From: Candidatus Heimdallarchaeota archaeon
GTDB taxonomy: Archaea; Asgardarchaeota; Heimdallarchaeia; Hodarchaeales; Hodarchaeaceae
Direction: 5' to 3'
Length of the DNA stretch: 47,384 nucleotides
Assembly (NCBI GenBank): GCA_020353515.1
Contig: CP070695.1
Span: 1-47,384, forward strand
A program made the position numbers and the translations under genes. The notes under the pieces were generated by a model. It worked only from the letters and a program-made list of their open reading frames with translations. It had not been told where the DNA came from and did not search any database. This document shows positions 1 to 47,384 of this stretch, one piece after another; the first letter of the stretch is position 1, and every line of letters begins with the position of its first letter.

Positions 1-1787
1 GTTATTAGGTCATCAGAGCTTAAACCTGAGGTTGTTCCATCATTATCATAAGAGGTACTATCTATCTGGGTACTATGGTTTTGATTTAAGTGCCACACAC
101 CCTTAAAATTTGAATTCCAAACCCCTGTTGGATTTGCTTGCGAACTCATCCCACTGTTCCCAAAGTACATGAAAACCTGTGTATCATCAGTCCCCGAAAG
201 GGTGGGAATTCTAACCCAAGCGACTAAATGGGCATGAGTTCCATTTCCTACTTGATCAAAGAGCTCTATTTCATGATCTAATTTTGCTCCAGTATCATCA
301 CAAAAGAGAATGTCATCACCATCAGGTTGAACATTATGAGGATAGTGCAAATCAATATCCTCTAGATCTATTAAGACTGGAAAGTTGGATAAACTACTCC
401 CACTCACTTTAGTTGAATCTATGGTTATTTCTTTTCGACATTTTAATCCTGGATAATGCCATTCAATTATATCTAAGTATTTCTCTTCAGAAGCAATTAG
501 ATAGAAATTATTCGGATTATTCTGATTCTCAAATTGGGTACCAATCCAGTCAGCTGATCTCACTGTACTGGACAGTCGAAATTCACCTATAGTTACATAT
601 AGTTCTTTATCAGGTGATGATCCTCCTGGTCCATCACTGTTGTCATCTTCAGCCCCAATAGAAAATGTATTCCAAGTAATATGTGTTCCATCATGAGGAG
701 TACCCGATTCTTTATCTAGAGAACCCCCTATATAGATTCTCTGAATAGTATCCGTTTCCCAGACACAAGAAAAATGGTACCAATTCCCTGCAGTAAAAGT
801 AGTCTGAGTTGAAGATAAAGTATCACTCCCTAAATCTGTTTCAATATGAAAATCAAATTCGTCATAAAACCAAAGATAGGGATCTTCTTGTGTATTAGCA
901 GTAGAAGCTAAAAATCTACTTGATCCTCCTGACCATCCATTAGGTAACATAAGCCAAAATTCAAAGGTCATTTTATCCGTTGGTCCATTAAAATTTTCGC
1001 TTAAGGGGAGATAAATATAATCATCAATTCCATCAAAGCTTATTGCATTTCCAACCTTACTATCTAGAAGATCATCTGATGTCATACTCCCAGAAACTTC
1101 AACAGAAAAATCATATCCATTAGAGGTACTATCGAGAATGTCAGAAATTGAAGGATCCTGATTCATATGTAGAACAAATTCATAATTATCATCCCATACC
1201 TCTTTTGGGTTTTCTTGATTAATTGCAGTTGGGTTTCCATAATACATTGAAATAATAGTATCTTGTATAGCGGAAAGGTTAGTTTTTACCCAAGCTACTA
1301 GATGGGCATGTGAAGAATTGTAAACACGGTCATAAACCTCAATTTCATGGGAAAGTAGATGTCCAGATGCATTAGTGAACAAGATATCGTTTCCACTTGC
1401 CTGGGCATCTTGGTGTAAATCAGAATCATATAATTCAATGTATACGGGGAAATTGGTTAAAGCTGTGTCTACCTTATTATGATCAATCGTAATGTTTTTT
1501 CTAAACTGCCATCGGGTATCAGCCCAACCTGGTACAAAATACATTGATTGAGCAAAATGAATTTTATCTGAATATGTTTGATTGACTGGAGGAGAACTCC
1601 GTAAGCGTGATATTTGATGGTTGGTGGTCAAGCTTTTTTGGCGTTTAAATCCAAATCCCTTTAGGAGAGCTGGAAAAAACTCACTTGATTCTTCATTTTC
1701 TTCCTGCAAGAAGGGAGTCATTGCAAGGATATTTAGAAAAAAGATGATAAGTAGTAGAATTAAATTCTTGTTAATTAGCACTAACAT
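1..1787 (-). CDS. Secreted/surface protein with tandem DUF2341 + LamG/concanavalin-A-like repeats (3' partial, runs off the window; not in the ORF track)
   Basis: Manual translation from ATG at 1787 (SD AGGAG upstream): MLVLINKNLILLLIIFFLNILAM (signal peptide). Then repeat 1 'GWADTRWQFRKNITIDHNKVDTALTNFPVYIEL..DILF..LSHEIE..HLVAWVK..MYYGNP' and repeat 2 'KCRKEITIDSTKV..SNFPVLIDL..DILF..LDHEIE..HLVAWVRIP..MYFGN..GVWHL'. Confidence 0.85.
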   Translation of the reverse strand, partial: MLVLINKNLILLLIIFFLNILAMTPFLQEENEESSEFFPALLKGFGFKRQKSLTTNHQISRLRSSPPVNQTYSDKIHFAQSMYFVPGWADTRWQFRKNITIDHNKVDTALTNFPVYIELYDSDLHQDAQASGNDILFTNASGHLLSHEIEVYDRVYNSSHAHLVAWVKTNLSAIQDTIISMYYGNPTAINQENPKEVWDDNYEFVLHMNQDPSISDILDSTSNGYDFSVEVSGSMTSDDLLDSKVGNAISFDGIDDYIYLPLSENFNGPTDKMTFEFWLMLPNGWSGGSSRFLASTANTQEDPYLWFYDEFDFHIETDLGSDTLSSTQTTFTAGNWYHFSCVWETDTIQRIYIGGSLDKESGTPHDGTHITWNTFSIGAEDDNSDGPGGSSPDKELYVTIGEFRLSSTVRSADWIGTQFENQNNPNNFYLIASEEKYLDIIEWHYPGLKCRKEITIDSTKVSGSSLSNFPVLIDLEDIDLHYPHNVQPDGDDILFCDDTGAKLDHEIELFDQVGNGTHAHLVAWVRIPTLSGTDDTQVFMYFGNSGMSSQANPTGVWNSNFKGVWHLNQNHSTQIDSTSYDNDGTTSGLSSDDLI

Positions 1788-2233
1788 ACTCTCCTAAATT
1801 CAAACTTGGCCATTATCTTAATCAAATCTCACACCATTAAGATTCTTAAAACAGACCCTAGACAATTCATCCGAAGTTAATGAATTGAGAACCCAAGTTT
1901 CGATAATGTGCGTATCTACGCTGGGACAACTCAGGATTGAGATTTTAAGAAAGATTCTAGATAATCTGTCCTCAACTCCCTTATTTTTAGTTATAAAGAG
2001 AATTTTCTGGTTTTTTCTTTAAATAATTAGAATTCTGGGATTATTCAAAGAATGATTGATTTATAACCGCATTTTAATTCTTATGAATATGATAACCCAA
2101 ATTTTCTTCTATTTTCAACTCGATGGTTTGATCAAAATCTTAGGATTCGGATGCAAGAAGTTCTGTTGTTTAAGATATTTCTTCGTACAATTTATTGCTG
2201 AAATTTTTTGATATTTTCACTTCTTATTAATAA

Positions 2234-2254
2234 ATCAGGTGATTTTTACCTGAT
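2234..2254. promoter_or_regulatory. Inverted repeat ATCAGGT-N7-ACCTGAT, candidate operator in the divergent intergenic region
   Basis: Perfect 7-bp arms about 76 nt upstream of the GTPase start. Function is inferred. Confidence 0.3.
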
Positions 2255-2330
2255 AATAATGCTAATTTAAATTAATCAATAATATGAGTTAGGTTAATGT
2301 TATTAATCTGATTTTCATCAATTCTACAAA

Positions 2331-3257
2331 ATGTCTTTTCAATATCAGAATCCAAGTAAAAAGATAGTTTTTTTAGGTTTAGCGGAGTCAGGAAAGTCTA
2401 CAATAATTAACAGTGTTATCGAGGGTACAATTCCTCAACTGGGGGAAAAATATGACGCTACAATTAATTATCAAAGAAAAAAAAAGACGCTTTGTGGTAC
2501 AGAATTAAATATATTTGATTTAGGTGGACAAACGCGTTTTTTGGATCGTTTTACAGGAGACCTTTCAGAGTTTGTTTTTAGTGATGTTGATATATTTATT
2601 TATACACTGGATCCTCTTCAGGCAATAGATCTCTCTCGAGCTAAGTATTATCTTGAGCTTTCATTAGAAAGGCTCGACCAATTTAGCCCAAAGGCAAATA
2701 TCCACGTTCTTCTCCATAAAATGGATCTTCTCCCTAAACGATTGATTAATAATGTTTCTGGTTACATCACAAGCTATCTTAAAACGGAGATTTCAAAAAA
2801 TCTACAGTTTCATAAGACATCAGTATTTTCTGAATCTATTTATATGGTTGCTGGAGAAATCTTAGCTCAAGTTTTAGATTTTGAGACTGACTTTCACTTA
2901 ATATCAGAGGAACTCATTCACAGTCTTCCCAATATAGTAAGCAAAGTCCAAATTATGACACAAGAGGGTATTTTACTACATTCAAATGAAAATAAAGATA
3001 ATCCCAGCAATTTATCTGCTATCCAAATAAGGAAATTATATGAATCATCTGTTCAACATTTGGTCAGTAATGGAGGAAACGAAAAAAGATTTTTTTCAAT
3101 CGAGGTAATAGATCAAATATGTTTTTTGGATTTTTTAGATAATGGATTAGCTTTGTTGATCCTTATCTCAAATGAGACAGAAAAAGTACTAAAAGAAGAA
3201 ACAACGTCAATTTATGATCAAATAATTTCTATATCTAATCAGATTAGTTTATTCTAA
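2331..3257 (+). CDS. RagA/Gtr1-like small GTPase with a C-terminal roadblock/longin-like domain
   Basis: G1 GLAESGKS, G2 DATIN, G3 DLGGQ, G4 HKMD, G5 TSVF, close to RagA/Gtr1 GATID/DCGGQ/HKMD/TSIW. The C-terminal ~120 aa contain 'VQIMTQEGILLHS', resembling a roadblock beta-hairpin. Confidence 0.8.
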   Translation: MSFQYQNPSKKIVFLGLAESGKSTIINSVIEGTIPQLGEKYDATINYQRKKKTLCGTELNIFDLGGQTRFLDRFTGDLSEFVFSDVDIFIYTLDPLQAIDLSRAKYYLELSLERLDQFSPKANIHVLLHKMDLLPKRLINNVSGYITSYLKTEISKNLQFHKTSVFSESIYMVAGEILAQVLDFETDFHLISEELIHSLPNIVSKVQIMTQEGILLHSNENKDNPSNLSAIQIRKLYESSVQHLVSNGGNEKRFFSIEVIDQICFLDFLDNGLALLILISNETEKVLKEETTSIYDQIISISNQISLF

Positions 3258-3285
3258 GTAAAGAAGTAATGACTTCATTTATTAA

Positions 3286-6200
3286 TTGATAAGAGTAAAG
3301 GAATTAAGGCTATTGCAATCAGAGATGATTCTATCAGGATTGGTAAGCGGATCCGTTGATAAACAATTAAGATCGCTTGATTTCTGTATCATTGATGAGT
3401 CTCTTCTAACTAATAAAGAAATAATTACCAAAATCCTTAATCTATTAACTCATGAAAATCATTATATTCGAAATCAGGCTGAAGAAGTGCTAAGTTTCTA
3501 TATAAAGTACTCTTCAGAGCCTATGGAAGATCTTATTTACTTACTTACCGAAATATTTCGAGATAATGAAATAAACCAGGATCTTTGGTTTCGCTGCACA
3601 AAATTATTCTTTTTATTACCTTTCACTGAATCTATGACTGATACCCTAATCAAAATTTTGACAAGTGATGCAAATTACGCTCAAGGATATCTCATCTTTA
3701 TCATCAATGCTATTTGTGAAAAATCCCCTGAAGTATTAACTAGAATTTTGGAGACAATCGTGGATCAGAATAGTGACGTGAAGAAAGCAGTATGTATGAT
3801 TTTCTGGATTAACCCTACTTTTTTTACTCAACAAGCAATTGATGTTTATTTATCTTTGTCGAATGATGAAGATCGTGAGGTTCGTAGATTATCATGTGAA
3901 GTATTAAGTCAAATAGTGAATTTTGACCAATACAGACGAGATATTGGAAAAATCTTGGAAAATAGATTAACTGATCCATCATGGCGGGTTCAAAAAATCG
4001 CTCTAAAGAGTATGGTTGCACATGGTTTTTTGGATGATCAAAGAATATGGGATAAGGTTATTGGACTATTTTGGCATCCAGAATGGCGTATAAGAAAGAA
4101 TATCTGTGAGATTCTTCCAGATCTACAATCTTTAGAGGCGACTAAAAACAAAATAATTTTAGAAAGCTTAACAGCTGCTCTTGATGACCCTAACTGGGAG
4201 GTGAGAGAAAGTGCAGCTATGTCCCTTAACCATCATTTAGATTTAAATAGAGTCGAATTCAATAACGTATTAATGCAAATCAGTCATCTAACAACTGATC
4301 TGCATGAACAAGTCAGAATAACTGCTTGTAATATTATATCTATACGATTTAATGCATTTAATGAGAGAAAGGAGGACGCTTTTAGAAAAATCGTTTGGCT
4401 TTTAGAAGATCCAAAATGGTCGGTTCGTGATATGGCTTTAACAAGCCTTTTTAGTTTCTTGAATAATCCCCATTACGATAAACATTTTCCAAATATTTTT
4501 TATTGCCTTGTAAAATTGTTGAGTGATAGAAATAACAACATACGTGAAAAAGCTTGGGTGCTAATAAAGAAAGCAAAGCTATCAAATAACCATTATCAAA
4601 TCTTGATTTCTGAATTAATCACATTATTTAATCATCCTAATCCAGAAGTGCGCTTAAAAGTTTGTGAATTTTTACATGAGGACATAGGTTTCTGGAAGCC
4701 TAATCAAGACATCATAATCAGAAGTTTTATGTCCCTTCTGGAGAATGAAGACTCTAAAGTGCTATCTTGTGCATGGGATTTGGTAAATAAGTACGATGAA
4801 GTATATTCCAATGCTTCTACTTATATCTCTCAACTTACTGAAAATCTTGAAAACATAGATTCTGAAATTGCTATGTTCGTCTGTGAGACTTATTACCAAT
4901 ATAACTTAATAGAAGGAAATGATCTTCTTCGTGATCAATTTATTCGGATACTCTCCCAACCGAATTATGCTAGAGAATTAAAAAAGAAAATTTTAAGCGT
5001 CCTCACGCGTCAAGGATTGTATAATATTCTTGAACCTCAAATAATACCTAAAATAATTGAAGAAGGACAATGGGATGTGCAAGAGATGCTCATTCCATTT
5101 TTAGCACATTTTCTTATTGAAGATAGTGAAAGAAAATCAGAAAAACTGGATTTTGAAGAAATAATTATTGATTTATTGGTTGATCCCATTGTTAAAAGGA
5201 GAAGGACTTCCCAAATATCCTCCCAGTCAGTTGATACTCTATTTGAAAGTCTTGAGAAAGACCTTCTAGAGTTTAATATTGATGAACTTCTCTTTAATAC
5301 TGCTAATGATGACCGAAGATTGGATGAATGGGTAAATTTAGAAGGAAAAATTGATTTCATCCGAAAGATAAATCATCCCCAGTTAGATGAAATAAATATC
5401 AAGTTTCAAGAGGGGATATTAAATCAAATTAAACATGGTATTGATAAATTCGGATTCATAGAAATTTTTATGGGTGGTATTGAATTAAGTACACCACTAC
5501 AAATTGTAAATCTTATGCGTCGCCAACAAGAGACAATTCGCATTCAATTATTATTAGAAATTGATAAACGTGTTGATTTCTCATTATTACAATTTAAAAA
5601 GCTTAAGGAAGCTGTAATAACTCTCATTAACGATAATTCCTTCAAAATAAGAACCATTTCTTGGAATATTATTCAAGCTCACTTACTTAAAACCAATGAA
5701 TTGGATCCGAAAATATTAGCAGTGATTACCGACTCACTCAATAGTATATATGATGATTCTCGTGCTAAAGCTACGTCTCTTTTATTATCATGTATTGACC
5801 TTAAAGATTTGAAGTATGAAACCATTTTCAATCAAATTATTAACAAAATGGAAGATCAGAATTCACTTGTACGCAACCAAGTATGGCAGCTTTTGGATAC
5901 AAAGGTTAACCTTTCCTATAAGCGATATTCACCTATTACCATGAAGATTCTCGATTTGCTATCTAATCCAAATGTAAATATAAGAAAAGAAGCTGCTTTC
6001 TTTCTAGAGCGTAATTTAGAAATATTCCTTCCTATTATTGAGAAATATCCCCAGTCTCCCGAAGTTTATCGTGCTTTAGGCTTTATTTACAATCAAACTG
6101 ATCATCTCAAAGCAAAACAAATGTTTGAGAAAGTTATTTCCATTAATCCATCAGAAATTAATAGTATCCTAGCCATTGCATTAATTCACTTAGATCACAG

Positions 6201-6411
6201 AGAACCTGAAAAAACCATTCAAATATTGAAAGACACTCAGCAAATCAACCCCTTAGATCCCAGAATATATCAGATCTGGTCTGAATGTATGAATGATTTG
6301 GGAAAAAATCGCGAAGCGAGAAAGCTAGAAGAAAAAGCCAGAATTTTAGAACTTAGTCAAAGATTAATCGAAATGGAAGCTTTCTCCACAAGAATTGAAA
6401 GAAGTCAATGA
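3286..6411 (+). CDS. Large HEAT-repeat alpha-solenoid protein with C-terminal TPR repeats
   Basis: Many HEAT motifs (DPSWRVQK, HPEWRIRK, DDPNWEVRE, EDPKWSVRD, NHPNPEVR, SNPNVNIRK). C-terminal TPRs 'PEVYRALGFIY..AKQMFEKVISINP' and 'QINPLDPRIY'. The start may be the ATG at 3325. Confidence 0.85.
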   Translation: MIRVKELRLLQSEMILSGLVSGSVDKQLRSLDFCIIDESLLTNKEIITKILNLLTHENHYIRNQAEEVLSFYIKYSSEPMEDLIYLLTEIFRDNEINQDLWFRCTKLFFLLPFTESMTDTLIKILTSDANYAQGYLIFIINAICEKSPEVLTRILETIVDQNSDVKKAVCMIFWINPTFFTQQAIDVYLSLSNDEDREVRRLSCEVLSQIVNFDQYRRDIGKILENRLTDPSWRVQKIALKSMVAHGFLDDQRIWDKVIGLFWHPEWRIRKNICEILPDLQSLEATKNKIILESLTAALDDPNWEVRESAAMSLNHHLDLNRVEFNNVLMQISHLTTDLHEQVRITACNIISIRFNAFNERKEDAFRKIVWLLEDPKWSVRDMALTSLFSFLNNPHYDKHFPNIFYCLVKLLSDRNNNIREKAWVLIKKAKLSNNHYQILISELITLFNHPNPEVRLKVCEFLHEDIGFWKPNQDIIIRSFMSLLENEDSKVLSCAWDLVNKYDEVYSNASTYISQLTENLENIDSEIAMFVCETYYQYNLIEGNDLLRDQFIRILSQPNYARELKKKILSVLTRQGLYNILEPQIIPKIIEEGQWDVQEMLIPFLAHFLIEDSERKSEKLDFEEIIIDLLVDPIVKRRRTSQISSQSVDTLFESLEKDLLEFNIDELLFNTANDDRRLDEWVNLEGKIDFIRKINHPQLDEINIKFQEGILNQIKHGIDKFGFIEIFMGGIELSTPLQIVNLMRRQQETIRIQLLLEIDKRVDFSLLQFKKLKEAVITLINDNSFKIRTISWNIIQAHLLKTNELDPKILAVITDSLNSIYDDSRAKATSLLLSCIDLKDLKYETIFNQIINKMEDQNSLVRNQVWQLLDTKVNLSYKRYSPITMKILDLLSNPNVNIRKEAAFFLERNLEIFLPIIEKYPQSPEVYRALGFIYNQTDHLKAKQMFEKVISINPSEINSILAIALIHLDHREPEKTIQILKDTQQINPLDPRIYQIWSECMNDLGKNREARKLEEKARILELSQRLIEMEAFSTRIERSQ

Positions 6412-6544
6412 ATCTTTAAGACCAAATGTATTTCATTGTCAATAAAATTGGATTTCATAATGAAAATGAAATTTCTAATTGATATAGTTAATCTAATAAA
6501 ATAAACAATTATTGTGTTCTAGAAGGTTAGTAGGCTGAGTTAAA

Positions 6545-7333
6545 ATGCGAAAGCACCCTTTAGGAATATTAAGATCTTTAATCGTAATTTCAGATTGGAT
6601 TTCTTTTGCTGATCCCGAAGAAGCAGCAAATAGAAGATGGCTTTATAAAAATCAAGACGTTGAATCAGTTACAATGACCAGTGTCATTTTTGTTCCTGTA
6701 GATTTTTCACGTATGATTCTTTATAATATCTCATACCTACTGCTTTATGGAGTAGGGATATATTGGACTAAATTCTCTCTGAAGAAGGAGACAATAACGA
6801 CAGATACCAGGTATTTAACAGGTCTTGTCATTCCAGAGGAAAAATGGCTCAATAATCACTTTAGTACAGAACCATTCGTGTTTCCTCCTCCCTATGATTT
6901 TATGATTGCAGGTGAAAATCTCCTAGAATTCTCCTTCAATACGTTGGGAGTTCAAGATGATTATAAAGGACAAAGTCGCCGAGCTTTTGAACAAGGTAGA
7001 ATATTAACACAACTAGTCTTTCCACTCAAGGAACCTCTGGTTATGTTAAGGGATGCAACGGAAAAATATGAAGAATTTTACTACTCTCCAGCTCCTATGA
7101 GAGTTCTGATGTCTGAATTCTTTAATGAGATTTTTGTGAATGAAATCGCAATTGAATCAACCGATAATGCATATGAAGAGAACATCCCAGGCGTTCGGAG
7201 AATAAAACACAACCTTTTGGAGATTTTCCCCAAACAATGGAGTAATGAAGTCTATCTTGATGGTTTACGTCGCGAAGTGAGTAAGATTGCAGACGATTTT
7301 GCTTCAATTGGAGCTCCGATGATATTGAAATAA
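6545..7333 (+). CDS. Hypothetical protein
   Basis: 262-aa ORF with normal composition and no recognised motif. Confidence 0.7.
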   Translation: MRKHPLGILRSLIVISDWISFADPEEAANRRWLYKNQDVESVTMTSVIFVPVDFSRMILYNISYLLLYGVGIYWTKFSLKKETITTDTRYLTGLVIPEEKWLNNHFSTEPFVFPPPYDFMIAGENLLEFSFNTLGVQDDYKGQSRRAFEQGRILTQLVFPLKEPLVMLRDATEKYEEFYYSPAPMRVLMSEFFNEIFVNEIAIESTDNAYEENIPGVRRIKHNLLEIFPKQWSNEVYLDGLRREVSKIADDFASIGAPMILK

Positions 7334-7379
7334 ATTCTTCTCTGCCAACTTTACTCTCAAAGGATCAAGAATCCTACTT

Positions 7380-8675
7380 TTAGGATTCATTAATGATTTG
7401 TCTAGCAAGTTTTTTGGCGAATGCCATCAGGGTCATGATTAATGGGGCTCCTAAGGAACGGGGTAGAATGCTAGAATCACAAACATAAAGATTTGGAAAT
7501 TCGGTTTGGAAATTTGAATCTACGACTTCATCGAAACTATTTGTGCCTCCAGGATGAGCACCCCGAATAGGGAAGGAAAAAACTTTCTTCGCGCCTGCTT
7601 CTAGTAGGACTTCTCCTGCAAAAGCTTTTCCTCTTTCAAGACGTTTTTGATCTTCTATTGTCAATTTTTTAGAAATAGTAATACCAAATTTACCAGAGGA
7701 TATAGTACCATTTTTATCATCTTGAATTTTCGTCATGATACCCATAAGTCGGGGATAATGTCGAAATTTCACAATTCCTAGTGGATTTTGCCGATAAACA
7801 AGACTAACTAGAAACATTCCCCAAGGATCCGTAACAGCACTTTGAAGTATCCCTTCCTCCGAATGAAATTTGTAGGTGCCTACTACCATAGGTATGTCAT
7901 GGATCGTTCTATGAGCTTTTTCTGAAGAGACACCATATGTAAAAATCATAGGATCCATGAAGAAGCCCCTCCCTGCTTCATTAATCCCTGATTTTTGTAA
8001 AAGAATGGGGGAATGTATTCCTCCTGCTGAGACAATTATTCTATCAGCCTCGATTGACTGACCTCTCTTTGGTTTGACTCCAATAGCTTTCCCTCCTTCA
8101 ATTATCACACGGTCAACGTTCTTCTTCTGAAGTTGAAGACCTTTAGCTACTGCTTCTTCTACCAAGCTTCGTGCTGTAAACTTTGCTTTTCGTTTACAGC
8201 CTAGCATACAGGCTGAACAATTTGGTACACATTTGATGGGATCAATAAACTTAGGAAATCGAACCCATTCTTGATTTAGCCTATTTCCAGCCTCGAGGAG
8301 ATCTAAATTCCCTTTTCCGATTAACTCATCTGGAAGGAAGGTAGTTTTTGCTTCTTTCTCCGCTTCATTAAGTTCTTGTTCAAGATCAATTCCCCAAGGG
8401 CGAAAAAATCCTTTTGGAGGACGGAATGCAGTCCCAGCACTAATGACTGATGAACCTCCAACCGTAATCCCAGATGCTACAAATAAATGCTCCTTTGTAT
8501 AGCGAAATCCCTTTTTGTCAGCGATCCTAACAAGGGCAGGGTGATTCCCAAGAAATCTATGATAGCCTCCCTTCTCGAGTAAAAGAACCCGCTGACCTTG
8601 TTGTGTAAGATCCCGAGCAAGTAATGCTCCAGAAATACCAGCTCCGATTATAATAGTATCATAGGCTTTTGGCAA
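7380..8675 (-). CDS. GMC-family FAD-dependent oxidoreductase
   Basis: GAGISG dinucleotide motif, VGGSSVI, CxxCxxGC, AGGIHSPILLQKSG, HPGGT, NLYVCDSS. Confidence 0.9.
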   Translation of the reverse strand: MPKAYDTIIIGAGISGALLARDLTQQGQRVLLLEKGGYHRFLGNHPALVRIADKKGFRYTKEHLFVASGITVGGSSVISAGTAFRPPKGFFRPWGIDLEQELNEAEKEAKTTFLPDELIGKGNLDLLEAGNRLNQEWVRFPKFIDPIKCVPNCSACMLGCKRKAKFTARSLVEEAVAKGLQLQKKNVDRVIIEGGKAIGVKPKRGQSIEADRIIVSAGGIHSPILLQKSGINEAGRGFFMDPMIFTYGVSSEKAHRTIHDIPMVVGTYKFHSEEGILQSAVTDPWGMFLVSLVYRQNPLGIVKFRHYPRLMGIMTKIQDDKNGTISSGKFGITISKKLTIEDQKRLERGKAFAGEVLLEAGAKKVFSFPIRGAHPGGTNSFDEVVDSNFQTEFPNLYVCDSSILPRSLGAPLIMTLMAFAKKLARQIINES

Positions 8676-8760
8676 TACCCAATTCTCCTTTTATAGGATT
8701 AAATCTTAATAGAGTAAGATAATATGACTCAAAGAGAAATCCTGAGAGGAGAGATTATTG

Positions 8761-9495
8761 TTATTTATTTTCATCAGATAATGATTCTGTGAAATTGACT
8801 TTATAACCAATTTGTTGCAGATGTTTAAGAAAAATAATTGCCTCTTCATTCGCCGTGGTTTTAAAACTAACTACTACAGGAGGAACAATTTCTGCTAACG
8901 CCGTTTGTGCAATTTTAGTTGGTGTTGATTTTGTCTCTGATAAGCGCTCTTCGACTATTCTATTCCTGATCATACTTATTTTATCTTCAAATCGTATGTA
9001 AGTGAAACCTAGAATTTCATCTTCATCAGGTTGATCCTCTTCTGATTTCTCTTTTGTGATAAGTTCTAGGATTGTATCCTGAATTTTGCTCCCAGTTTTA
9101 AGCGCGATTTTTGCAACATTGTCAATACTCTGAGTAATACCGTCAATTAAGCCTTTTGCTTCTCCTCCCTTATCTAATGTGATGGTAGTGTAAGTAATGG
9201 TATAATATCGCGGACCAAAGATCATATTAAAGCGGGGGGGATAACCAATCTGATCTTTTATTAATCGATAGGCAAAAGATCCACCTGGAATTAAAGAGAG
9301 TAATCCATGAAACGCTGAATCTATTGCGATGATTTTGGCAACTTCAGCGATACCTTCAATATTTTGTTTGTTAATCCAGATACAACATGGTGCTCTTCCC
9401 TTAATTTGGCCTGCAATAAGATAGCCTTGGTGGACTTCAAGCGCGACAGGGCTTTTATAACCTAGATATATGCTTGCAAATTGCTCAATCCTCAT
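8761..9495 (-). CDS. Hypothetical protein
   Basis: 244-aa ORF with no recognised motif. Confidence 0.65.
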   Translation of the reverse strand: MRIEQFASIYLGYKSPVALEVHQGYLIAGQIKGRAPCCIWINKQNIEGIAEVAKIIAIDSAFHGLLSLIPGGSFAYRLIKDQIGYPPRFNMIFGPRYYTITYTTITLDKGGEAKGLIDGITQSIDNVAKIALKTGSKIQDTILELITKEKSEEDQPDEDEILGFTYIRFEDKISMIRNRIVEERLSETKSTPTKIAQTALAEIVPPVVVSFKTTANEEAIIFLKHLQQIGYKVNFTESLSDENK

Positions 9496-9727
9496 TTCAA
9501 ATCTCTCATATCAATCTCTTAAGGTTCTCGCTTACAAAGACAGATTTTGGGTTTCCATCTATGACACATTTTAGCTATTGTGATAGTAATATAACAGAAA
9601 TTGGTCTAAGCAACGTTTAAATCTCAATTGAGCTTAACATTTAAGTCCTCTTCTCTTATAAATAGGGACATCGCTTTTCCAATAATTGTTGCCATCGTAA
9701 CTACATTATAAGAGTAGATCGATTATG

Positions 9728-10132
9728 TTATGATGTCCTTAGTAACATTTCAGAAATGCTTTTTGCTAGTTGTTTAGCTAGGACTCGTACTAATCCGATA
9801 TTCTTGGCATCACCTGCCGTGAAACTAACAACTGCATTCTCTCCCGCGTTAAGAATGACAACAAAACCCTCCTCCCCTGTTAGCATGATTTCCTGCATCC
9901 TTCCGCGCTCTAACTCTGATAGGACTCGTTCTGATAATGATTGACTAGCTGCTGTCATTGCAGCAATAACCACTTCATTTTCATCAGATGTGGATGCGAT
10001 GGGAAGGCCATCTGGACTTACAACGGTAATTGCTTGAATAGAAGAAGATTTTTTCAAATATTTTTCAAGGATTCCATCTAGTTCCTCTGTTCGAGTATTA
10101 AGTTCTTGGCTTATATCAATCATAAGTATCAC
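9728..10132 (-). CDS. Roadblock/LC7 (MglB/LAMTOR-like) domain protein
   Basis: 'AITVVSPDGLPIAS..IAAMTAA..LSERVLSELERG..LTGEEGFVVI..AG..IGLV' is the canonical roadblock pattern. Confidence 0.92.
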   Translation of the reverse strand: MILMIDISQELNTRTEELDGILEKYLKKSSSIQAITVVSPDGLPIASTSDENEVVIAAMTAASQSLSERVLSELERGRMQEIMLTGEEGFVVILNAGENAVVSFTAGDAKNIGLVRVLAKQLAKSISEMLLRTS

Positions 10133-10394
10133 GGAAGGGCTCAGGATTATTATACTCCTTCATTCTTTCTTTAAAGTTTCTAGAGAAAATGTTAGAAAGT
10201 TCACCAGAAGAATTTAAGAATGTGCTATCTCAACCTACCACTCAGTTCAAGCAAGAACAGATTACTCAATGGAATAAAGGAATTGATTAGTGTTAAAATT
10301 ATTCTATTGAGAAAAGTATTTAATTATCTTTCAATTACTAGGAATATTAAGGAATTCTGAAAGGTCTTTAAAAGACTCTACTCCCCCCAATTAA

Positions 10395-12005
10395 ATGATG
10401 GAGTTCTCTATACAGATGACTGAACCTATTAAAATCATTCTTTTTAAAGGCCCTCATTGCGCCGCCTGTAAGCCTGTTGCACGGCATTTAAAGCGAATAG
10501 TAGAGACTTCCCAAGGAGGAGCGAGTATTACTACCATTGATACGGATGAAAACCGTGAAATCGCGGCTAAATATGGTGTACGGAATGTACCTCATGTTTT
10601 ATATAATGATGAAGTGATTCTCACGGCGACGCAGGCAGCCTCGATGTTCTCGAGTTTTACTACAGAAACTTCTGATACTGCAAATATATTCTCAACAGAT
10701 CAATACGATTTATTCAACTATCTGTTTAACAAACTGATTGAGGCGGGAGTTAAAGCAAGTGAGACAGATCGTGATCGTTGGCGTAAATTGTCAATTATCA
10801 GTGTTTCAGAAAGATTACTTAATATTGAAGAACTTGAAACTGTAACTCGTCCCTCAGTTGGTGATTATGTACACATAGGTCACCTCCAATCCATTGTTAC
10901 ATCACTTTTATCTATTAATCCTAGTGCTAAAGCCTATCTTTTTCGTTCTGGAGAATTAGCAGGAAAATTTGGATCAGCTCAATCTTGGATCCACAAGTAT
11001 AATCCTAAAATTATGGAAACACACAGAATGAAATCACGTTTCAAGGAGCTCTTGAAGGGATTCAAGGTTTTATATGGGCCAAATCCAAACGCAGCTAATT
11101 TAGCATCAGAACCCACTATTACACAAATTGCACCTTATCATGCCCGTTTACAAATCAAAGATTCGGGTCTTGCAGTTATGAACACTGATATCGGTCAAGA
11201 TGTTTGTGGATTCATTTCTGGGGAAATCGCGGGACTTATGGAGGTAACTCTAGGAGAGCAAGCCTCTGTCGAAGAAACTAAATGTTGGGGGTTAGGAGAC
11301 GATCATTGTGAGTTTGATATTCGGCTAGGTGAAAAATCTGACCATTATAGCAGTTCCTTGCATGAACCAAAAGAATTTTTCAGCGATTCTGACCGACTTC
11401 GCTTTGATGTTTCCTTATCAACTATTTCTCGTAATATGTTTGATTCTATCTTGAACAGGAGACGAATGAGACCAGGAATCGGTGATTATACTCATATATC
11501 TGTTTTACAACACATTATTACGTCAGTCAAGTTTTCAGATCCTTTCAATTCTACATTATTAGCATATGCAGGTCAAAACTACGGTCAGATTTTGGAAGAT
11601 GTCGGCAGCATTAGTCGAATCATGATGCGACGAGATCTTAATTACTCCTTCCCAATGGAATTTCCTCAAGCCTGTGAAGTGCTAGGTTATTATTTTAATA
11701 CTCCAGGGAGACTCTTAACCAGAATACATGGGGATGTTACAGTTAATGTTATTGATGACGAATCTGCTGTTTTTAGAATTTGGGAAAGCGCAGAGACTTC
11801 TGGAATTGATCTATCCACTGTGGATCTCTCAGCTCTTTTTCCAGGAATTGAAAAACCCACTAAGATAAATACTTTGGATGATTTTATGGCTGGTTTTCTT
11901 AATGGAAGACTAAACTTATTAGTTGAAGATGAAATCATAGTTCGGGAGACAAAGTGTCAAGCAAATGGACATCAATACTGTGAGTTTGAGGCCGAGTTAG
12001 ATTAG
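10395..12005 (+). CDS. Thioredoxin-like domain fused to two V4R (4-vinyl reductase) domains
   Basis: N-terminal CAAC and 'YGVRNVP' cis-Pro loop. Two repeats begin RPSVGDY and RPGIGDY and end ETKCWGLGDDHCEF and ETKCQANGHQYCEF. Confidence 0.85.
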   Translation: MMEFSIQMTEPIKIILFKGPHCAACKPVARHLKRIVETSQGGASITTIDTDENREIAAKYGVRNVPHVLYNDEVILTATQAASMFSSFTTETSDTANIFSTDQYDLFNYLFNKLIEAGVKASETDRDRWRKLSIISVSERLLNIEELETVTRPSVGDYVHIGHLQSIVTSLLSINPSAKAYLFRSGELAGKFGSAQSWIHKYNPKIMETHRMKSRFKELLKGFKVLYGPNPNAANLASEPTITQIAPYHARLQIKDSGLAVMNTDIGQDVCGFISGEIAGLMEVTLGEQASVEETKCWGLGDDHCEFDIRLGEKSDHYSSSLHEPKEFFSDSDRLRFDVSLSTISRNMFDSILNRRRMRPGIGDYTHISVLQHIITSVKFSDPFNSTLLAYAGQNYGQILEDVGSISRIMMRRDLNYSFPMEFPQACEVLGYYFNTPGRLLTRIHGDVTVNVIDDESAVFRIWESAETSGIDLSTVDLSALFPGIEKPTKINTLDDFMAGFLNGRLNLLVEDEIIVRETKCQANGHQYCEFEAELD

Positions 12006-12007
12006 AT

Positions 12008-13309
12008 TTATTCACCTCTAATCCGATATTTTTCTGTTACTACATAATAAGAATACAGAGAAGTAAGTGAGATAACTATTAAACCTAGAATGCACACACA
12101 AGCAGATATCGGAAACAGAGGATTATATCTGTAGGTTTCATAACCTTCTATCAACCATAGTAACATCCAGAAACCCCCTCCTAGATAAACAAGCATAAGG
12201 CCTCCAAGTAGCAATCCCAAGAGAATCATTCCGTTTTTTAATTTCCTTGGGCTATAAAATTCTGCAATAAGAAAAATAAATACGAAAGTATAGAATGGGA
12301 AGAGAAATGGTACATAATGGGGATATAAGATGCGGTTAGTAGCCATGAAAATACTCATAAACGGTAAAACAGCTTCAATTACCCTTTTAGAGCTTGCTAT
12401 AGGAGAATTGTATAGGAAAAAAATGATGAATATTATAAAAATCATTATTTGAATAATAATGGGAAATAGAGATTTTGAGACTTCAGAAAAAAAATACGTA
12501 TAAACCGACATACTTGGATCAGGTCGTTCAGCATGAATGAAGAATACATCATTTAGATAGTCCTCTGGAGCTAACAGAAGAAATGGAAGGGATACAAGAA
12601 GAAAGGTCATACCAGCACTAAACCAGATCCATACCGATTTAATTTCCTTATTATATATTCCCCAAACTAAGAGAGGTAGCATATAAATTCCTGCAATTGG
12701 CTTTACAAGTAGTGCTAATCCGAAACATAGACCACTGAGAGAGTAACGACATTTTCTAAAAAAAATAAACCCTAATAACACAAAGAAAAGCATGAAATTC
12801 TCATGAAATCCTGAAAAGATTACTGCCAACGTAGAAGGGTTAAGTAAAAACCAGTTCAATGCCGCTAAAGCAATGATATGTCCCTTAGGATGGGATTTGT
12901 AATAATCTAGCACAAGTAAATATACCAGTATTCCAACGAGGAGGTTGAACGCTATTAGAAATAGCTTGACCATCTGCCATGTAAAGGTTTCTACGCCAAC
13001 AATGGCAATTATAAATCCTAAAGAATACAAGTAAAGAGGTGGATATTGTGGTCTGGGGAGTTCGGCACCATCAATTATTATTTCACCAATATCACGATAA
13101 AGCAGTTGTCCTTGTGCAATTTTTTTAGCAGCTTCAAACTGAAGAACGAAATCCACTGGATTGTAATATAAAAATCCAAGAATCAAATGGATTATTAGAT
13201 TACAAAGCATTGAAAGTAAAAATAAATTGAAATTCTTATTAAAGTGTGATTTAGATGGAAGAAATGCCATTTTTTGTTTTTCTAACAATATTAATTCCAT
13301 CCTAGTCAT
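12008..13309 (-). CDS. GT-C fold polytopic membrane glycosyltransferase (GT87/PIG-M-like mannosyltransferase)
   Basis: About 10 TM segments, Asp after TM1 (PVDF), 'LYRD..YPPL', 'LNP', 'GLALLVKP', 'P.Y' motifs. Confidence 0.75.
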   Translation of the reverse strand: MTRMELILLEKQKMAFLPSKSHFNKNFNLFLLSMLCNLIIHLILGFLYYNPVDFVLQFEAAKKIAQGQLLYRDIGEIIIDGAELPRPQYPPLYLYSLGFIIAIVGVETFTWQMVKLFLIAFNLLVGILVYLLVLDYYKSHPKGHIIALAALNWFLLNPSTLAVIFSGFHENFMLFFVLLGFIFFRKCRYSLSGLCFGLALLVKPIAGIYMLPLLVWGIYNKEIKSVWIWFSAGMTFLLVSLPFLLLAPEDYLNDVFFIHAERPDPSMSVYTYFFSEVSKSLFPIIIQIMIFIIFIIFFLYNSPIASSKRVIEAVLPFMSIFMATNRILYPHYVPFLFPFYTFVFIFLIAEFYSPRKLKNGMILLGLLLGGLMLVYLGGGFWMLLWLIEGYETYRYNPLFPISACVCILGLIVISLTSLYSYYVVTEKYRIRGE

Positions 13310-13516
13310 AACTTTTGGTGAAAAGGAATTTCTAGAAATTTATATTAGAATACTTTCTTGATCAATTCCACTAGATATATTAAATATAAAAGCGAATATA
13401 TCCCTGTTACTAGAATCAATATAAATTAGGCTGTATAACTCCAGTATAAATTTCAGTTCAAACACAAACATGTGTCTCTAAGATTATTTTTAATCTATTG
13501 GGGATGATACTGAATT

Positions 13517-14281
13517 ATGGCAAAAAAAAAGCCTTTGTGTCCGCAGATAGCATTCTTCATTGTGAACCATGGAATTCCTGTCGTTTCCCTTGGGTTTAGT
13601 AGTGAACAGAGCTTACTCTTCGGTGGGATTTTAACTGCAATTAATTCTCTTACGCAATCAGAAACAGGCATGGGCCAGTTGAATGATATTCAAGCCAAAG
13701 AAGGGCGTATTTATATTCAGAGCGCTGGTCAGGACGCTATGGTAGGTTTTTTTGTCTGGAGCAAGACTGGGTTTCCCCAACAGATAAGTCAGCAGATGAA
13801 ACTACTTGCGGGAGGATTAGGGGCAAGGTTTTTGTCCGATTATGAATATAGTCCAGCTTTTGAGGAAGTATTGCTTGTTGGAAGCCTTCCTGATAAGTTT
13901 CAAGTGAAATTAGGTTATCAATCTATTTTCAATTGGCGTAAACAAATGAAAGATTCACCTTTTCATGTAACTGATACTCTAGAAGAGCAGCTTACTAAAA
14001 TAGATAGGGATATTTTTGATGAACTTGGATTGAATCTTTCTGATCTAACATTTCCAGAAAGAATTGAAAATGCTATTGATTTAGCTGTATGGTTTGCTTT
14101 AGGATCAGCTTTAGAAGCTAGTGTTTCTCCCCTTATAACAGCTCGGAATATTGATCAAATCATTCCTAATCTTCGATTAAAAATAAAAAAGCTAATGGCT
14201 GAGGAAATTAAGCATCATGGCCCAGCTGCTCTCCTCAAAGAAGCATTATTACAAGGAGTTGTATTTGACTGGCCTCAATAG
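13517..14281 (+). CDS. Protein with an N-terminal longin-like domain
   Basis: 'FFIVNHGIPVVS..LLFGGILTAINSLTQSETG.GQLNDI' resembles the longin/profilin-like pattern common in Asgard proteins. Confidence 0.55.
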   Translation: MAKKKPLCPQIAFFIVNHGIPVVSLGFSSEQSLLFGGILTAINSLTQSETGMGQLNDIQAKEGRIYIQSAGQDAMVGFFVWSKTGFPQQISQQMKLLAGGLGARFLSDYEYSPAFEEVLLVGSLPDKFQVKLGYQSIFNWRKQMKDSPFHVTDTLEEQLTKIDRDIFDELGLNLSDLTFPERIENAIDLAVWFALGSALEASVSPLITARNIDQIIPNLRLKIKKLMAEEIKHHGPAALLKEALLQGVVFDWPQ

Positions 14282-16065
14282 AAAGTATTACTGCAGGTAA
14301 ACTCCTTCAGGAGTTTATCAAGGGATATGAGGATGATCCCTTTGGGGAACAAGGCCTAGTAATTGTAAAACAGTTATTAGATTTAGCGTTTCCAAATAGT
14401 TCCCTCAATGAGATAATATCATCTGAACAGTTACTTGAACTCCTAAAAGTTGCTGGTGCTGAATATTATTTTAGGAAACAACCTCTTTTTATGGCTTTCA
14501 CAAGTTTTCTCATTGAAAAAACGCCGCAAGAATTACAAAAAATGGATGGTACTCAATTAAAACGAGAATTAGCTTCATTACTAGCCGAAGACACTCCCTT
14601 GCCCACACTAGAGATAGATCAAGCTTCTTATGATTTGTCTGGAAATCCAGAGTCTGCCTCTCTTGCTCGAAACAATTTAGAAAGAGCATTGATTAGTACT
14701 ACAGCCTCTTTATTTGGATTTCTTCTAATAGAAGGTGAAAATCAAGCAGGTAAGTTTTTTAAAGATTTAGATACGAATTGTAGATCTATAGCATTTCGTG
14801 TTCGTGAAGTAAACACATTATATATAATTCTTAAAGAATTTCTTAATTTCAAATGGCGCCGATTTTCAATTAGGGGTTCCTTACCTACTCTGAAAGAATT
14901 AGGAGAGGACAAAATCTGTCGATATGTAGATAAACACCCCCATGACTATTTGGAAAAAATCCTGGCAATATTTCTTAAAAATCTAGAGAATGAATTCAAA
15001 TCTCCTCTCATATTACTGATAGATCAATGTAGGATTCAAGCTGAAAACCAAAAAACTGATTTCAATTTGGAAATTGAGTTAGAAGTTTTTCAATCAGAAA
15101 AAGCCAAAACTAAAGTGATTCAGGATCTTGAGAAGCTTCGATCACGTCTTAAAGCAGGAAAAAAGGTTTCTTCGAAGGAATTTGATTCAATTAAAAGTAA
15201 CTTCTTGAAGGAATATGAAAAACTCAAGCAAGAGACTACCAAAGAATTTACGAAATTTACGAAGATTGTAGGTGATCAACTCTCCAAGGAACCTCTCTGG
15301 TTTGATTATCATAAAAAAGAATTACAGTGGGAACTAGAATCTCCACAGCAAGTTCTAAATAAACTAAATGAAAAATTATCTATAGAAAATGCATTTTTCT
15401 CTCAAAAAAAGTCAAAAACCTTTCAGAAAGCGATCACTATTTTTGATCAGTTGGGAGGGGTTCGTTTTGCGTTAGAAAATATAATTAGTCATTATTTTTA
15501 TGAGCGGATACCTTCTAGATTAATAGAATTACTCGAAACTCCCGCTAAACAGCAAAAAATTAAAGAACTCAAATTTCTGCAAGAAAAACGTTACAATGAA
15601 GGTCTAGAAGCTGTTGAATCGTTCCTTGTTCCCTACTCTGAAAATATGATATCAAGTCTCCTTACAGCTGGAATTTCCTTCTTAAAGGAATCATACATTA
15701 AAGATAATCCTGTAGTACTCATCAATGAAGAAAATCCTAGACATCCAAAATTTTTAAATTTAGTTGATGTTCCTAAAGAATGGTTTTATGAGAAATCTCC
15801 AGAAACATTCTTTGGAGATGAATATTTTTGCTTTCAAATGAATGACAATCAGGTTAAAATGGGTTTTCACCTCAGATCGCTAGATGGAAAAGGAAATGAT
15901 TTATTTAAGTTGCTTATTTCATCAACAGCCTTAGAAAATGCTTTAATATACAAAAAAGCTACTAAGATTCTTGGTACATTTTCTGGTTATGTTTATTCAA
16001 CAGCAATTGGAAATATGCGTGTTTGTCCTCCGGCCCTTAAGGCTGTTGATGATCTATTTATGTAA
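14269..16065 (+). CDS. Hypothetical alpha-helical protein; probably starts upstream of the tracked ATG at 14491, possibly at CTG 14269
   Basis: The frame is open from 14269 to 14491 (74 extra codons, LASIESITAGKLLQEFIKGYEDDPFG...). AGGAG at 14254-14258 lies 10 nt before the CTG. Confidence 0.6.
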   Translation: MASIESITAGKLLQEFIKGYEDDPFGEQGLVIVKQLLDLAFPNSSLNEIISSEQLLELLKVAGAEYYFRKQPLFMAFTSFLIEKTPQELQKMDGTQLKRELASLLAEDTPLPTLEIDQASYDLSGNPESASLARNNLERALISTTASLFGFLLIEGENQAGKFFKDLDTNCRSIAFRVREVNTLYIILKEFLNFKWRRFSIRGSLPTLKELGEDKICRYVDKHPHDYLEKILAIFLKNLENEFKSPLILLIDQCRIQAENQKTDFNLEIELEVFQSEKAKTKVIQDLEKLRSRLKAGKKVSSKEFDSIKSNFLKEYEKLKQETTKEFTKFTKIVGDQLSKEPLWFDYHKKELQWELESPQQVLNKLNEKLSIENAFFSQKKSKTFQKAITIFDQLGGVRFALENIISHYFYERIPSRLIELLETPAKQQKIKELKFLQEKRYNEGLEAVESFLVPYSENMISSLLTAGISFLKESYIKDNPVVLINEENPRHPKFLNLVDVPKEWFYEKSPETFFGDEYFCFQMNDNQVKMGFHLRSLDGKGNDLFKLLISSTALENALIYKKATKILGTFSGYVYSTAIGNMRVCPPALKAVDDLFM

Positions 16066-16075
16066 AAGTCTGTAA

Positions 16076-17449
16076 TTAATTATAATTCACATCACCATAC
16101 AGCTTTGAAATCTTCTCACGCCAACCTAAAAATGCCTCAGGTGTTTTTGGATAGTTTTGATATAGTTCTCTTGCTTTATCCATCTTGTTCAAGACTGATC
16201 TGAATTTAAAAAGAGTACCAAGAATTCTTTTACCTCGATACGCACGTTGTAGAGTTTTGAAAAATCCTCCAGAAATCTCTCCAGTGGCATTTCCATATAA
16301 TAAATCTCCTGCTTCAACGATTTTCTTGTGAAAAACGAAATTGATAAGATGGCTAGGTAATGGAATTATAAAATCTTTCATGATCGCCAATGGAGCATTA
16401 ACAAGAGCTATAGTGGTCATAAACTCAACACTGTAATCCCAAAGATTCTTCATTGAGACATTATCTTCCTCTAATGCCCTAGTGATTACCTTTCCAGCTG
16501 TTGCTGCTGCGTTGACTGAAATACCAATACCTCCACCGTCTGTTGGCTTCACTTGGGTTCCTGAATCTCCAACAAGAAGAAAACCGTTCCAGACAAGATT
16601 ATCCTGAGGACGACGAAGGGGGACTCTCCAGGCCCCAGCATGAATTAATTTTGAATTGCGATAAAAAGTTTCTTCTCTCTTTAAATATTCGTTAAATTGA
16701 TTATGGGCATTCAGCTTATTTATTTTCATGACTCCTAATCCAGCATTCATAGAGGTTGACCCACGTGGAAACTCCCACAAATATCCTCCAGGACATAATT
16801 CTTGATCAAAACTGATACGAATGAATTCAGGGGATTCAATTTCGTTCTCTACGTCACGTACTTCGCGATAGCAATTGCATACATCTTTAGGGGCTAGTTC
16901 AAGATCCATATAAGTTTTTTCTGAATCTAGTTTTCGTCGAAGCACTGCACCAATACCTGATGCGTCTACCACAACCTTTGCTGACATCTCCTGAATATTC
17001 TTATCTTTTCCCCTATATTTAATGCCTATCACTTGATCTTGGTGAACAATTGGCTCTTTGACGTATGTCGAATCATGAAGCTCCGCTCCGAAGTCAATTG
17101 CATTATTTAAAATCCTCATCCCAAGTTTAAAGCGATCAATGATTATTCCTGTTCCTCCTTCCTCTACTAATTCGAATTTAACTTCTCTATCTGGAGAGAA
17201 AAGCCATGCGCCTTTGATCTTTTGTCTGATTTCATCGCCTCTTGGTGGTTCTATTTTCGTAATCTCTTGAATACGTTTGAAATGTTCCCCACTCGTAGCA
17301 TCTCCACATATTTTGACTCCTATCTTTTCTTTGGGCTGTCTATCAAGGAGTGCTACTTTTACTCCTTTGTTTGCAAGTGTAGCTGCAGTCACTGATCCAC
17401 CAGTACCAGCTCCAACCACAATGACATCATAATTGGCCATCAATTTCAC
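16076..17449 (-). CDS. Digeranylgeranylglycerophospholipid / geranylgeranyl reductase family flavoprotein
   Basis: VVGAGTGG, KICGDA, IDR, VDASG, PGGYLWEFP, LVGDSG..VKPTDGGGI. Confidence 0.88.
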   Translation of the reverse strand: MKLMANYDVIVVGAGTGGSVTAATLANKGVKVALLDRQPKEKIGVKICGDATSGEHFKRIQEITKIEPPRGDEIRQKIKGAWLFSPDREVKFELVEEGGTGIIIDRFKLGMRILNNAIDFGAELHDSTYVKEPIVHQDQVIGIKYRGKDKNIQEMSAKVVVDASGIGAVLRRKLDSEKTYMDLELAPKDVCNCYREVRDVENEIESPEFIRISFDQELCPGGYLWEFPRGSTSMNAGLGVMKINKLNAHNQFNEYLKREETFYRNSKLIHAGAWRVPLRRPQDNLVWNGFLLVGDSGTQVKPTDGGGIGISVNAAATAGKVITRALEEDNVSMKNLWDYSVEFMTTIALVNAPLAIMKDFIIPLPSHLINFVFHKKIVEAGDLLYGNATGEISGGFFKTLQRAYRGKRILGTLFKFRSVLNKMDKARELYQNYPKTPEAFLGWREKISKLYGDVNYN

Positions 17450-17542
17450 CTAGTGCTGGAATTCATTGTTTTCAGGCATGAAATCAAGATAATTAACGTT
17501 TTGAAAGGATCCTAATCTATTTTCTGATCTTATTCAGTCTAC

Positions 17543-18667
17543 TTACTTAGCCTCTAGAACAGAATGTAAAGTAGAAATCAGCCTAGTTTGTGTTTGTTGA
17601 CGCTTTTCCAATTGGTTTTTTAGATAAACAATACTGTCTACCGTATTTGGATCTTGATTGTTTAAAATGGCTAAGTACATTGAAATATAATCCCCATAAT
17701 ACGTAGCAGAAAATAATTGACTTAATAAATGCGTTCCTCGTGCAACTATTTCAATAATTTCTGCTTTATCTTTGAGAATTTCTTTGGTTATTTCAAAACG
17801 TAACTTTACATTCGGATGCTCATCTTGGAAACGATAGGTAATCAGAATGAATGGATTTTCTCTTTCCCATGATTCCCATCCAACAATATGGTTATGGTTG
17901 AGCTCGGGTAGTTCTTCCGCTAGAGCGAGGATCTTCGAATTTTCATTGAGTTGGCATTTCATTCGATTCGCAACACAACTAAAGGGAGACCAGATGACAG
18001 GAATACGATCATGTAACTTTTGAGCGACTTGCTTAGCCTGATTAGAGGTGGTAGGGATTTCAGGGTTATATTCTTGCCTCATCTGACGAAAGAGGGAGAG
18101 AGTTTCATCAATTGCTGATTCATCTAATGAGAGGAGTTTCAATGAATGAAGAATCTTCAATAAAGGAAAAAACAAGAGGGGGAACGATGCTCTAGGTTGA
18201 TAACCAGATGGAATTGGAAAAAATGGTAAATTATGTTTCTTACAAAATGTCCCGAGAGTTCCTCCTGACCCAATCCCAATTATCTTGGCTGAATTTTTTA
18301 CTGCTGTTATTAAACAGGAGATTGTTTCCTCTGTATTTCCAGAGTATGAAATAAGTATGACCAGTGTATTTTCAGATGTAAAAGCTGGAATGTCATAATT
18401 TCTATTAACCATAACGGGGATATTTAATATCTTTTTCAGATAAACAGACAAATACTCTCCACTAATTGCAGACCCCCCCATCCCGCAGATCAATATTTGC
18501 GAAATAGTCCCTTCATACGAAATTGTATATCTCCCAACTTTAGCTTTTGCAGGAAGCTCAAAGGAATATTGAAGTAACTCTTCAATTAGCTCTACCCAGT
18601 CATATACCATCTGAAACATATTCTCTGTATCTAGTTCAGAAATTTTGGCTAAATTATCAAGAATCAT
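17543..18667 (-). CDS. Bifunctional phosphoglucose/phosphomannose isomerase (SIS fold)
   Basis: CGMGGSAISG, SYSGNTEET, QPRAS, QLNENSK, PELNHN. Confidence 0.93.
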   Translation of the reverse strand: MILDNLAKISELDTENMFQMVYDWVELIEELLQYSFELPAKAKVGRYTISYEGTISQILICGMGGSAISGEYLSVYLKKILNIPVMVNRNYDIPAFTSENTLVILISYSGNTEETISCLITAVKNSAKIIGIGSGGTLGTFCKKHNLPFFPIPSGYQPRASFPLLFFPLLKILHSLKLLSLDESAIDETLSLFRQMRQEYNPEIPTTSNQAKQVAQKLHDRIPVIWSPFSCVANRMKCQLNENSKILALAEELPELNHNHIVGWESWERENPFILITYRFQDEHPNVKLRFEITKEILKDKAEIIEIVARGTHLLSQLFSATYYGDYISMYLAILNNQDPNTVDSIVYLKNQLEKRQQTQTRLISTLHSVLEAK

Positions 18668-18890
18668 AACTGATTCACCCTTTCAGTCTTTACTTCTTTG
18701 ATCATATAATAACCTAGGTTATATTCTCACCAAACCTTTGATATTACCTAAATGATAGCAAGCTATATTTTTGATTTCATAAGGAACTAATATTGAACAT
18801 TTTACTATTTCATGTCGAAATGACCAGAACTAAGCGTATTCACAGTTGTGACAGATAAATCAAGAAGTTAGAACCAAGAAGACGATCTTT

Positions 18891-19358
18891 ATGGAAACTT
18901 CCTACCTTCAAATTTTACAATTCCTTGGTAAGTCAGGATATTATGCCCGAACTGAAGCTGAAAGAGCTCTCTTGCAAGGATTGGTTGATAAAGGGTATGT
19001 TCGTATGAAACGTGGAACTAAGAATATATTTCAAATCACATCCGATGGTGAGAATAACTTATCACGTGAAATGAATCCCAATACCTCTATTGGAGATCAA
19101 GAATTTCTAAAATACCTGAAAACTGCCTATACTGAGCTTGCAAATCCAATGAAACCCCTTGTGAAAATTCCAGATGTCCGCAAAAAATTAAGTGAAAAAA
19201 GAATTCCCGATTCCTTATTTAATCAAAAAATACTTGATTTACATGACAAAGGAGTCATCACCTTACAAACTGCTTTGTCTAAATCTCATGCTGTCTTTGG
19301 TGGTATTGAATCAGATTCAGGTACGGGTGTTTTCTATTATTTGATGTTTGAAGCGTGA
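18891..19358 (+). CDS. Small putative DNA-binding protein with two winged-helix-like segments
   Basis: 'LQGLVDKGYV..FQITSDG' and 'LVKIPDVRKKL..FNQKILDLHDKGVITL' are wHTH-like. It lies 6 nt upstream of the ATPase gene. Confidence 0.6.
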   Translation: METSYLQILQFLGKSGYYARTEAERALLQGLVDKGYVRMKRGTKNIFQITSDGENNLSREMNPNTSIGDQEFLKYLKTAYTELANPMKPLVKIPDVRKKLSEKRIPDSLFNQKILDLHDKGVITLQTALSKSHAVFGGIESDSGTGVFYYLMFEA

Positions 19359-19364
19359 TATATT

Positions 19365-20732
19365 ATGACTCACGTAGCCTCATTAGTTATAGAGAATCCC
19401 TTTCACAATTTTACTGCTCGATCTGACACTCCAGAGTTTTTTAATCTGAATCGTCCAAACAAAAATGCTTTAAAGCATGTTGTCCGATTTTTGGAAATTA
19501 TTCGCAAAAAGAAAAGGAAGTCAGCGATCTTACCCATTATTGCCGAAGCTGGGTATGGTAAAACTCATTTTTACTGGGTTTTACGTGAAACAATTTCAAA
19601 TGCTTATGTTATCTATATTCCTGTTCCCACTAATCCAGATAGAGTTTATTCTCACTTTTATTTTGAAACAATCAAAGCGGGAGGAGTTCACCTACTTGAG
19701 TACGTTTCGGATGCATTAACACAGAAGTATCAAAAAGTTGAACATGCTGCTGTTGATTTTTCTGGTATGGGTAATATTGTAGTAGAGGGTTTCTTCGCAT
19801 TAAAAGATCCTAAACAATCAAAAATCGCTCTGAAATGGTTAACAGGTTTCGATATTGACGAGGAAACAACCAACTTCAAACGAACAATAATGGATGATGA
19901 AGAATTAGCATTCGCAGCCCTCAAAGTGATTTTAGGAGTTATTGACAAGCCAATCATTTTTTTTGTAGACGAACTTGAATCCTTGTTTATAGCATTAGGT
20001 CCAGAGGCTGAGCTTCAATTTCTGGAAACTCTCAAAAAAATGCATAATGAGGCTTCAAATTTTATCTTATGTTTAGCCTGTCTTGCTACACTCTGGGATA
20101 AAATACTTGATCTTTCAAGTACGGCAGTTCAAAGTCGGATTGAACCACCAGTTGTTTTAAAGCGCTTTCTGAAAAAAGATATCCTAAACTATTGTAATCA
20201 AAAGCTCCAGGATTTTCATCAAAAGTTTGAGATCCTACCACCTGATCAGAATCCTTTATGGCCCTTAAAAAAAGCAGACATTGAATCGGCTTATGCCTAT
20301 TCTCACGGGAATCCTCGAGAGGCAATTAAATGGCTTGCAGGATGTATTGAGGAAAGAAAAGGGCCACTACTGGATGATTTGAAGAATAACCAAAAATATT
20401 TAACTCGCACTGGTAAAGCAATTAAAGCTTTTGCAGATAAAAAGAAGGATTTCAGTACAGGTATTCTACAAAAGAATCACGGCGCTTTTATATCTTTATC
20501 ATCAACTGAGAAACGAATCCTAGTTACTATTCCTCCCTCAGAGAGTATGGATGAAGTCTTTCACAATGCGTATAGAAGTGGTCTTAAAACTATTATTTCA
20601 AAAGAAAAATACGATGAAGTAGTCCTTATAGGCTGTTTTCCAGAAGATGAAAAGGATGAAGATCTGCAAATTATGCAATATTCCATTGAAGAACTTGACA
20701 CTAAATTTCATGAATATTTTGAACAATTTTGA
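19365..20732 (+). CDS. AAA+ P-loop ATPase (BrxD/DUF2791- or Cdc6-like)
   Basis: Walker A AEAGYGKT, Walker B IIFFVDELE, Arg finger 'VQSRI', sensor-2 'GNPRE'. Confidence 0.8.
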   Translation: MTHVASLVIENPFHNFTARSDTPEFFNLNRPNKNALKHVVRFLEIIRKKKRKSAILPIIAEAGYGKTHFYWVLRETISNAYVIYIPVPTNPDRVYSHFYFETIKAGGVHLLEYVSDALTQKYQKVEHAAVDFSGMGNIVVEGFFALKDPKQSKIALKWLTGFDIDEETTNFKRTIMDDEELAFAALKVILGVIDKPIIFFVDELESLFIALGPEAELQFLETLKKMHNEASNFILCLACLATLWDKILDLSSTAVQSRIEPPVVLKRFLKKDILNYCNQKLQDFHQKFEILPPDQNPLWPLKKADIESAYAYSHGNPREAIKWLAGCIEERKGPLLDDLKNNQKYLTRTGKAIKAFADKKKDFSTGILQKNHGAFISLSSTEKRILVTIPPSESMDEVFHNAYRSGLKTIISKEKYDEVVLIGCFPEDEKDEDLQIMQYSIEELDTKFHEYFEQF

Positions 20733-20814
20733 AACCTAAATCCGTTGATTATCTTCTTCTAAAAATTGATATAAATAAACCATTAGAAGTAGATTCTGTC
20801 AATAATATCCTTTT

Positions 20815-21936
20815 TTGTATGGAGTAAAACAGTTGAGTAAGTCATTTCAAGATCCTGAAATAATTAAGAAGATTAAAACAAAAATTCATAATCTTGCAGA
20901 TAAATTTGTAGATCGTAAAATACGGATCTGCCACGTTTGTGGAACTCATGAATATACAATTTCCCATTGGGGAATTCGATCACTTTTACCCTCAAATATT
21001 GAAGTGATTGCTGGTCCTGGGTGTCCTGTTTGTATATGTCCTAATGAGGATATAGAACAAGGCATTTGGCTGGCAAAGAATGGATATACTCTTGCCACCT
21101 ATGGAGACATGGCTCGGGTTCCGAGTAATCAAGGATCTATACTCACTGCTCGAGCTGAGGGAGCAGATATAAGAGTTGTATATAGTTTTCTTGATGTAAT
21201 AAAACTTGCAAAGAGTAATCCTCAAAAAAATATAGTCTTTTTTGCCATTGGATTTGAAACAACAGCTCCCACTGTTGCTATTGAACTAATTAACCACCAA
21301 ATACCCTCCAACCTTTACATTCTTAGTGCCCATCGTCTTGTACCCCCTGCAATGAGTGTTTTAGTAGACCAGCCAGATATCCCTCTTGATGGTTTCATTG
21401 CTCCTGGACATGTTTCAGCAATCACTGGTTCAGGTATTTATGAATCTATCAGCGACCAACATAACGTTCCGATTGTTGTAGCAGGATTTGAACCCGCTGA
21501 TGTAATGTTAAGCATTCTTGCCATTCTCCAACAACTAATTCATTCTCGATCAAAGACAGAGAATCTATATTCCCGCGTGGTAACTAGGGAAGGAAATAAG
21601 ACAGCACTTACCGCTATGGATACAGCATACGAAGTCGTTGATGCAAGATGGAGAGGAATTGGAGTCATTCCTTCTTCTGGTTTTGAGATTGCTAAGGATT
21701 TTTCAAAGTTCAATATTCGGGTGAAAGAAGAAATTCCTATCACAGGTGGTAGAGATATCCCTAAGGGATGCCGTTGTGCAGATATTATGCTTGGAAAAAT
21801 CTACCCTGAGGACTGTTCGCTATTCAACTCACGATGCACACCAGAAAATCCCATTGGTCCATGTATGGTAGGGAATGAAGGGACTTGTGCAATCCACGCA
21901 AAATATGGTGGTCATCTAGATCTGGATAGCGATTAA
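20815..21936 (+). CDS. hypD: [NiFe]-hydrogenase maturation protein HypD
   Basis: CGTHE, GPGCPVC, GFETT, PGHVS, GFEP, and the C-terminal Fe-S motif CRC..C..C..GPCMV.EGTC. Confidence 0.96.
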   Translation: MYGVKQLSKSFQDPEIIKKIKTKIHNLADKFVDRKIRICHVCGTHEYTISHWGIRSLLPSNIEVIAGPGCPVCICPNEDIEQGIWLAKNGYTLATYGDMARVPSNQGSILTARAEGADIRVVYSFLDVIKLAKSNPQKNIVFFAIGFETTAPTVAIELINHQIPSNLYILSAHRLVPPAMSVLVDQPDIPLDGFIAPGHVSAITGSGIYESISDQHNVPIVVAGFEPADVMLSILAILQQLIHSRSKTENLYSRVVTREGNKTALTAMDTAYEVVDARWRGIGVIPSSGFEIAKDFSKFNIRVKEEIPITGGRDIPKGCRCADIMLGKIYPEDCSLFNSRCTPENPIGPCMVGNEGTCAIHAKYGGHLDLDSD

Positions 21937-23597
21937 CTCACAGATTCAAAACTGAATTTTGTTAACAATCCTTCATAAGCTTGAATAGTAATGTTATCAG
22001 TTGTGGAGGACAAGAGATTCAAGCTCTCAGTCGAAAAAATTATTGTAGAAGAAGGATAAGGGTTCTGGATTTGAATTAGCTTATTATTAAAATTGAATAT
22101 AACCAATAAAGCAACTAATTTCCCTTCCTGGTAACCCAAACGTTCGAAAGTAAGGCAATTTTTGCAAGGAATTGAGAGATTTAAGAGTTTTCCTTCACAA
22201 AGTGCATTTTCTGATTTTCGAAGATGTATTAATTGTTTAAAATAAGAAAGCATTGATTTTTCATCATTCTTTTGGTTTTCTACGTTGATTACATCTGAAT
22301 TTGTGCTAATTGGTAACCAAGGGATCGTATCTAGCTTAGGTGAAAATCCCGCATTTCCACTAGAATTATCCCATTGCATAGGAGTTCGACATCCATCACG
22401 CCCCAAAAACTTACCAATCGGAATACCCATCACTTTCAGTTTGGCAAGTGGATCTTTTAATGCTTCTTTTGGAATTTTTCCTTGATGCATTCCAATTTCT
22501 TCACCATAGTAGATAAAAGGGGTTCCTCGGACAGTCAATAGAAGAAGAGTCAATAATTTTGCCTTTTTTTCATTATTCCCAACTCTTGAAATCATTCGGG
22601 TTTTATCGTGGTTAGAAAAAACATAACAGGGCCAATATGGGTCTGATAAAATACTTTCTGTTTCTTGTATTACCTGAAAGAATTTTTTCGCTGAAAATGA
22701 CTGGTCACTGAATTTAAAATTAAAAACGAGGTTCAATCCATTGTTATTTTCCCCATATAGAGGACGAAATATCCGTGGTCCTCCCATTACTTCCCCTACA
22801 ACCATTCGTTCAGGAACATAAGAGTCGATAAGGCTCCGAATGTGAATACACATGTTGATAGTTTCAGGAAGAAAAGCTGTATACTTCGGGTTCTGGAACA
22901 GGTAAGCAGTTGAATCACTGGAAGGTAATAAACGCCAGCTTCGTGGGTTATCACGAAAATCTTTGTCTTCAAAGAGTGTGTGAATTATGTCAAGTCTAAA
23001 GCCGTCAACTCCCTTTTCTACCCAGAATCGAACGGTTTCGAGCATCTCCTCTTGAACAGCACTATTACGCCAATTAAGATCAGGTTGAAAAGGTAGAAAT
23101 TGGTGGAAAAAATATTCTTGTGTATATTTATCCCATTTCCAAGCGTTTCCTCCAAAAACAGCCCTCCAATTATTCGGAGGTTTATCTTGTTTTTTTCCCC
23201 GTCCTTTTCTCCATATATACCAATCACGTTTTGGATTTGTAGTATTTGAACGGGATTCGAGGAACCATGGATGTTCATCAGAAGTATGGTTCAATACCAT
23301 GTCTAAGATTATTTTGATGTCAAGTGAATGAGCTTTTTCCAATAATTCTTCAAAATCCTTCATTGTACCGTATCCAGGATCAATTGTTCTATAATCACTA
23401 ATATCATACCCAAAATCCTTTTGTGGAGAGGAAAAGAATGGTGAAAACCAAATGGCATCTATCCCCAGCTCTTGTAAATAATCTAATCTTTCAATGACAC
23501 CTTGAAGATCACCAATTCCATTATTATTACTATCCGCGAATGAACGAGGATAGATTTGATAGAAAACCGCTTTTTGCCACCATTTTTTCTTTTCCAC
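21933..23597 (-). CDS. GH13 alpha-glucosidase / oligo-1,6-glucosidase
   Basis: YQIYPRSFADSN, DFGYDISDY, DMVLNHTS, QPDLNW, GVDGFRLD, VGE, SNHD, GRDGCRTPMQW. Confidence 0.93.
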   Translation of the reverse strand: MEKKKWWQKAVFYQIYPRSFADSNNNGIGDLQGVIERLDYLQELGIDAIWFSPFFSSPQKDFGYDISDYRTIDPGYGTMKDFEELLEKAHSLDIKIILDMVLNHTSDEHPWFLESRSNTTNPKRDWYIWRKGRGKKQDKPPNNWRAVFGGNAWKWDKYTQEYFFHQFLPFQPDLNWRNSAVQEEMLETVRFWVEKGVDGFRLDIIHTLFEDKDFRDNPRSWRLLPSSDSTAYLFQNPKYTAFLPETINMCIHIRSLIDSYVPERMVVGEVMGGPRIFRPLYGENNNGLNLVFNFKFSDQSFSAKKFFQVIQETESILSDPYWPCYVFSNHDKTRMISRVGNNEKKAKLLTLLLLTVRGTPFIYYGEEIGMHQGKIPKEALKDPLAKLKVMGIPIGKFLGRDGCRTPMQWDNSSGNAGFSPKLDTIPWLPISTNSDVINVENQKNDEKSMLSYFKQLIHLRKSENALCEGKLLNLSIPCKNCLTFERLGYQEGKLVALLVIFNFNNKLIQIQNPYPSSTIIFSTESLNLLSSTTDNITIQAYEGLLTKFSFESVS

Positions 23598-23660
23598 AAC
23601 TAGTCCTATCCAAGATGGTGAGAATAATTAGGTAAATCGGGATTAATCTATCTGATTCCA

Positions 23661-24482
23661 TTAAAAATTTGTAAGTTGACGTGCTTTTCGCATAATAAAA
23701 GGGTGTTTAAGCTTTACCTGTAGTTTGTGCAGCCTTTTGCCCGCAATACCTAACATCAACATATAGGATTGGAAAACTTTGTTGAGATCTTCAATAGATC
23801 GTGGTGCTAATTCCATTGTAACGGTTCCTGAAAAAGAATTAGCGTTTAAAAATTCTCTAATGGGAGAAATTGGCATATCTCCCTCTGTTAACAATGGAAA
23901 ATGTGTATCCTCCTCTCTAGTTCCTCCTGAGATGTGGATATACCCGTTTGATGAACGAAGTAAATCCATACAAAAAGCTGGAAGTTCTAAAAATAGTTCA
24001 CCATATGTTATCCATGAGTGCGGCATATCAAAGCACATCCCTAAATGGCGATTGACATTAGCTTGTGTCGTTTCAATGAACTCTTTGAATTCATCCCAAG
24101 ATTGATATGGCATATTTTCAAGTAGAGGGAGGGGTAGTTTCTCTAGTCTGTCATAGAAATTTTCCCAAGAACCACTTGCATCCGTAGGAGGATGGACAAC
24201 GACTCCGATGATATTTAAATCATTTTGAGCTGCAAGAACGTTATCAACAAACTGATCAACGACAGGATCATCTGTGGATAGGTCAATACCGTAATCCTCT
24301 AGATAAGGTGCATGAATTACCGTTTGAGGCGCTTCTAAGACCTTAATTACGTTCTCAATGTCGTTAAAAACTGTTAGATCAAATTCAATGTGTTTTAATC
24401 GGATGGCAGAGGCTATTTTTACCAAGGTTGAAGGGAGAATATCGTTCAATTGTTGAATAGAGAGTCCAGTGATAAAAGTCAT
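23661..24482 (-). CDS. Xylose-isomerase/AP-endonuclease-2-like metal-binding TIM barrel
   Basis: HAPY, VVHP, LENMP, CFDMPH, HISG, DTH, TME metal-ligand pattern. Confidence 0.75.
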   Translation of the reverse strand: MTFITGLSIQQLNDILPSTLVKIASAIRLKHIEFDLTVFNDIENVIKVLEAPQTVIHAPYLEDYGIDLSTDDPVVDQFVDNVLAAQNDLNIIGVVVHPPTDASGSWENFYDRLEKLPLPLLENMPYQSWDEFKEFIETTQANVNRHLGMCFDMPHSWITYGELFLELPAFCMDLLRSSNGYIHISGGTREEDTHFPLLTEGDMPISPIREFLNANSFSGTVTMELAPRSIEDLNKVFQSYMLMLGIAGKRLHKLQVKLKHPFIMRKARQLTNF

Positions 24483-24517
24483 TTATTCACCAAATATTAT
24501 CAAGATGCTTGGAATTG

Positions 24518-25825
24518 TTACCAGGGGCCATTTTTTGGGAATTGTGGATCCCAGTCACTTGGTATACTGCCAGTAGCATACATTGTCAGGTTGAGATTTT
24601 CGAAACACTTATTTTTTACAGTTTGAATATCTTCTACAGAGACTTTTGAGATGTTTTCTAAGAAATCTGCCACGGAGAGAGGGTGACGGAATTTAATGTA
24701 TTTTTGTAAAAGGTCAATACCATAATTAGTAGGATCTTCGATTTCGGAAGTATATGAGCCTAAGGTTTCCTCTTTCAAATCGTTAACAGTTTGAGGAGTA
24801 ATTTCAAGATCATGAACATGAACTAGTAGATCCATGACTTTGTGAAAGACATTTTTTGTTTCTTTTGGCGGACTTATGAAAAAGATACCACTTATTGAGA
24901 TATCGAAAAGCGCTTCGAATCCAAAACGACACACGCTTGCTATTCCTTTACTAGTTATTTCCCGGTATAATAATGAAGTTCGAGAATTCCCTATAAATGT
25001 GTTTAGTAACAATAATGGATAGAAATCTGATGAATTGATGCCTGGGGTAGCCCAAGATAAAGCAACATAAGTGAGAGGTTTATCGAGTTTCTTACTCGAA
25101 TAAGAGATACTATTCTTACTACTCTTCTCTGGAGTAACTCTTGGAGGAAAAATAGGATGAGGTCGTGGTTCGGAGATTGCCTCGTTAAAAATTGAAGTTA
25201 GATATTGCTTTTCTCCTTCCAAATCAAAACCACCAACTAGAGTTACAACCGCATTATCAAGAGAATAATACTGTGTGATATAATCAGTCATCATATTTAG
25301 GGTAATTGCTCCCACCGATTCAGGAGTTCCGAGAATATTATGTTCTAATGCAGTTCCTGAGAATTGTTTTTGCCGAACCGTATAATTTGTATCAAATTCT
25401 GGCATATCTGCATATAATTGGATCTCCTGTAGTATAACTTGTTTCTCAGCTTTAAATTCTTCTGGATTAAGGACGTCATTGACCAATAGATCTTTCCAAA
25501 TCTCAGCTGCATGACGTAAATTGCGTGTTGGAACCTTTGCATAGTAAACTGTGTGATCATAGCTAGTAAATGCATTTAAATCTGCACCTAGACGCGTAAA
25601 TGCCTCGTTCACTTGTTTGGCTGTTTTTGTAGGTGTTCCTTTGAAAAACATGTGTTCTAAGAAGTGACTGATACCATCATTTGACCCAGATCCAAACCCT
25701 TTTTCATACATACTTCCAGCATGGAAACCCACCGCAAATAAAGCTGTTTTCCCTCCTGGAATGGAAACTAGTTGTAATTTCAGATTGTTGTCCAATGTTA
25801 CTAATTCAGATTGCTCATTATTCAT
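24518..25825 (-). CDS. M16B zinc metallopeptidase, catalytic subunit
   Basis: GISHFLEHMFFKGT (HxxEH), LNAFTSYDHTVY, EKQVILQEI. Confidence 0.93.
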   Translation of the reverse strand: MNNEQSELVTLDNNLKLQLVSIPGGKTALFAVGFHAGSMYEKGFGSGSNDGISHFLEHMFFKGTPTKTAKQVNEAFTRLGADLNAFTSYDHTVYYAKVPTRNLRHAAEIWKDLLVNDVLNPEEFKAEKQVILQEIQLYADMPEFDTNYTVRQKQFSGTALEHNILGTPESVGAITLNMMTDYITQYYSLDNAVVTLVGGFDLEGEKQYLTSIFNEAISEPRPHPIFPPRVTPEKSSKNSISYSSKKLDKPLTYVALSWATPGINSSDFYPLLLLNTFIGNSRTSLLYREITSKGIASVCRFGFEALFDISISGIFFISPPKETKNVFHKVMDLLVHVHDLEITPQTVNDLKEETLGSYTSEIEDPTNYGIDLLQKYIKFRHPLSVADFLENISKVSVEDIQTVKNKCFENLNLTMYATGSIPSDWDPQFPKNGPW

Positions 25826-25834
25826 TAGAATACC

Positions 25835-27088
25835 TCAGGACACATTGTAAGTCTTACTTGTCCAGTTTTCCTCAATCTTACTAGAATCAATATTTCCAGA
25901 AATAGCTAAGCTGAAATTTTCTGGTCGTAGGAGAGTTGTCTTCCACCAAGAGTGGAGCTCTTTACGAGTTACCCCCTGTATTTCCTCATACCCTGATTCG
26001 ATCTGAGGTGAAAGTCCATGAACTTTTCGGTTAATAATTTTGGATGCAGTCTGTCGGGAATCGTCAAAAGCTAGGTCTAATTGACCTAACATGAAATCAC
26101 GTGTTGTATCATATTCTTCAAGTGAAATTTCTTCTTTACCCATATCAGTAAGTATCTCAACTAATGAATCAATTGCCTCCTCCGTTCGCTTTGGAGAGGT
26201 TTCCATAAAGTAACGTTGAATCAACATATTATCGAAGAGTTTTAGCGTCGCTCCAGCAATGTAGCCAAACGCTTTTTGGTCACGCAGGATTGCAAACATT
26301 CTTGACCCAAAGGATTCCCCTAAAAGTGCACTTGAAAACCGTGCTAATCCGATTAAACTTGGTTGCAACTCGATAGTAATGTTAATACACAGGTAAACAC
26401 TTCCATCCTCCTTCATTGGCCTAGAGATTAGATGATTTGGAGGAGTAACTCTTTGTGGAAAAGATTGAGATTTTTGAACTTTAGTCTCTAGGGTGTTGGA
26501 GAATTCTGAAAATTTTTGATTGATTTTTTTTTGGAGAGAGTCTGATATCGCTCCAACGGTAAACCCCCAGGGCTGGACTAATAATTCTTGATGAGTTTTT
26601 TGGAGATCATCTTTTGTGAGTTGGTTTAAGGAATCTGGTGTTCCAATTTGAGGGCGACCAAGTGGATGGGTCTCTCCAAAAGCAGCTTTATCCGCATCAA
26701 ATAACAACATTCTTCGTACTGGATTGGATTGAACCTGGTGAAAGATTTGTATTAAATTCTGTTTTTCTATAAGGATGTGGTTCTCATCGAGAGTGGGAAG
26801 TGAAATCATTTCACAAAGGAGATCTAGAGTTCGTACAGCGAATTTTGGTTGAATTTGAGCACCGATGATAGAGAAATCTTTTTCTGTTGCCGAAAATAAC
26901 GTTCCACCAGTTCCATCAATCATTCTGGCGATTTCATTTTCATTATGTTGTTTAGTCCCTCGTGCCATTGTTTGTAATAGAACTTGTGTGGATCCAGCAA
27001 GAGTGTCATGAGAAGCTCCATGATGAGTTACTATTCCAAGACATATGGTACGCAAATTAGGATACGGACGAAACACTGTTGAGAACAT
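25835..27088 (-). CDS. M16B peptidase, non-catalytic partner subunit
   Basis: HxxEH is replaced by QVLLQ (GSTQVLLQTMARGT). HPLGRPQIG and SRMFAILRDQKAFGY (R/Y substrate pair) are retained. SD AGGAG upstream. Confidence 0.85.
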   Translation of the reverse strand: MFSTVFRPYPNLRTICLGIVTHHGASHDTLAGSTQVLLQTMARGTKQHNENEIARMIDGTGGTLFSATEKDFSIIGAQIQPKFAVRTLDLLCEMISLPTLDENHILIEKQNLIQIFHQVQSNPVRRMLLFDADKAAFGETHPLGRPQIGTPDSLNQLTKDDLQKTHQELLVQPWGFTVGAISDSLQKKINQKFSEFSNTLETKVQKSQSFPQRVTPPNHLISRPMKEDGSVYLCINITIELQPSLIGLARFSSALLGESFGSRMFAILRDQKAFGYIAGATLKLFDNMLIQRYFMETSPKRTEEAIDSLVEILTDMGKEEISLEEYDTTRDFMLGQLDLAFDDSRQTASKIINRKVHGLSPQIESGYEEIQGVTRKELHSWWKTTLLRPENFSLAISGNIDSSKIEENWTSKTYNVS

Positions 27089-27150
27089 TAATTAATCTCC
27101 TTGATGTCTTACTACGGTGAGTTGAATTATATTTATTTAGATAATTGCTA

Positions 27151-28665
27151 TTAAGCAAGCTGGAGGGTCGAAGCCCGATCAGGAGCAACTTTAGCTCGTC
27201 CTTTTTTCCACCACCAAAGAAAGGCAATTCCCAGCGCGATGGTGAAAAGAAGAACCTGGGCACCCATTACTACCCATAACATGTTGAAAGTTTCAAGTTG
27301 AGGATTGATGGAAGATAATTGACTCGCGAGAGTTACTTGGAGGTTAACACCAAATAATAGGTCAAGAGCTGGCATAGCTCCTCCACCAACCGTCCCTACC
27401 AAAGCTGCTGTCTTACTAACACGATGACTGGTTACAGACAGTTCAGGAAGACTTAGTTTTAATAGAACTGTTCCAGTCTCATTTTTGACGGAAATAGATC
27501 CAGTGAGAGGAGTGAATCGAAATCCTGCGTCAACTAACGGTGTAACAAAGAATGTCAATACTTTGGGTAAGTTTTGTGGTCGGGGATCAATAAATTGAGA
27601 GGAGGGTTGGATTAAACAACCACTTAGTAATGGTTCAACAACCAATCGCTTAGTAACATCTGTTAATTCAAATTCTCCCCGCGTTTCTTTTTCTTCTTCC
27701 CCTGAGAGGAAATGTGATTTATCTTTGGCAATTTCTCTTACAATCCTAGATAGAGTTACAACAAGTGGGTAAGTTTTACGAGAGAGCATTTTCGAATAAT
27801 AATGGACATGAGTGTGCATGGTATCTGCGGATGGAGGTTCCAAAGGGGTACCAGCCATTTTCTCGAATTTGACTTCTTCCCTTGCTGCCTTTTTTAATTT
27901 TTCTGAAACTCCACCTCGCATCGCGAGAGCGTCATCTGCTTTAGCGGCAACGGGTGCAGGAGTTGGTGCTGGTCTGGGGGGAGGTGCACCAGCTGCAGTG
28001 GAAGGAGGTGGTGCAGCTTTGGGAGCAGGAGGGGAAATTCTAGGAGAACCAGGAGGTGAAGGTGGAGCAGCAGGAGGGCCTGCGGGTGCTGCAGTAGGTT
28101 CAGGGGGAGGAGCAGCTGGTGTGGGAGTTGGTCTAGTAGGAGTAAATTTCTTAGTAGGGGCAGCTGATCGCATTCTTTCTGACGAAATCTCTTCTAAAGC
28201 TCCTTCTAAAATATTGTCAAGTGCTGCTTCTTCAAGGGCCTCTTCTTCTTTCTCATACATTAATTCTGGTTCGGTTTCTTCTGCCTCCGGAAATTGAAGC
28301 TCTTCCAGCTTCCTCGAAAAAGTAGCTGCACTTTTAGAATAGATTTTATTGGTTGATAAGGCCAATCCAGTTAGGAGAGGCTGAAAAGTTTCATCATGAG
28401 CTAGAGCTTCCCATACTCCCTCTGCATAGAGTAACGTTTGGAGAACAACGTACTTACCTGCATCAGTAGCTTCCATTAATAAAGTGAAAATTGTTAACAG
28501 AAATTGATCTGAAGCCTCTGGAAAAAAAGTTTCCAAAGTAGAAGCAAGGTAATTATGAAATTCCTTGTTATCAACATAACTTGAGTCGAGTCGAAGAGTT
28601 GAAAGAAGTTCAGGGACAAAATCTAACCAATTTGATGCAGATTTTAGAGAGAATGGAAAATACAT
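27151..28665 (-). CDS. C-terminally membrane-anchored protein with acidic and Pro/Ala-rich linkers and a beta-rich domain
   Basis: Helical N-domain, Glu-rich stretch, ~70-aa P/A-rich tract, beta-rich region, and C-terminal hydrophobic helices ending WWWKKGR. No N-terminal signal peptide. Confidence 0.8.
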   Translation of the reverse strand: MYFPFSLKSASNWLDFVPELLSTLRLDSSYVDNKEFHNYLASTLETFFPEASDQFLLTIFTLLMEATDAGKYVVLQTLLYAEGVWEALAHDETFQPLLTGLALSTNKIYSKSAATFSRKLEELQFPEAEETEPELMYEKEEEALEEAALDNILEGALEEISSERMRSAAPTKKFTPTRPTPTPAAPPPEPTAAPAGPPAAPPSPPGSPRISPPAPKAAPPPSTAAGAPPPRPAPTPAPVAAKADDALAMRGGVSEKLKKAAREEVKFEKMAGTPLEPPSADTMHTHVHYYSKMLSRKTYPLVVTLSRIVREIAKDKSHFLSGEEEKETRGEFELTDVTKRLVVEPLLSGCLIQPSSQFIDPRPQNLPKVLTFFVTPLVDAGFRFTPLTGSISVKNETGTVLLKLSLPELSVTSHRVSKTAALVGTVGGGAMPALDLLFGVNLQVTLASQLSSINPQLETFNMLWVVMGAQVLLFTIALGIAFLWWWKKGRAKVAPDRASTLQLA

Positions 28666-28746
28666 TGTCTTACCTCTTTTTACATCTAAAATTCCTACTT
28701 TCTTAAAGTATTTTAGGTCTGAAAGAAAATAATTTATTAGCTGACA

Positions 28747-28778
28747 AGGGTATCAAAATAATTTCATGTGGATACCCT
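28747..28778. promoter_or_regulatory. Inverted repeat AGGGTATC-N16-GATACCCT (terminator hairpin or operator)
   Basis: Perfect 8-bp arms between the end of the four-gene operon and the start of the Pro-rich gene. Confidence 0.35.
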
Positions 28779-28843
28779 GTTCTTGAATATGCTAAAAAGG
28801 GTTGTAGTAAGGATTGAACTTGGAATAATAAAAAATAATAACA

Positions 28844-29230
28844 TTAACTCTTCTGTACATTCTTTTCCTTTCTTAGTTTAATAATTTCATCTTGAATTTC
28901 TTTGATTAATTGATTATAAGGACAGAGGAGGCATAAATCGATATTCCTTATTTCCTCAGCGTCATTAAGGTTGAAAAGGGTTCCCTGGTCAATTATTTTA
29001 GCTAAACCTTGCGGAATAAAGACAATTCCTTCTTGAATCAATCTAAAAATCTCCCTGAGAATATTTTCCTTCTGTTTAAGTGTTCGGATCTCAAGGAGGT
29101 TGAGTAAATATCCTAAGTTTTGTGTTTCAGTATCTTTAAATGACAAAAGAATGAGGGCACGATCAGTTAATTGAGCTCTATCGTCATCATTGATTCCTAT
29201 TTCTGTTAATAAGTTCTTCTTTGGTTTCAT
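28844..29230 (-). CDS. Small winged-helix-like protein, paralogue of 29730..30197
   Basis: QLTDRALILLSFKDTETQNL..ILREIFRLIQEGIVFIPQGL..IDQG.LF..IDLCLL.PY aligns nearly residue for residue with the paralogue. Confidence 0.8.
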   Translation of the reverse strand: MKPKKNLLTEIGINDDDRAQLTDRALILLSFKDTETQNLGYLLNLLEIRTLKQKENILREIFRLIQEGIVFIPQGLAKIIDQGTLFNLNDAEEIRNIDLCLLCPYNQLIKEIQDEIIKLRKEKNVQKS

Positions 29231-29267
29231 TGACCATCGAACCTTTAATAATATGAAACAAACTCCG

Positions 29268-29705
29268 TTAAATACTTTGATTTAGCCTTGGTAAGTATAA
29301 CTGTAGCAGTCTTTTAAGTAATGAATTCTCATCGAGACCTAAAGCTGGAATCACATTGGGTTTGATTCGAGATAGGATATCAGTAATCGAAGAGTCCTCT
29401 GGGAAATTTAGCCTCTTTTTTATGGTTGTGATTTCCCAATATATTTCGTTAAGCTGAGTAAAATTTTCAATGTGAAAATTAAAGGCTTTCCGAATCTCTT
29501 CGAGACTATCGAAAAGGTTGACGAGATCTTCAATAGGGGTGTGAGGGGGCAAATTTAATGCGGATTGCATATGCTTGATGCAATGCCATGTCGCAATTAA
29601 GGCATGCTCAGAGGAACCATTTGCTAGTTTCAAATATTTTTTTAGTTCTTTAAGCTCCTGTTGTCTCTTCTCTTCCTCTGATGAAGAATCTTCATAGCTC
29701 ATCAT
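29268..29705 (-). CDS. Hypothetical helical protein with a weak internal repeat
   Basis: 'ALNLPPHTPIEDLVNLF' versus 'RLNFPEDSSITDILSRI'. It is embedded in the operon. Confidence 0.7.
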   Translation of the reverse strand: MMSYEDSSSEEEKRQQELKELKKYLKLANGSSEHALIATWHCIKHMQSALNLPPHTPIEDLVNLFDSLEEIRKAFNFHIENFTQLNEIYWEITTIKKRLNFPEDSSITDILSRIKPNVIPALGLDENSLLKRLLQLYLPRLNQSI

Positions 29706-29729
29706 TATAATGCGTCCTAATATAGATCT

Positions 29730-30197
29730 TCATATTTCCTGACTTTTATTCGTCTTATTAGTCTGTAATTGTACTATATCATTCTGAATTTCTTTGATCA
29801 AGTCTTCATATGGACGTAGGAGGCATATATCAATATCTTCAGCCTCAATAGAGTTGTTATTGGTGTCAAACAGGGAACCTTGATCGATTAGCAGAGGAAG
29901 CCCTCTAGGAACATAGATTATCCCCTCCCGAATCAGTCGATAGATCTCTTGTAAAATATTCCTTTTCTCTACCAATGTACGAATTCCAAGGACATTCAAA
30001 ACATACCTCAAATTCTGAGTTGAAGTATCCTTAAAGGATAGTAATAAAAGAGCACGATCTGCTAATTGGTTTGCTAGACGATCCTCATTTATTCTTTCAT
30101 CCTTTGCTTTTTCGGAGAGAAAATTTGTGTCCAATACAAGATCATGATTTTTTTCTTTTGACTCTTGCTTTCGAACATAAACAATTTCTGAGAACAT
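29730..30197 (-). CDS. Small winged-helix-like protein, paralogue of 28844..29230
   Basis: QLADRALLLLSFKDTSTQNL..ILQEIYRLIREGIIYVPRGL..IDQGSLF..IDICLLRPY. SD GGAGG overlaps the end of the upstream gene. Confidence 0.8.
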   Translation of the reverse strand: MFSEIVYVRKQESKEKNHDLVLDTNFLSEKAKDERINEDRLANQLADRALLLLSFKDTSTQNLRYVLNVLGIRTLVEKRNILQEIYRLIREGIIYVPRGLPLLIDQGSLFDTNNNSIEAEDIDICLLRPYEDLIKEIQNDIVQLQTNKTNKSQEI

Positions 30198-30198
30198 G

Positions 30199-30477
30199 TT
30201 AAAAACCTCCAGTAAGGGTATAACGAGAACTATCTGTTGGATCTTGGATTATCTGTAATTTCTCATGGGAAAAATATTCGATCAAGTCGAGAAAATACGT
30301 GAGGAGTTTTCTAAGCTCTGAATCTGTGAACTTGTTTCCTTCTTTCATTTGAAGAGAACACAGCTTATTTTGAAGCTCAATTGAAGAAAAGAGATTCGTT
30401 GACATGAATAGTAATTGGAAAATTTGATCTAACGACTTTTTGATTCCAAATTGTTCCGTAACTTGCACTTTGTCCAA
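30199..30477 (-). CDS. Small hypothetical protein, possibly winged helix; first gene of the operon
   Basis: 92 aa, with its stop 1 nt from the next start. The pattern is helix-helix-helix then 'LQIIQD..SRYTL' hairpin. The TTG start is uncertain. Confidence 0.6.
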   Translation of the reverse strand: MDKVQVTEQFGIKKSLDQIFQLLFMSTNLFSSIELQNKLCSLQMKEGNKFTDSELRKLLTYFLDLIEYFSHEKLQIIQDPTDSSRYTLTGGF

Positions 30478-30482
30478 CGTCC

Positions 30483-30583
30483 GTGTGTTTTTTGATAACT
30501 ACACTTCTGAGTCAGAAATGAAAAACACACTTTGATATAACAAAAAGATATTCGAAAGTGACACAACTTGGAAAAATGTGTCA
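30483..30583 (-). promoter_or_regulatory. Operon promoter region: TATA-like TTATAT (30535-30540), upstream palindrome TGACACA-N11-TGTGTCA (30559-30583), palindrome TTCTGA-G-TCAGAA (30505-30517) and 10-bp IR GTGTGTTTTT/AAAAACACAC (30483-30492/30521-30530)
   Basis: The repeats were read directly from the sequence. The promoter assignment is inferred from archaeal TATA spacing. Confidence 0.5.
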
Positions 30584-30997
30584 GTAATACATTATGATAA
30601 TCTAGTAGAAACTAATAAAAAAACAACAAAGAGAAATTAATAAACTCACTCCTTAAATAGGGGTATAAATGGTTGAGATATTCGAATTATATAAAGCTAA
30701 AATTTTGAGCTAATTATAGATTCGGGGGATAGAGAGGGCCATCAAAAAGCTCTGTATTATCCTGGGAAGATTGGGAAAATACAGATTAATCAAACGATTG
30801 CATAATGGATTCTCATAGATTGATTCTAGGGTTATTTTAGAATATTTCCTTCTCGTTGGAGGCATCTTTGCTAATATATTAATTTGATTAGAGACTGATC
30901 TAACCTCTTGCTATAGAAAAGGTTCTAGCTGCAGGTTTTTGCAGTTGAACAATAAGAACCTTTCTTACGCCTGCATTTGATTCAATTCTTTTGAATT

Positions 30998-31150
30998 CTA
31001 GTCTATTAATGCGCCGTTTGGTCCACCTAAAGCTGCAGTTCCTAGTGAGGTTGCTGCTAGGTAGAGTAATATCAGGAATAACCATGGAATAAATTTCAAC
31101 AGCATTAATTCAACGTCTATTCTTTTTTCACGATTTCTAACTTTTCTCAT
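30998..31150 (-). CDS. Unannotated 50-aa signal-peptide-like small protein MRKVRNREKRIDVELMLLKFIPWLFLILLYLAATSLGTAALGGPNGALID
   Basis: ATG at 31150, TAG at 30998-31000, SD-like AGGTGTGT at 31159-31166. Basic N-region, ~20-aa hydrophobic core, small-residue c-region and short polar tail. Alternative ATG at 31105. Confidence 0.72.
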   Translation of the reverse strand: MRKVRNREKRIDVELMLLKFIPWLFLILLYLAATSLGTAALGGPNGALID

Positions 31151-31207
31151 TGTTTTTTACACACCTAATCTTTTTATTCGGTTTCTTTTATCCAGATTTT
31201 AACAATT

Positions 31208-31264
31208 TGAGTATTTATTTTCTTGAATACTCATTCGAATATTTTGTCTAGACAGGTTTATAAA
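31208..31264. promoter_or_regulatory. Divergent promoter region: IR TGAGTATT-N10-AATACTCA (31208-31233), palindrome TGTCTAGACA (31245-31254), TATA box TTTATAAA (31257-31264)
   Basis: Read directly. The TATA box ends about 27 nt before the regulator ATG, consistent with a leaderless transcript. Confidence 0.55.
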
Positions 31265-31291
31265 TAATACTATCCTTCTTTTCGGCATCAA

Positions 31292-32731
31292 ATGCCTCTC
31301 CCACAACAAAATTCCTTAATACTGGACAATTTCCGACAAAAACCCGAAGAGTATGAAATAGAGGAATTTGTACTTGATTTTCTCAATATTTGGATGTACA
31401 TCCATGAAAAAGCAGAGGATTGTTCACTAGAAGATACTTTGGAGTTAACTAAGCAATTATTAAATTCTCACATCATACCTTTCTTTACTAAATTCGAGGG
31501 TAATGAAAGTCTTGAGTTAAATGAGAGCTGGCTTAAGACTTATTCATCTATCGTTCTAAAATGGAAGAAAAGGGCAAGTTACTTATTTCCATTGAAACTA
31601 GTTACATATGAGATTTGTTATCATGATAAAAACCTTTTCGAGTTTTTTCTACAAAAATTACTTACAAAAGAGATTAAAGGAGAAAAAGAATCCTTATTCG
31701 AGTTTATTTTCCCTGTTTTAACGAATTTCACTGTCCCTCTTGATGATATGTATATTTCATTTCTAAAAGCTTTTCAGAGCTTAGAAAGGCATAATTCTAC
31801 ATATTATAAGGATCCGACTCAAAATGATTTCGCAAAGCTTTTGGAAGTATCCCCAAGAACTGTTTTACGACGAATGAATGTAATCCGCCTATTACAAATG
31901 GTCAGTGCTTCTCATTTTCTAGATATGGGTCAGCTTGGATATGAAACGACCTTATATGTGCATTCAAATCCTTTCCCAGAAAAATTCGAGAGATATTTAC
32001 TCCTCTCAACGGATTTGACAGTGGGAAATTTTAGTATTGTTCAGATCCCCTTCAAAAAGGCAAAAAAACTGTTATCTTTAGAAACTGACTTGGAATTATT
32101 AACTTCTCAATCAATGACAACAAGAATTTCTTCTTGGAATCTAACTGGTTTATCACCTGGAGAAGTCACTTGGAGGAGTCCTCCCTCATTTCTCCATGGT
32201 GAAGCTAATATTCCTCTAATTTCTCCCAGTCCTGATGTTCATTTCTCTCTTAAACCATCTTTTGATCTTTTTCGACCACTTACTCCTGCTGATATTAAAA
32301 TCCTTGATTTTCTTACCATTAAGGGAAGTTTCACAAGTATTAAACAATTGGGTGATTCAATTCAAGTTTCAGCTCCTGAAGTTTCAAAAAGGCTCCAGGA
32401 ATATGGAAATGATAATTTATTAGTAAAAGCGAATCACTACTACAACATCGGTTTAGATTTAACAATTTTCCTCTTTATCTCTGATGAAGATCGTTCTATT
32501 TCATGGGTTCAACATTTTCTTAGTTTCCCGAAATGTGATATTTATTATCAAAGCGACGAATCTCCACACTATTATTTTGGTTTTCTCAAACTGCCTAATT
32601 ATTGGATTAAAGCTTTTGCACGTAAGATTGATTTGATTAAAAAGGATTATGGTGTTAAAATATACTATAAAATTGCGAGTTCTGTTGACTATGCAAAATG
32701 GGGCATAGAGCTTAGTGAAACTTACTTTTAA
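31292..32731 (+). CDS. Transcriptional regulator: helical N-domain plus two tandem (wHTH + Lrp/AsnC-like) modules
   Basis: HTH1 'PTQNDFAKLLEVSPRTVLRRMN..LDMGQLGY' and HTH2 'LTPADIKILDFL..SIKQLGDSIQVSAPEVSKRLQEY..YNIGL', each followed by an alpha/beta segment. Confidence 0.78.
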   Translation: MPLPQQNSLILDNFRQKPEEYEIEEFVLDFLNIWMYIHEKAEDCSLEDTLELTKQLLNSHIIPFFTKFEGNESLELNESWLKTYSSIVLKWKKRASYLFPLKLVTYEICYHDKNLFEFFLQKLLTKEIKGEKESLFEFIFPVLTNFTVPLDDMYISFLKAFQSLERHNSTYYKDPTQNDFAKLLEVSPRTVLRRMNVIRLLQMVSASHFLDMGQLGYETTLYVHSNPFPEKFERYLLLSTDLTVGNFSIVQIPFKKAKKLLSLETDLELLTSQSMTTRISSWNLTGLSPGEVTWRSPPSFLHGEANIPLISPSPDVHFSLKPSFDLFRPLTPADIKILDFLTIKGSFTSIKQLGDSIQVSAPEVSKRLQEYGNDNLLVKANHYYNIGLDLTIFLFISDEDRSISWVQHFLSFPKCDIYYQSDESPHYYFGFLKLPNYWIKAFARKIDLIKKDYGVKIYYKIASSVDYAKWGIELSETYF

Positions 32732-33169
32732 CAGAAAAAATGAATTTTTCTATAAAAAAATAATCAAAATCAAAAATAGAAAAAGAATCCAGCTAAAAGT
32801 GCATTTTCTTTAAAAAATAAAATGAACTACTCTCTTATAAGAAGAAATTAATCATTTTAATATGACGGAAAGATAACCCTAGTATTATGATCCCTTATAA
32901 TGGCCATTGAGAGGCTACTATTTTGTCATAGATTATTGTAATCATTGATTGATGCCTCTTAAGAAATAAATACCTATTTATCTACTTTTTAAAAACTCTC
33001 TATCCTCCATATTCTTGAATGATGCGAAGTGTCTCTTCAACGGTCATGATTCTTGAATTTCCATCGCTTCATAATTCCTGATTGAAAAGTAGTTTCAGGT
33101 AGGATTTTGACAGCCAGGCTTACTAGGGTTTTGTCGGGAGAGATTAATATCTTTATGTAATTTGAAAGA

Positions 33170-33216
33170 ACAATGAGGTACTTCCATAAAAGGAGACAAT
33201 ATTGTAACCTCATTGT
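33170..33216. repeat. 10-bp inverted repeat ACAATGAGGT/ACCTCATTGT enclosing the palindrome ACAATATTGT
   Basis: Arms at 33170-33179 and 33207-33216, about 120 nt upstream of the Mrp/NBP35 gene. Confidence 0.45.
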
Positions 33217-33333
33217 GACTGTTTGAAGACCATAACTTCTTATTTACTAAGACTTTCTACCGTTAATTGCCTCAATACCTGAAATTAATAGTTTGCGTAC
33301 CGAAAGAATTCTGAAGTATGCATTAATTGATAA

Positions 33334-34152
33334 TTGAAGGAAGAATATATGCAATCGAACCTACAACAACTCGAGCAAGAAATGAAATCTATTTTAAAAA
33401 AGGTTAAACGAAAGATCGTGGTTCTCTCTGGAAAAGGAGGCGTAGGAAAGTCTACAGTCGCAGCTAATTTAGCGTTAGCTTTTGCAGAGAGATTTCCAGA
33501 ACAAGTGGGTATCGCTGATTTAGATTTTTCTGGACCAAACATTCCAAAGATCCTTGGTGTGGAGGGTAAAAGGATGGAAGCACCCAAGGATGACAAATTT
33601 GACCCCATAAACGGGCCACAAGGCCTCAAAATAGTCTCAATGGCATTCTTTTTAGACTCCCCCTCTACACCTGTTATTTGGCGTGGCCCTTTGAAGATCA
33701 AAGCTTTACGCCAATTTCTTACTGATTTCACCTGGGGAGACCTAGAGATATTAATCTTCGATATGCCTCCAGGAACAGGGGACGAGGCAATCTCTGTGAT
33801 GCAAATGATCCCTGATATGGATGGAGTTGTGATTGTTACAACTCCTCAAGAGGTCAGTCTTCTTGACACTGGAAAATCGTTGATCATGTCTCGAAAGATG
33901 GATCGTCCCGTTATTGGTGTGGTAGAAAATATGTCAGCCTTTATTTGTCCTAAATGCGGGTCGAAACATACCATCTTTGGTGAGGGAGGTGGTATTCAAA
34001 TGGCTAAAGAATTTGGGACAGAATTACTGGGCCAAATTCCTCTCGATCCACAAATTAGAGCTGAGGAAGATCATGGGATTTCTCAAGCTTTTGAGTATTT
34101 CAAGCCTCTTGCAGAGAAAATTCTGGAGAAAATCGATAAAGTCAAGAAATAG
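33334..34152 (+). CDS. Mrp/ApbC/NBP35 family Fe-S cluster carrier ATPase
   Basis: SGKGGVGKS, DLDFSGPNIP, VIWRGP, DMPPGTGD, VTTPQ, ENMS..CPKC..IFGEGG. The likely start is ATG 33349. Confidence 0.95.
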   Translation: MKEEYMQSNLQQLEQEMKSILKKVKRKIVVLSGKGGVGKSTVAANLALAFAERFPEQVGIADLDFSGPNIPKILGVEGKRMEAPKDDKFDPINGPQGLKIVSMAFFLDSPSTPVIWRGPLKIKALRQFLTDFTWGDLEILIFDMPPGTGDEAISVMQMIPDMDGVVIVTTPQEVSLLDTGKSLIMSRKMDRPVIGVVENMSAFICPKCGSKHTIFGEGGGIQMAKEFGTELLGQIPLDPQIRAEEDHGISQAFEYFKPLAEKILEKIDKVKK

Positions 34153-34179
34153 AATTGTATGTTTGGATTCTTTAAGTTA

Positions 34180-35451
34180 TCAAAATTCTTTTTCTAAGGT
34201 CTCTAGCAAGTCTAAAGCCATAAAGACACCCAATTCTCCTTTGAGATCATCTTCACTCGTCCATTGACGGGCGAGATTCCGAATCTCTTCAATAATATTC
34301 CGTGTTTGCATCCTTTTTTGACCAATATCCATCAGTACTGACTGTCCTATTTCTAACACTCTTTGAATGTCTTTATTAAAATTAACGATCAACGTTCGTC
34401 TATCAGCTTTCCCTTCTGCCGTTTCAGAATAATTTAACATAATTTCGGATGTATTGAGACTATTAGATTCATCAATACAACTGACGTCGCGAATTATGCC
34501 CTTTAATCCCCTTATTACCATTACTGGATCCTTTCCCACTTCTTTTGAGATGTGTTGATCTGCTTTTTCTCTTCCCAGTAAATCGGTAACTAGCTGTTGA
34601 AGCATTCCTAGATTATCAAAACCTGTACCTATTAATTCTCCTGTTGAGATCCCTGCTTTCTCCTCTAAGTTTTGAATTCTGTTGAGAAAACCAGTTGTAC
34701 TAATAATCACTTCTTCTAATTTACTCGAAAAGTTAGATATTTTGGTATTTGTCCCCTCGAAGTTAGTTTCGACATTAGTAACACGTGTATTTAAACCATC
34801 AAACTTTGACTCAATTTCATCGATAGTCTTTCTAAAGGAATCATCCATTACTTGATTTAACTTTTCTTCTGTTGTTGTTTTATATTCAATGAACCCTTCT
34901 TCCAATTTTTGGAGAGATTCATTATTTTTTTCTAAATTACTCTTTAAAGCGTCTAAGGAAGGGGATATATTTCGATAATTGGTTTGGATTTCGGTTAATT
35001 TCGATTCTTGAGATTCTTTCAATTCTTGGAATGTATTATTCACCCTCACAATCTCTTCTTCTAAAGCTGTCAGCTTTGATAAATCTTGATCAACTGTGCT
35101 TAGCTTAGATTGTACACTCGTAATTGCTTCATTAATTGGATTGAGTAAGCTTTCCTGTTTTGTAGTTTGATCATTAAGAGATTGCTGTAATCCTGACATG
35201 TTTTGCTTAATCTCATGGATTTCCTGAGAAAGGGGATTTAATTCCTGAATCGTGGTCTTTAATTCCTCCAAAATTTTTTCTGTTTCATAAAATTTGGAGC
35301 TATACTCCTCAAAAGCCTGAATAGTTGAATCTAAATTGCTTAATTTTTGGTTAACATAAAGAACTTCACTTTTCAAGGTTCTAATACTATTGAAAACAAT
35401 TTCTAGAGAAGCTTTGACTTCAGTTAATTTTTCTCCTGCTTCTTCACTCAA
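34180..35451 (-). CDS. Long coiled-coil protein with a C-terminal helical/globular domain
   Basis: About 265 aa of near-continuous heptad pattern rich in E/K/Q/S/L/N. No ATPase motif or TM segment. SD GGAGGT upstream. Confidence 0.8.
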   Translation of the reverse strand: MSEEAGEKLTEVKASLEIVFNSIRTLKSEVLYVNQKLSNLDSTIQAFEEYSSKFYETEKILEELKTTIQELNPLSQEIHEIKQNMSGLQQSLNDQTTKQESLLNPINEAITSVQSKLSTVDQDLSKLTALEEEIVRVNNTFQELKESQESKLTEIQTNYRNISPSLDALKSNLEKNNESLQKLEEGFIEYKTTTEEKLNQVMDDSFRKTIDEIESKFDGLNTRVTNVETNFEGTNTKISNFSSKLEEVIISTTGFLNRIQNLEEKAGISTGELIGTGFDNLGMLQQLVTDLLGREKADQHISKEVGKDPVMVIRGLKGIIRDVSCIDESNSLNTSEIMLNYSETAEGKADRRTLIVNFNKDIQRVLEIGQSVLMDIGQKRMQTRNIIEEIRNLARQWTSEDDLKGELGVFMALDLLETLEKEF

Positions 35452-35675
35452 AATAATACCTCCAGAGGATATAAGTAAGAATGATAATCTATTTTACTAT
35501 CTAGGTTCAGATTTTATATAAAAATGTTCCACTATATAAGGTAGAATTCATGAATTATGGAAGTACAAAAGGTAAGGTTTTGTTTGTTACTAGATTTTCA
35601 CAAAAAATTGAACATAACTCTTTTATTTGCGTATAAAGAAGTGGCTTTACTCGACAAATTTTCTCTAGGTGAAAA

Positions 35676-37043
35676 ATGATGACTCAACCAGTAATGTTTT
35701 CTGCAAGTCGGTTTCAAAAGTTTGCCTATTCAATTGCAACTTTCGGAAACGCATTGATTGGTGCTGTTTTTACTGTATTTACGTTCTTTTACTATAAAAA
35801 CGTAGTTTTTGAACCAACTTTTTTTGAGGCTAATGAAGCAATCATCAGCACGCTACTTGGGACATCTTTAGCAATCGGGTGGTGGGTACAAGCAATAATG
35901 AATCCAGTAGCAGGATGGTTTTCAGATAAAACGGTCTCATCACGTTTTGGACGTCGAAAACCATGGTTAATTTTGGGTTCTCCTGTCATCGCTTTGAGTT
36001 TTATTGCAATATACTTGGTTCCTACCAATGTAACAGATTTATTTTTCCCAATTATTTGGTTGGCTGTCTTCGTAGCGATTTATAACGGGGCTTATGCTGC
36101 CACAGTATGTGTGTACTTATCAATTATCCCTGAAATCTGTCCCACTCCTGAAGAACGGACAAATATTTCCACCTATCGTCAAGGATTTTATCTCGTAGGA
36201 ACAATTCTTGGTGCCATAATTGGAGCACTACTCGAAGACATGGCTTTTATGATTTCTATCGTACTTGCATTACTCTTTCTAATCTTCTTCTATATTGCTG
36301 CTTTTGGTATAAAAGAACCACCAGAAGTCCCCGAAACCCCTACATTTGGTATAATTGAAGCATTGCGAGTAACATTCAGAAACAAACCTTTTTTACCCTA
36401 TCTTGGTTATTCCATATTTATGACTGCCTTCCAATCAATGTTAATAACCATGCTGCCAGATTTTGGGAGACATGTGGTATATAAAGGTGAGGATAATATA
36501 ATATCCTCCTTCCTTCCTGGTGCGTTTGTAATTACTGGGATAATAGCTGTTGTTCCAGCAATGTATTGGATTAACAAAGTGGGTAAAAAGAAAGCAGCTT
36601 TAAATGCAATGCTTGCAGCTGCAATAATTACTATACTACTTGCAACTGTGGGATTAATTCCCGGTTTTGAATTGCTTCATACGCTTGCGATCGTCTTACT
36701 TCTAGGTATTCCAGCAGCTCCCTTGTTAATTCTTCCTGACTCAATCATATCTGACATCACGGATTATGATGAACAGGTGACTGGAACTCGACGAGAAGCA
36801 ATGCATTTTGCAGCCCAAGGCTTGTTAACTCGTTTCGCAGGGGGTGTTGCCATTCAACTAATGGGGATCATTTTAGGAGTGTTTGGCGCAACATACTCTG
36901 CTGCAAAACCATTCAATGGAACACTTGGGTTGTTGCTAATAGGTCCAGTCGCTGCAGTCTGTGCTATCATAGGATTTATAATCTTTCGTTCTTATCCAGA
37001 AAAAGATGTTTTAGCCGCCTCTGCAAAGAAAGTACAAGCTTAA
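35676..37043 (+). CDS. MFS transporter, GPH/MelB sugar:cation symporter family
   Basis: NPVAGWFSDKT.SRFGRRKPW, PEERT, SDITDYDEQVTGTRREA; about 12 TM segments. Confidence 0.9.
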   Translation: MMTQPVMFSASRFQKFAYSIATFGNALIGAVFTVFTFFYYKNVVFEPTFFEANEAIISTLLGTSLAIGWWVQAIMNPVAGWFSDKTVSSRFGRRKPWLILGSPVIALSFIAIYLVPTNVTDLFFPIIWLAVFVAIYNGAYAATVCVYLSIIPEICPTPEERTNISTYRQGFYLVGTILGAIIGALLEDMAFMISIVLALLFLIFFYIAAFGIKEPPEVPETPTFGIIEALRVTFRNKPFLPYLGYSIFMTAFQSMLITMLPDFGRHVVYKGEDNIISSFLPGAFVITGIIAVVPAMYWINKVGKKKAALNAMLAAAIITILLATVGLIPGFELLHTLAIVLLLGIPAAPLLILPDSIISDITDYDEQVTGTRREAMHFAAQGLLTRFAGGVAIQLMGIILGVFGATYSAAKPFNGTLGLLLIGPVAAVCAIIGFIIFRSYPEKDVLAASAKKVQA

Positions 37044-37070
37044 TACTTTCTTCTCCTCTCTCTCCTTTTT

Positions 37071-38219
37071 TTAATACATATTCCAATCTGTGATTTTGGG
37101 ATATTGTTCTTTCTCACCGTATTCGTAACTATCATACAGTTTCCCCCAATCTGTCTCTTGAAACTTCTTTATTTTTCTTTTTCCGATGAATCTATACCAA
37201 AACCAATCATGATAGATACTCGATCCTGCAATCAATAGTTTGAAGATCGGTGTGTGGAAAAAAAGCCAGTGAAAGGGCTTCAAAGGACGATAGCGGTAGG
37301 TAGTATTTCTTAACCTTTGATCCCACTTTACGACAAGGCTTCTTTTTACTGTGAAATTAAGATTCATATTTCGTACTTCTTCTGCATCTAATCCTACAAT
37401 GTCAATCTGATCTACATCTCCAATACCGAGACCTTGATCATGAGCCATTTTGATATATTTAATAGTAAGAGGATCAATACCCATTAGCTTAGCAGAAAGA
37501 GCATCAATCGCAACTTGGTCTTCACTAGCGAGGAGGAGATTAGTGTAAACAGGTTCCATAACTCGTGGGCCGGCTCCATCTCCAGCTACAGTACCATCCA
37601 TCACAGCTAACATTCCAGGATGTATCTCTTTTTGGATCGCCAATAAATCTACTAAAATTCCATCAATAATGCGATGAGAATGATGCCTATACTTGGGAAT
37701 TAAGCCTCCAAAGGCATTCTTTATCGCTCCCGTTGTGACAGTGTGTCCATGAACCTTTAATGTTGGTAAATGGATAATATTACTGTTCATAAAGACTTCA
37801 GGAATGATAATATTATCTTTAAATAATTCTCTCATCCAAGGGACGTCCCCCTTCGGATCATATTTTATCCACTTCTCATCTGTTAAAGGACGGTATTGTG
37901 TTTCATATTTTTTGAAAATTGGTAGCCATTTGTTGCCGTAAGCTCCTTTATATGGATGTGTTACAACTGTTTGATTTTCTGTTGGTATGATTTTCCCTGG
38001 GTAGAATCCATCCTCTATTAGTTTATTCAGTACTCCATCCAATTGGTAAACAGGGGTGGAACAAGCAGGATAAAACAGGGACCATGATAAATTAATCTTA
38101 ACGATAGTTTCTAACTCTTTTTTAATGAATGATCGATAATCAATGAGCTCTAAGATTCTTGTATAGTCATCAATGACTGTTTGTGGTTGTGTCTGTATAA
38201 TTGCAACCTTGGACATCAC
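37071..38219 (-). CDS. DUF362-family protein
   Basis: VKINL, LPTLKVHGHTVTTGAIKNAFG, VMDG..GDGAGP, LLASEDQVAIDA. Confidence 0.85.
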   Translation of the reverse strand: MMSKVAIIQTQPQTVIDDYTRILELIDYRSFIKKELETIVKINLSWSLFYPACSTPVYQLDGVLNKLIEDGFYPGKIIPTENQTVVTHPYKGAYGNKWLPIFKKYETQYRPLTDEKWIKYDPKGDVPWMRELFKDNIIIPEVFMNSNIIHLPTLKVHGHTVTTGAIKNAFGGLIPKYRHHSHRIIDGILVDLLAIQKEIHPGMLAVMDGTVAGDGAGPRVMEPVYTNLLLASEDQVAIDALSAKLMGIDPLTIKYIKMAHDQGLGIGDVDQIDIVGLDAEEVRNMNLNFTVKRSLVVKWDQRLRNTTYRYRPLKPFHWLFFHTPIFKLLIAGSSIYHDWFWYRFIGKRKIKKFQETDWGKLYDSYEYGEKEQYPKITDWNMY

Positions 38220-38327
38220 GGATCACGCTATTTTCTGCGATTAAAAACCAATGAAGTTTCATATGGCTTGCTAGAAATAAGTTTTGATGTTAAGTTCGGT
38301 ACAAGAAAAAGAATAATGTAATACCGA

Positions 38328-38675
38328 TTAAGCTTGTTTCCTTCGTTTCACATAAATTACTAGGGTTGAAAATACAATAAAATGTAGAAGAGATTCAAAT
38401 CCGAAAGTTACGAATAAGGAACTTACTCCAGAAGAGATTGTAGATTCACTTGACTTACTTGTAGAATCTGATGACCTAGAAAATGGTTTATCTTTCGTCC
38501 AGAGAACTTCAATCCAATAATCATGTTCCGCAGGATTCCAATTGAGAAAATTCAAAGAATAAACATAATACTTGGCTTCTTCCCGAGGCATCGCATCAAG
38601 ATAACCCGCAATGTAAGAATCATCACAGATATCCTTAGGGATCCAGAATTCGCAAAAAACTGACTCTAAAGGGTA
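38328..38675 (-). pseudogene. Probable 3' remnant of a cell-surface protein with a PGF-CTERM-like sorting signal
   Basis: Ser/Thr linker, TFGFE, TM helix and KRRKQ tail, with no signal peptide. The frame stays open for 28 codons upstream of the tracked ATG, up to a TAA at 38676-38678. Confidence 0.6.
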
Positions 38676-38698
38676 TTACATATTTAACTTAGGACTTA

Positions 38699-40261
38699 TT
38701 AAGAAAATTGTTTAAGCTTATATGCAAGTAAATCCCGTGGGATATTTTGATTACTATGCTGTAGTATGTCTAGAAGCTTAGGATAACTAATTTCTCTGAA
38801 TAATTTCTTTAAATCGAGTTGTTGTAAAACCTGCTTTGTAATGGGTCTTTTTGCGTCCCAATAGATGAAAGAATGATAAAATTCGTGGGTAATGGGATGA
38901 TCCAATAAGGAAAGCAGAATTGCTGCTTCCTCGTGCGATTTTGCTGGAAGGAAGTAACAAGTGTCATCTAATACAACAGGTTTTCCCTCAAATGGTTTGA
39001 TTAATCTGAATTTCAACTCTTTATAAAAACCAGAAATAGCAACCTTCCATGATGAAAATGTGTAACTTCCGACCCCAAAAACTGAAAATTGAGGGCGATT
39101 CTGATATATGCTGCTTGCTCTGTTCAAAAGAAAATGGGCATATTTCTTTAAATATTCCCATGTTAATGGAGCGTTCTGTTGGATAGAAGAGGTATCTTCC
39201 CCTATCGACTTTTGTGTAACAATCATCCGCCGATTGATATTTTTGATTCTGTTATTCGCCAAATCTGAGCTCTTAAGCATCGGATAGAGGTAATTGTCTT
39301 CTAATGAAACAAGTTCCCCAAAGCCATTAAGAAACCCATTCTCTTGCTTTAATAGTTCCATTACTCTTGTACAATCATGTTTAATGCCTGAACGCCAAAT
39401 ATGAGTATTATTCCCTATTAAATGTCTCCACTTTTTATATAATGGTATATTTGCTACCATTCTCTCATCAATGTAACCAATCTCTTGGATTGGAATGTTT
39501 GAATCAAAGCTCTCATAAATGTGGCAGGTATAATTGAACGATGCAGGTTTTACGTGACATATGAATAAGCATGCATCAACTGAGGCTCCAAAATACTCTT
39601 TAGCATCAATAAGAATTACTTTGGACGAAAAGACAGAGATTTTTTCTTTTTTCGCGTAGATTAACACTTTCCGTGCAACTGCAACTTTACAAAGCATTGC
39701 AAGAATACCTGAATGTCCATTCAGAGCTTTTAAGAGTTCTATTATCATCCATTCTGAGATATCAAAATTACTTTTACCAGTTTTCGTATCCAAACCTTGA
39801 AAACCATGAATATTACTCTTTATCGGGATATTGGCACCGCCCAATATAGTAATTTCTGATGAAGTGACCCATGGAGGATTCCCGATAATTAAAATTGGTT
39901 TGGTTAATCCCTCGACTTCTTTTTGCCAATCCAACTCAAAAAAATTACCTTGACGGAGTTCAACTTTTCCTGATTTCTTTATTTGGGATAATTTTTCAGA
40001 AACCAAGTTTAAGTAATTGGAATTAATGTCTATTCCAATAATTCTTGCTTCTGAGAATGTATCTAAGCATGTGAAAATAAATGAACCTGTACCGCAAGTT
40101 GGTTCAATGATAGAAGCAGGAAAGAAGCCTAATTGTTTCAAATGACAGGTTATTTTACTTGACAACTCATTAGGAGTTTGAAAATCCCCAAATTCTCTCC
40201 TTCTCTGTTTATTCACTTCTATCATCTGAAAGGGGTTGGAATATCCAAACAAAAATATCAA
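38699..40261 (-). CDS. N6-adenine DNA methyltransferase, gamma class (M.NspV/TaqI-like), orphan
   Basis: GDFQTP, IEPTCGTGSF (motif I), GIDIN, IIGNPPW (motif IV), GKSNFDISEW, SGIKHDC, then a C-terminal TRD. Confidence 0.88.
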   Translation of the reverse strand: MIFLFGYSNPFQMIEVNKQRRREFGDFQTPNELSSKITCHLKQLGFFPASIIEPTCGTGSFIFTCLDTFSEARIIGIDINSNYLNLVSEKLSQIKKSGKVELRQGNFFELDWQKEVEGLTKPILIIGNPPWVTSSEITILGGANIPIKSNIHGFQGLDTKTGKSNFDISEWMIIELLKALNGHSGILAMLCKVAVARKVLIYAKKEKISVFSSKVILIDAKEYFGASVDACLFICHVKPASFNYTCHIYESFDSNIPIQEIGYIDERMVANIPLYKKWRHLIGNNTHIWRSGIKHDCTRVMELLKQENGFLNGFGELVSLEDNYLYPMLKSSDLANNRIKNINRRMIVTQKSIGEDTSSIQQNAPLTWEYLKKYAHFLLNRASSIYQNRPQFSVFGVGSYTFSSWKVAISGFYKELKFRLIKPFEGKPVVLDDTCYFLPAKSHEEAAILLSLLDHPITHEFYHSFIYWDAKRPITKQVLQQLDLKKLFREISYPKLLDILQHSNQNIPRDLLAYKLKQFS

Positions 40262-40277
40262 AGGATATCTATCAAGA

Positions 40278-41201
40278 TTAACGCATTTCTATATAATTTA
40301 ATAATCCCTCTACTATTTTCTTTTTATTTCCACTAACCCTAATTCTCAAATGATTAGCTAGGACTTTTAATTCGTTTACCGTCATTTTTGATAGTAGAAT
40401 TTTATTTTGGTCACGAGATTTAGATTGAATTTCTTCTAGAATTCCGGGAATCTTATCTATTGTACTATAGAACGAAAGCCAATGAGGGAGAGTTCTTGAC
40501 CACCAGCGTGGATGAAATTCACCGTAATAATCAGTTATCTCAATTTCACTGGGTTTTAATTTCTCTTTAATCGCTATTTTGATACAACTTCGAAGTTTTT
40601 GCAAATTAGAGATGTGATTAGTGATTTTATCCCCAGTAAGAAATGGTCCGTGGCCTGGAACTATTTTAATAGGTTTCAGTGTTTTTATTTCATCTAAAGC
40701 ATTGAACCAGAGCTCGGGATTACAGGTTGGATCACCACCAAAAGGTGGAAATAGGTTTTCGAAAATTAGATCTCCAGCAAAAATGATTTTCTCTGCAGGA
40801 AAATGTACGAACATCGAACCAACGGTATGTCCCCCAGTATGGAATATTTTTACTTCATAACTCCCATCTTGGATTAAATGTTCATCTTTGATAAACAAAG
40901 CGTTCTGAAATCGACCTTTATCTGTCGGAGTATAGTCAGAGACAACAATATCAGCATCTTTAAACGCCTGTCTTCCACTAATATGATCTCCATGACAATG
41001 GGTTAATATCACGTATTTTATTGGGAGATTGTAATATTCTTCAAGCTTCTTACGAAAGGTTCTTCCGCCACTTAGGTTACCAGTTGAATCAATTGCGACA
41101 GCATAATTTTCTATAGCAATTCCTCCCACATTACCATGAGGCCTTTCTCCAATTACCATGAAAGAATATTCTGAAATTTTCACGAATTCACCAATCTCCA
41201 A
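40278..41201 (-). CDS. Metallo-beta-lactamase-fold hydrolase with a C-terminal SAP-like domain
   Basis: THCHGDH, GGHT, FAGD, VPGHG. The C-terminal 'LSKMTVNELKVLANHLRIRVSGNKKKIVEGL' matches the SAP consensus. Confidence 0.85.
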   Translation of the reverse strand: MEIGEFVKISEYSFMVIGERPHGNVGGIAIENYAVAIDSTGNLSGGRTFRKKLEEYYNLPIKYVILTHCHGDHISGRQAFKDADIVVSDYTPTDKGRFQNALFIKDEHLIQDGSYEVKIFHTGGHTVGSMFVHFPAEKIIFAGDLIFENLFPPFGGDPTCNPELWFNALDEIKTLKPIKIVPGHGPFLTGDKITNHISNLQKLRSCIKIAIKEKLKPSEIEITDYYGEFHPRWWSRTLPHWLSFYSTIDKIPGILEEIQSKSRDQNKILLSKMTVNELKVLANHLRIRVSGNKKKIVEGLLNYIEMR

Positions 41202-41505
41202 TATAGATACCTCTAATCATGAATTATGTGAATTTATGAGATTGAGAAGGCATTTAACCTTCTACCTAATAAATATTTCTATAAAGGTAATTTGTTAAGA
41301 GATTATTGATAAAATACAAAAAGGAGGAGACTGCTTTGTTGGTTTAAAACTATTTCCTTTATGTTTCCATATAGTATCGCTCCTTAGTTATTGAGTACAT
41401 ACTCTGAACAATATCAAGGATAGACCAATTTTAATAAAAACTTCTTTGAGCGTAATATAACCATAATTCCATAATATCGGAGAAATAAAATGAGTACTGA
41501 TTGTT

Positions 41506-43005
41506 ATGTCGGATAAGGATAAGAATGATATAAAGATTCAGGTAAAAAGAGAGAAAAAACCAAAGATTCCAAAAGAAGAATTGGTAGAAACGAAACATTC
41601 TGCAATAATAAGCGATAAATCGGTTAGTTACACTGTTAATGTTGGAACAATGCTCATCAAAGAGGAAGAAGAAGAGAAAGAGCCTCAAGCGAAAGCAACG
41701 ATATTCTACATTGCTTATATACGTGATGATATTGAAAACAAAGAATCCCGACCAATTACTTTTTCTTTTAATGGAGGCCCAGGTTCTTCTTCAGTATGGC
41801 TACATTTAGGTGTTTTGGGTCCCCGTAGAGTTATTGCTGAAGAGAATGATAATCCCGTTCCACCTCCCTATCGTTTAGTCAATAATGAATATTCATTGCT
41901 AGATGTTACAGATCTAGTATTTATTGATCCAGTCAGTACTGGATATTCCCGAGCAGTTCCAGGTGAAAAAAACACGCAATTTCATGAGTATAAAAAGGAC
42001 ATTAACACCATAGGTGAGTTTATTCGGTTATACACCTCACGAATAAAACGCTGGAACTCTCCCAAATTCCTGATAGGTGAGAGTTATGGAACTACCCGTG
42101 CTGCAGGCTTAGCTGGATATTTACATGAGGATCTTGGCATGTTTTTGAATGGAATCATGCTTATTTCATGTATATTAAATTTTCAAACAGGTAGATTTAA
42201 TCCTGGAAATGATCTTCCAAATATACTTTTTCTCCCCACTTATTCTGCCACAGCATGGTATCACAAAAAACTTCCAGAGGAACTACAGGCAGATCTTCAT
42301 CAAACACTAAAAGAAGTAACTGCTTTCGCAATGAATGATTATACATTGGCATTAATGAAAGGTGATCAACTGAGCTCTGACGAAGAAGCTCAAATTATTA
42401 CTCAATTAGTCAGGTACACAGGTCTATCTGAAAAGTATGTCAGGGGAGCCAACCTTCGGATTAATATCCACAAATTTGTGAAAGAATTATTAAGAGAAGA
42501 GCATAGAACGGTAGGTAGATTGGATAGTCGATTTAAAGGGATAGATCGGGATGATACTGGGGCGGAAGTTGAATTTGATCCAAGTTACGCAGTCATTCAA
42601 GGGCCTTATACCGCAACACTAAACGATTATGTCCGTCGGGATCTCAACTTCGCAAGTGATCTTCCTTATGAGATTCTAGCACCTATCTATAAAACATGGA
42701 AATATGAGGACTATGATAATCAATATCTCAATGTAGGAGAAACCTTGAGACAAGCGATGAGTATGAACCCGTTTTTGAAAGTCTTTGTTGGAAATGGGTA
42801 TTACGACCTCGCTACTCCGTTTTTCGCCACAGAATATACCTTCAGTCATCTAGAATTGGATCCGAGTCTACGGAAGAATATTTCTATGGGTTTCTATGAG
42901 GCAGGCCACATGATGTATTTACATCCACCATCGCTGGCAAAGTTACGAGACGATTTGGTCAATTTCATCCAATCTGCTCTTCCCCTTACAGATATTTCGG
43001 AATAA
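41506..43005 (+). CDS. Peptidase S10 serine carboxypeptidase
   Basis: FNGGPGSSS, FIDPVSTGYS, GESYG, GYYDLATP, AGHM. Confidence 0.93.
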   Translation: MSDKDKNDIKIQVKREKKPKIPKEELVETKHSAIISDKSVSYTVNVGTMLIKEEEEEKEPQAKATIFYIAYIRDDIENKESRPITFSFNGGPGSSSVWLHLGVLGPRRVIAEENDNPVPPPYRLVNNEYSLLDVTDLVFIDPVSTGYSRAVPGEKNTQFHEYKKDINTIGEFIRLYTSRIKRWNSPKFLIGESYGTTRAAGLAGYLHEDLGMFLNGIMLISCILNFQTGRFNPGNDLPNILFLPTYSATAWYHKKLPEELQADLHQTLKEVTAFAMNDYTLALMKGDQLSSDEEAQIITQLVRYTGLSEKYVRGANLRINIHKFVKELLREEHRTVGRLDSRFKGIDRDDTGAEVEFDPSYAVIQGPYTATLNDYVRRDLNFASDLPYEILAPIYKTWKYEDYDNQYLNVGETLRQAMSMNPFLKVFVGNGYYDLATPFFATEYTFSHLELDPSLRKNISMGFYEAGHMMYLHPPSLAKLRDDLVNFIQSALPLTDISE

Positions 43006-43042
43006 TTGTTTAAATATTGATAGTATATTGTAAATCAAAACG

Positions 43043-43822
43043 ATGTTGGAGATTATGGCAATTTTAACGCCCCGTGATATCGGGAGTAAGCTGAAACAAG
43101 CAGGTAGATTAAGCTCACAACCTTTATGCATTTATGGAACCGACACACCTCCAGCGGAATCTATTTCCTCTACAGAGATCAATAGATGTATAGCAAGAGT
43201 CATATTCACATTGGCAACGGATTCGACTCATTCAGGTGTCTATATCAGCGTGGATAAAAAGAAAAAGTGTTGTCCTGGGGGTCAAGCTTGGTTGGGATTT
43301 CAACCATTTATGCCCTACCTGAAACATTTCTTATCGTCTGGTTCTCCAGATTTCAGGAATGGTAGTGCAGAGTATCTGATTTCCGATCCCGACCTTGTAG
43401 AAAAGAGACTCAAGTCTATAGGAAAGGTCACTCCCCTTGATGAATTCATTATAATACAAAGGAGTGATCAGATTTTTGAACAACATCAACAAATAAAGGC
43501 GTTTTTATGTTTCGGAGAGGCTGAACAAATTAGAAATCTCTGTTCATTAATATATTTCCGTTCAGAAAAGTCCAGTGGGATACAGATTCCTTGGGGTCCT
43601 TCCTGTGCTTCATTTATTAGTTATCCTACTGGAATGATCAAATTCAACCAACAAGAATGTGCAATCCTTGGCCCTACGGATCCTACTGGTAATTTTTGGT
43701 TTCCTCATAGTTTTATGTCAATGGGGGTTCCATTTAATATTGCTAGGCAAATGGCTGAAGATTTGGATTCCTCCTTCATTATTCAAAGACCGAAGGTTGC
43801 ATATCCCGTAAGAAAATCGTGA
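43043..43822 (+). CDS. DUF169-family protein
   Basis: C-IAR, CPGG..LGF, EQIRNL, WGPSC, GPTDP, SMGVPF pattern. Confidence 0.65.
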   Translation: MLEIMAILTPRDIGSKLKQAGRLSSQPLCIYGTDTPPAESISSTEINRCIARVIFTLATDSTHSGVYISVDKKKKCCPGGQAWLGFQPFMPYLKHFLSSGSPDFRNGSAEYLISDPDLVEKRLKSIGKVTPLDEFIIIQRSDQIFEQHQQIKAFLCFGEAEQIRNLCSLIYFRSEKSSGIQIPWGPSCASFISYPTGMIKFNQQECAILGPTDPTGNFWFPHSFMSMGVPFNIARQMAEDLDSSFIIQRPKVAYPVRKS

Positions 43823-43843
43823 GAACTGAGAGTGAGATTTATT

Positions 43844-43996
43844 ATGGTCGGAGAACCAGATCGCGAATTCAAATGGCCTATTTGTGATAATTTCATGATG
43901 CCAGCACCAGCTGAAAAAGTATGGGAAGTTATATCAACACCTGAAATCTTAGAACAAACTCATCCCTGTAATAACCATTGGTGTTTAGCGAAATAA
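43844..43996 (+). pseudogene. Truncated SRPBCC/START-like gene (5' fragment, 50 codons)
   Basis: MVGEPDREFKWPICDNFMMPAPAEKVWEVISTPEILEQTHP..; 'APAEKVWEVIS' is the typical SRPBCC N-terminus, and the ORF ends prematurely. Confidence 0.6.
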
Positions 43997-44038
43997 TTCT
44001 TGAAAATAGATGACTAATGACTTAAAAAAAAGAAGGAA

Positions 44039-44338
44039 CTATAATAATATACTATATACTTCAGAAGGAATTGCTCGATAAAATTTCGTCTCCCTCTTTA
44101 AGCAACGTATAACAGCTTTTTCAAATGAAGTTAGATTTTCTTTTTCAGCTAAATTAATCAAATCTAGGAATTCTTTGTTCAACATCATGTCTTGGTAAAG
44201 ACCTGTTATGATACTCCGCATTTTCTCCCTGTCTTCTATGGCATTCTTAGGCATACTTACTCGCATATCCCAAAGCATTAAACTGGTACTCATTCCCAAG
44301 GCATGTATTGTTGTATATTTATCTAGGATTTTTTTCAT
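44039..44338 (-). pseudogene. Truncated carboxypeptidase M32 (Taq/Pfu-like), N-terminal ~100 aa only
   Basis: 'SLMLWDMRVSMPKNAIEDR..LTSFEKAVIRCLKRE...RAIP.E' matches the M32 N-terminus (~500 aa family). HEXXH is not present. Confidence 0.7.
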
Positions 44339-46001
44339 ATTGGTTGATTTTACTATTTTCAATAATAGGTAATATTAAATGCGATGGATATTCGGAATCA
44401 TGGAGTATAGTTTGATTAGCTTTAACAAAATCACTATTTAATTCATTATGACCACCTGTATTGAGATTCCTACTAATCCGGGGAAAATTGCTACTTGATA
44501 TTGCTAATCCGATCCTGTGTCCAATGAGAAATTCATTAGAAGTCGACCACAAATCTATTTCATAACAATATACTTCACCAGGGGTCAATAATTCAGGATT
44601 TTCTATTCCATTACGGAATCTAGCTCTAATAACTCCATCTGTTAAAATTCGAGCATTTCCATCTAGTCCTATATCCATAAACTTAGCTGTAAAATCTGTA
44701 TCTTTTGCTGAACTTGAAGCATACAGTACTAGTTTGATCATTCCTGTGATTTCAAGTGGTTCTGTTAGTGGTTCACTATAATAGGTTAGAACATCTTTCC
44801 GAAACATTGTTATTTGTTGATCTCTTGGTCCTCTCTTCATTGGTAGTGAAATAGCTGGACTACTATTTGCACCTCCCCATGTCAAAACTGGGTCAGCAGG
44901 ATCATAGATGAATTTATCAGGCAATTCTTCATTGGGTTTTTCTACAGATAATATCCCTTTTACCCATGAACCGGACACATCTCCATTGCTATGTAAATAA
45001 AATTTTGTATCTTTAGCCCTAGAAAGTGGCCATTCTTGTTCATCGCGCCATTTATTTCTTCCCATCACAAAAATTCTAACAGGAGATAAAGTATTAACCA
45101 AATCGTTTCCCTTCAAATGCTTTTCAAAAAAATCTCTCTCAATAGAACGTAAATCTAACTTTGAGTTTGGGCCAAAATTATACTCATTTGCAGCATCACC
45201 AGCTACACTATGATCCCAAGGCCCAATTATAAGATGTGTATTTCTTTTTTGGTAATCAGAGCCATACTTCATTGTTTGCATAAAGAAATCTATTGGTCCT
45301 GTCCCACAATGATCGTACCATCCTGTTACCATAAGATTTGGTGTATTTAGCTTATGAATCTTCTCAGGGCTCATATCTTCTTTCAAACTAAATAACTGAT
45401 AATTCTTTAAAATATGATGATATCTTTCAATTGGTCCATGTAATTCATCAAGAACAGTAGTTATTGGCAATTTATAGAGATGAGGCATCCACTCTACAGT
45501 ATCAACAGGTCGGAATTCATTACTACTTTGAGCCATAAACATCCATTGAGGTATCTGGCTAAACATGAATGCACCTCCGAGGTGAGACATGAAACCATAT
45601 GGTAATACTTCTGGGGACATTGCACGATGTGCAGGATGAGCTAAAAATGCAGTTTCAGTTTGAACTCTTGCCAAAGCAGATCGACCGAAAGTACCAACGA
45701 TTTTGTTGCTCCAAGATTGATCTATAATCCAATCCATTGTATCGTATCCATCTTCAGGGTGGTTTTGCCTTGTGACTGGTCCACCTTCCGATTTATTACG
45801 CCCCCGAACGTTTTGTAAAACAACAACATAACCATTTTTTCCCCAATATCTCGCTACTTCATCAACCATTTCATGACCATAAGTACACCTAGCCAAAAGA
45901 GAAGGAAATTTGCCATCACCATTTGGAAAGTATACAAAAGTTTGTAAATGAATTCCATCCCTCATTTCGAGCATAACTTCTTCTATTTTCAAAATAATCA
46001 C
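44319..46001 (-). CDS. CocE/NonD family hydrolase (peptidase S15-like)
   Basis: MRDGIHL, RCTY, RGRNKSEG, EDGYDT, GTFGRS, GWYD, IGPWDH, ISSSNFPR. Confidence 0.9.
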   Translation of the reverse strand: MIILKIEEVMLEMRDGIHLQTFVYFPNGDGKFPSLLARCTYGHEMVDEVARYWGKNGYVVVLQNVRGRNKSEGGPVTRQNHPEDGYDTMDWIIDQSWSNKIVGTFGRSALARVQTETAFLAHPAHRAMSPEVLPYGFMSHLGGAFMFSQIPQWMFMAQSSNEFRPVDTVEWMPHLYKLPITTVLDELHGPIERYHHILKNYQLFSLKEDMSPEKIHKLNTPNLMVTGWYDHCGTGPIDFFMQTMKYGSDYQKRNTHLIIGPWDHSVAGDAANEYNFGPNSKLDLRSIERDFFEKHLKGNDLVNTLSPVRIFVMGRNKWRDEQEWPLSRAKDTKFYLHSNGDVSGSWVKGILSVEKPNEELPDKFIYDPADPVLTWGGANSSPAISLPMKRGPRDQQITMFRKDVLTYYSEPLTEPLEITGMIKLVLYASSSAKDTDFTAKFMDIGLDGNARILTDGVIRARFRNGIENPELLTPGEVYCYEIDLWSTSNEFLIGHRIGLAISSSNFPRISRNLNTGGHNELNSDFVKANQTILHDSEYPSHLILPIIENSKINQYEKNPR

Positions 46002-46162
46002 CTGTTAGAAATTAGATAAACAGGACTTGTCCATTCCATGTGAACATCTTCTTGGGTCACTCTAATAAATATTGGATTATCACCCTTATTTTTTTAAAAT
46101 TATAGAAGTTTTGAAGGAAAAGTCATAATTATTCCTTTCCTCTGAAAGTCTAAGATGTATTG

Positions 46163-46653
46163 ATGACAGTAATGCAGGATTCTGATAAATATTCTTCATA
46201 CAAAGCTCCTGAAAAAGCTGCATGGTGGAAATCAGCAGTAGAACGATTGGAGAATGAAGTGAGAGATGAAAAAAAACTATAGATGTTATGAGATCCTGTG
46301 GACAAAAATGTTGTGGACAGGGGAATAGAAAAACCACAAAGAGATTGATGGAGGAATCTAAATCTATGGAGGAATTTCTAAAAATGGCTAGCACACATGA
46401 GGTTAAAGAAGGCGAAATTGAGTACACGATAAAAGATAGAAACACCATTGTTGATGTATTCAATAGATGTTTCTGTGGGCAAGTAAAACAAACCAAAGAC
46501 CCTTTCATAAACCTACTATATTGTCATTGCTCTGCTGAATTTCATAAACAATTTTTTGAAGCTGCTCTTGGAAAACCTATTGATGTGAAACTAACCCAAT
46601 CAATCATTAGCGGAGCAAAGACTTGTAATTTTATTATACATATTGAAGAGTGA
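46163..46653 (+). pseudogene. DUF6144-like Cys-rich (V4R/HNOX-like) protein, frameshifted at an A8 run (46269-46276)
   Basis: The upstream frame MTVMQDSDKY..KAAWWKSAVERLENEVRDEKKL* joins by a -1 shift to TIDVMRSCGQKC..CFC..YCHCS..SIISGAKTCNF. Confidence 0.65.
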
Positions 46654-46666
46654 GATTTTGCTTTAA

Positions 46667-47099
46667 GAAAAGACTGAATTTTTTCCTGAAATTCTCTCTG
46701 AAGATCCCCTCAGAGAGGAAGGCAATTTAGAAGAGAGTTATGCCTACTTTATTCATCAATCTGGTAAGTTCTGGATAGTGGAAGATCAAGAAAGAATAAT
46801 GGGATTAATAGGAGTCCAACTTCAAACAATTATAAGGGGCTGATCTAATTCAACTTCGTGTAAGAAAAAGTCATCGAAGAAGGGGAATAGGTACATCATT
46901 GGTTGAGAAGGTTGAGGGATTTACTCTCTTTCGTGGGAAGGAAAAAATGATTCTTCACACAGCTGAACGCCTGGTTAATGCACGAAAATTATATGAGAAG
47001 TCTGGATATATCTTAGAAAGTTCGACAAAAACTTCTCCTCCCCTCGAGTTCACTGTTATGACATATAGAAAGGATTTATTGTCAGAGAAGAAAAAGTAG
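46667..47099 (+). pseudogene. GNAT acetyltransferase, frameshifted near 46830-46840 and lacking a start codon
   Basis: Frame A 'GKFWIVEDQERIMGLIGV' ends in TGA. Frame B continues 'ADLIQLRVRKSHRRRGIGTSLV..ARKLYEKSGY' (acetyl-CoA motifs A and B). Confidence 0.75.
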
Positions 47100-47222
47100 C
47101 ATGTTTTCGAATGTCTAACACTTGAACTCTTACTCTTAATTTATTAGAATGATGGGAAAACCAACCTAATAGTGGGAAAAGATATAAAAATGTGGAAACA
47201 TTCATGAAAATATGGTGATTTA

Positions 47223-47384
47223 TTGATTGAGATCAAGCGATTAGATGCTCAAGGCCGGTTAGTGCTCCCCCCTGCCTGGCGTAAAAAACTCCAATCAAAT
47301 GAAGTATTAGTTGTAGAGGATGGGAATCTTCTATTAATTATTCCCAAGGGTGATCCTGATCTTTCCAAATATCTTGAATTTGTT
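47223..47384 (+). CDS. AbrB/MazE/SpoVT-family DNA-binding protein, probable VapB antitoxin (3' partial; not in the ORF track)
   Basis: TTG start after GGTGA: MIEIKRLDAQGRLVLPPAWRKKLQSNEVLVVEDGNLLLIIP. Confidence 0.8.
   Translation, partial: MIEIKRLDAQGRLVLPPAWRKKLQSNEVLVVEDGNLLLIIPKGDPDLSKYLEFV

Follow-up and report, generated by a model that had tools for sequence, protein, structure and literature searches.

A conserved mini-protein gene paired with a double Lrp/AsnC regulator in Hodarchaeales is a candidate for peptide signalling in archaea

The RRNPP systems of Bacillota and phages (Rgg/SHP, PlcR/PapR, PrgX/PrgQ, AimR/AimP) consist of a 40-60-aa precursor gene adjoining, and often divergent from, the gene of a cytoplasmic receptor-transcription factor; most of the precursor serves as export signal and its active part lies at the C terminus, the layout is autoregulatory, and one genome may carry several paralogous pairs with different peptides in addition to orphan receptors. 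Regulators of the Lrp/AsnC (feast/famine) type, built from an HTH and a RAM-type alpha/beta fold, bind small ligands at domain interfaces and are commonly autoregulated through operators overlapping their own promoters. The sirohaem decarboxylase NirDL/AhbAB, an enzyme of haem d1 and alternative haem synthesis with catalytic His/Tyr residues, is a single-chain or heterodimeric double Lrp/AsnC protein with its ligand between the modules. Here we describe a locus of Hodarchaeales, which are among the closest known archaeal relatives of eukaryotes, that resembles the RRNPP systems in gene arrangement, putative autoregulation, multiple paralogous pairs and orphan regulators, and in the export signal and C-terminal active part predicted for its precursor, and that is nevertheless not a member of RRNPP. 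It differs in its host, an Asgard archaeon; in its putative receptor, which has no TPR domain and joins two Lrp/AsnC modules to a novel N-domain; in the far longer and more conserved n-region of its precursor; in a conserved third gene, encoding a c2-like protein of ~100 aa; and in the putative nature of its signalling.

The window, that is the whole stretch of 47,384 nt analysed, contains a 50-aa ORF that lies head-to-head with the gene of a 479-aa regulator across a spacer of 141 nt (Table 1). A sequence-only reading had pointed out this pair, with coordinates that all match ours, and its interpretation of the locus is partly supported by the results below.

Table 1. Positions of the features discussed, counted from the first nucleotide of the window
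Feature	Position	Strand	Basis
Syntenic extension, three genes, orthologues only	24518..28665	-	synteny in 6 loci
M16B peptidase pair	25835-27088 and 24518-25825	-	Pfam Peptidase_M16 and M16_C matches
Pro-rich protein, 504 aa, C-terminal TM helix	27151-28665	-	synteny in 6 loci
c1b, 128 aa, paralogue of c1a	28844..29230	-	53% identity to c1a
c4, 145 aa	29268..29705	-	in orthologous loci and one other locus only
c1a, 155 aa, paralogue of 128-aa c1b	29730..30197	-	alignment, AF2, Foldseek
c2, 92 aa, third conserved partner	30199..30477	-	hhalign and synteny
Promoter-like region of c2 operon	30545..30583	.	conserved in orthologues
Small gene, 50 aa, read as pro-peptide	30998..31150	-	ORF, selection, homologues adjoining regulators
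Predicted mature C-terminal 8-mer, residues 43-50	31001..31024	-	assumes signal-peptidase-type cleavage after small-x-small site
Inverted repeat, 10-nt arms, 6-nt spacer	31208..31233	.	divergent promoter region
TTCGAATAT box then palindrome TGTCTAGACA, candidate operator	31234..31254	.	invariant or nearly so in 7 orthologues
Regulator, 479 aa	31292..32731	+	AF2 and Foldseek

The small ORF stands well above chance expectation and its 50 codons are under purifying selection among orthologues (dN/dS 0.07-0.34), showing that it is a genuine conserved gene; its homologues carry the label 'hypothetical protein' in several public annotations. Constraint differs by segment, with pN/pS of 0.11 in the n-region, 0.14 in the h-region and 0.66 in the tail, the last of which could also reflect relaxed constraint instead of diversification. 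Residues 1-19 form a basic n-region of net charge +4 with a conserved R-x-R, residues 20-32 a hydrophobic core that starts with an [LIMF][LIV]P motif, and residues 33-42 a small/polar c-region, while the tail ends in G-P-x4-[ILV]-D, its G-P and terminal hydrophobic-Asp being invariant within the clade. The same n, h and c regions followed by a tail of 8-13 aa were found in 46 family members, in which the n-region has a median of 20 aa and a net charge of +4, the hydrophobic core spans ~13 residues, small residues at -3/-1 are conserved, and the sites read G-[IV]-A then D-P, or V-x-A then G-P. This is the anatomy of a Sec-type (class I) signal peptide, namely a basic n-region, an h-region of 7-15 residues and small residues at -3 and -1, with an n-region that is atypically long for this type. 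The n-region is also more conserved than a generic signal peptide requires; together with its length this hints at a further role in the cytoplasm. Cleavage after the small-x-small site would release the C-terminal 8-mer.

Upstream of ~46 of the 56 non-redundant regulators collected from 22 genomes we found a divergent ORF of 45-69 aa with a basic N-terminus, a hydrophobic core and a short tail, at a distance of 74-233 nt. The pairing is conserved, in line with the small ORF and layout described in the sequence-only reading, and it occurs throughout one genus of Hodarchaeales (Asgard archaea) and in a sister genus. Both distant paralogue regulators of this genome (22-26% identical) have such a divergent small ORF; moreover, when all 29,308 small ORFs of the genome were scanned with an HMM, the second-best match was the ORF that stands divergently to a paralogue regulator of 23% identity. 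No recognisable peptide gene accompanies ~10 of the 56 regulators, mostly in same-strand tandem arrays, and no clear small ORF of this layout was seen at four more distant full-length relatives. The number of regulator copies matched in a genome ranged from one to eleven (E <= 0.001), with up to five peptide/regulator pairs of distinct tails in one genome. Tails are distinct between paralogous pairs within a single genome, and tail classes track the regulator clade.

In the AF2 model of the regulator (pLDDT 89.5, pTM 0.82), residues ~1-170 are predicted to form a helical N-domain with a beta-hairpin, and residues ~175-300 and ~330-479 two fused Lrp/AsnC-like modules, each composed of an HTH and an alpha/beta RAM-like domain; the ~170-aa helical N-domain and two wHTH/Lrp-like modules read from the sequence are thus borne out by modelling and Foldseek. 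The RAM strand-helix pattern appears twice in the model, at residues 204-282 and 377-461 (DSSP). The best Foldseek match (E 1.8e-8) was NirDL, itself a double Lrp/AsnC fold in fused form, and many Lrp/AsnC regulators came next; against Lrp/AsnC chains the probability was 1.0 and the TM by target 0.6-0.68 per module, with alignments of ~150 columns spanning entire Lrp chains. Relatives with this shape exist in other archaeal clusters (Atlas). Pfam returned HTH matches only, a weak one to HTH_11 at residues 176-199 and one to HTH_AsnC (PF13404) at residues 334-369, whose 22.3 bits fall under the cut-off of 27. The regulator was also considered as an RRNPP receptor, and this was ruled out by AF2 and Foldseek, in which the TPR-type domain of Rap, Rgg, NprR, PlcR and PrgX is absent: among the Foldseek matches of the model there were no TPR proteins, only Lrp/AsnC-type folds (NirDL, Lrp, AsnC, FL11). 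Non-homology to the RRNPP receptors had been part of the earlier interpretation, and the double-Lrp fold agrees with it.

Compared with the ~150-aa single-module subunit that forms dimers or octamers in feast/famine proteins, the 479-aa regulator is an architectural variant, carrying two modules in a single chain behind the ~170-aa helical domain. Its predicted ligand is a gene-encoded peptide in place of a free amino acid, and its predicted pocket takes in the N-domain besides the Lrp modules. NirDL/AhbAB, the best whole-chain structural match, is alike in fold, at 11-12% sequence identity, and lacks the N-domain, whereas the regulator family retains Lrp-like recognition-helix motifs (S-x-R-T-V-x-R-R) and conserved operator-like boxes; no genes of the haem d1/alternative haem pathway lie near the locus, and its neighbours are unrelated. 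Since this closest structural match is an enzyme, we infer DNA binding by the regulator only from its HTH motifs and the conserved boxes.

Palindromes had been noticed in the spacer between the two genes, and both an inverted repeat and TGTCTAGACA are indeed there. At the position of the inverted repeat a hairpin occurs in 7/7 orthologues (z-scores -2.1 to -2.9), its position being kept in all seven and its sequence different in each; it may be either a DNA operator or an RNA hairpin. The palindrome TGTCTAGACA at 31245-31254 lies directly upstream of the regulator's TATA-like TTTATAAAT at 31257-31265, and most main-clade loci likewise have a [CT]TCTAGA core upstream of TATA. A second TTCGAATAT box, at 30548-30556 on the minus strand, lies in the promoter-like region of the c2 operon together with a TGACACA-N11-TGTGTCA inverted repeat. 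The TTCGAATAT box is thus common to the regulator/peptide promoter and the c2 operon promoter, and it has 3 copies within 700 nt at the locus as against 101 copies in the 4.94 Mb genome.

A newly identified third partner of the pair is the c2-like protein of ~100 aa. Comparison of c2 by hhalign with the ~100-aa ORFs directly after the peptide gene in paralogue loci gave Prob 94.6 and E 6.6e-8; such a gene follows the peptide gene by 7-54 nt in 17 of 18 paralogue loci, in 9 of the 23 main-clade loci one is present within 300-715 nt, and the triad of peptide, regulator and c2-like protein is conserved. No matches to c2 were found in Pfam, PDB or Atlas. The sequence-only reading had placed a four-gene operon after the peptide; the four tightly packed minus-strand ORFs are there, but a gap of 520 nt, which contains a promoter-like region of its own, sets c2 apart from the small ORF, so that the four probably form a separate transcription unit. 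Among the four, c2 alone is a family-wide partner, the others being frequent or lineage-specific neighbours. c1a is probably a small MarR-like winged-helix protein (AF2 pLDDT 72; top Foldseek rows all MarR/SarA and weak, best E 0.07), and in 13 of 23 loci c2 and c1 again occur as a pair close to regulators; c4 has no Pfam match.

When the regulator was co-folded with the mini-protein all three controls scored 0.00 and the pair itself 0.74, a mark attained by 58 out of 80 solved complexes and by 2 out of 110 mismatched pairs, although this calibration is only approximate since the uncleaved 50-mer and our own paired alignments served as input. Co-fold runs shared at least 77% of contacts, with a partner pLDDT of at least 59. 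The modelled interface comprises peptide residues 37-50, with residues 43-50 as the core of the docking segment and residues 1-36 contact-free. The model thus suggests that the tail binds the regulator, as had been proposed, in a pocket made not of the RAM domains alone but of the hairpin and helices of the N-domain and both Lrp modules. Covariation between tail and regulator, which the sequence-only reading had suggested as a check, gave a divided result: in a Mantel-type test of tail distance against interface distance r was 0.538 versus 0.498±0.05 for random position sets (top 20%, not significant), while the between-/within-clade divergence ratio at the predicted interface, 1.70 versus 1.51±0.08, was reached by 1.2% of random sets (p ~0.01). 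Evidence for covariation beyond phylogeny is accordingly weak.

The failure of the Mantel-type test to reach significance suits a different reading, which we consider unlikely yet the most serious of the alternatives: the mini-protein would be a micro-protein that stays uncleaved, crosses the membrane once (N-in, C-out) and has its own function, for example in a membrane complex, as subunit or modulator, or as a tail-anchored protein; the regulator would do no more than control its transcription and that of c2, and the docking would be a modelling artefact. The uncharged stretch of the 46 peptides is often 20-30 residues long, sufficient for a membrane span, constraint falls on the n-region and hydrophobic core with a fast-evolving tail, and divergent regulator-target gene pairs are common. 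A membrane micro-protein would, however, leave unaccounted for the contrast between the co-fold and its controls with contacts in the tail only, the conservation of small-x-small followed by D-P or G-P where the hydrophobic stretch ends, the invariant tail residues within the clade, and the different tails of paralogous pairs in one genome. The co-fold speaks equally for an intracellular partner switch, to which we give a slightly smaller chance again, where the regulator, inside the cell, would bind the tail of a precursor that still awaits export or is inserted in the membrane, and the small protein would serve as anti-regulator, membrane tether or secretion-state sensor with neither extracellular signalling nor re-import. 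Neither a signal peptide nor a TM segment is present in the regulator, and the n-region, being long, conserved and cytoplasmic, suggests that it interacts in the cytoplasm or that insertion is controlled; yet the strongly basic N-terminus predicts a tail outside the cell, residues 1-36 make no contacts in the model, and the signal-peptidase-like site is conserved.

The reading that we prefer, and to which we give an even chance, is that of a three-part cassette of one Hodarchaeales lineage in which the tail is the ligand of the double-Lrp regulator and an RRNPP-like loop runs through export and re-uptake. The 50-aa precursor would be essentially a Sec-type signal peptide and a tail of 8-13 residues; in the signal part the basic n-region is conserved and unusually long, the h-region has 13 residues and the c-region is of small-x-small type. 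The regulator would be a pseudo-dimer in one chain, made of two Lrp/AsnC modules with the helical N-domain as cap, and would bind the conserved TTCGAATAT and CTAG-palindrome boxes at two places, the promoter region that it has in common with the peptide gene and the promoter of the c2 operon. Seated in the pocket between N-domain and both modules, the cognate tail would switch regulator activity. Export, cleavage, re-import and a signalling role are what we infer for the mini-protein: most likely it would be exported and cleaved, accumulate outside the cell and be taken up again through one of the numerous peptide importers of Opp/Dpp type. The genome holds 23 matches to SBP_bac_5 (Opp/Dpp-type binding protein), a necessary condition for re-import and not specific evidence of it. 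The outcome would be an RRNPP-like autoinducing loop made of non-homologous parts, whose output would be the small c2-like protein, joined in this clade by the MarR-like c1 proteins. We regard the locus as a credible candidate for peptide signalling in archaea. The wider proposition, that cells of Hodarchaeales signal to one another with secreted, gene-encoded oligopeptides and read them by means of a dedicated family of double-Lrp receptors in the cytoplasm, is more tentative, a real possibility that we would not call probable; if true, this would represent the first case of peptide quorum sensing in Archaea, and one that evolved independently of RRNPP.

Beyond c1b, the minus strand continues in orthologues with the Pro-rich protein and the M16B peptidase pair, whose link to the peptide is speculative. 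A peptidase pair syntenic with a small hydrophobic ORF, expanded paralogues and a fast-evolving tail could be read as signs of a secreted antimicrobial, RiPP-like or type-I-toxin-like membrane peptide, which the M16B peptidases would process and for which the regulator would be transcriptional control or immunity switch. This we hold to be improbable: the M16B pair is found at six orthologous loci only and is not family-wide, neither modification enzymes nor dedicated transporters are conserved adjoining the pair, and the locus is chromosomal, syntenic and under purifying selection. The predicted Gly/Pro-rich products of 8-13 residues are, to our knowledge, unlike the known archaeocins.

The sequence-only reading had placed a 50-aa ORF head-to-head with a 479-aa regulator gene across a spacer of 141 nt, and every coordinate of this arrangement was reproduced in the window, which is the beginning of a single 4.94-Mb contig. 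Its closest homologues bear public names that assign it to Hodarchaeales, an order of Heimdallarchaeia in the Asgard archaea. Among six orthologues, the Nei-Gojobori dN/dS of the small ORF was 0.07-0.34, and searches by tblastn and HMM found its homologues adjoining the regulator in the same divergent position in locus after locus; this rules out a chance ORF. Resolved by segment, pN/pS was 0.11 in residues 1-19, 0.14 in residues 20-38 and 0.66 in the tail. An HMM scan covering all of the genome's 29,308 small ORFs ranked 1724222-1724374 (E 1.7e-4) next after the query; this ORF is divergent from a paralogous regulator with 23% identity to the window's own, and a third paralogue at 1941069 is likewise paired with a small ORF of this layout in divergent orientation. 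This one genome thus holds three pairs with different tails, those of the two paralogous pairs being a Pro-rich 9-mer and 13-mer. The small ORFs are annotated as 'hypothetical protein' in several public annotations, and the public runs listed for this stretch are sediment DNA metagenomes only.

Features of the regulator locus and its surroundings (positions in the window unless a locus is named)
Feature	Position	Strand	Basis or context
Small ORF, 50 aa	30998-31150	-	ORF reading
Regulator ORF, 479 aa	31292-32731	+	ORF reading
ORF of 92 aa (c2)	30199-30477	-	ORF reading
ORF of 155 aa (c1)	29730-30197	-	ORF reading
ORF of 145 aa (c4)	29268-29705	-	ORF reading
ORF of 128 aa (c1)	28844-29230	-	ORF reading
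Inverted repeat, 10-nt arms	31208-31233		spacer
Perfect palindrome TGTCTAGACA	31245-31254		spacer, abutting TATA-like box
Conserved non-coding block, ~45 nt	30731-30775		between peptide gene and c2
M16B peptidase pair	24518-27088		
Mrp/NUBPL-type ATPase	33334-34152		flanks regulator
Coiled-coil protein, 423 aa	34180-35451	-	
c7/c8, locus L043	4890-5345		
c7/c8, locus L044	5131-5586		
c7/c8, locus L049	9013-9489		

Small ORFs were also found, as had been anticipated, beside most regulator homologues: a divergent ORF lies 74-233 nt upstream in about 46 of 56 non-redundant near-full-length regulators from 22 genomes, a count that was computed and then corrected by hand. Most regulators without such an ORF stand in tandem arrays on a single strand. 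Three to five paralogues make up the arrays at G020:C234 (L048), G001:C14 (L049) and G005:C14 (L050), where some 'orphan' regulators have no adjacent peptide gene and one regulator contains an in-frame TAG. Each of the other genomes of the same genus (21 of 21) carries the regulator family, in 1 to 11 copies, some of them in tandem arrays, and the pair was found in a sister genus too. In a profile search through 400 genomes of the phylum, strong matches over the full length were confined to the same genus; two sister genera had weak matches, and elsewhere the matches were merely partial and Lrp-like. Of 1.84 billion representative proteins, just 151 reached E <= 0.001. The regions upstream of four more distant full-length relatives (P0091, P0099, P0107 and P0112) yielded no clear candidate for a small ORF with this layout.

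The AF2 model of the regulator, built from a 20-sequence alignment (pLDDT 89.5, pTM 0.82), together with its Foldseek matches, agrees with the earlier description of a helical N-domain followed by two Lrp-like modules. Foldseek ranked NirDL first (E 1.8e-8), a protein in which two Lrp/AsnC folds are fused, and after it came dozens of Lrp/AsnC regulators at probability 1.0; Pfam returned HTH_AsnC and HTH_24, both sub-threshold, and nothing else. Judged by its predicted structure, the regulator is a member of the Lrp/AsnC superfamily, of which it is a variant with fused modules and an N-terminal extension. In the ESM Atlas, clusters from Thor-, Heimdall- and Bathyarchaeota share this overall shape, so that the architecture is wider than this regulator family.

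The mini-protein begins with an n-region of median 20 residues, with a net charge of +3 to +8 and an almost invariant R-x-R, after which a K/R and an [LIMF][LIV]P motif open a hydrophobic core of about 13 residues. The c-region that follows is small and polar, with small residues at -3/-1, and reads V-x-A or A-x-G preceding G-P in the main clade and G-[IV]-A preceding D-P in the paralogue clades. To judge from the sequences, this plan is that of the n-, h- and c-regions of a Sec signal peptide, the long conserved n-region excepted. A class III (pilin-type) signal peptide was excluded, as no G/A stands at -1 ahead of the hydrophobic stretch, and so was a Tat signal, the motif being R-x-R instead of a twin arginine, with no F-L-K. 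A product of this plan might also stay uncleaved in the membrane as a micro-protein merely under the control of the regulator, which we consider unlikely. The tail consists of 8-14 Gly- and Pro-rich residues, and its type tracks the regulator clade, the end being G-P-x4-[ILV]-D in the main clade, D-P-T-T-T-P-P-x-P in one paralogue clade and A-P-P-I-x-P-P-G-G-G in another; pairs of one genome always have different tails, five such pairs being known from G020. That the small gene would encode a secreted antimicrobial or toxin-like peptide seems to us very improbable.

In one controlled co-fold, in which the regulator alignment was combined with an alignment of the full 50-aa peptide, the pair scored 0.74 versus 0.00 for the best control. 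In the calibration of the tool, 58 of 80 solved complexes reached this mark, as did 2 of 110 mismatched pairs; both counts are only rough here since the alignments were our own. Contact agreement between runs was at least 77% and partner pLDDT at least 59. The predicted confident interface on the peptide side comprised residues 37-50 only, which in the model contact the N-domain at 77-98, 140-145, 161 and 174-180, the first module at 191-207 and the second module at 343-352, 382-391, 431 and 462-470. Thus, the proposed docking of the tail on the regulator was recovered in the model, but the predicted pocket includes the N-domain besides the two Lrp modules. The n-region and the hydrophobic core made no confident contact with the regulator in the co-fold; the model thus favours the tail as the ligand and speaks against tethering by way of the cytoplasmic N-terminus. 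An intracellular partner switch between the precursor and the regulator is quite unlikely in our estimate.

Covariation between tail and regulator, suggested earlier as a test, was weak. A Mantel-type comparison of tail distance with interface distance gave r = 0.538 against 0.498+-0.05 for random position sets, placing the interface in the top 20% and hence no better than random sets, whereas the between/within tail-clade divergence ratio at interface positions was 1.70 versus 1.51+-0.08, a value reached by 1.2% of random sets. This latter signal resembles what specificity-determining sites would give, but it is modest and no more than suggestive, the clades being few and related. The best-supported reading, to which we give about even credence, is a switch of the peptide-ligand/receptor type; in it, the mini-protein's tail would act as the ligand of the regulator. 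True cell-to-cell signalling, in which the mini-protein would be exported, cleaved and re-imported via one of many Opp/Dpp-type systems, is less certain and is proposed only tentatively.

Beyond the small ORF lie four closely packed minus-strand ORFs of 92, 155, 145 and 128 aa, which had been taken for an operon behind the peptide gene on its strand. The packing on one strand stands, but a gap of 520 nt, containing its own conserved promoter-like region, separates the small ORF from the 92-aa gene, so that the four ORFs are probably a transcription unit separate from it; the same gap and promoter-like region rule out a leader peptide or uORF for the downstream operon. By profile-profile comparison, c2 is homologous to the ~100-aa ORFs behind the peptide gene in paralogue-type loci (Prob 94.6, E 6.6e-8). 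A c2-like ORF follows the peptide gene by 7-54 nt in 17 of 18 such loci, and c2 lies within 300-715 nt of it in 9 of 23 main-clade loci. On this homology and recurrence, the conserved unit is a triad of regulator, peptide and c2, with c2 as a new third member.

The spacer is 88% identical among seven orthologues and, as had been reported, contains palindromic elements. Its invariant blocks lie around the ribosome-binding-like AGGTGTG of the peptide gene, the TTCGAATAT box, the CTAG palindrome and the TATA of the regulator, and a [CT]TCTAGA core immediately upstream of TATA recurs in the wider clade. Three copies of TTCGAATAT fall within 700 nt (30548, 30678 and 31234) versus 101 copies in 4.94 Mb. 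Since orthologues keep the c2-promoter copy, we infer that the downstream c2 operon may be tied to the same regulator through TTCGAATAT in both promoters. The inverted repeat beside the box is present in all seven orthologues (at the same position in L005-L010), with a stem sequence that differs in each and hairpin z-scores of -2.1 to -2.9; a co-diversifying operator and an RNA hairpin in the leader of the peptide gene are its two candidate readings. Rfam gave no match on 30400-31350, and RNAalifold found only weak structures in the intergenic regions. The non-coding block conserved in six orthologous loci contains a GGCC-N7-GGCC hairpin, with neither a conserved ORF nor an Rfam match.

Compared with RRNPP cassettes, the module would work alike, but the TPR domain that defines their receptors is absent from its regulator, whose model matched only Lrp/AsnC-type folds and which is therefore not an RRNPP receptor; the lack of homology suggested earlier thus holds. 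The module would be a peptide-receptor cassette from non-homologous parts, in a domain of life new for such cassettes. No peptide-based communication system described from archaea is known to us, nor did full-text literature searches turn up archaeal peptide signalling of this sort. Should the tail prove to be a secreted ligand, the module would represent a convergent equivalent, in the Asgard lineage and without homology, of the RRNPP signalling of Gram-positive bacteria, and Lrp-type ligand domains would be recruitable for reading gene-encoded peptides. Even on more modest readings, the triad is new, conserved and restricted to Hodarchaeales. The peptide-ligand hypothesis is directly testable with cheap reagents, the three pairs of one genome providing built-in specificity controls.

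In six orthologous loci the gene order is peptide, c2, c1, c4, c1, a Pro-rich membrane protein and an M16B peptidase pair. For c1, c2 and c4, nothing usable came from Pfam, PDB profile search or the ESM Atlas; Foldseek returned only weak MarR-like matches for c1, which on this weak evidence is probably a small MarR-like winged-helix protein. The c2-c1 pair occurs near regulators of other clades, yet also elsewhere in the genome, and other c1 copies at 427554 and 3760607 of this genome exclude c1 and c2 as exclusive to regulator loci. The former copy (G000:C1:427554-427931, minus strand), away from any regulator, has an in-frame TGA and is possibly a pseudogene. The c2-c1 pair of one other regulator clade precedes c7, a CheY-like receiver-domain protein, and c8, which is small and winged-helix-like, an arrangement which suggests that the module feeds different small regulatory proteins in different clades. 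The M16B pair is complementary, with Pfam Peptidase_M16 and M16_C in both proteins, and is syntenic in the six orthologues only; as M16 enzymes cleave short peptides, the pair might conceivably process the tail or turn it over. On the other side, just past the Mrp/NUBPL-type ATPase gene, lies the gene for the 423-aa coiled-coil protein, which has weak matches to many coiled-coil families.

Follow-up and report, generated by a model that had tools for sequence, protein, structure and literature searches.

A conserved 50-residue protein and a divergent Lrp/AsnC-type regulator look like an undescribed signalling pair in an Asgard archaeal genus

The locus studied here raises the question of whether a 50-codon open reading frame (ORF) of an Asgard archaeon is a gene at all and, if it is, what a protein so short and so hydrophobic might do. 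The ORF lies in the window, the whole stretch of 47,384 nucleotides that was analysed, which covers the initial 47 kb of a genome of 4.94 Mb assembled as one contig; the names of the sources of the close relatives point to the Hodarchaeales/Heimdallarchaeia. A preliminary description made from the letters of the window had presented the ORF as hidden and as almost entirely signal peptide, preceded by a Shine-Dalgarno-like motif and without modification enzymes next to it, and had offered a pheromone, a RiPP-like core, a type I toxin or a membrane micro-regulator as plausible roles. The pairing with a tandem Lrp/AsnC-type regulator, which is reported below, did not figure in that description.

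A short gene found in one genus

The ORF and the motif in front of it are located as follows.

30998..31150, minus strand: the 50 codons of the small protein plus the stop, ATG-initiated and conserved in frame
31159..31166, minus strand: Shine-Dalgarno-like motif AGGTGTGT, identical in seven orthologues

Both elements were found as first described; the ORF lies on the minus strand, starts with ATG and gives a translation identical to the one first written. The ORF sits in a gap of 814 bp between a 92-aa gene (30199..30477, minus strand) and a 479-aa gene, which is divergently oriented and starts 141 nt from the small ORF.

The preliminary description had let the status of the ORF hinge on the conservation of its frame in related genomes, on the dN/dS of orthologous small ORFs and on whether longer homologues exist, and all three spoke for a gene. 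By six-frame search, a stop-free homologous frame was present in 20 of the 21 genomes of the same genus, and 19 genomes from outside the genus yielded no convincing homologue. When a profile was run against 301 genomes of the phylum, the matches beyond the genus were two marginal ones only (E 2e-4 and 8.5e-4), both of which fall within long ORFs. Among the genomes searched, the small-protein family appears to be confined to a single genus of the Hodarchaeales (Asgard archaea).

Every one of the 27 distinct homologues collected from the fetched loci is 49–53 aa long and ATG-initiated. A GGTG lies upstream in 18 of these and a purine-rich xGTGA-like motif in the remainder, at 6–12 nt before the ATG (11 nt from GGTG to ATG at this locus). 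Pairwise comparison of seven orthologues gave dN/dS values of 0.07–0.52, typically ~0.2, at dS values of 0.35–1.2, a range indicative of purifying selection. When 1.84 billion representative proteins were searched with a profile, 17 clusters were recovered, all of 46–53 aa bar one 68-aa call, the start of which is probably mis-set.

The gene is hidden in the sense that it carries no functional annotation, but not to gene callers, which, like NCBI, list its relatives under the label “hypothetical protein”. Pfam and NCBIfam hold no family for the small protein, and a feature search of the ESM Atlas gave sub-threshold matches only (0.81). Two ORFs that overlap the gene (30900..31085 on the minus strand and 30991..31092 on the plus strand) are conserved solely where they overlap it, and the DNA just downstream is essentially unconserved in an alignment of six orthologous loci.

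On this comparative evidence, we regard the ORF as a genuine gene under purifying selection. That it is the 5′ stump of a longer secreted-protein gene was ruled out, because the relatives found are all 46–68 aa long and no longer homologue occurs among the 1.84 billion proteins. An ORF that is short, hydrophobic, set in AT-rich DNA and without a Pfam or NCBIfam match could be a product of chance or such a leftover 5′ end, but this is hardly credible for a sequence with 41 distinct relatives of 46–53 aa (one of 68) that share start, stop, Shine-Dalgarno sequence and motifs, with a dN/dS of ~0.2 at dS values of up to 1.2 and with unconserved flanking DNA.

A constrained head and hydrophobic segment followed by a variable octapeptide

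The anatomy of the small protein was read from an alignment of 41 non-identical family sequences, in which the following parts were distinguished.

31094..31150, minus strand: basic head, residues 1–19, with R5 and R7 invariant (omega 0.17)
31031..31093, minus strand: hydrophobic segment, residues 20–40, with a K-L-L-P motif at its start and a small-x-small end (omega 0.11)
31001..31024, minus strand: C-terminal octapeptide, residues 43–50 (GPNGALID here), eight residues long from G43 onwards in 41/41 sequences

The n/h/c-like layout of the preliminary description was thereby recovered, with small residues following the hydrophobic core. M1, R5, R7 and P22 are invariant in 41/41 sequences, K19 is kept in 39/41, and L21, F25 and L28 are each kept in 34/41; P22, F25 and L28/29 share one helix face. 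The charged head is 14–19 residues long and holds 5–7 K/R together with 2–3 acidic residues, while the hydrophobic segment measures 17–21 residues, with a mean Kyte-Doolittle value of 2.4 over the best 19-residue window. On average, 5.6 K+R lie on the N-terminal side of this segment and 0.3 on its C-terminal side, an asymmetry which, by the positive-inside rule, suggests an N-in/C-out orientation.

A small-x-small site closes the segment, position 37 being G/A/S/T in 37/41 sequences and position 39 being A/G/S in 38/41. The pattern would fit the −3 and −1 positions of a signal peptidase site and, equally, small-xxx-small helix packing. Beyond the hydrophobic segment comes an Ala/Gly/Ser spacer whose length varies by four residues and to which the indels of the alignment are confined. 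The octapeptide itself is gap-free in 41/41 sequences and follows the pattern G, P/G/A, four variable residues, a hydrophobic residue and D/E, with G43 in 37/41 and the terminal D/E in 34/41. Octapeptides differ between the paralogues of one genome.

The view of the protein as almost entirely signal peptide found no support in this analysis. Among orthologues, the head and the hydrophobic segment had omega values of 0.17 and 0.11, respectively, compared with 0.59 for the whole tail and 0.37 for its last five residues, so that the supposed signal is the most constrained region. As an in-genome control, the N-termini of ~15 Opp-type solute-binding proteins of the same genome were inspected; these secreted proteins have n-regions of 3–8 residues and h-regions of ~15–20 residues. 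By this comparison, the hydrophobic stretch of the small protein appears ordinary in length for one of the organism's cleavable signals, whereas its long, sequence-conserved head is unlike theirs. A mere signal peptide is a poor description of a sequence in which R5, R7 and P22 are invariant in all 41 members and the head runs to 14–19 aa.

The known signal types were compared in turn. Sec class I signals usually have an n-region of under ~10 residues, and an h-region of 17–21 residues is long by textbook values. The small protein departs from this class in its 14–19-residue n-region and agrees with it in its small residues at −3 and −1 (37/41 and 38/41). A Tat signal, which has a consecutive R-R in an S/T-R-R-x-F-L-K motif directly in front of the h-region, was rejected, as the invariant R5 and R7 form an R-x-R at least 12 residues before the hydrophobic core. 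A class III (type IV pilin-like) signal, the prepilin peptidase site of which has G/A after K/R just ahead of the hydrophobic segment, was rejected as well, since the residues after K19 are L/M/I/F, L/I and P in turn, with no G/A there in 41/41 sequences.

An archaeal signal peptidase I gene is present in the genome (TIGR02228); PF00717 proved unsuitable for detecting this enzyme, having matched none of the archaeal control genomes. The genome also encodes the ~15 Opp-type peptide-binding proteins used above as controls. Together, these genes are permissive for a reading in which a peptide is exported and taken up.

The divergent regulator and the DNA between the two genes

The gene that faces the small gene encodes a protein of composite structure.

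31292..32731, plus strand: 479-aa partner with an N-terminal helical domain (residues 1–167) and two Lrp/AsnC-type HTH+RAM modules (AlphaFold2 pLDDT 89)

In the AlphaFold2 model, the HTH+RAM modules occupy residues 177–282 and 332–461. A Foldseek search with this model gave NirDL (4ch7, E 5e-9) as the best PDB match and then many Lrp/AsnC regulators, with probabilities of 0.96–1.00 for the Lrp/AsnC structures. The match to an HTH_AsnC-type Pfam family lies beneath the gathering cut-off, and relatives of the partner are labelled “DNA-binding Lrp family transcriptional regulator” by JGI. Judging from the predicted structure, the partner is a tandem Lrp/AsnC-fold protein; the RAM domains of such proteins bind amino acids and other small ligands. 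As in NirDL/AhbAB, which belong to the Lrp/AsnC (FFRP) proteins, two HTH + RAM (beta-alpha-beta) modules are joined in one chain. Unlike NirDL/AhbAB, the partner has an additional N-terminal helical domain of 167 residues, and its family is genus-restricted and multi-copy, being present in 21/21 genomes of the genus and in 0/19 outside it. Modelled alone, the N-terminal domain reached a pLDDT of 85, and a fold search with it gave no clear match (best Z 4.4), AimR appearing merely at Z 3.4 among unrelated helical proteins.

Among 26 close copies of the regulator in the fetched loci, 21 have a small gene 111–163 nt away on the opposite strand, and the five without one all lie in tandem arrays. 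The arrays at G020:C234 and G001:C14 hold 4–5 regulator copies with one small gene only, and one regulator copy of the tandem arrays carries an internal TAG.

The same divergent pairing is shown by a second regulator subfamily that is 23–26% identical to the first. In this genome, the distant pair consists of a small gene at 1724222–1724374 (minus strand) beside a regulator at 1724577–1725947 (plus strand), and pairs of this subfamily occur in at least seven other genomes. The distant small protein keeps the K-L-R-x-R head and the K-M/L-I/L-P helix start and has a Pro-rich tail. In this genome, its gene starts with TTG and is preceded by a GAGGTGA motif.

Because the small gene is almost always head-to-head with an Lrp-type regulator, it looks like one half of an undescribed archaeal signalling pair.

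Downstream, the genes that follow the 21 small-gene copies vary and have no enzyme in common. The small gene is considered monocistronic because these genes differ between copies, and the statement that no modification enzymes adjoin it holds.

Two further analyses bear on the pairing. Pairwise distances between small proteins co-vary with those between regulators (Spearman rho 0.40–0.52, the observed value being reached in 0–1 of 999 permutations), as would be expected of any co-inherited neighbours. When the head, the membrane segment and the tail were set separately against the three regulator domains in a mirror test, all combinations gave rho values of 0.40–0.52; because they correlate equally, the region of contact is not localised by this test.

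Complex prediction, for which custom alignments were used, gave a median score of 0.55 for the regulator with the full-length small protein (runs of 0.66, 0.55 and 0.48), where the best of three controls reached 0.02. Of 80 solved complexes, 58 pass the mark applied, as do 2 of 110 mismatched pairs; with a score of 0.60 or less, it is passed by only 7 of those complexes and by both of the mismatches. At least 77% of the contacts agree between the runs, and the partner pLDDT is 61. The prediction weakly favours binding of the small protein by the regulator.

In the DNA between and beside the two genes, the following features were recognized, to none of which a strand is assigned.

31209..31232: palindrome or stem-loop, probably in the 5′ leader of the small gene, with a hairpin in each of seven orthologues
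31233..31254: candidate promoter/operator motif ATTCGAATAT followed by the palindrome TGTCTAGACA, conserved in six orthologues
31257..31264: symmetric, putative TATA-like box TTTATAAA, ~28 nt before the regulator ATG
30721..30765: conserved block of ~40 nt, from the alignment of six orthologous loci

The hairpin at 31209–31232 differs in sequence in each orthologue, with RNAfold z values of −1.7 to −4.6, and its consensus fold, calculated from a MAFFT alignment, is weak (−3.5 kcal/mol). It may be a structure of the 5′ leader or a co-evolving operator. A motif related to the one at 31233–31254, consisting of TCTAGAGAAA, 3–4 nt and TCCGGATA, was seen by eye, uncounted, in most of the 21 paralogous intergenic regions, as was, likewise by eye and uncounted, a TTTA(T/A)AA box at the equivalent place in most of them. 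The sequence ATATTCGAA has three copies in the 814-bp gap, four in the window and 101 in the 4.94 Mb of the genome. Copies of ATATTCGAA(T) are found at 30546–30556 before the 92-aa operon, at 30676–30687 in the middle of the gap and at 31233–31242 between the small gene and the regulator.

Being symmetric, the TTTATAAA box could serve both directions, and the intergenic features as a whole would fit a shared divergent promoter under the control of the regulator.

The block at 30721–30765 sits in the otherwise unconserved gap of ~520–570 nt that separates the small gene from the 92-aa gene. Its conservation is explained by no ORF or Rfam match, and neither the Rfam nor the tRNA scan had a match anywhere in the window.

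Possible roles of the small protein

Two of the four roles first proposed, the pheromone-like pre-peptide and the membrane micro-regulator, are still live. We give a probability of about 40% to the reading in which the ORF encodes the pre-peptide of a signalling cassette and the divergent tandem Lrp/AsnC-type regulator is its cognate partner. According to this reading, the peptide would be inserted N-in/C-out, its basic head (residues 1–19) staying in the cytoplasm, its 17–21-residue hydrophobic segment spanning the membrane and the Ala/Gly/Ser spacer with the small-x-small site lying beyond, which would place an octapeptide of fixed length and paralogue-specific sequence outside the cell. Signal peptidase or another protease would most likely free the C-terminal 8–11 residues, and the freed peptide would be the signal that bears the specificity. 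The neighbouring regulator might then sense this peptide, either directly after uptake or indirectly, bind the shared intergenic operator and control both the peptide gene and itself.

The pre-peptide reading explains the paralogue-specific octapeptide of fixed length and the small-x-small site, as well as the presence of a partner of a ligand-binding type and of several pairs per genome. Against it, the 14–19-aa head and the membrane segment are the most conserved parts of the protein, which is unusual for a mere export signal, and the proposed signal appears to be the least constrained part among orthologues (omega of 0.59 for the tail). The regulator, as modelled, does not belong to the TPR (RRNPP) type, nor do we know of any Lrp/AsnC protein that binds a peptide. 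Moreover, no dedicated exporter, protease or importer was found in the module (that is, among the genes downstream of the 21 copies), and five regulator copies are without a small gene.

These points bring a second explanation close to the first, although we hold it to be somewhat improbable in itself: the small protein could be a single-pass N-in/C-out micro-protein that remains anchored and whose cytoplasmic head binds, tethers, sequesters or co-regulates the Lrp regulator. The head might be freed by intramembrane proteolysis, and the octapeptide would then be an outside sensor or bait and not a diffusible signal.

Such a role would place the strongest constraint where it is observed, on the head and the membrane segment (omega of 0.17 and 0.11 as against 0.59), with R5, R7 and P22 invariant, K19 nearly so, and P22, F25 and L28/29 on one face of the helix. 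It would also suit the strong hydropathy (mean 2.4), the marked charge asymmetry (5.6 vs 0.3 K+R) and an n-region that is 2–3 times longer than those of the genome's own signal peptides. The K-L-R-x-R ... K-M/L-I/L-P motif of the head is kept in the distant subfamily, where the tail is different, and the complex prediction made with the full-length chain (median 0.55 vs 0.02 for the control) weakly agrees with binding. A head that is common to the paralogues, however, leaves unexplained why nearly every regulator paralogue has a small gene of its own, just as anchoring leaves unexplained that the last eight residues are free of gaps and yet variable in their middle positions; cleavage would, besides, be compatible with the small-x-small site and with the length of the hydrophobic segment.

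It is unlikely that the small protein is a plain regulated target, with an activity of its own at the membrane (in membrane stress, as a pore or toxin-like peptide, or as a subunit of a membrane complex) and neither binding to the regulator nor signalling through it. Genes controlled by Lrp/AsnC regulators are commonly divergent from the gene of their regulator, the intergenic region holds conserved operator-like motifs, and the small gene is monocistronic with variable genes downstream, all of which this explanation would accommodate. Yet the pairing is kept down to 23% regulator identity and through many duplications, beyond what a generic target would show, and the complex prediction is positive, though weak.

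The remaining proposals of the preliminary description fared worse. The small protein is a hydrophobic peptide of under ~60 aa, as type I toxins are, but that class fits poorly, since a type I toxin should come with an antisense RNA and not, as nearly every copy here has, a protein regulator beside it. A RiPP precursor lacks support, because no enzyme is shared downstream of the 21 copies and a pair of M16 genes occurs at the primary locus only.

To return to the pre-peptide reading, the layout of the locus resembles that of the Sec-dependent RRNPP cassettes of Bacillota and their phages (PapR-PlcR, Phr-Rap, NprX-NprR and AimP-AimR). RRNPP pre-peptides have 40–50 aa, a basic N-terminus, a hydrophobic core and the active peptide at or near the extreme C-terminus; their genes adjoin that of a cytoplasmic HTH receptor, and many paralogous pairs with different peptides exist. 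Here too, the small ORF adjoins a regulator gene and the pair is conserved (21/26 copies and the distant subfamily). The RRNPP receptors, however, contain TPR repeats, whereas the candidate receptor here combines Lrp/AsnC HTH+RAM modules with a new helical domain; the n-region is long and conserved in sequence, the host is an archaeon, and cleavage, export and uptake are putative.

The Rgg/SHP systems of streptococci, in which the gene of a small hydrophobic peptide is divergent from that of a cytoplasmic HTH receptor and the pheromone is made up of the last residues of that peptide, share with this locus the divergence of a small hydrophobic peptide gene from an HTH regulator. They differ in that SHPs have ~20–35 aa, are processed by the intramembrane protease Eep and exported by PptAB, and act on the TPR-like Rgg; no counterparts of Eep, PptAB or a TPR-like receptor were identified at this locus. 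Because its receptor would be a tandem Lrp/AsnC protein, the locus is not a member of RRNPP or of Rgg/SHP.

For a membrane-anchored regulator, the nearest comparison is with the small single-pass membrane regulators of bacteria, such as MgrB, which acts on PhoQ. These proteins of ~50 aa have a single helix in the membrane, an N-terminus that is basic and cytoplasmic and a short tail outside, and they bind a larger regulatory protein. The small protein is like them in its size, its single predicted helix, its basic head and its short tail. The partner here is a soluble DNA-binding protein and theirs are membrane sensor kinases, and there is no sequence relationship.

Signalling by peptide pheromones is familiar from Bacillota and the phages that infect them, and in the full-text literature searched we found neither this module nor any archaeal peptide pheromone system described. 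The locus could conceivably hold the first cassette for peptide-based cell–cell signalling in Archaea, with an octapeptide sensed by a tandem Lrp/AsnC receptor instead of a TPR protein and with up to six orthogonal channels per genome, but so far-reaching a claim is doubtful. If true, it would place archaeal peptide signalling in the Asgard lineage closest to eukaryotes, and the pair would represent a new type of signalling receptor, in which Lrp/AsnC RAM domains read a peptide. Alternatively, the pair would represent a new class of membrane micro-proteins that control a transcription factor. On either reading, one component is a peptide small enough to be synthesized and the other a protein that is soluble, which makes the question directly testable in organisms that are very hard to approach genetically. 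The case also illustrates that comparative genomics can by itself validate genes of 50 codons in Asgard genomes.

The limits of the module were drawn from the genes around it. Two adjacent M16-family peptidase genes (24518–27088, each with Peptidase_M16 and M16_C domains) lie 4 kb away; as parts of the module they were rejected, being syntenic at the primary locus only (G011 and G021) and absent beside the extra copies. Elsewhere in the assembly, the archaeal SSU rRNA model RF01959 gave no match in the 4.94-Mb genome and matched all 14 control genomes; the SSU rRNA may be interrupted in, or missing from, the assembly. Closer to the small gene, on its downstream side, lies a group of short genes.

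28844..30477, minus strand: four small genes of 92, 155, 145 and 128 aa, often, not always, found near small/regulator pairs

The 155- and 128-aa proteins are paralogues with ~60% identity over their core. None of the four has a family in Pfam or NCBIfam, and a feature search of the ESM Atlas with the 155-aa protein gave a sub-threshold match only (0.88). Of the 21 genomes with fetched loci, 14, this one among them, have homologues of the 92-aa and 155/128-aa proteins beside the pair. Since these genes are missing beside other pairs, they were ruled out as components that the module requires. Pairs made up of a 92-aa and a 155/128-aa gene recur, sometimes in 2–3 copies, near regulator copies in other genomes.
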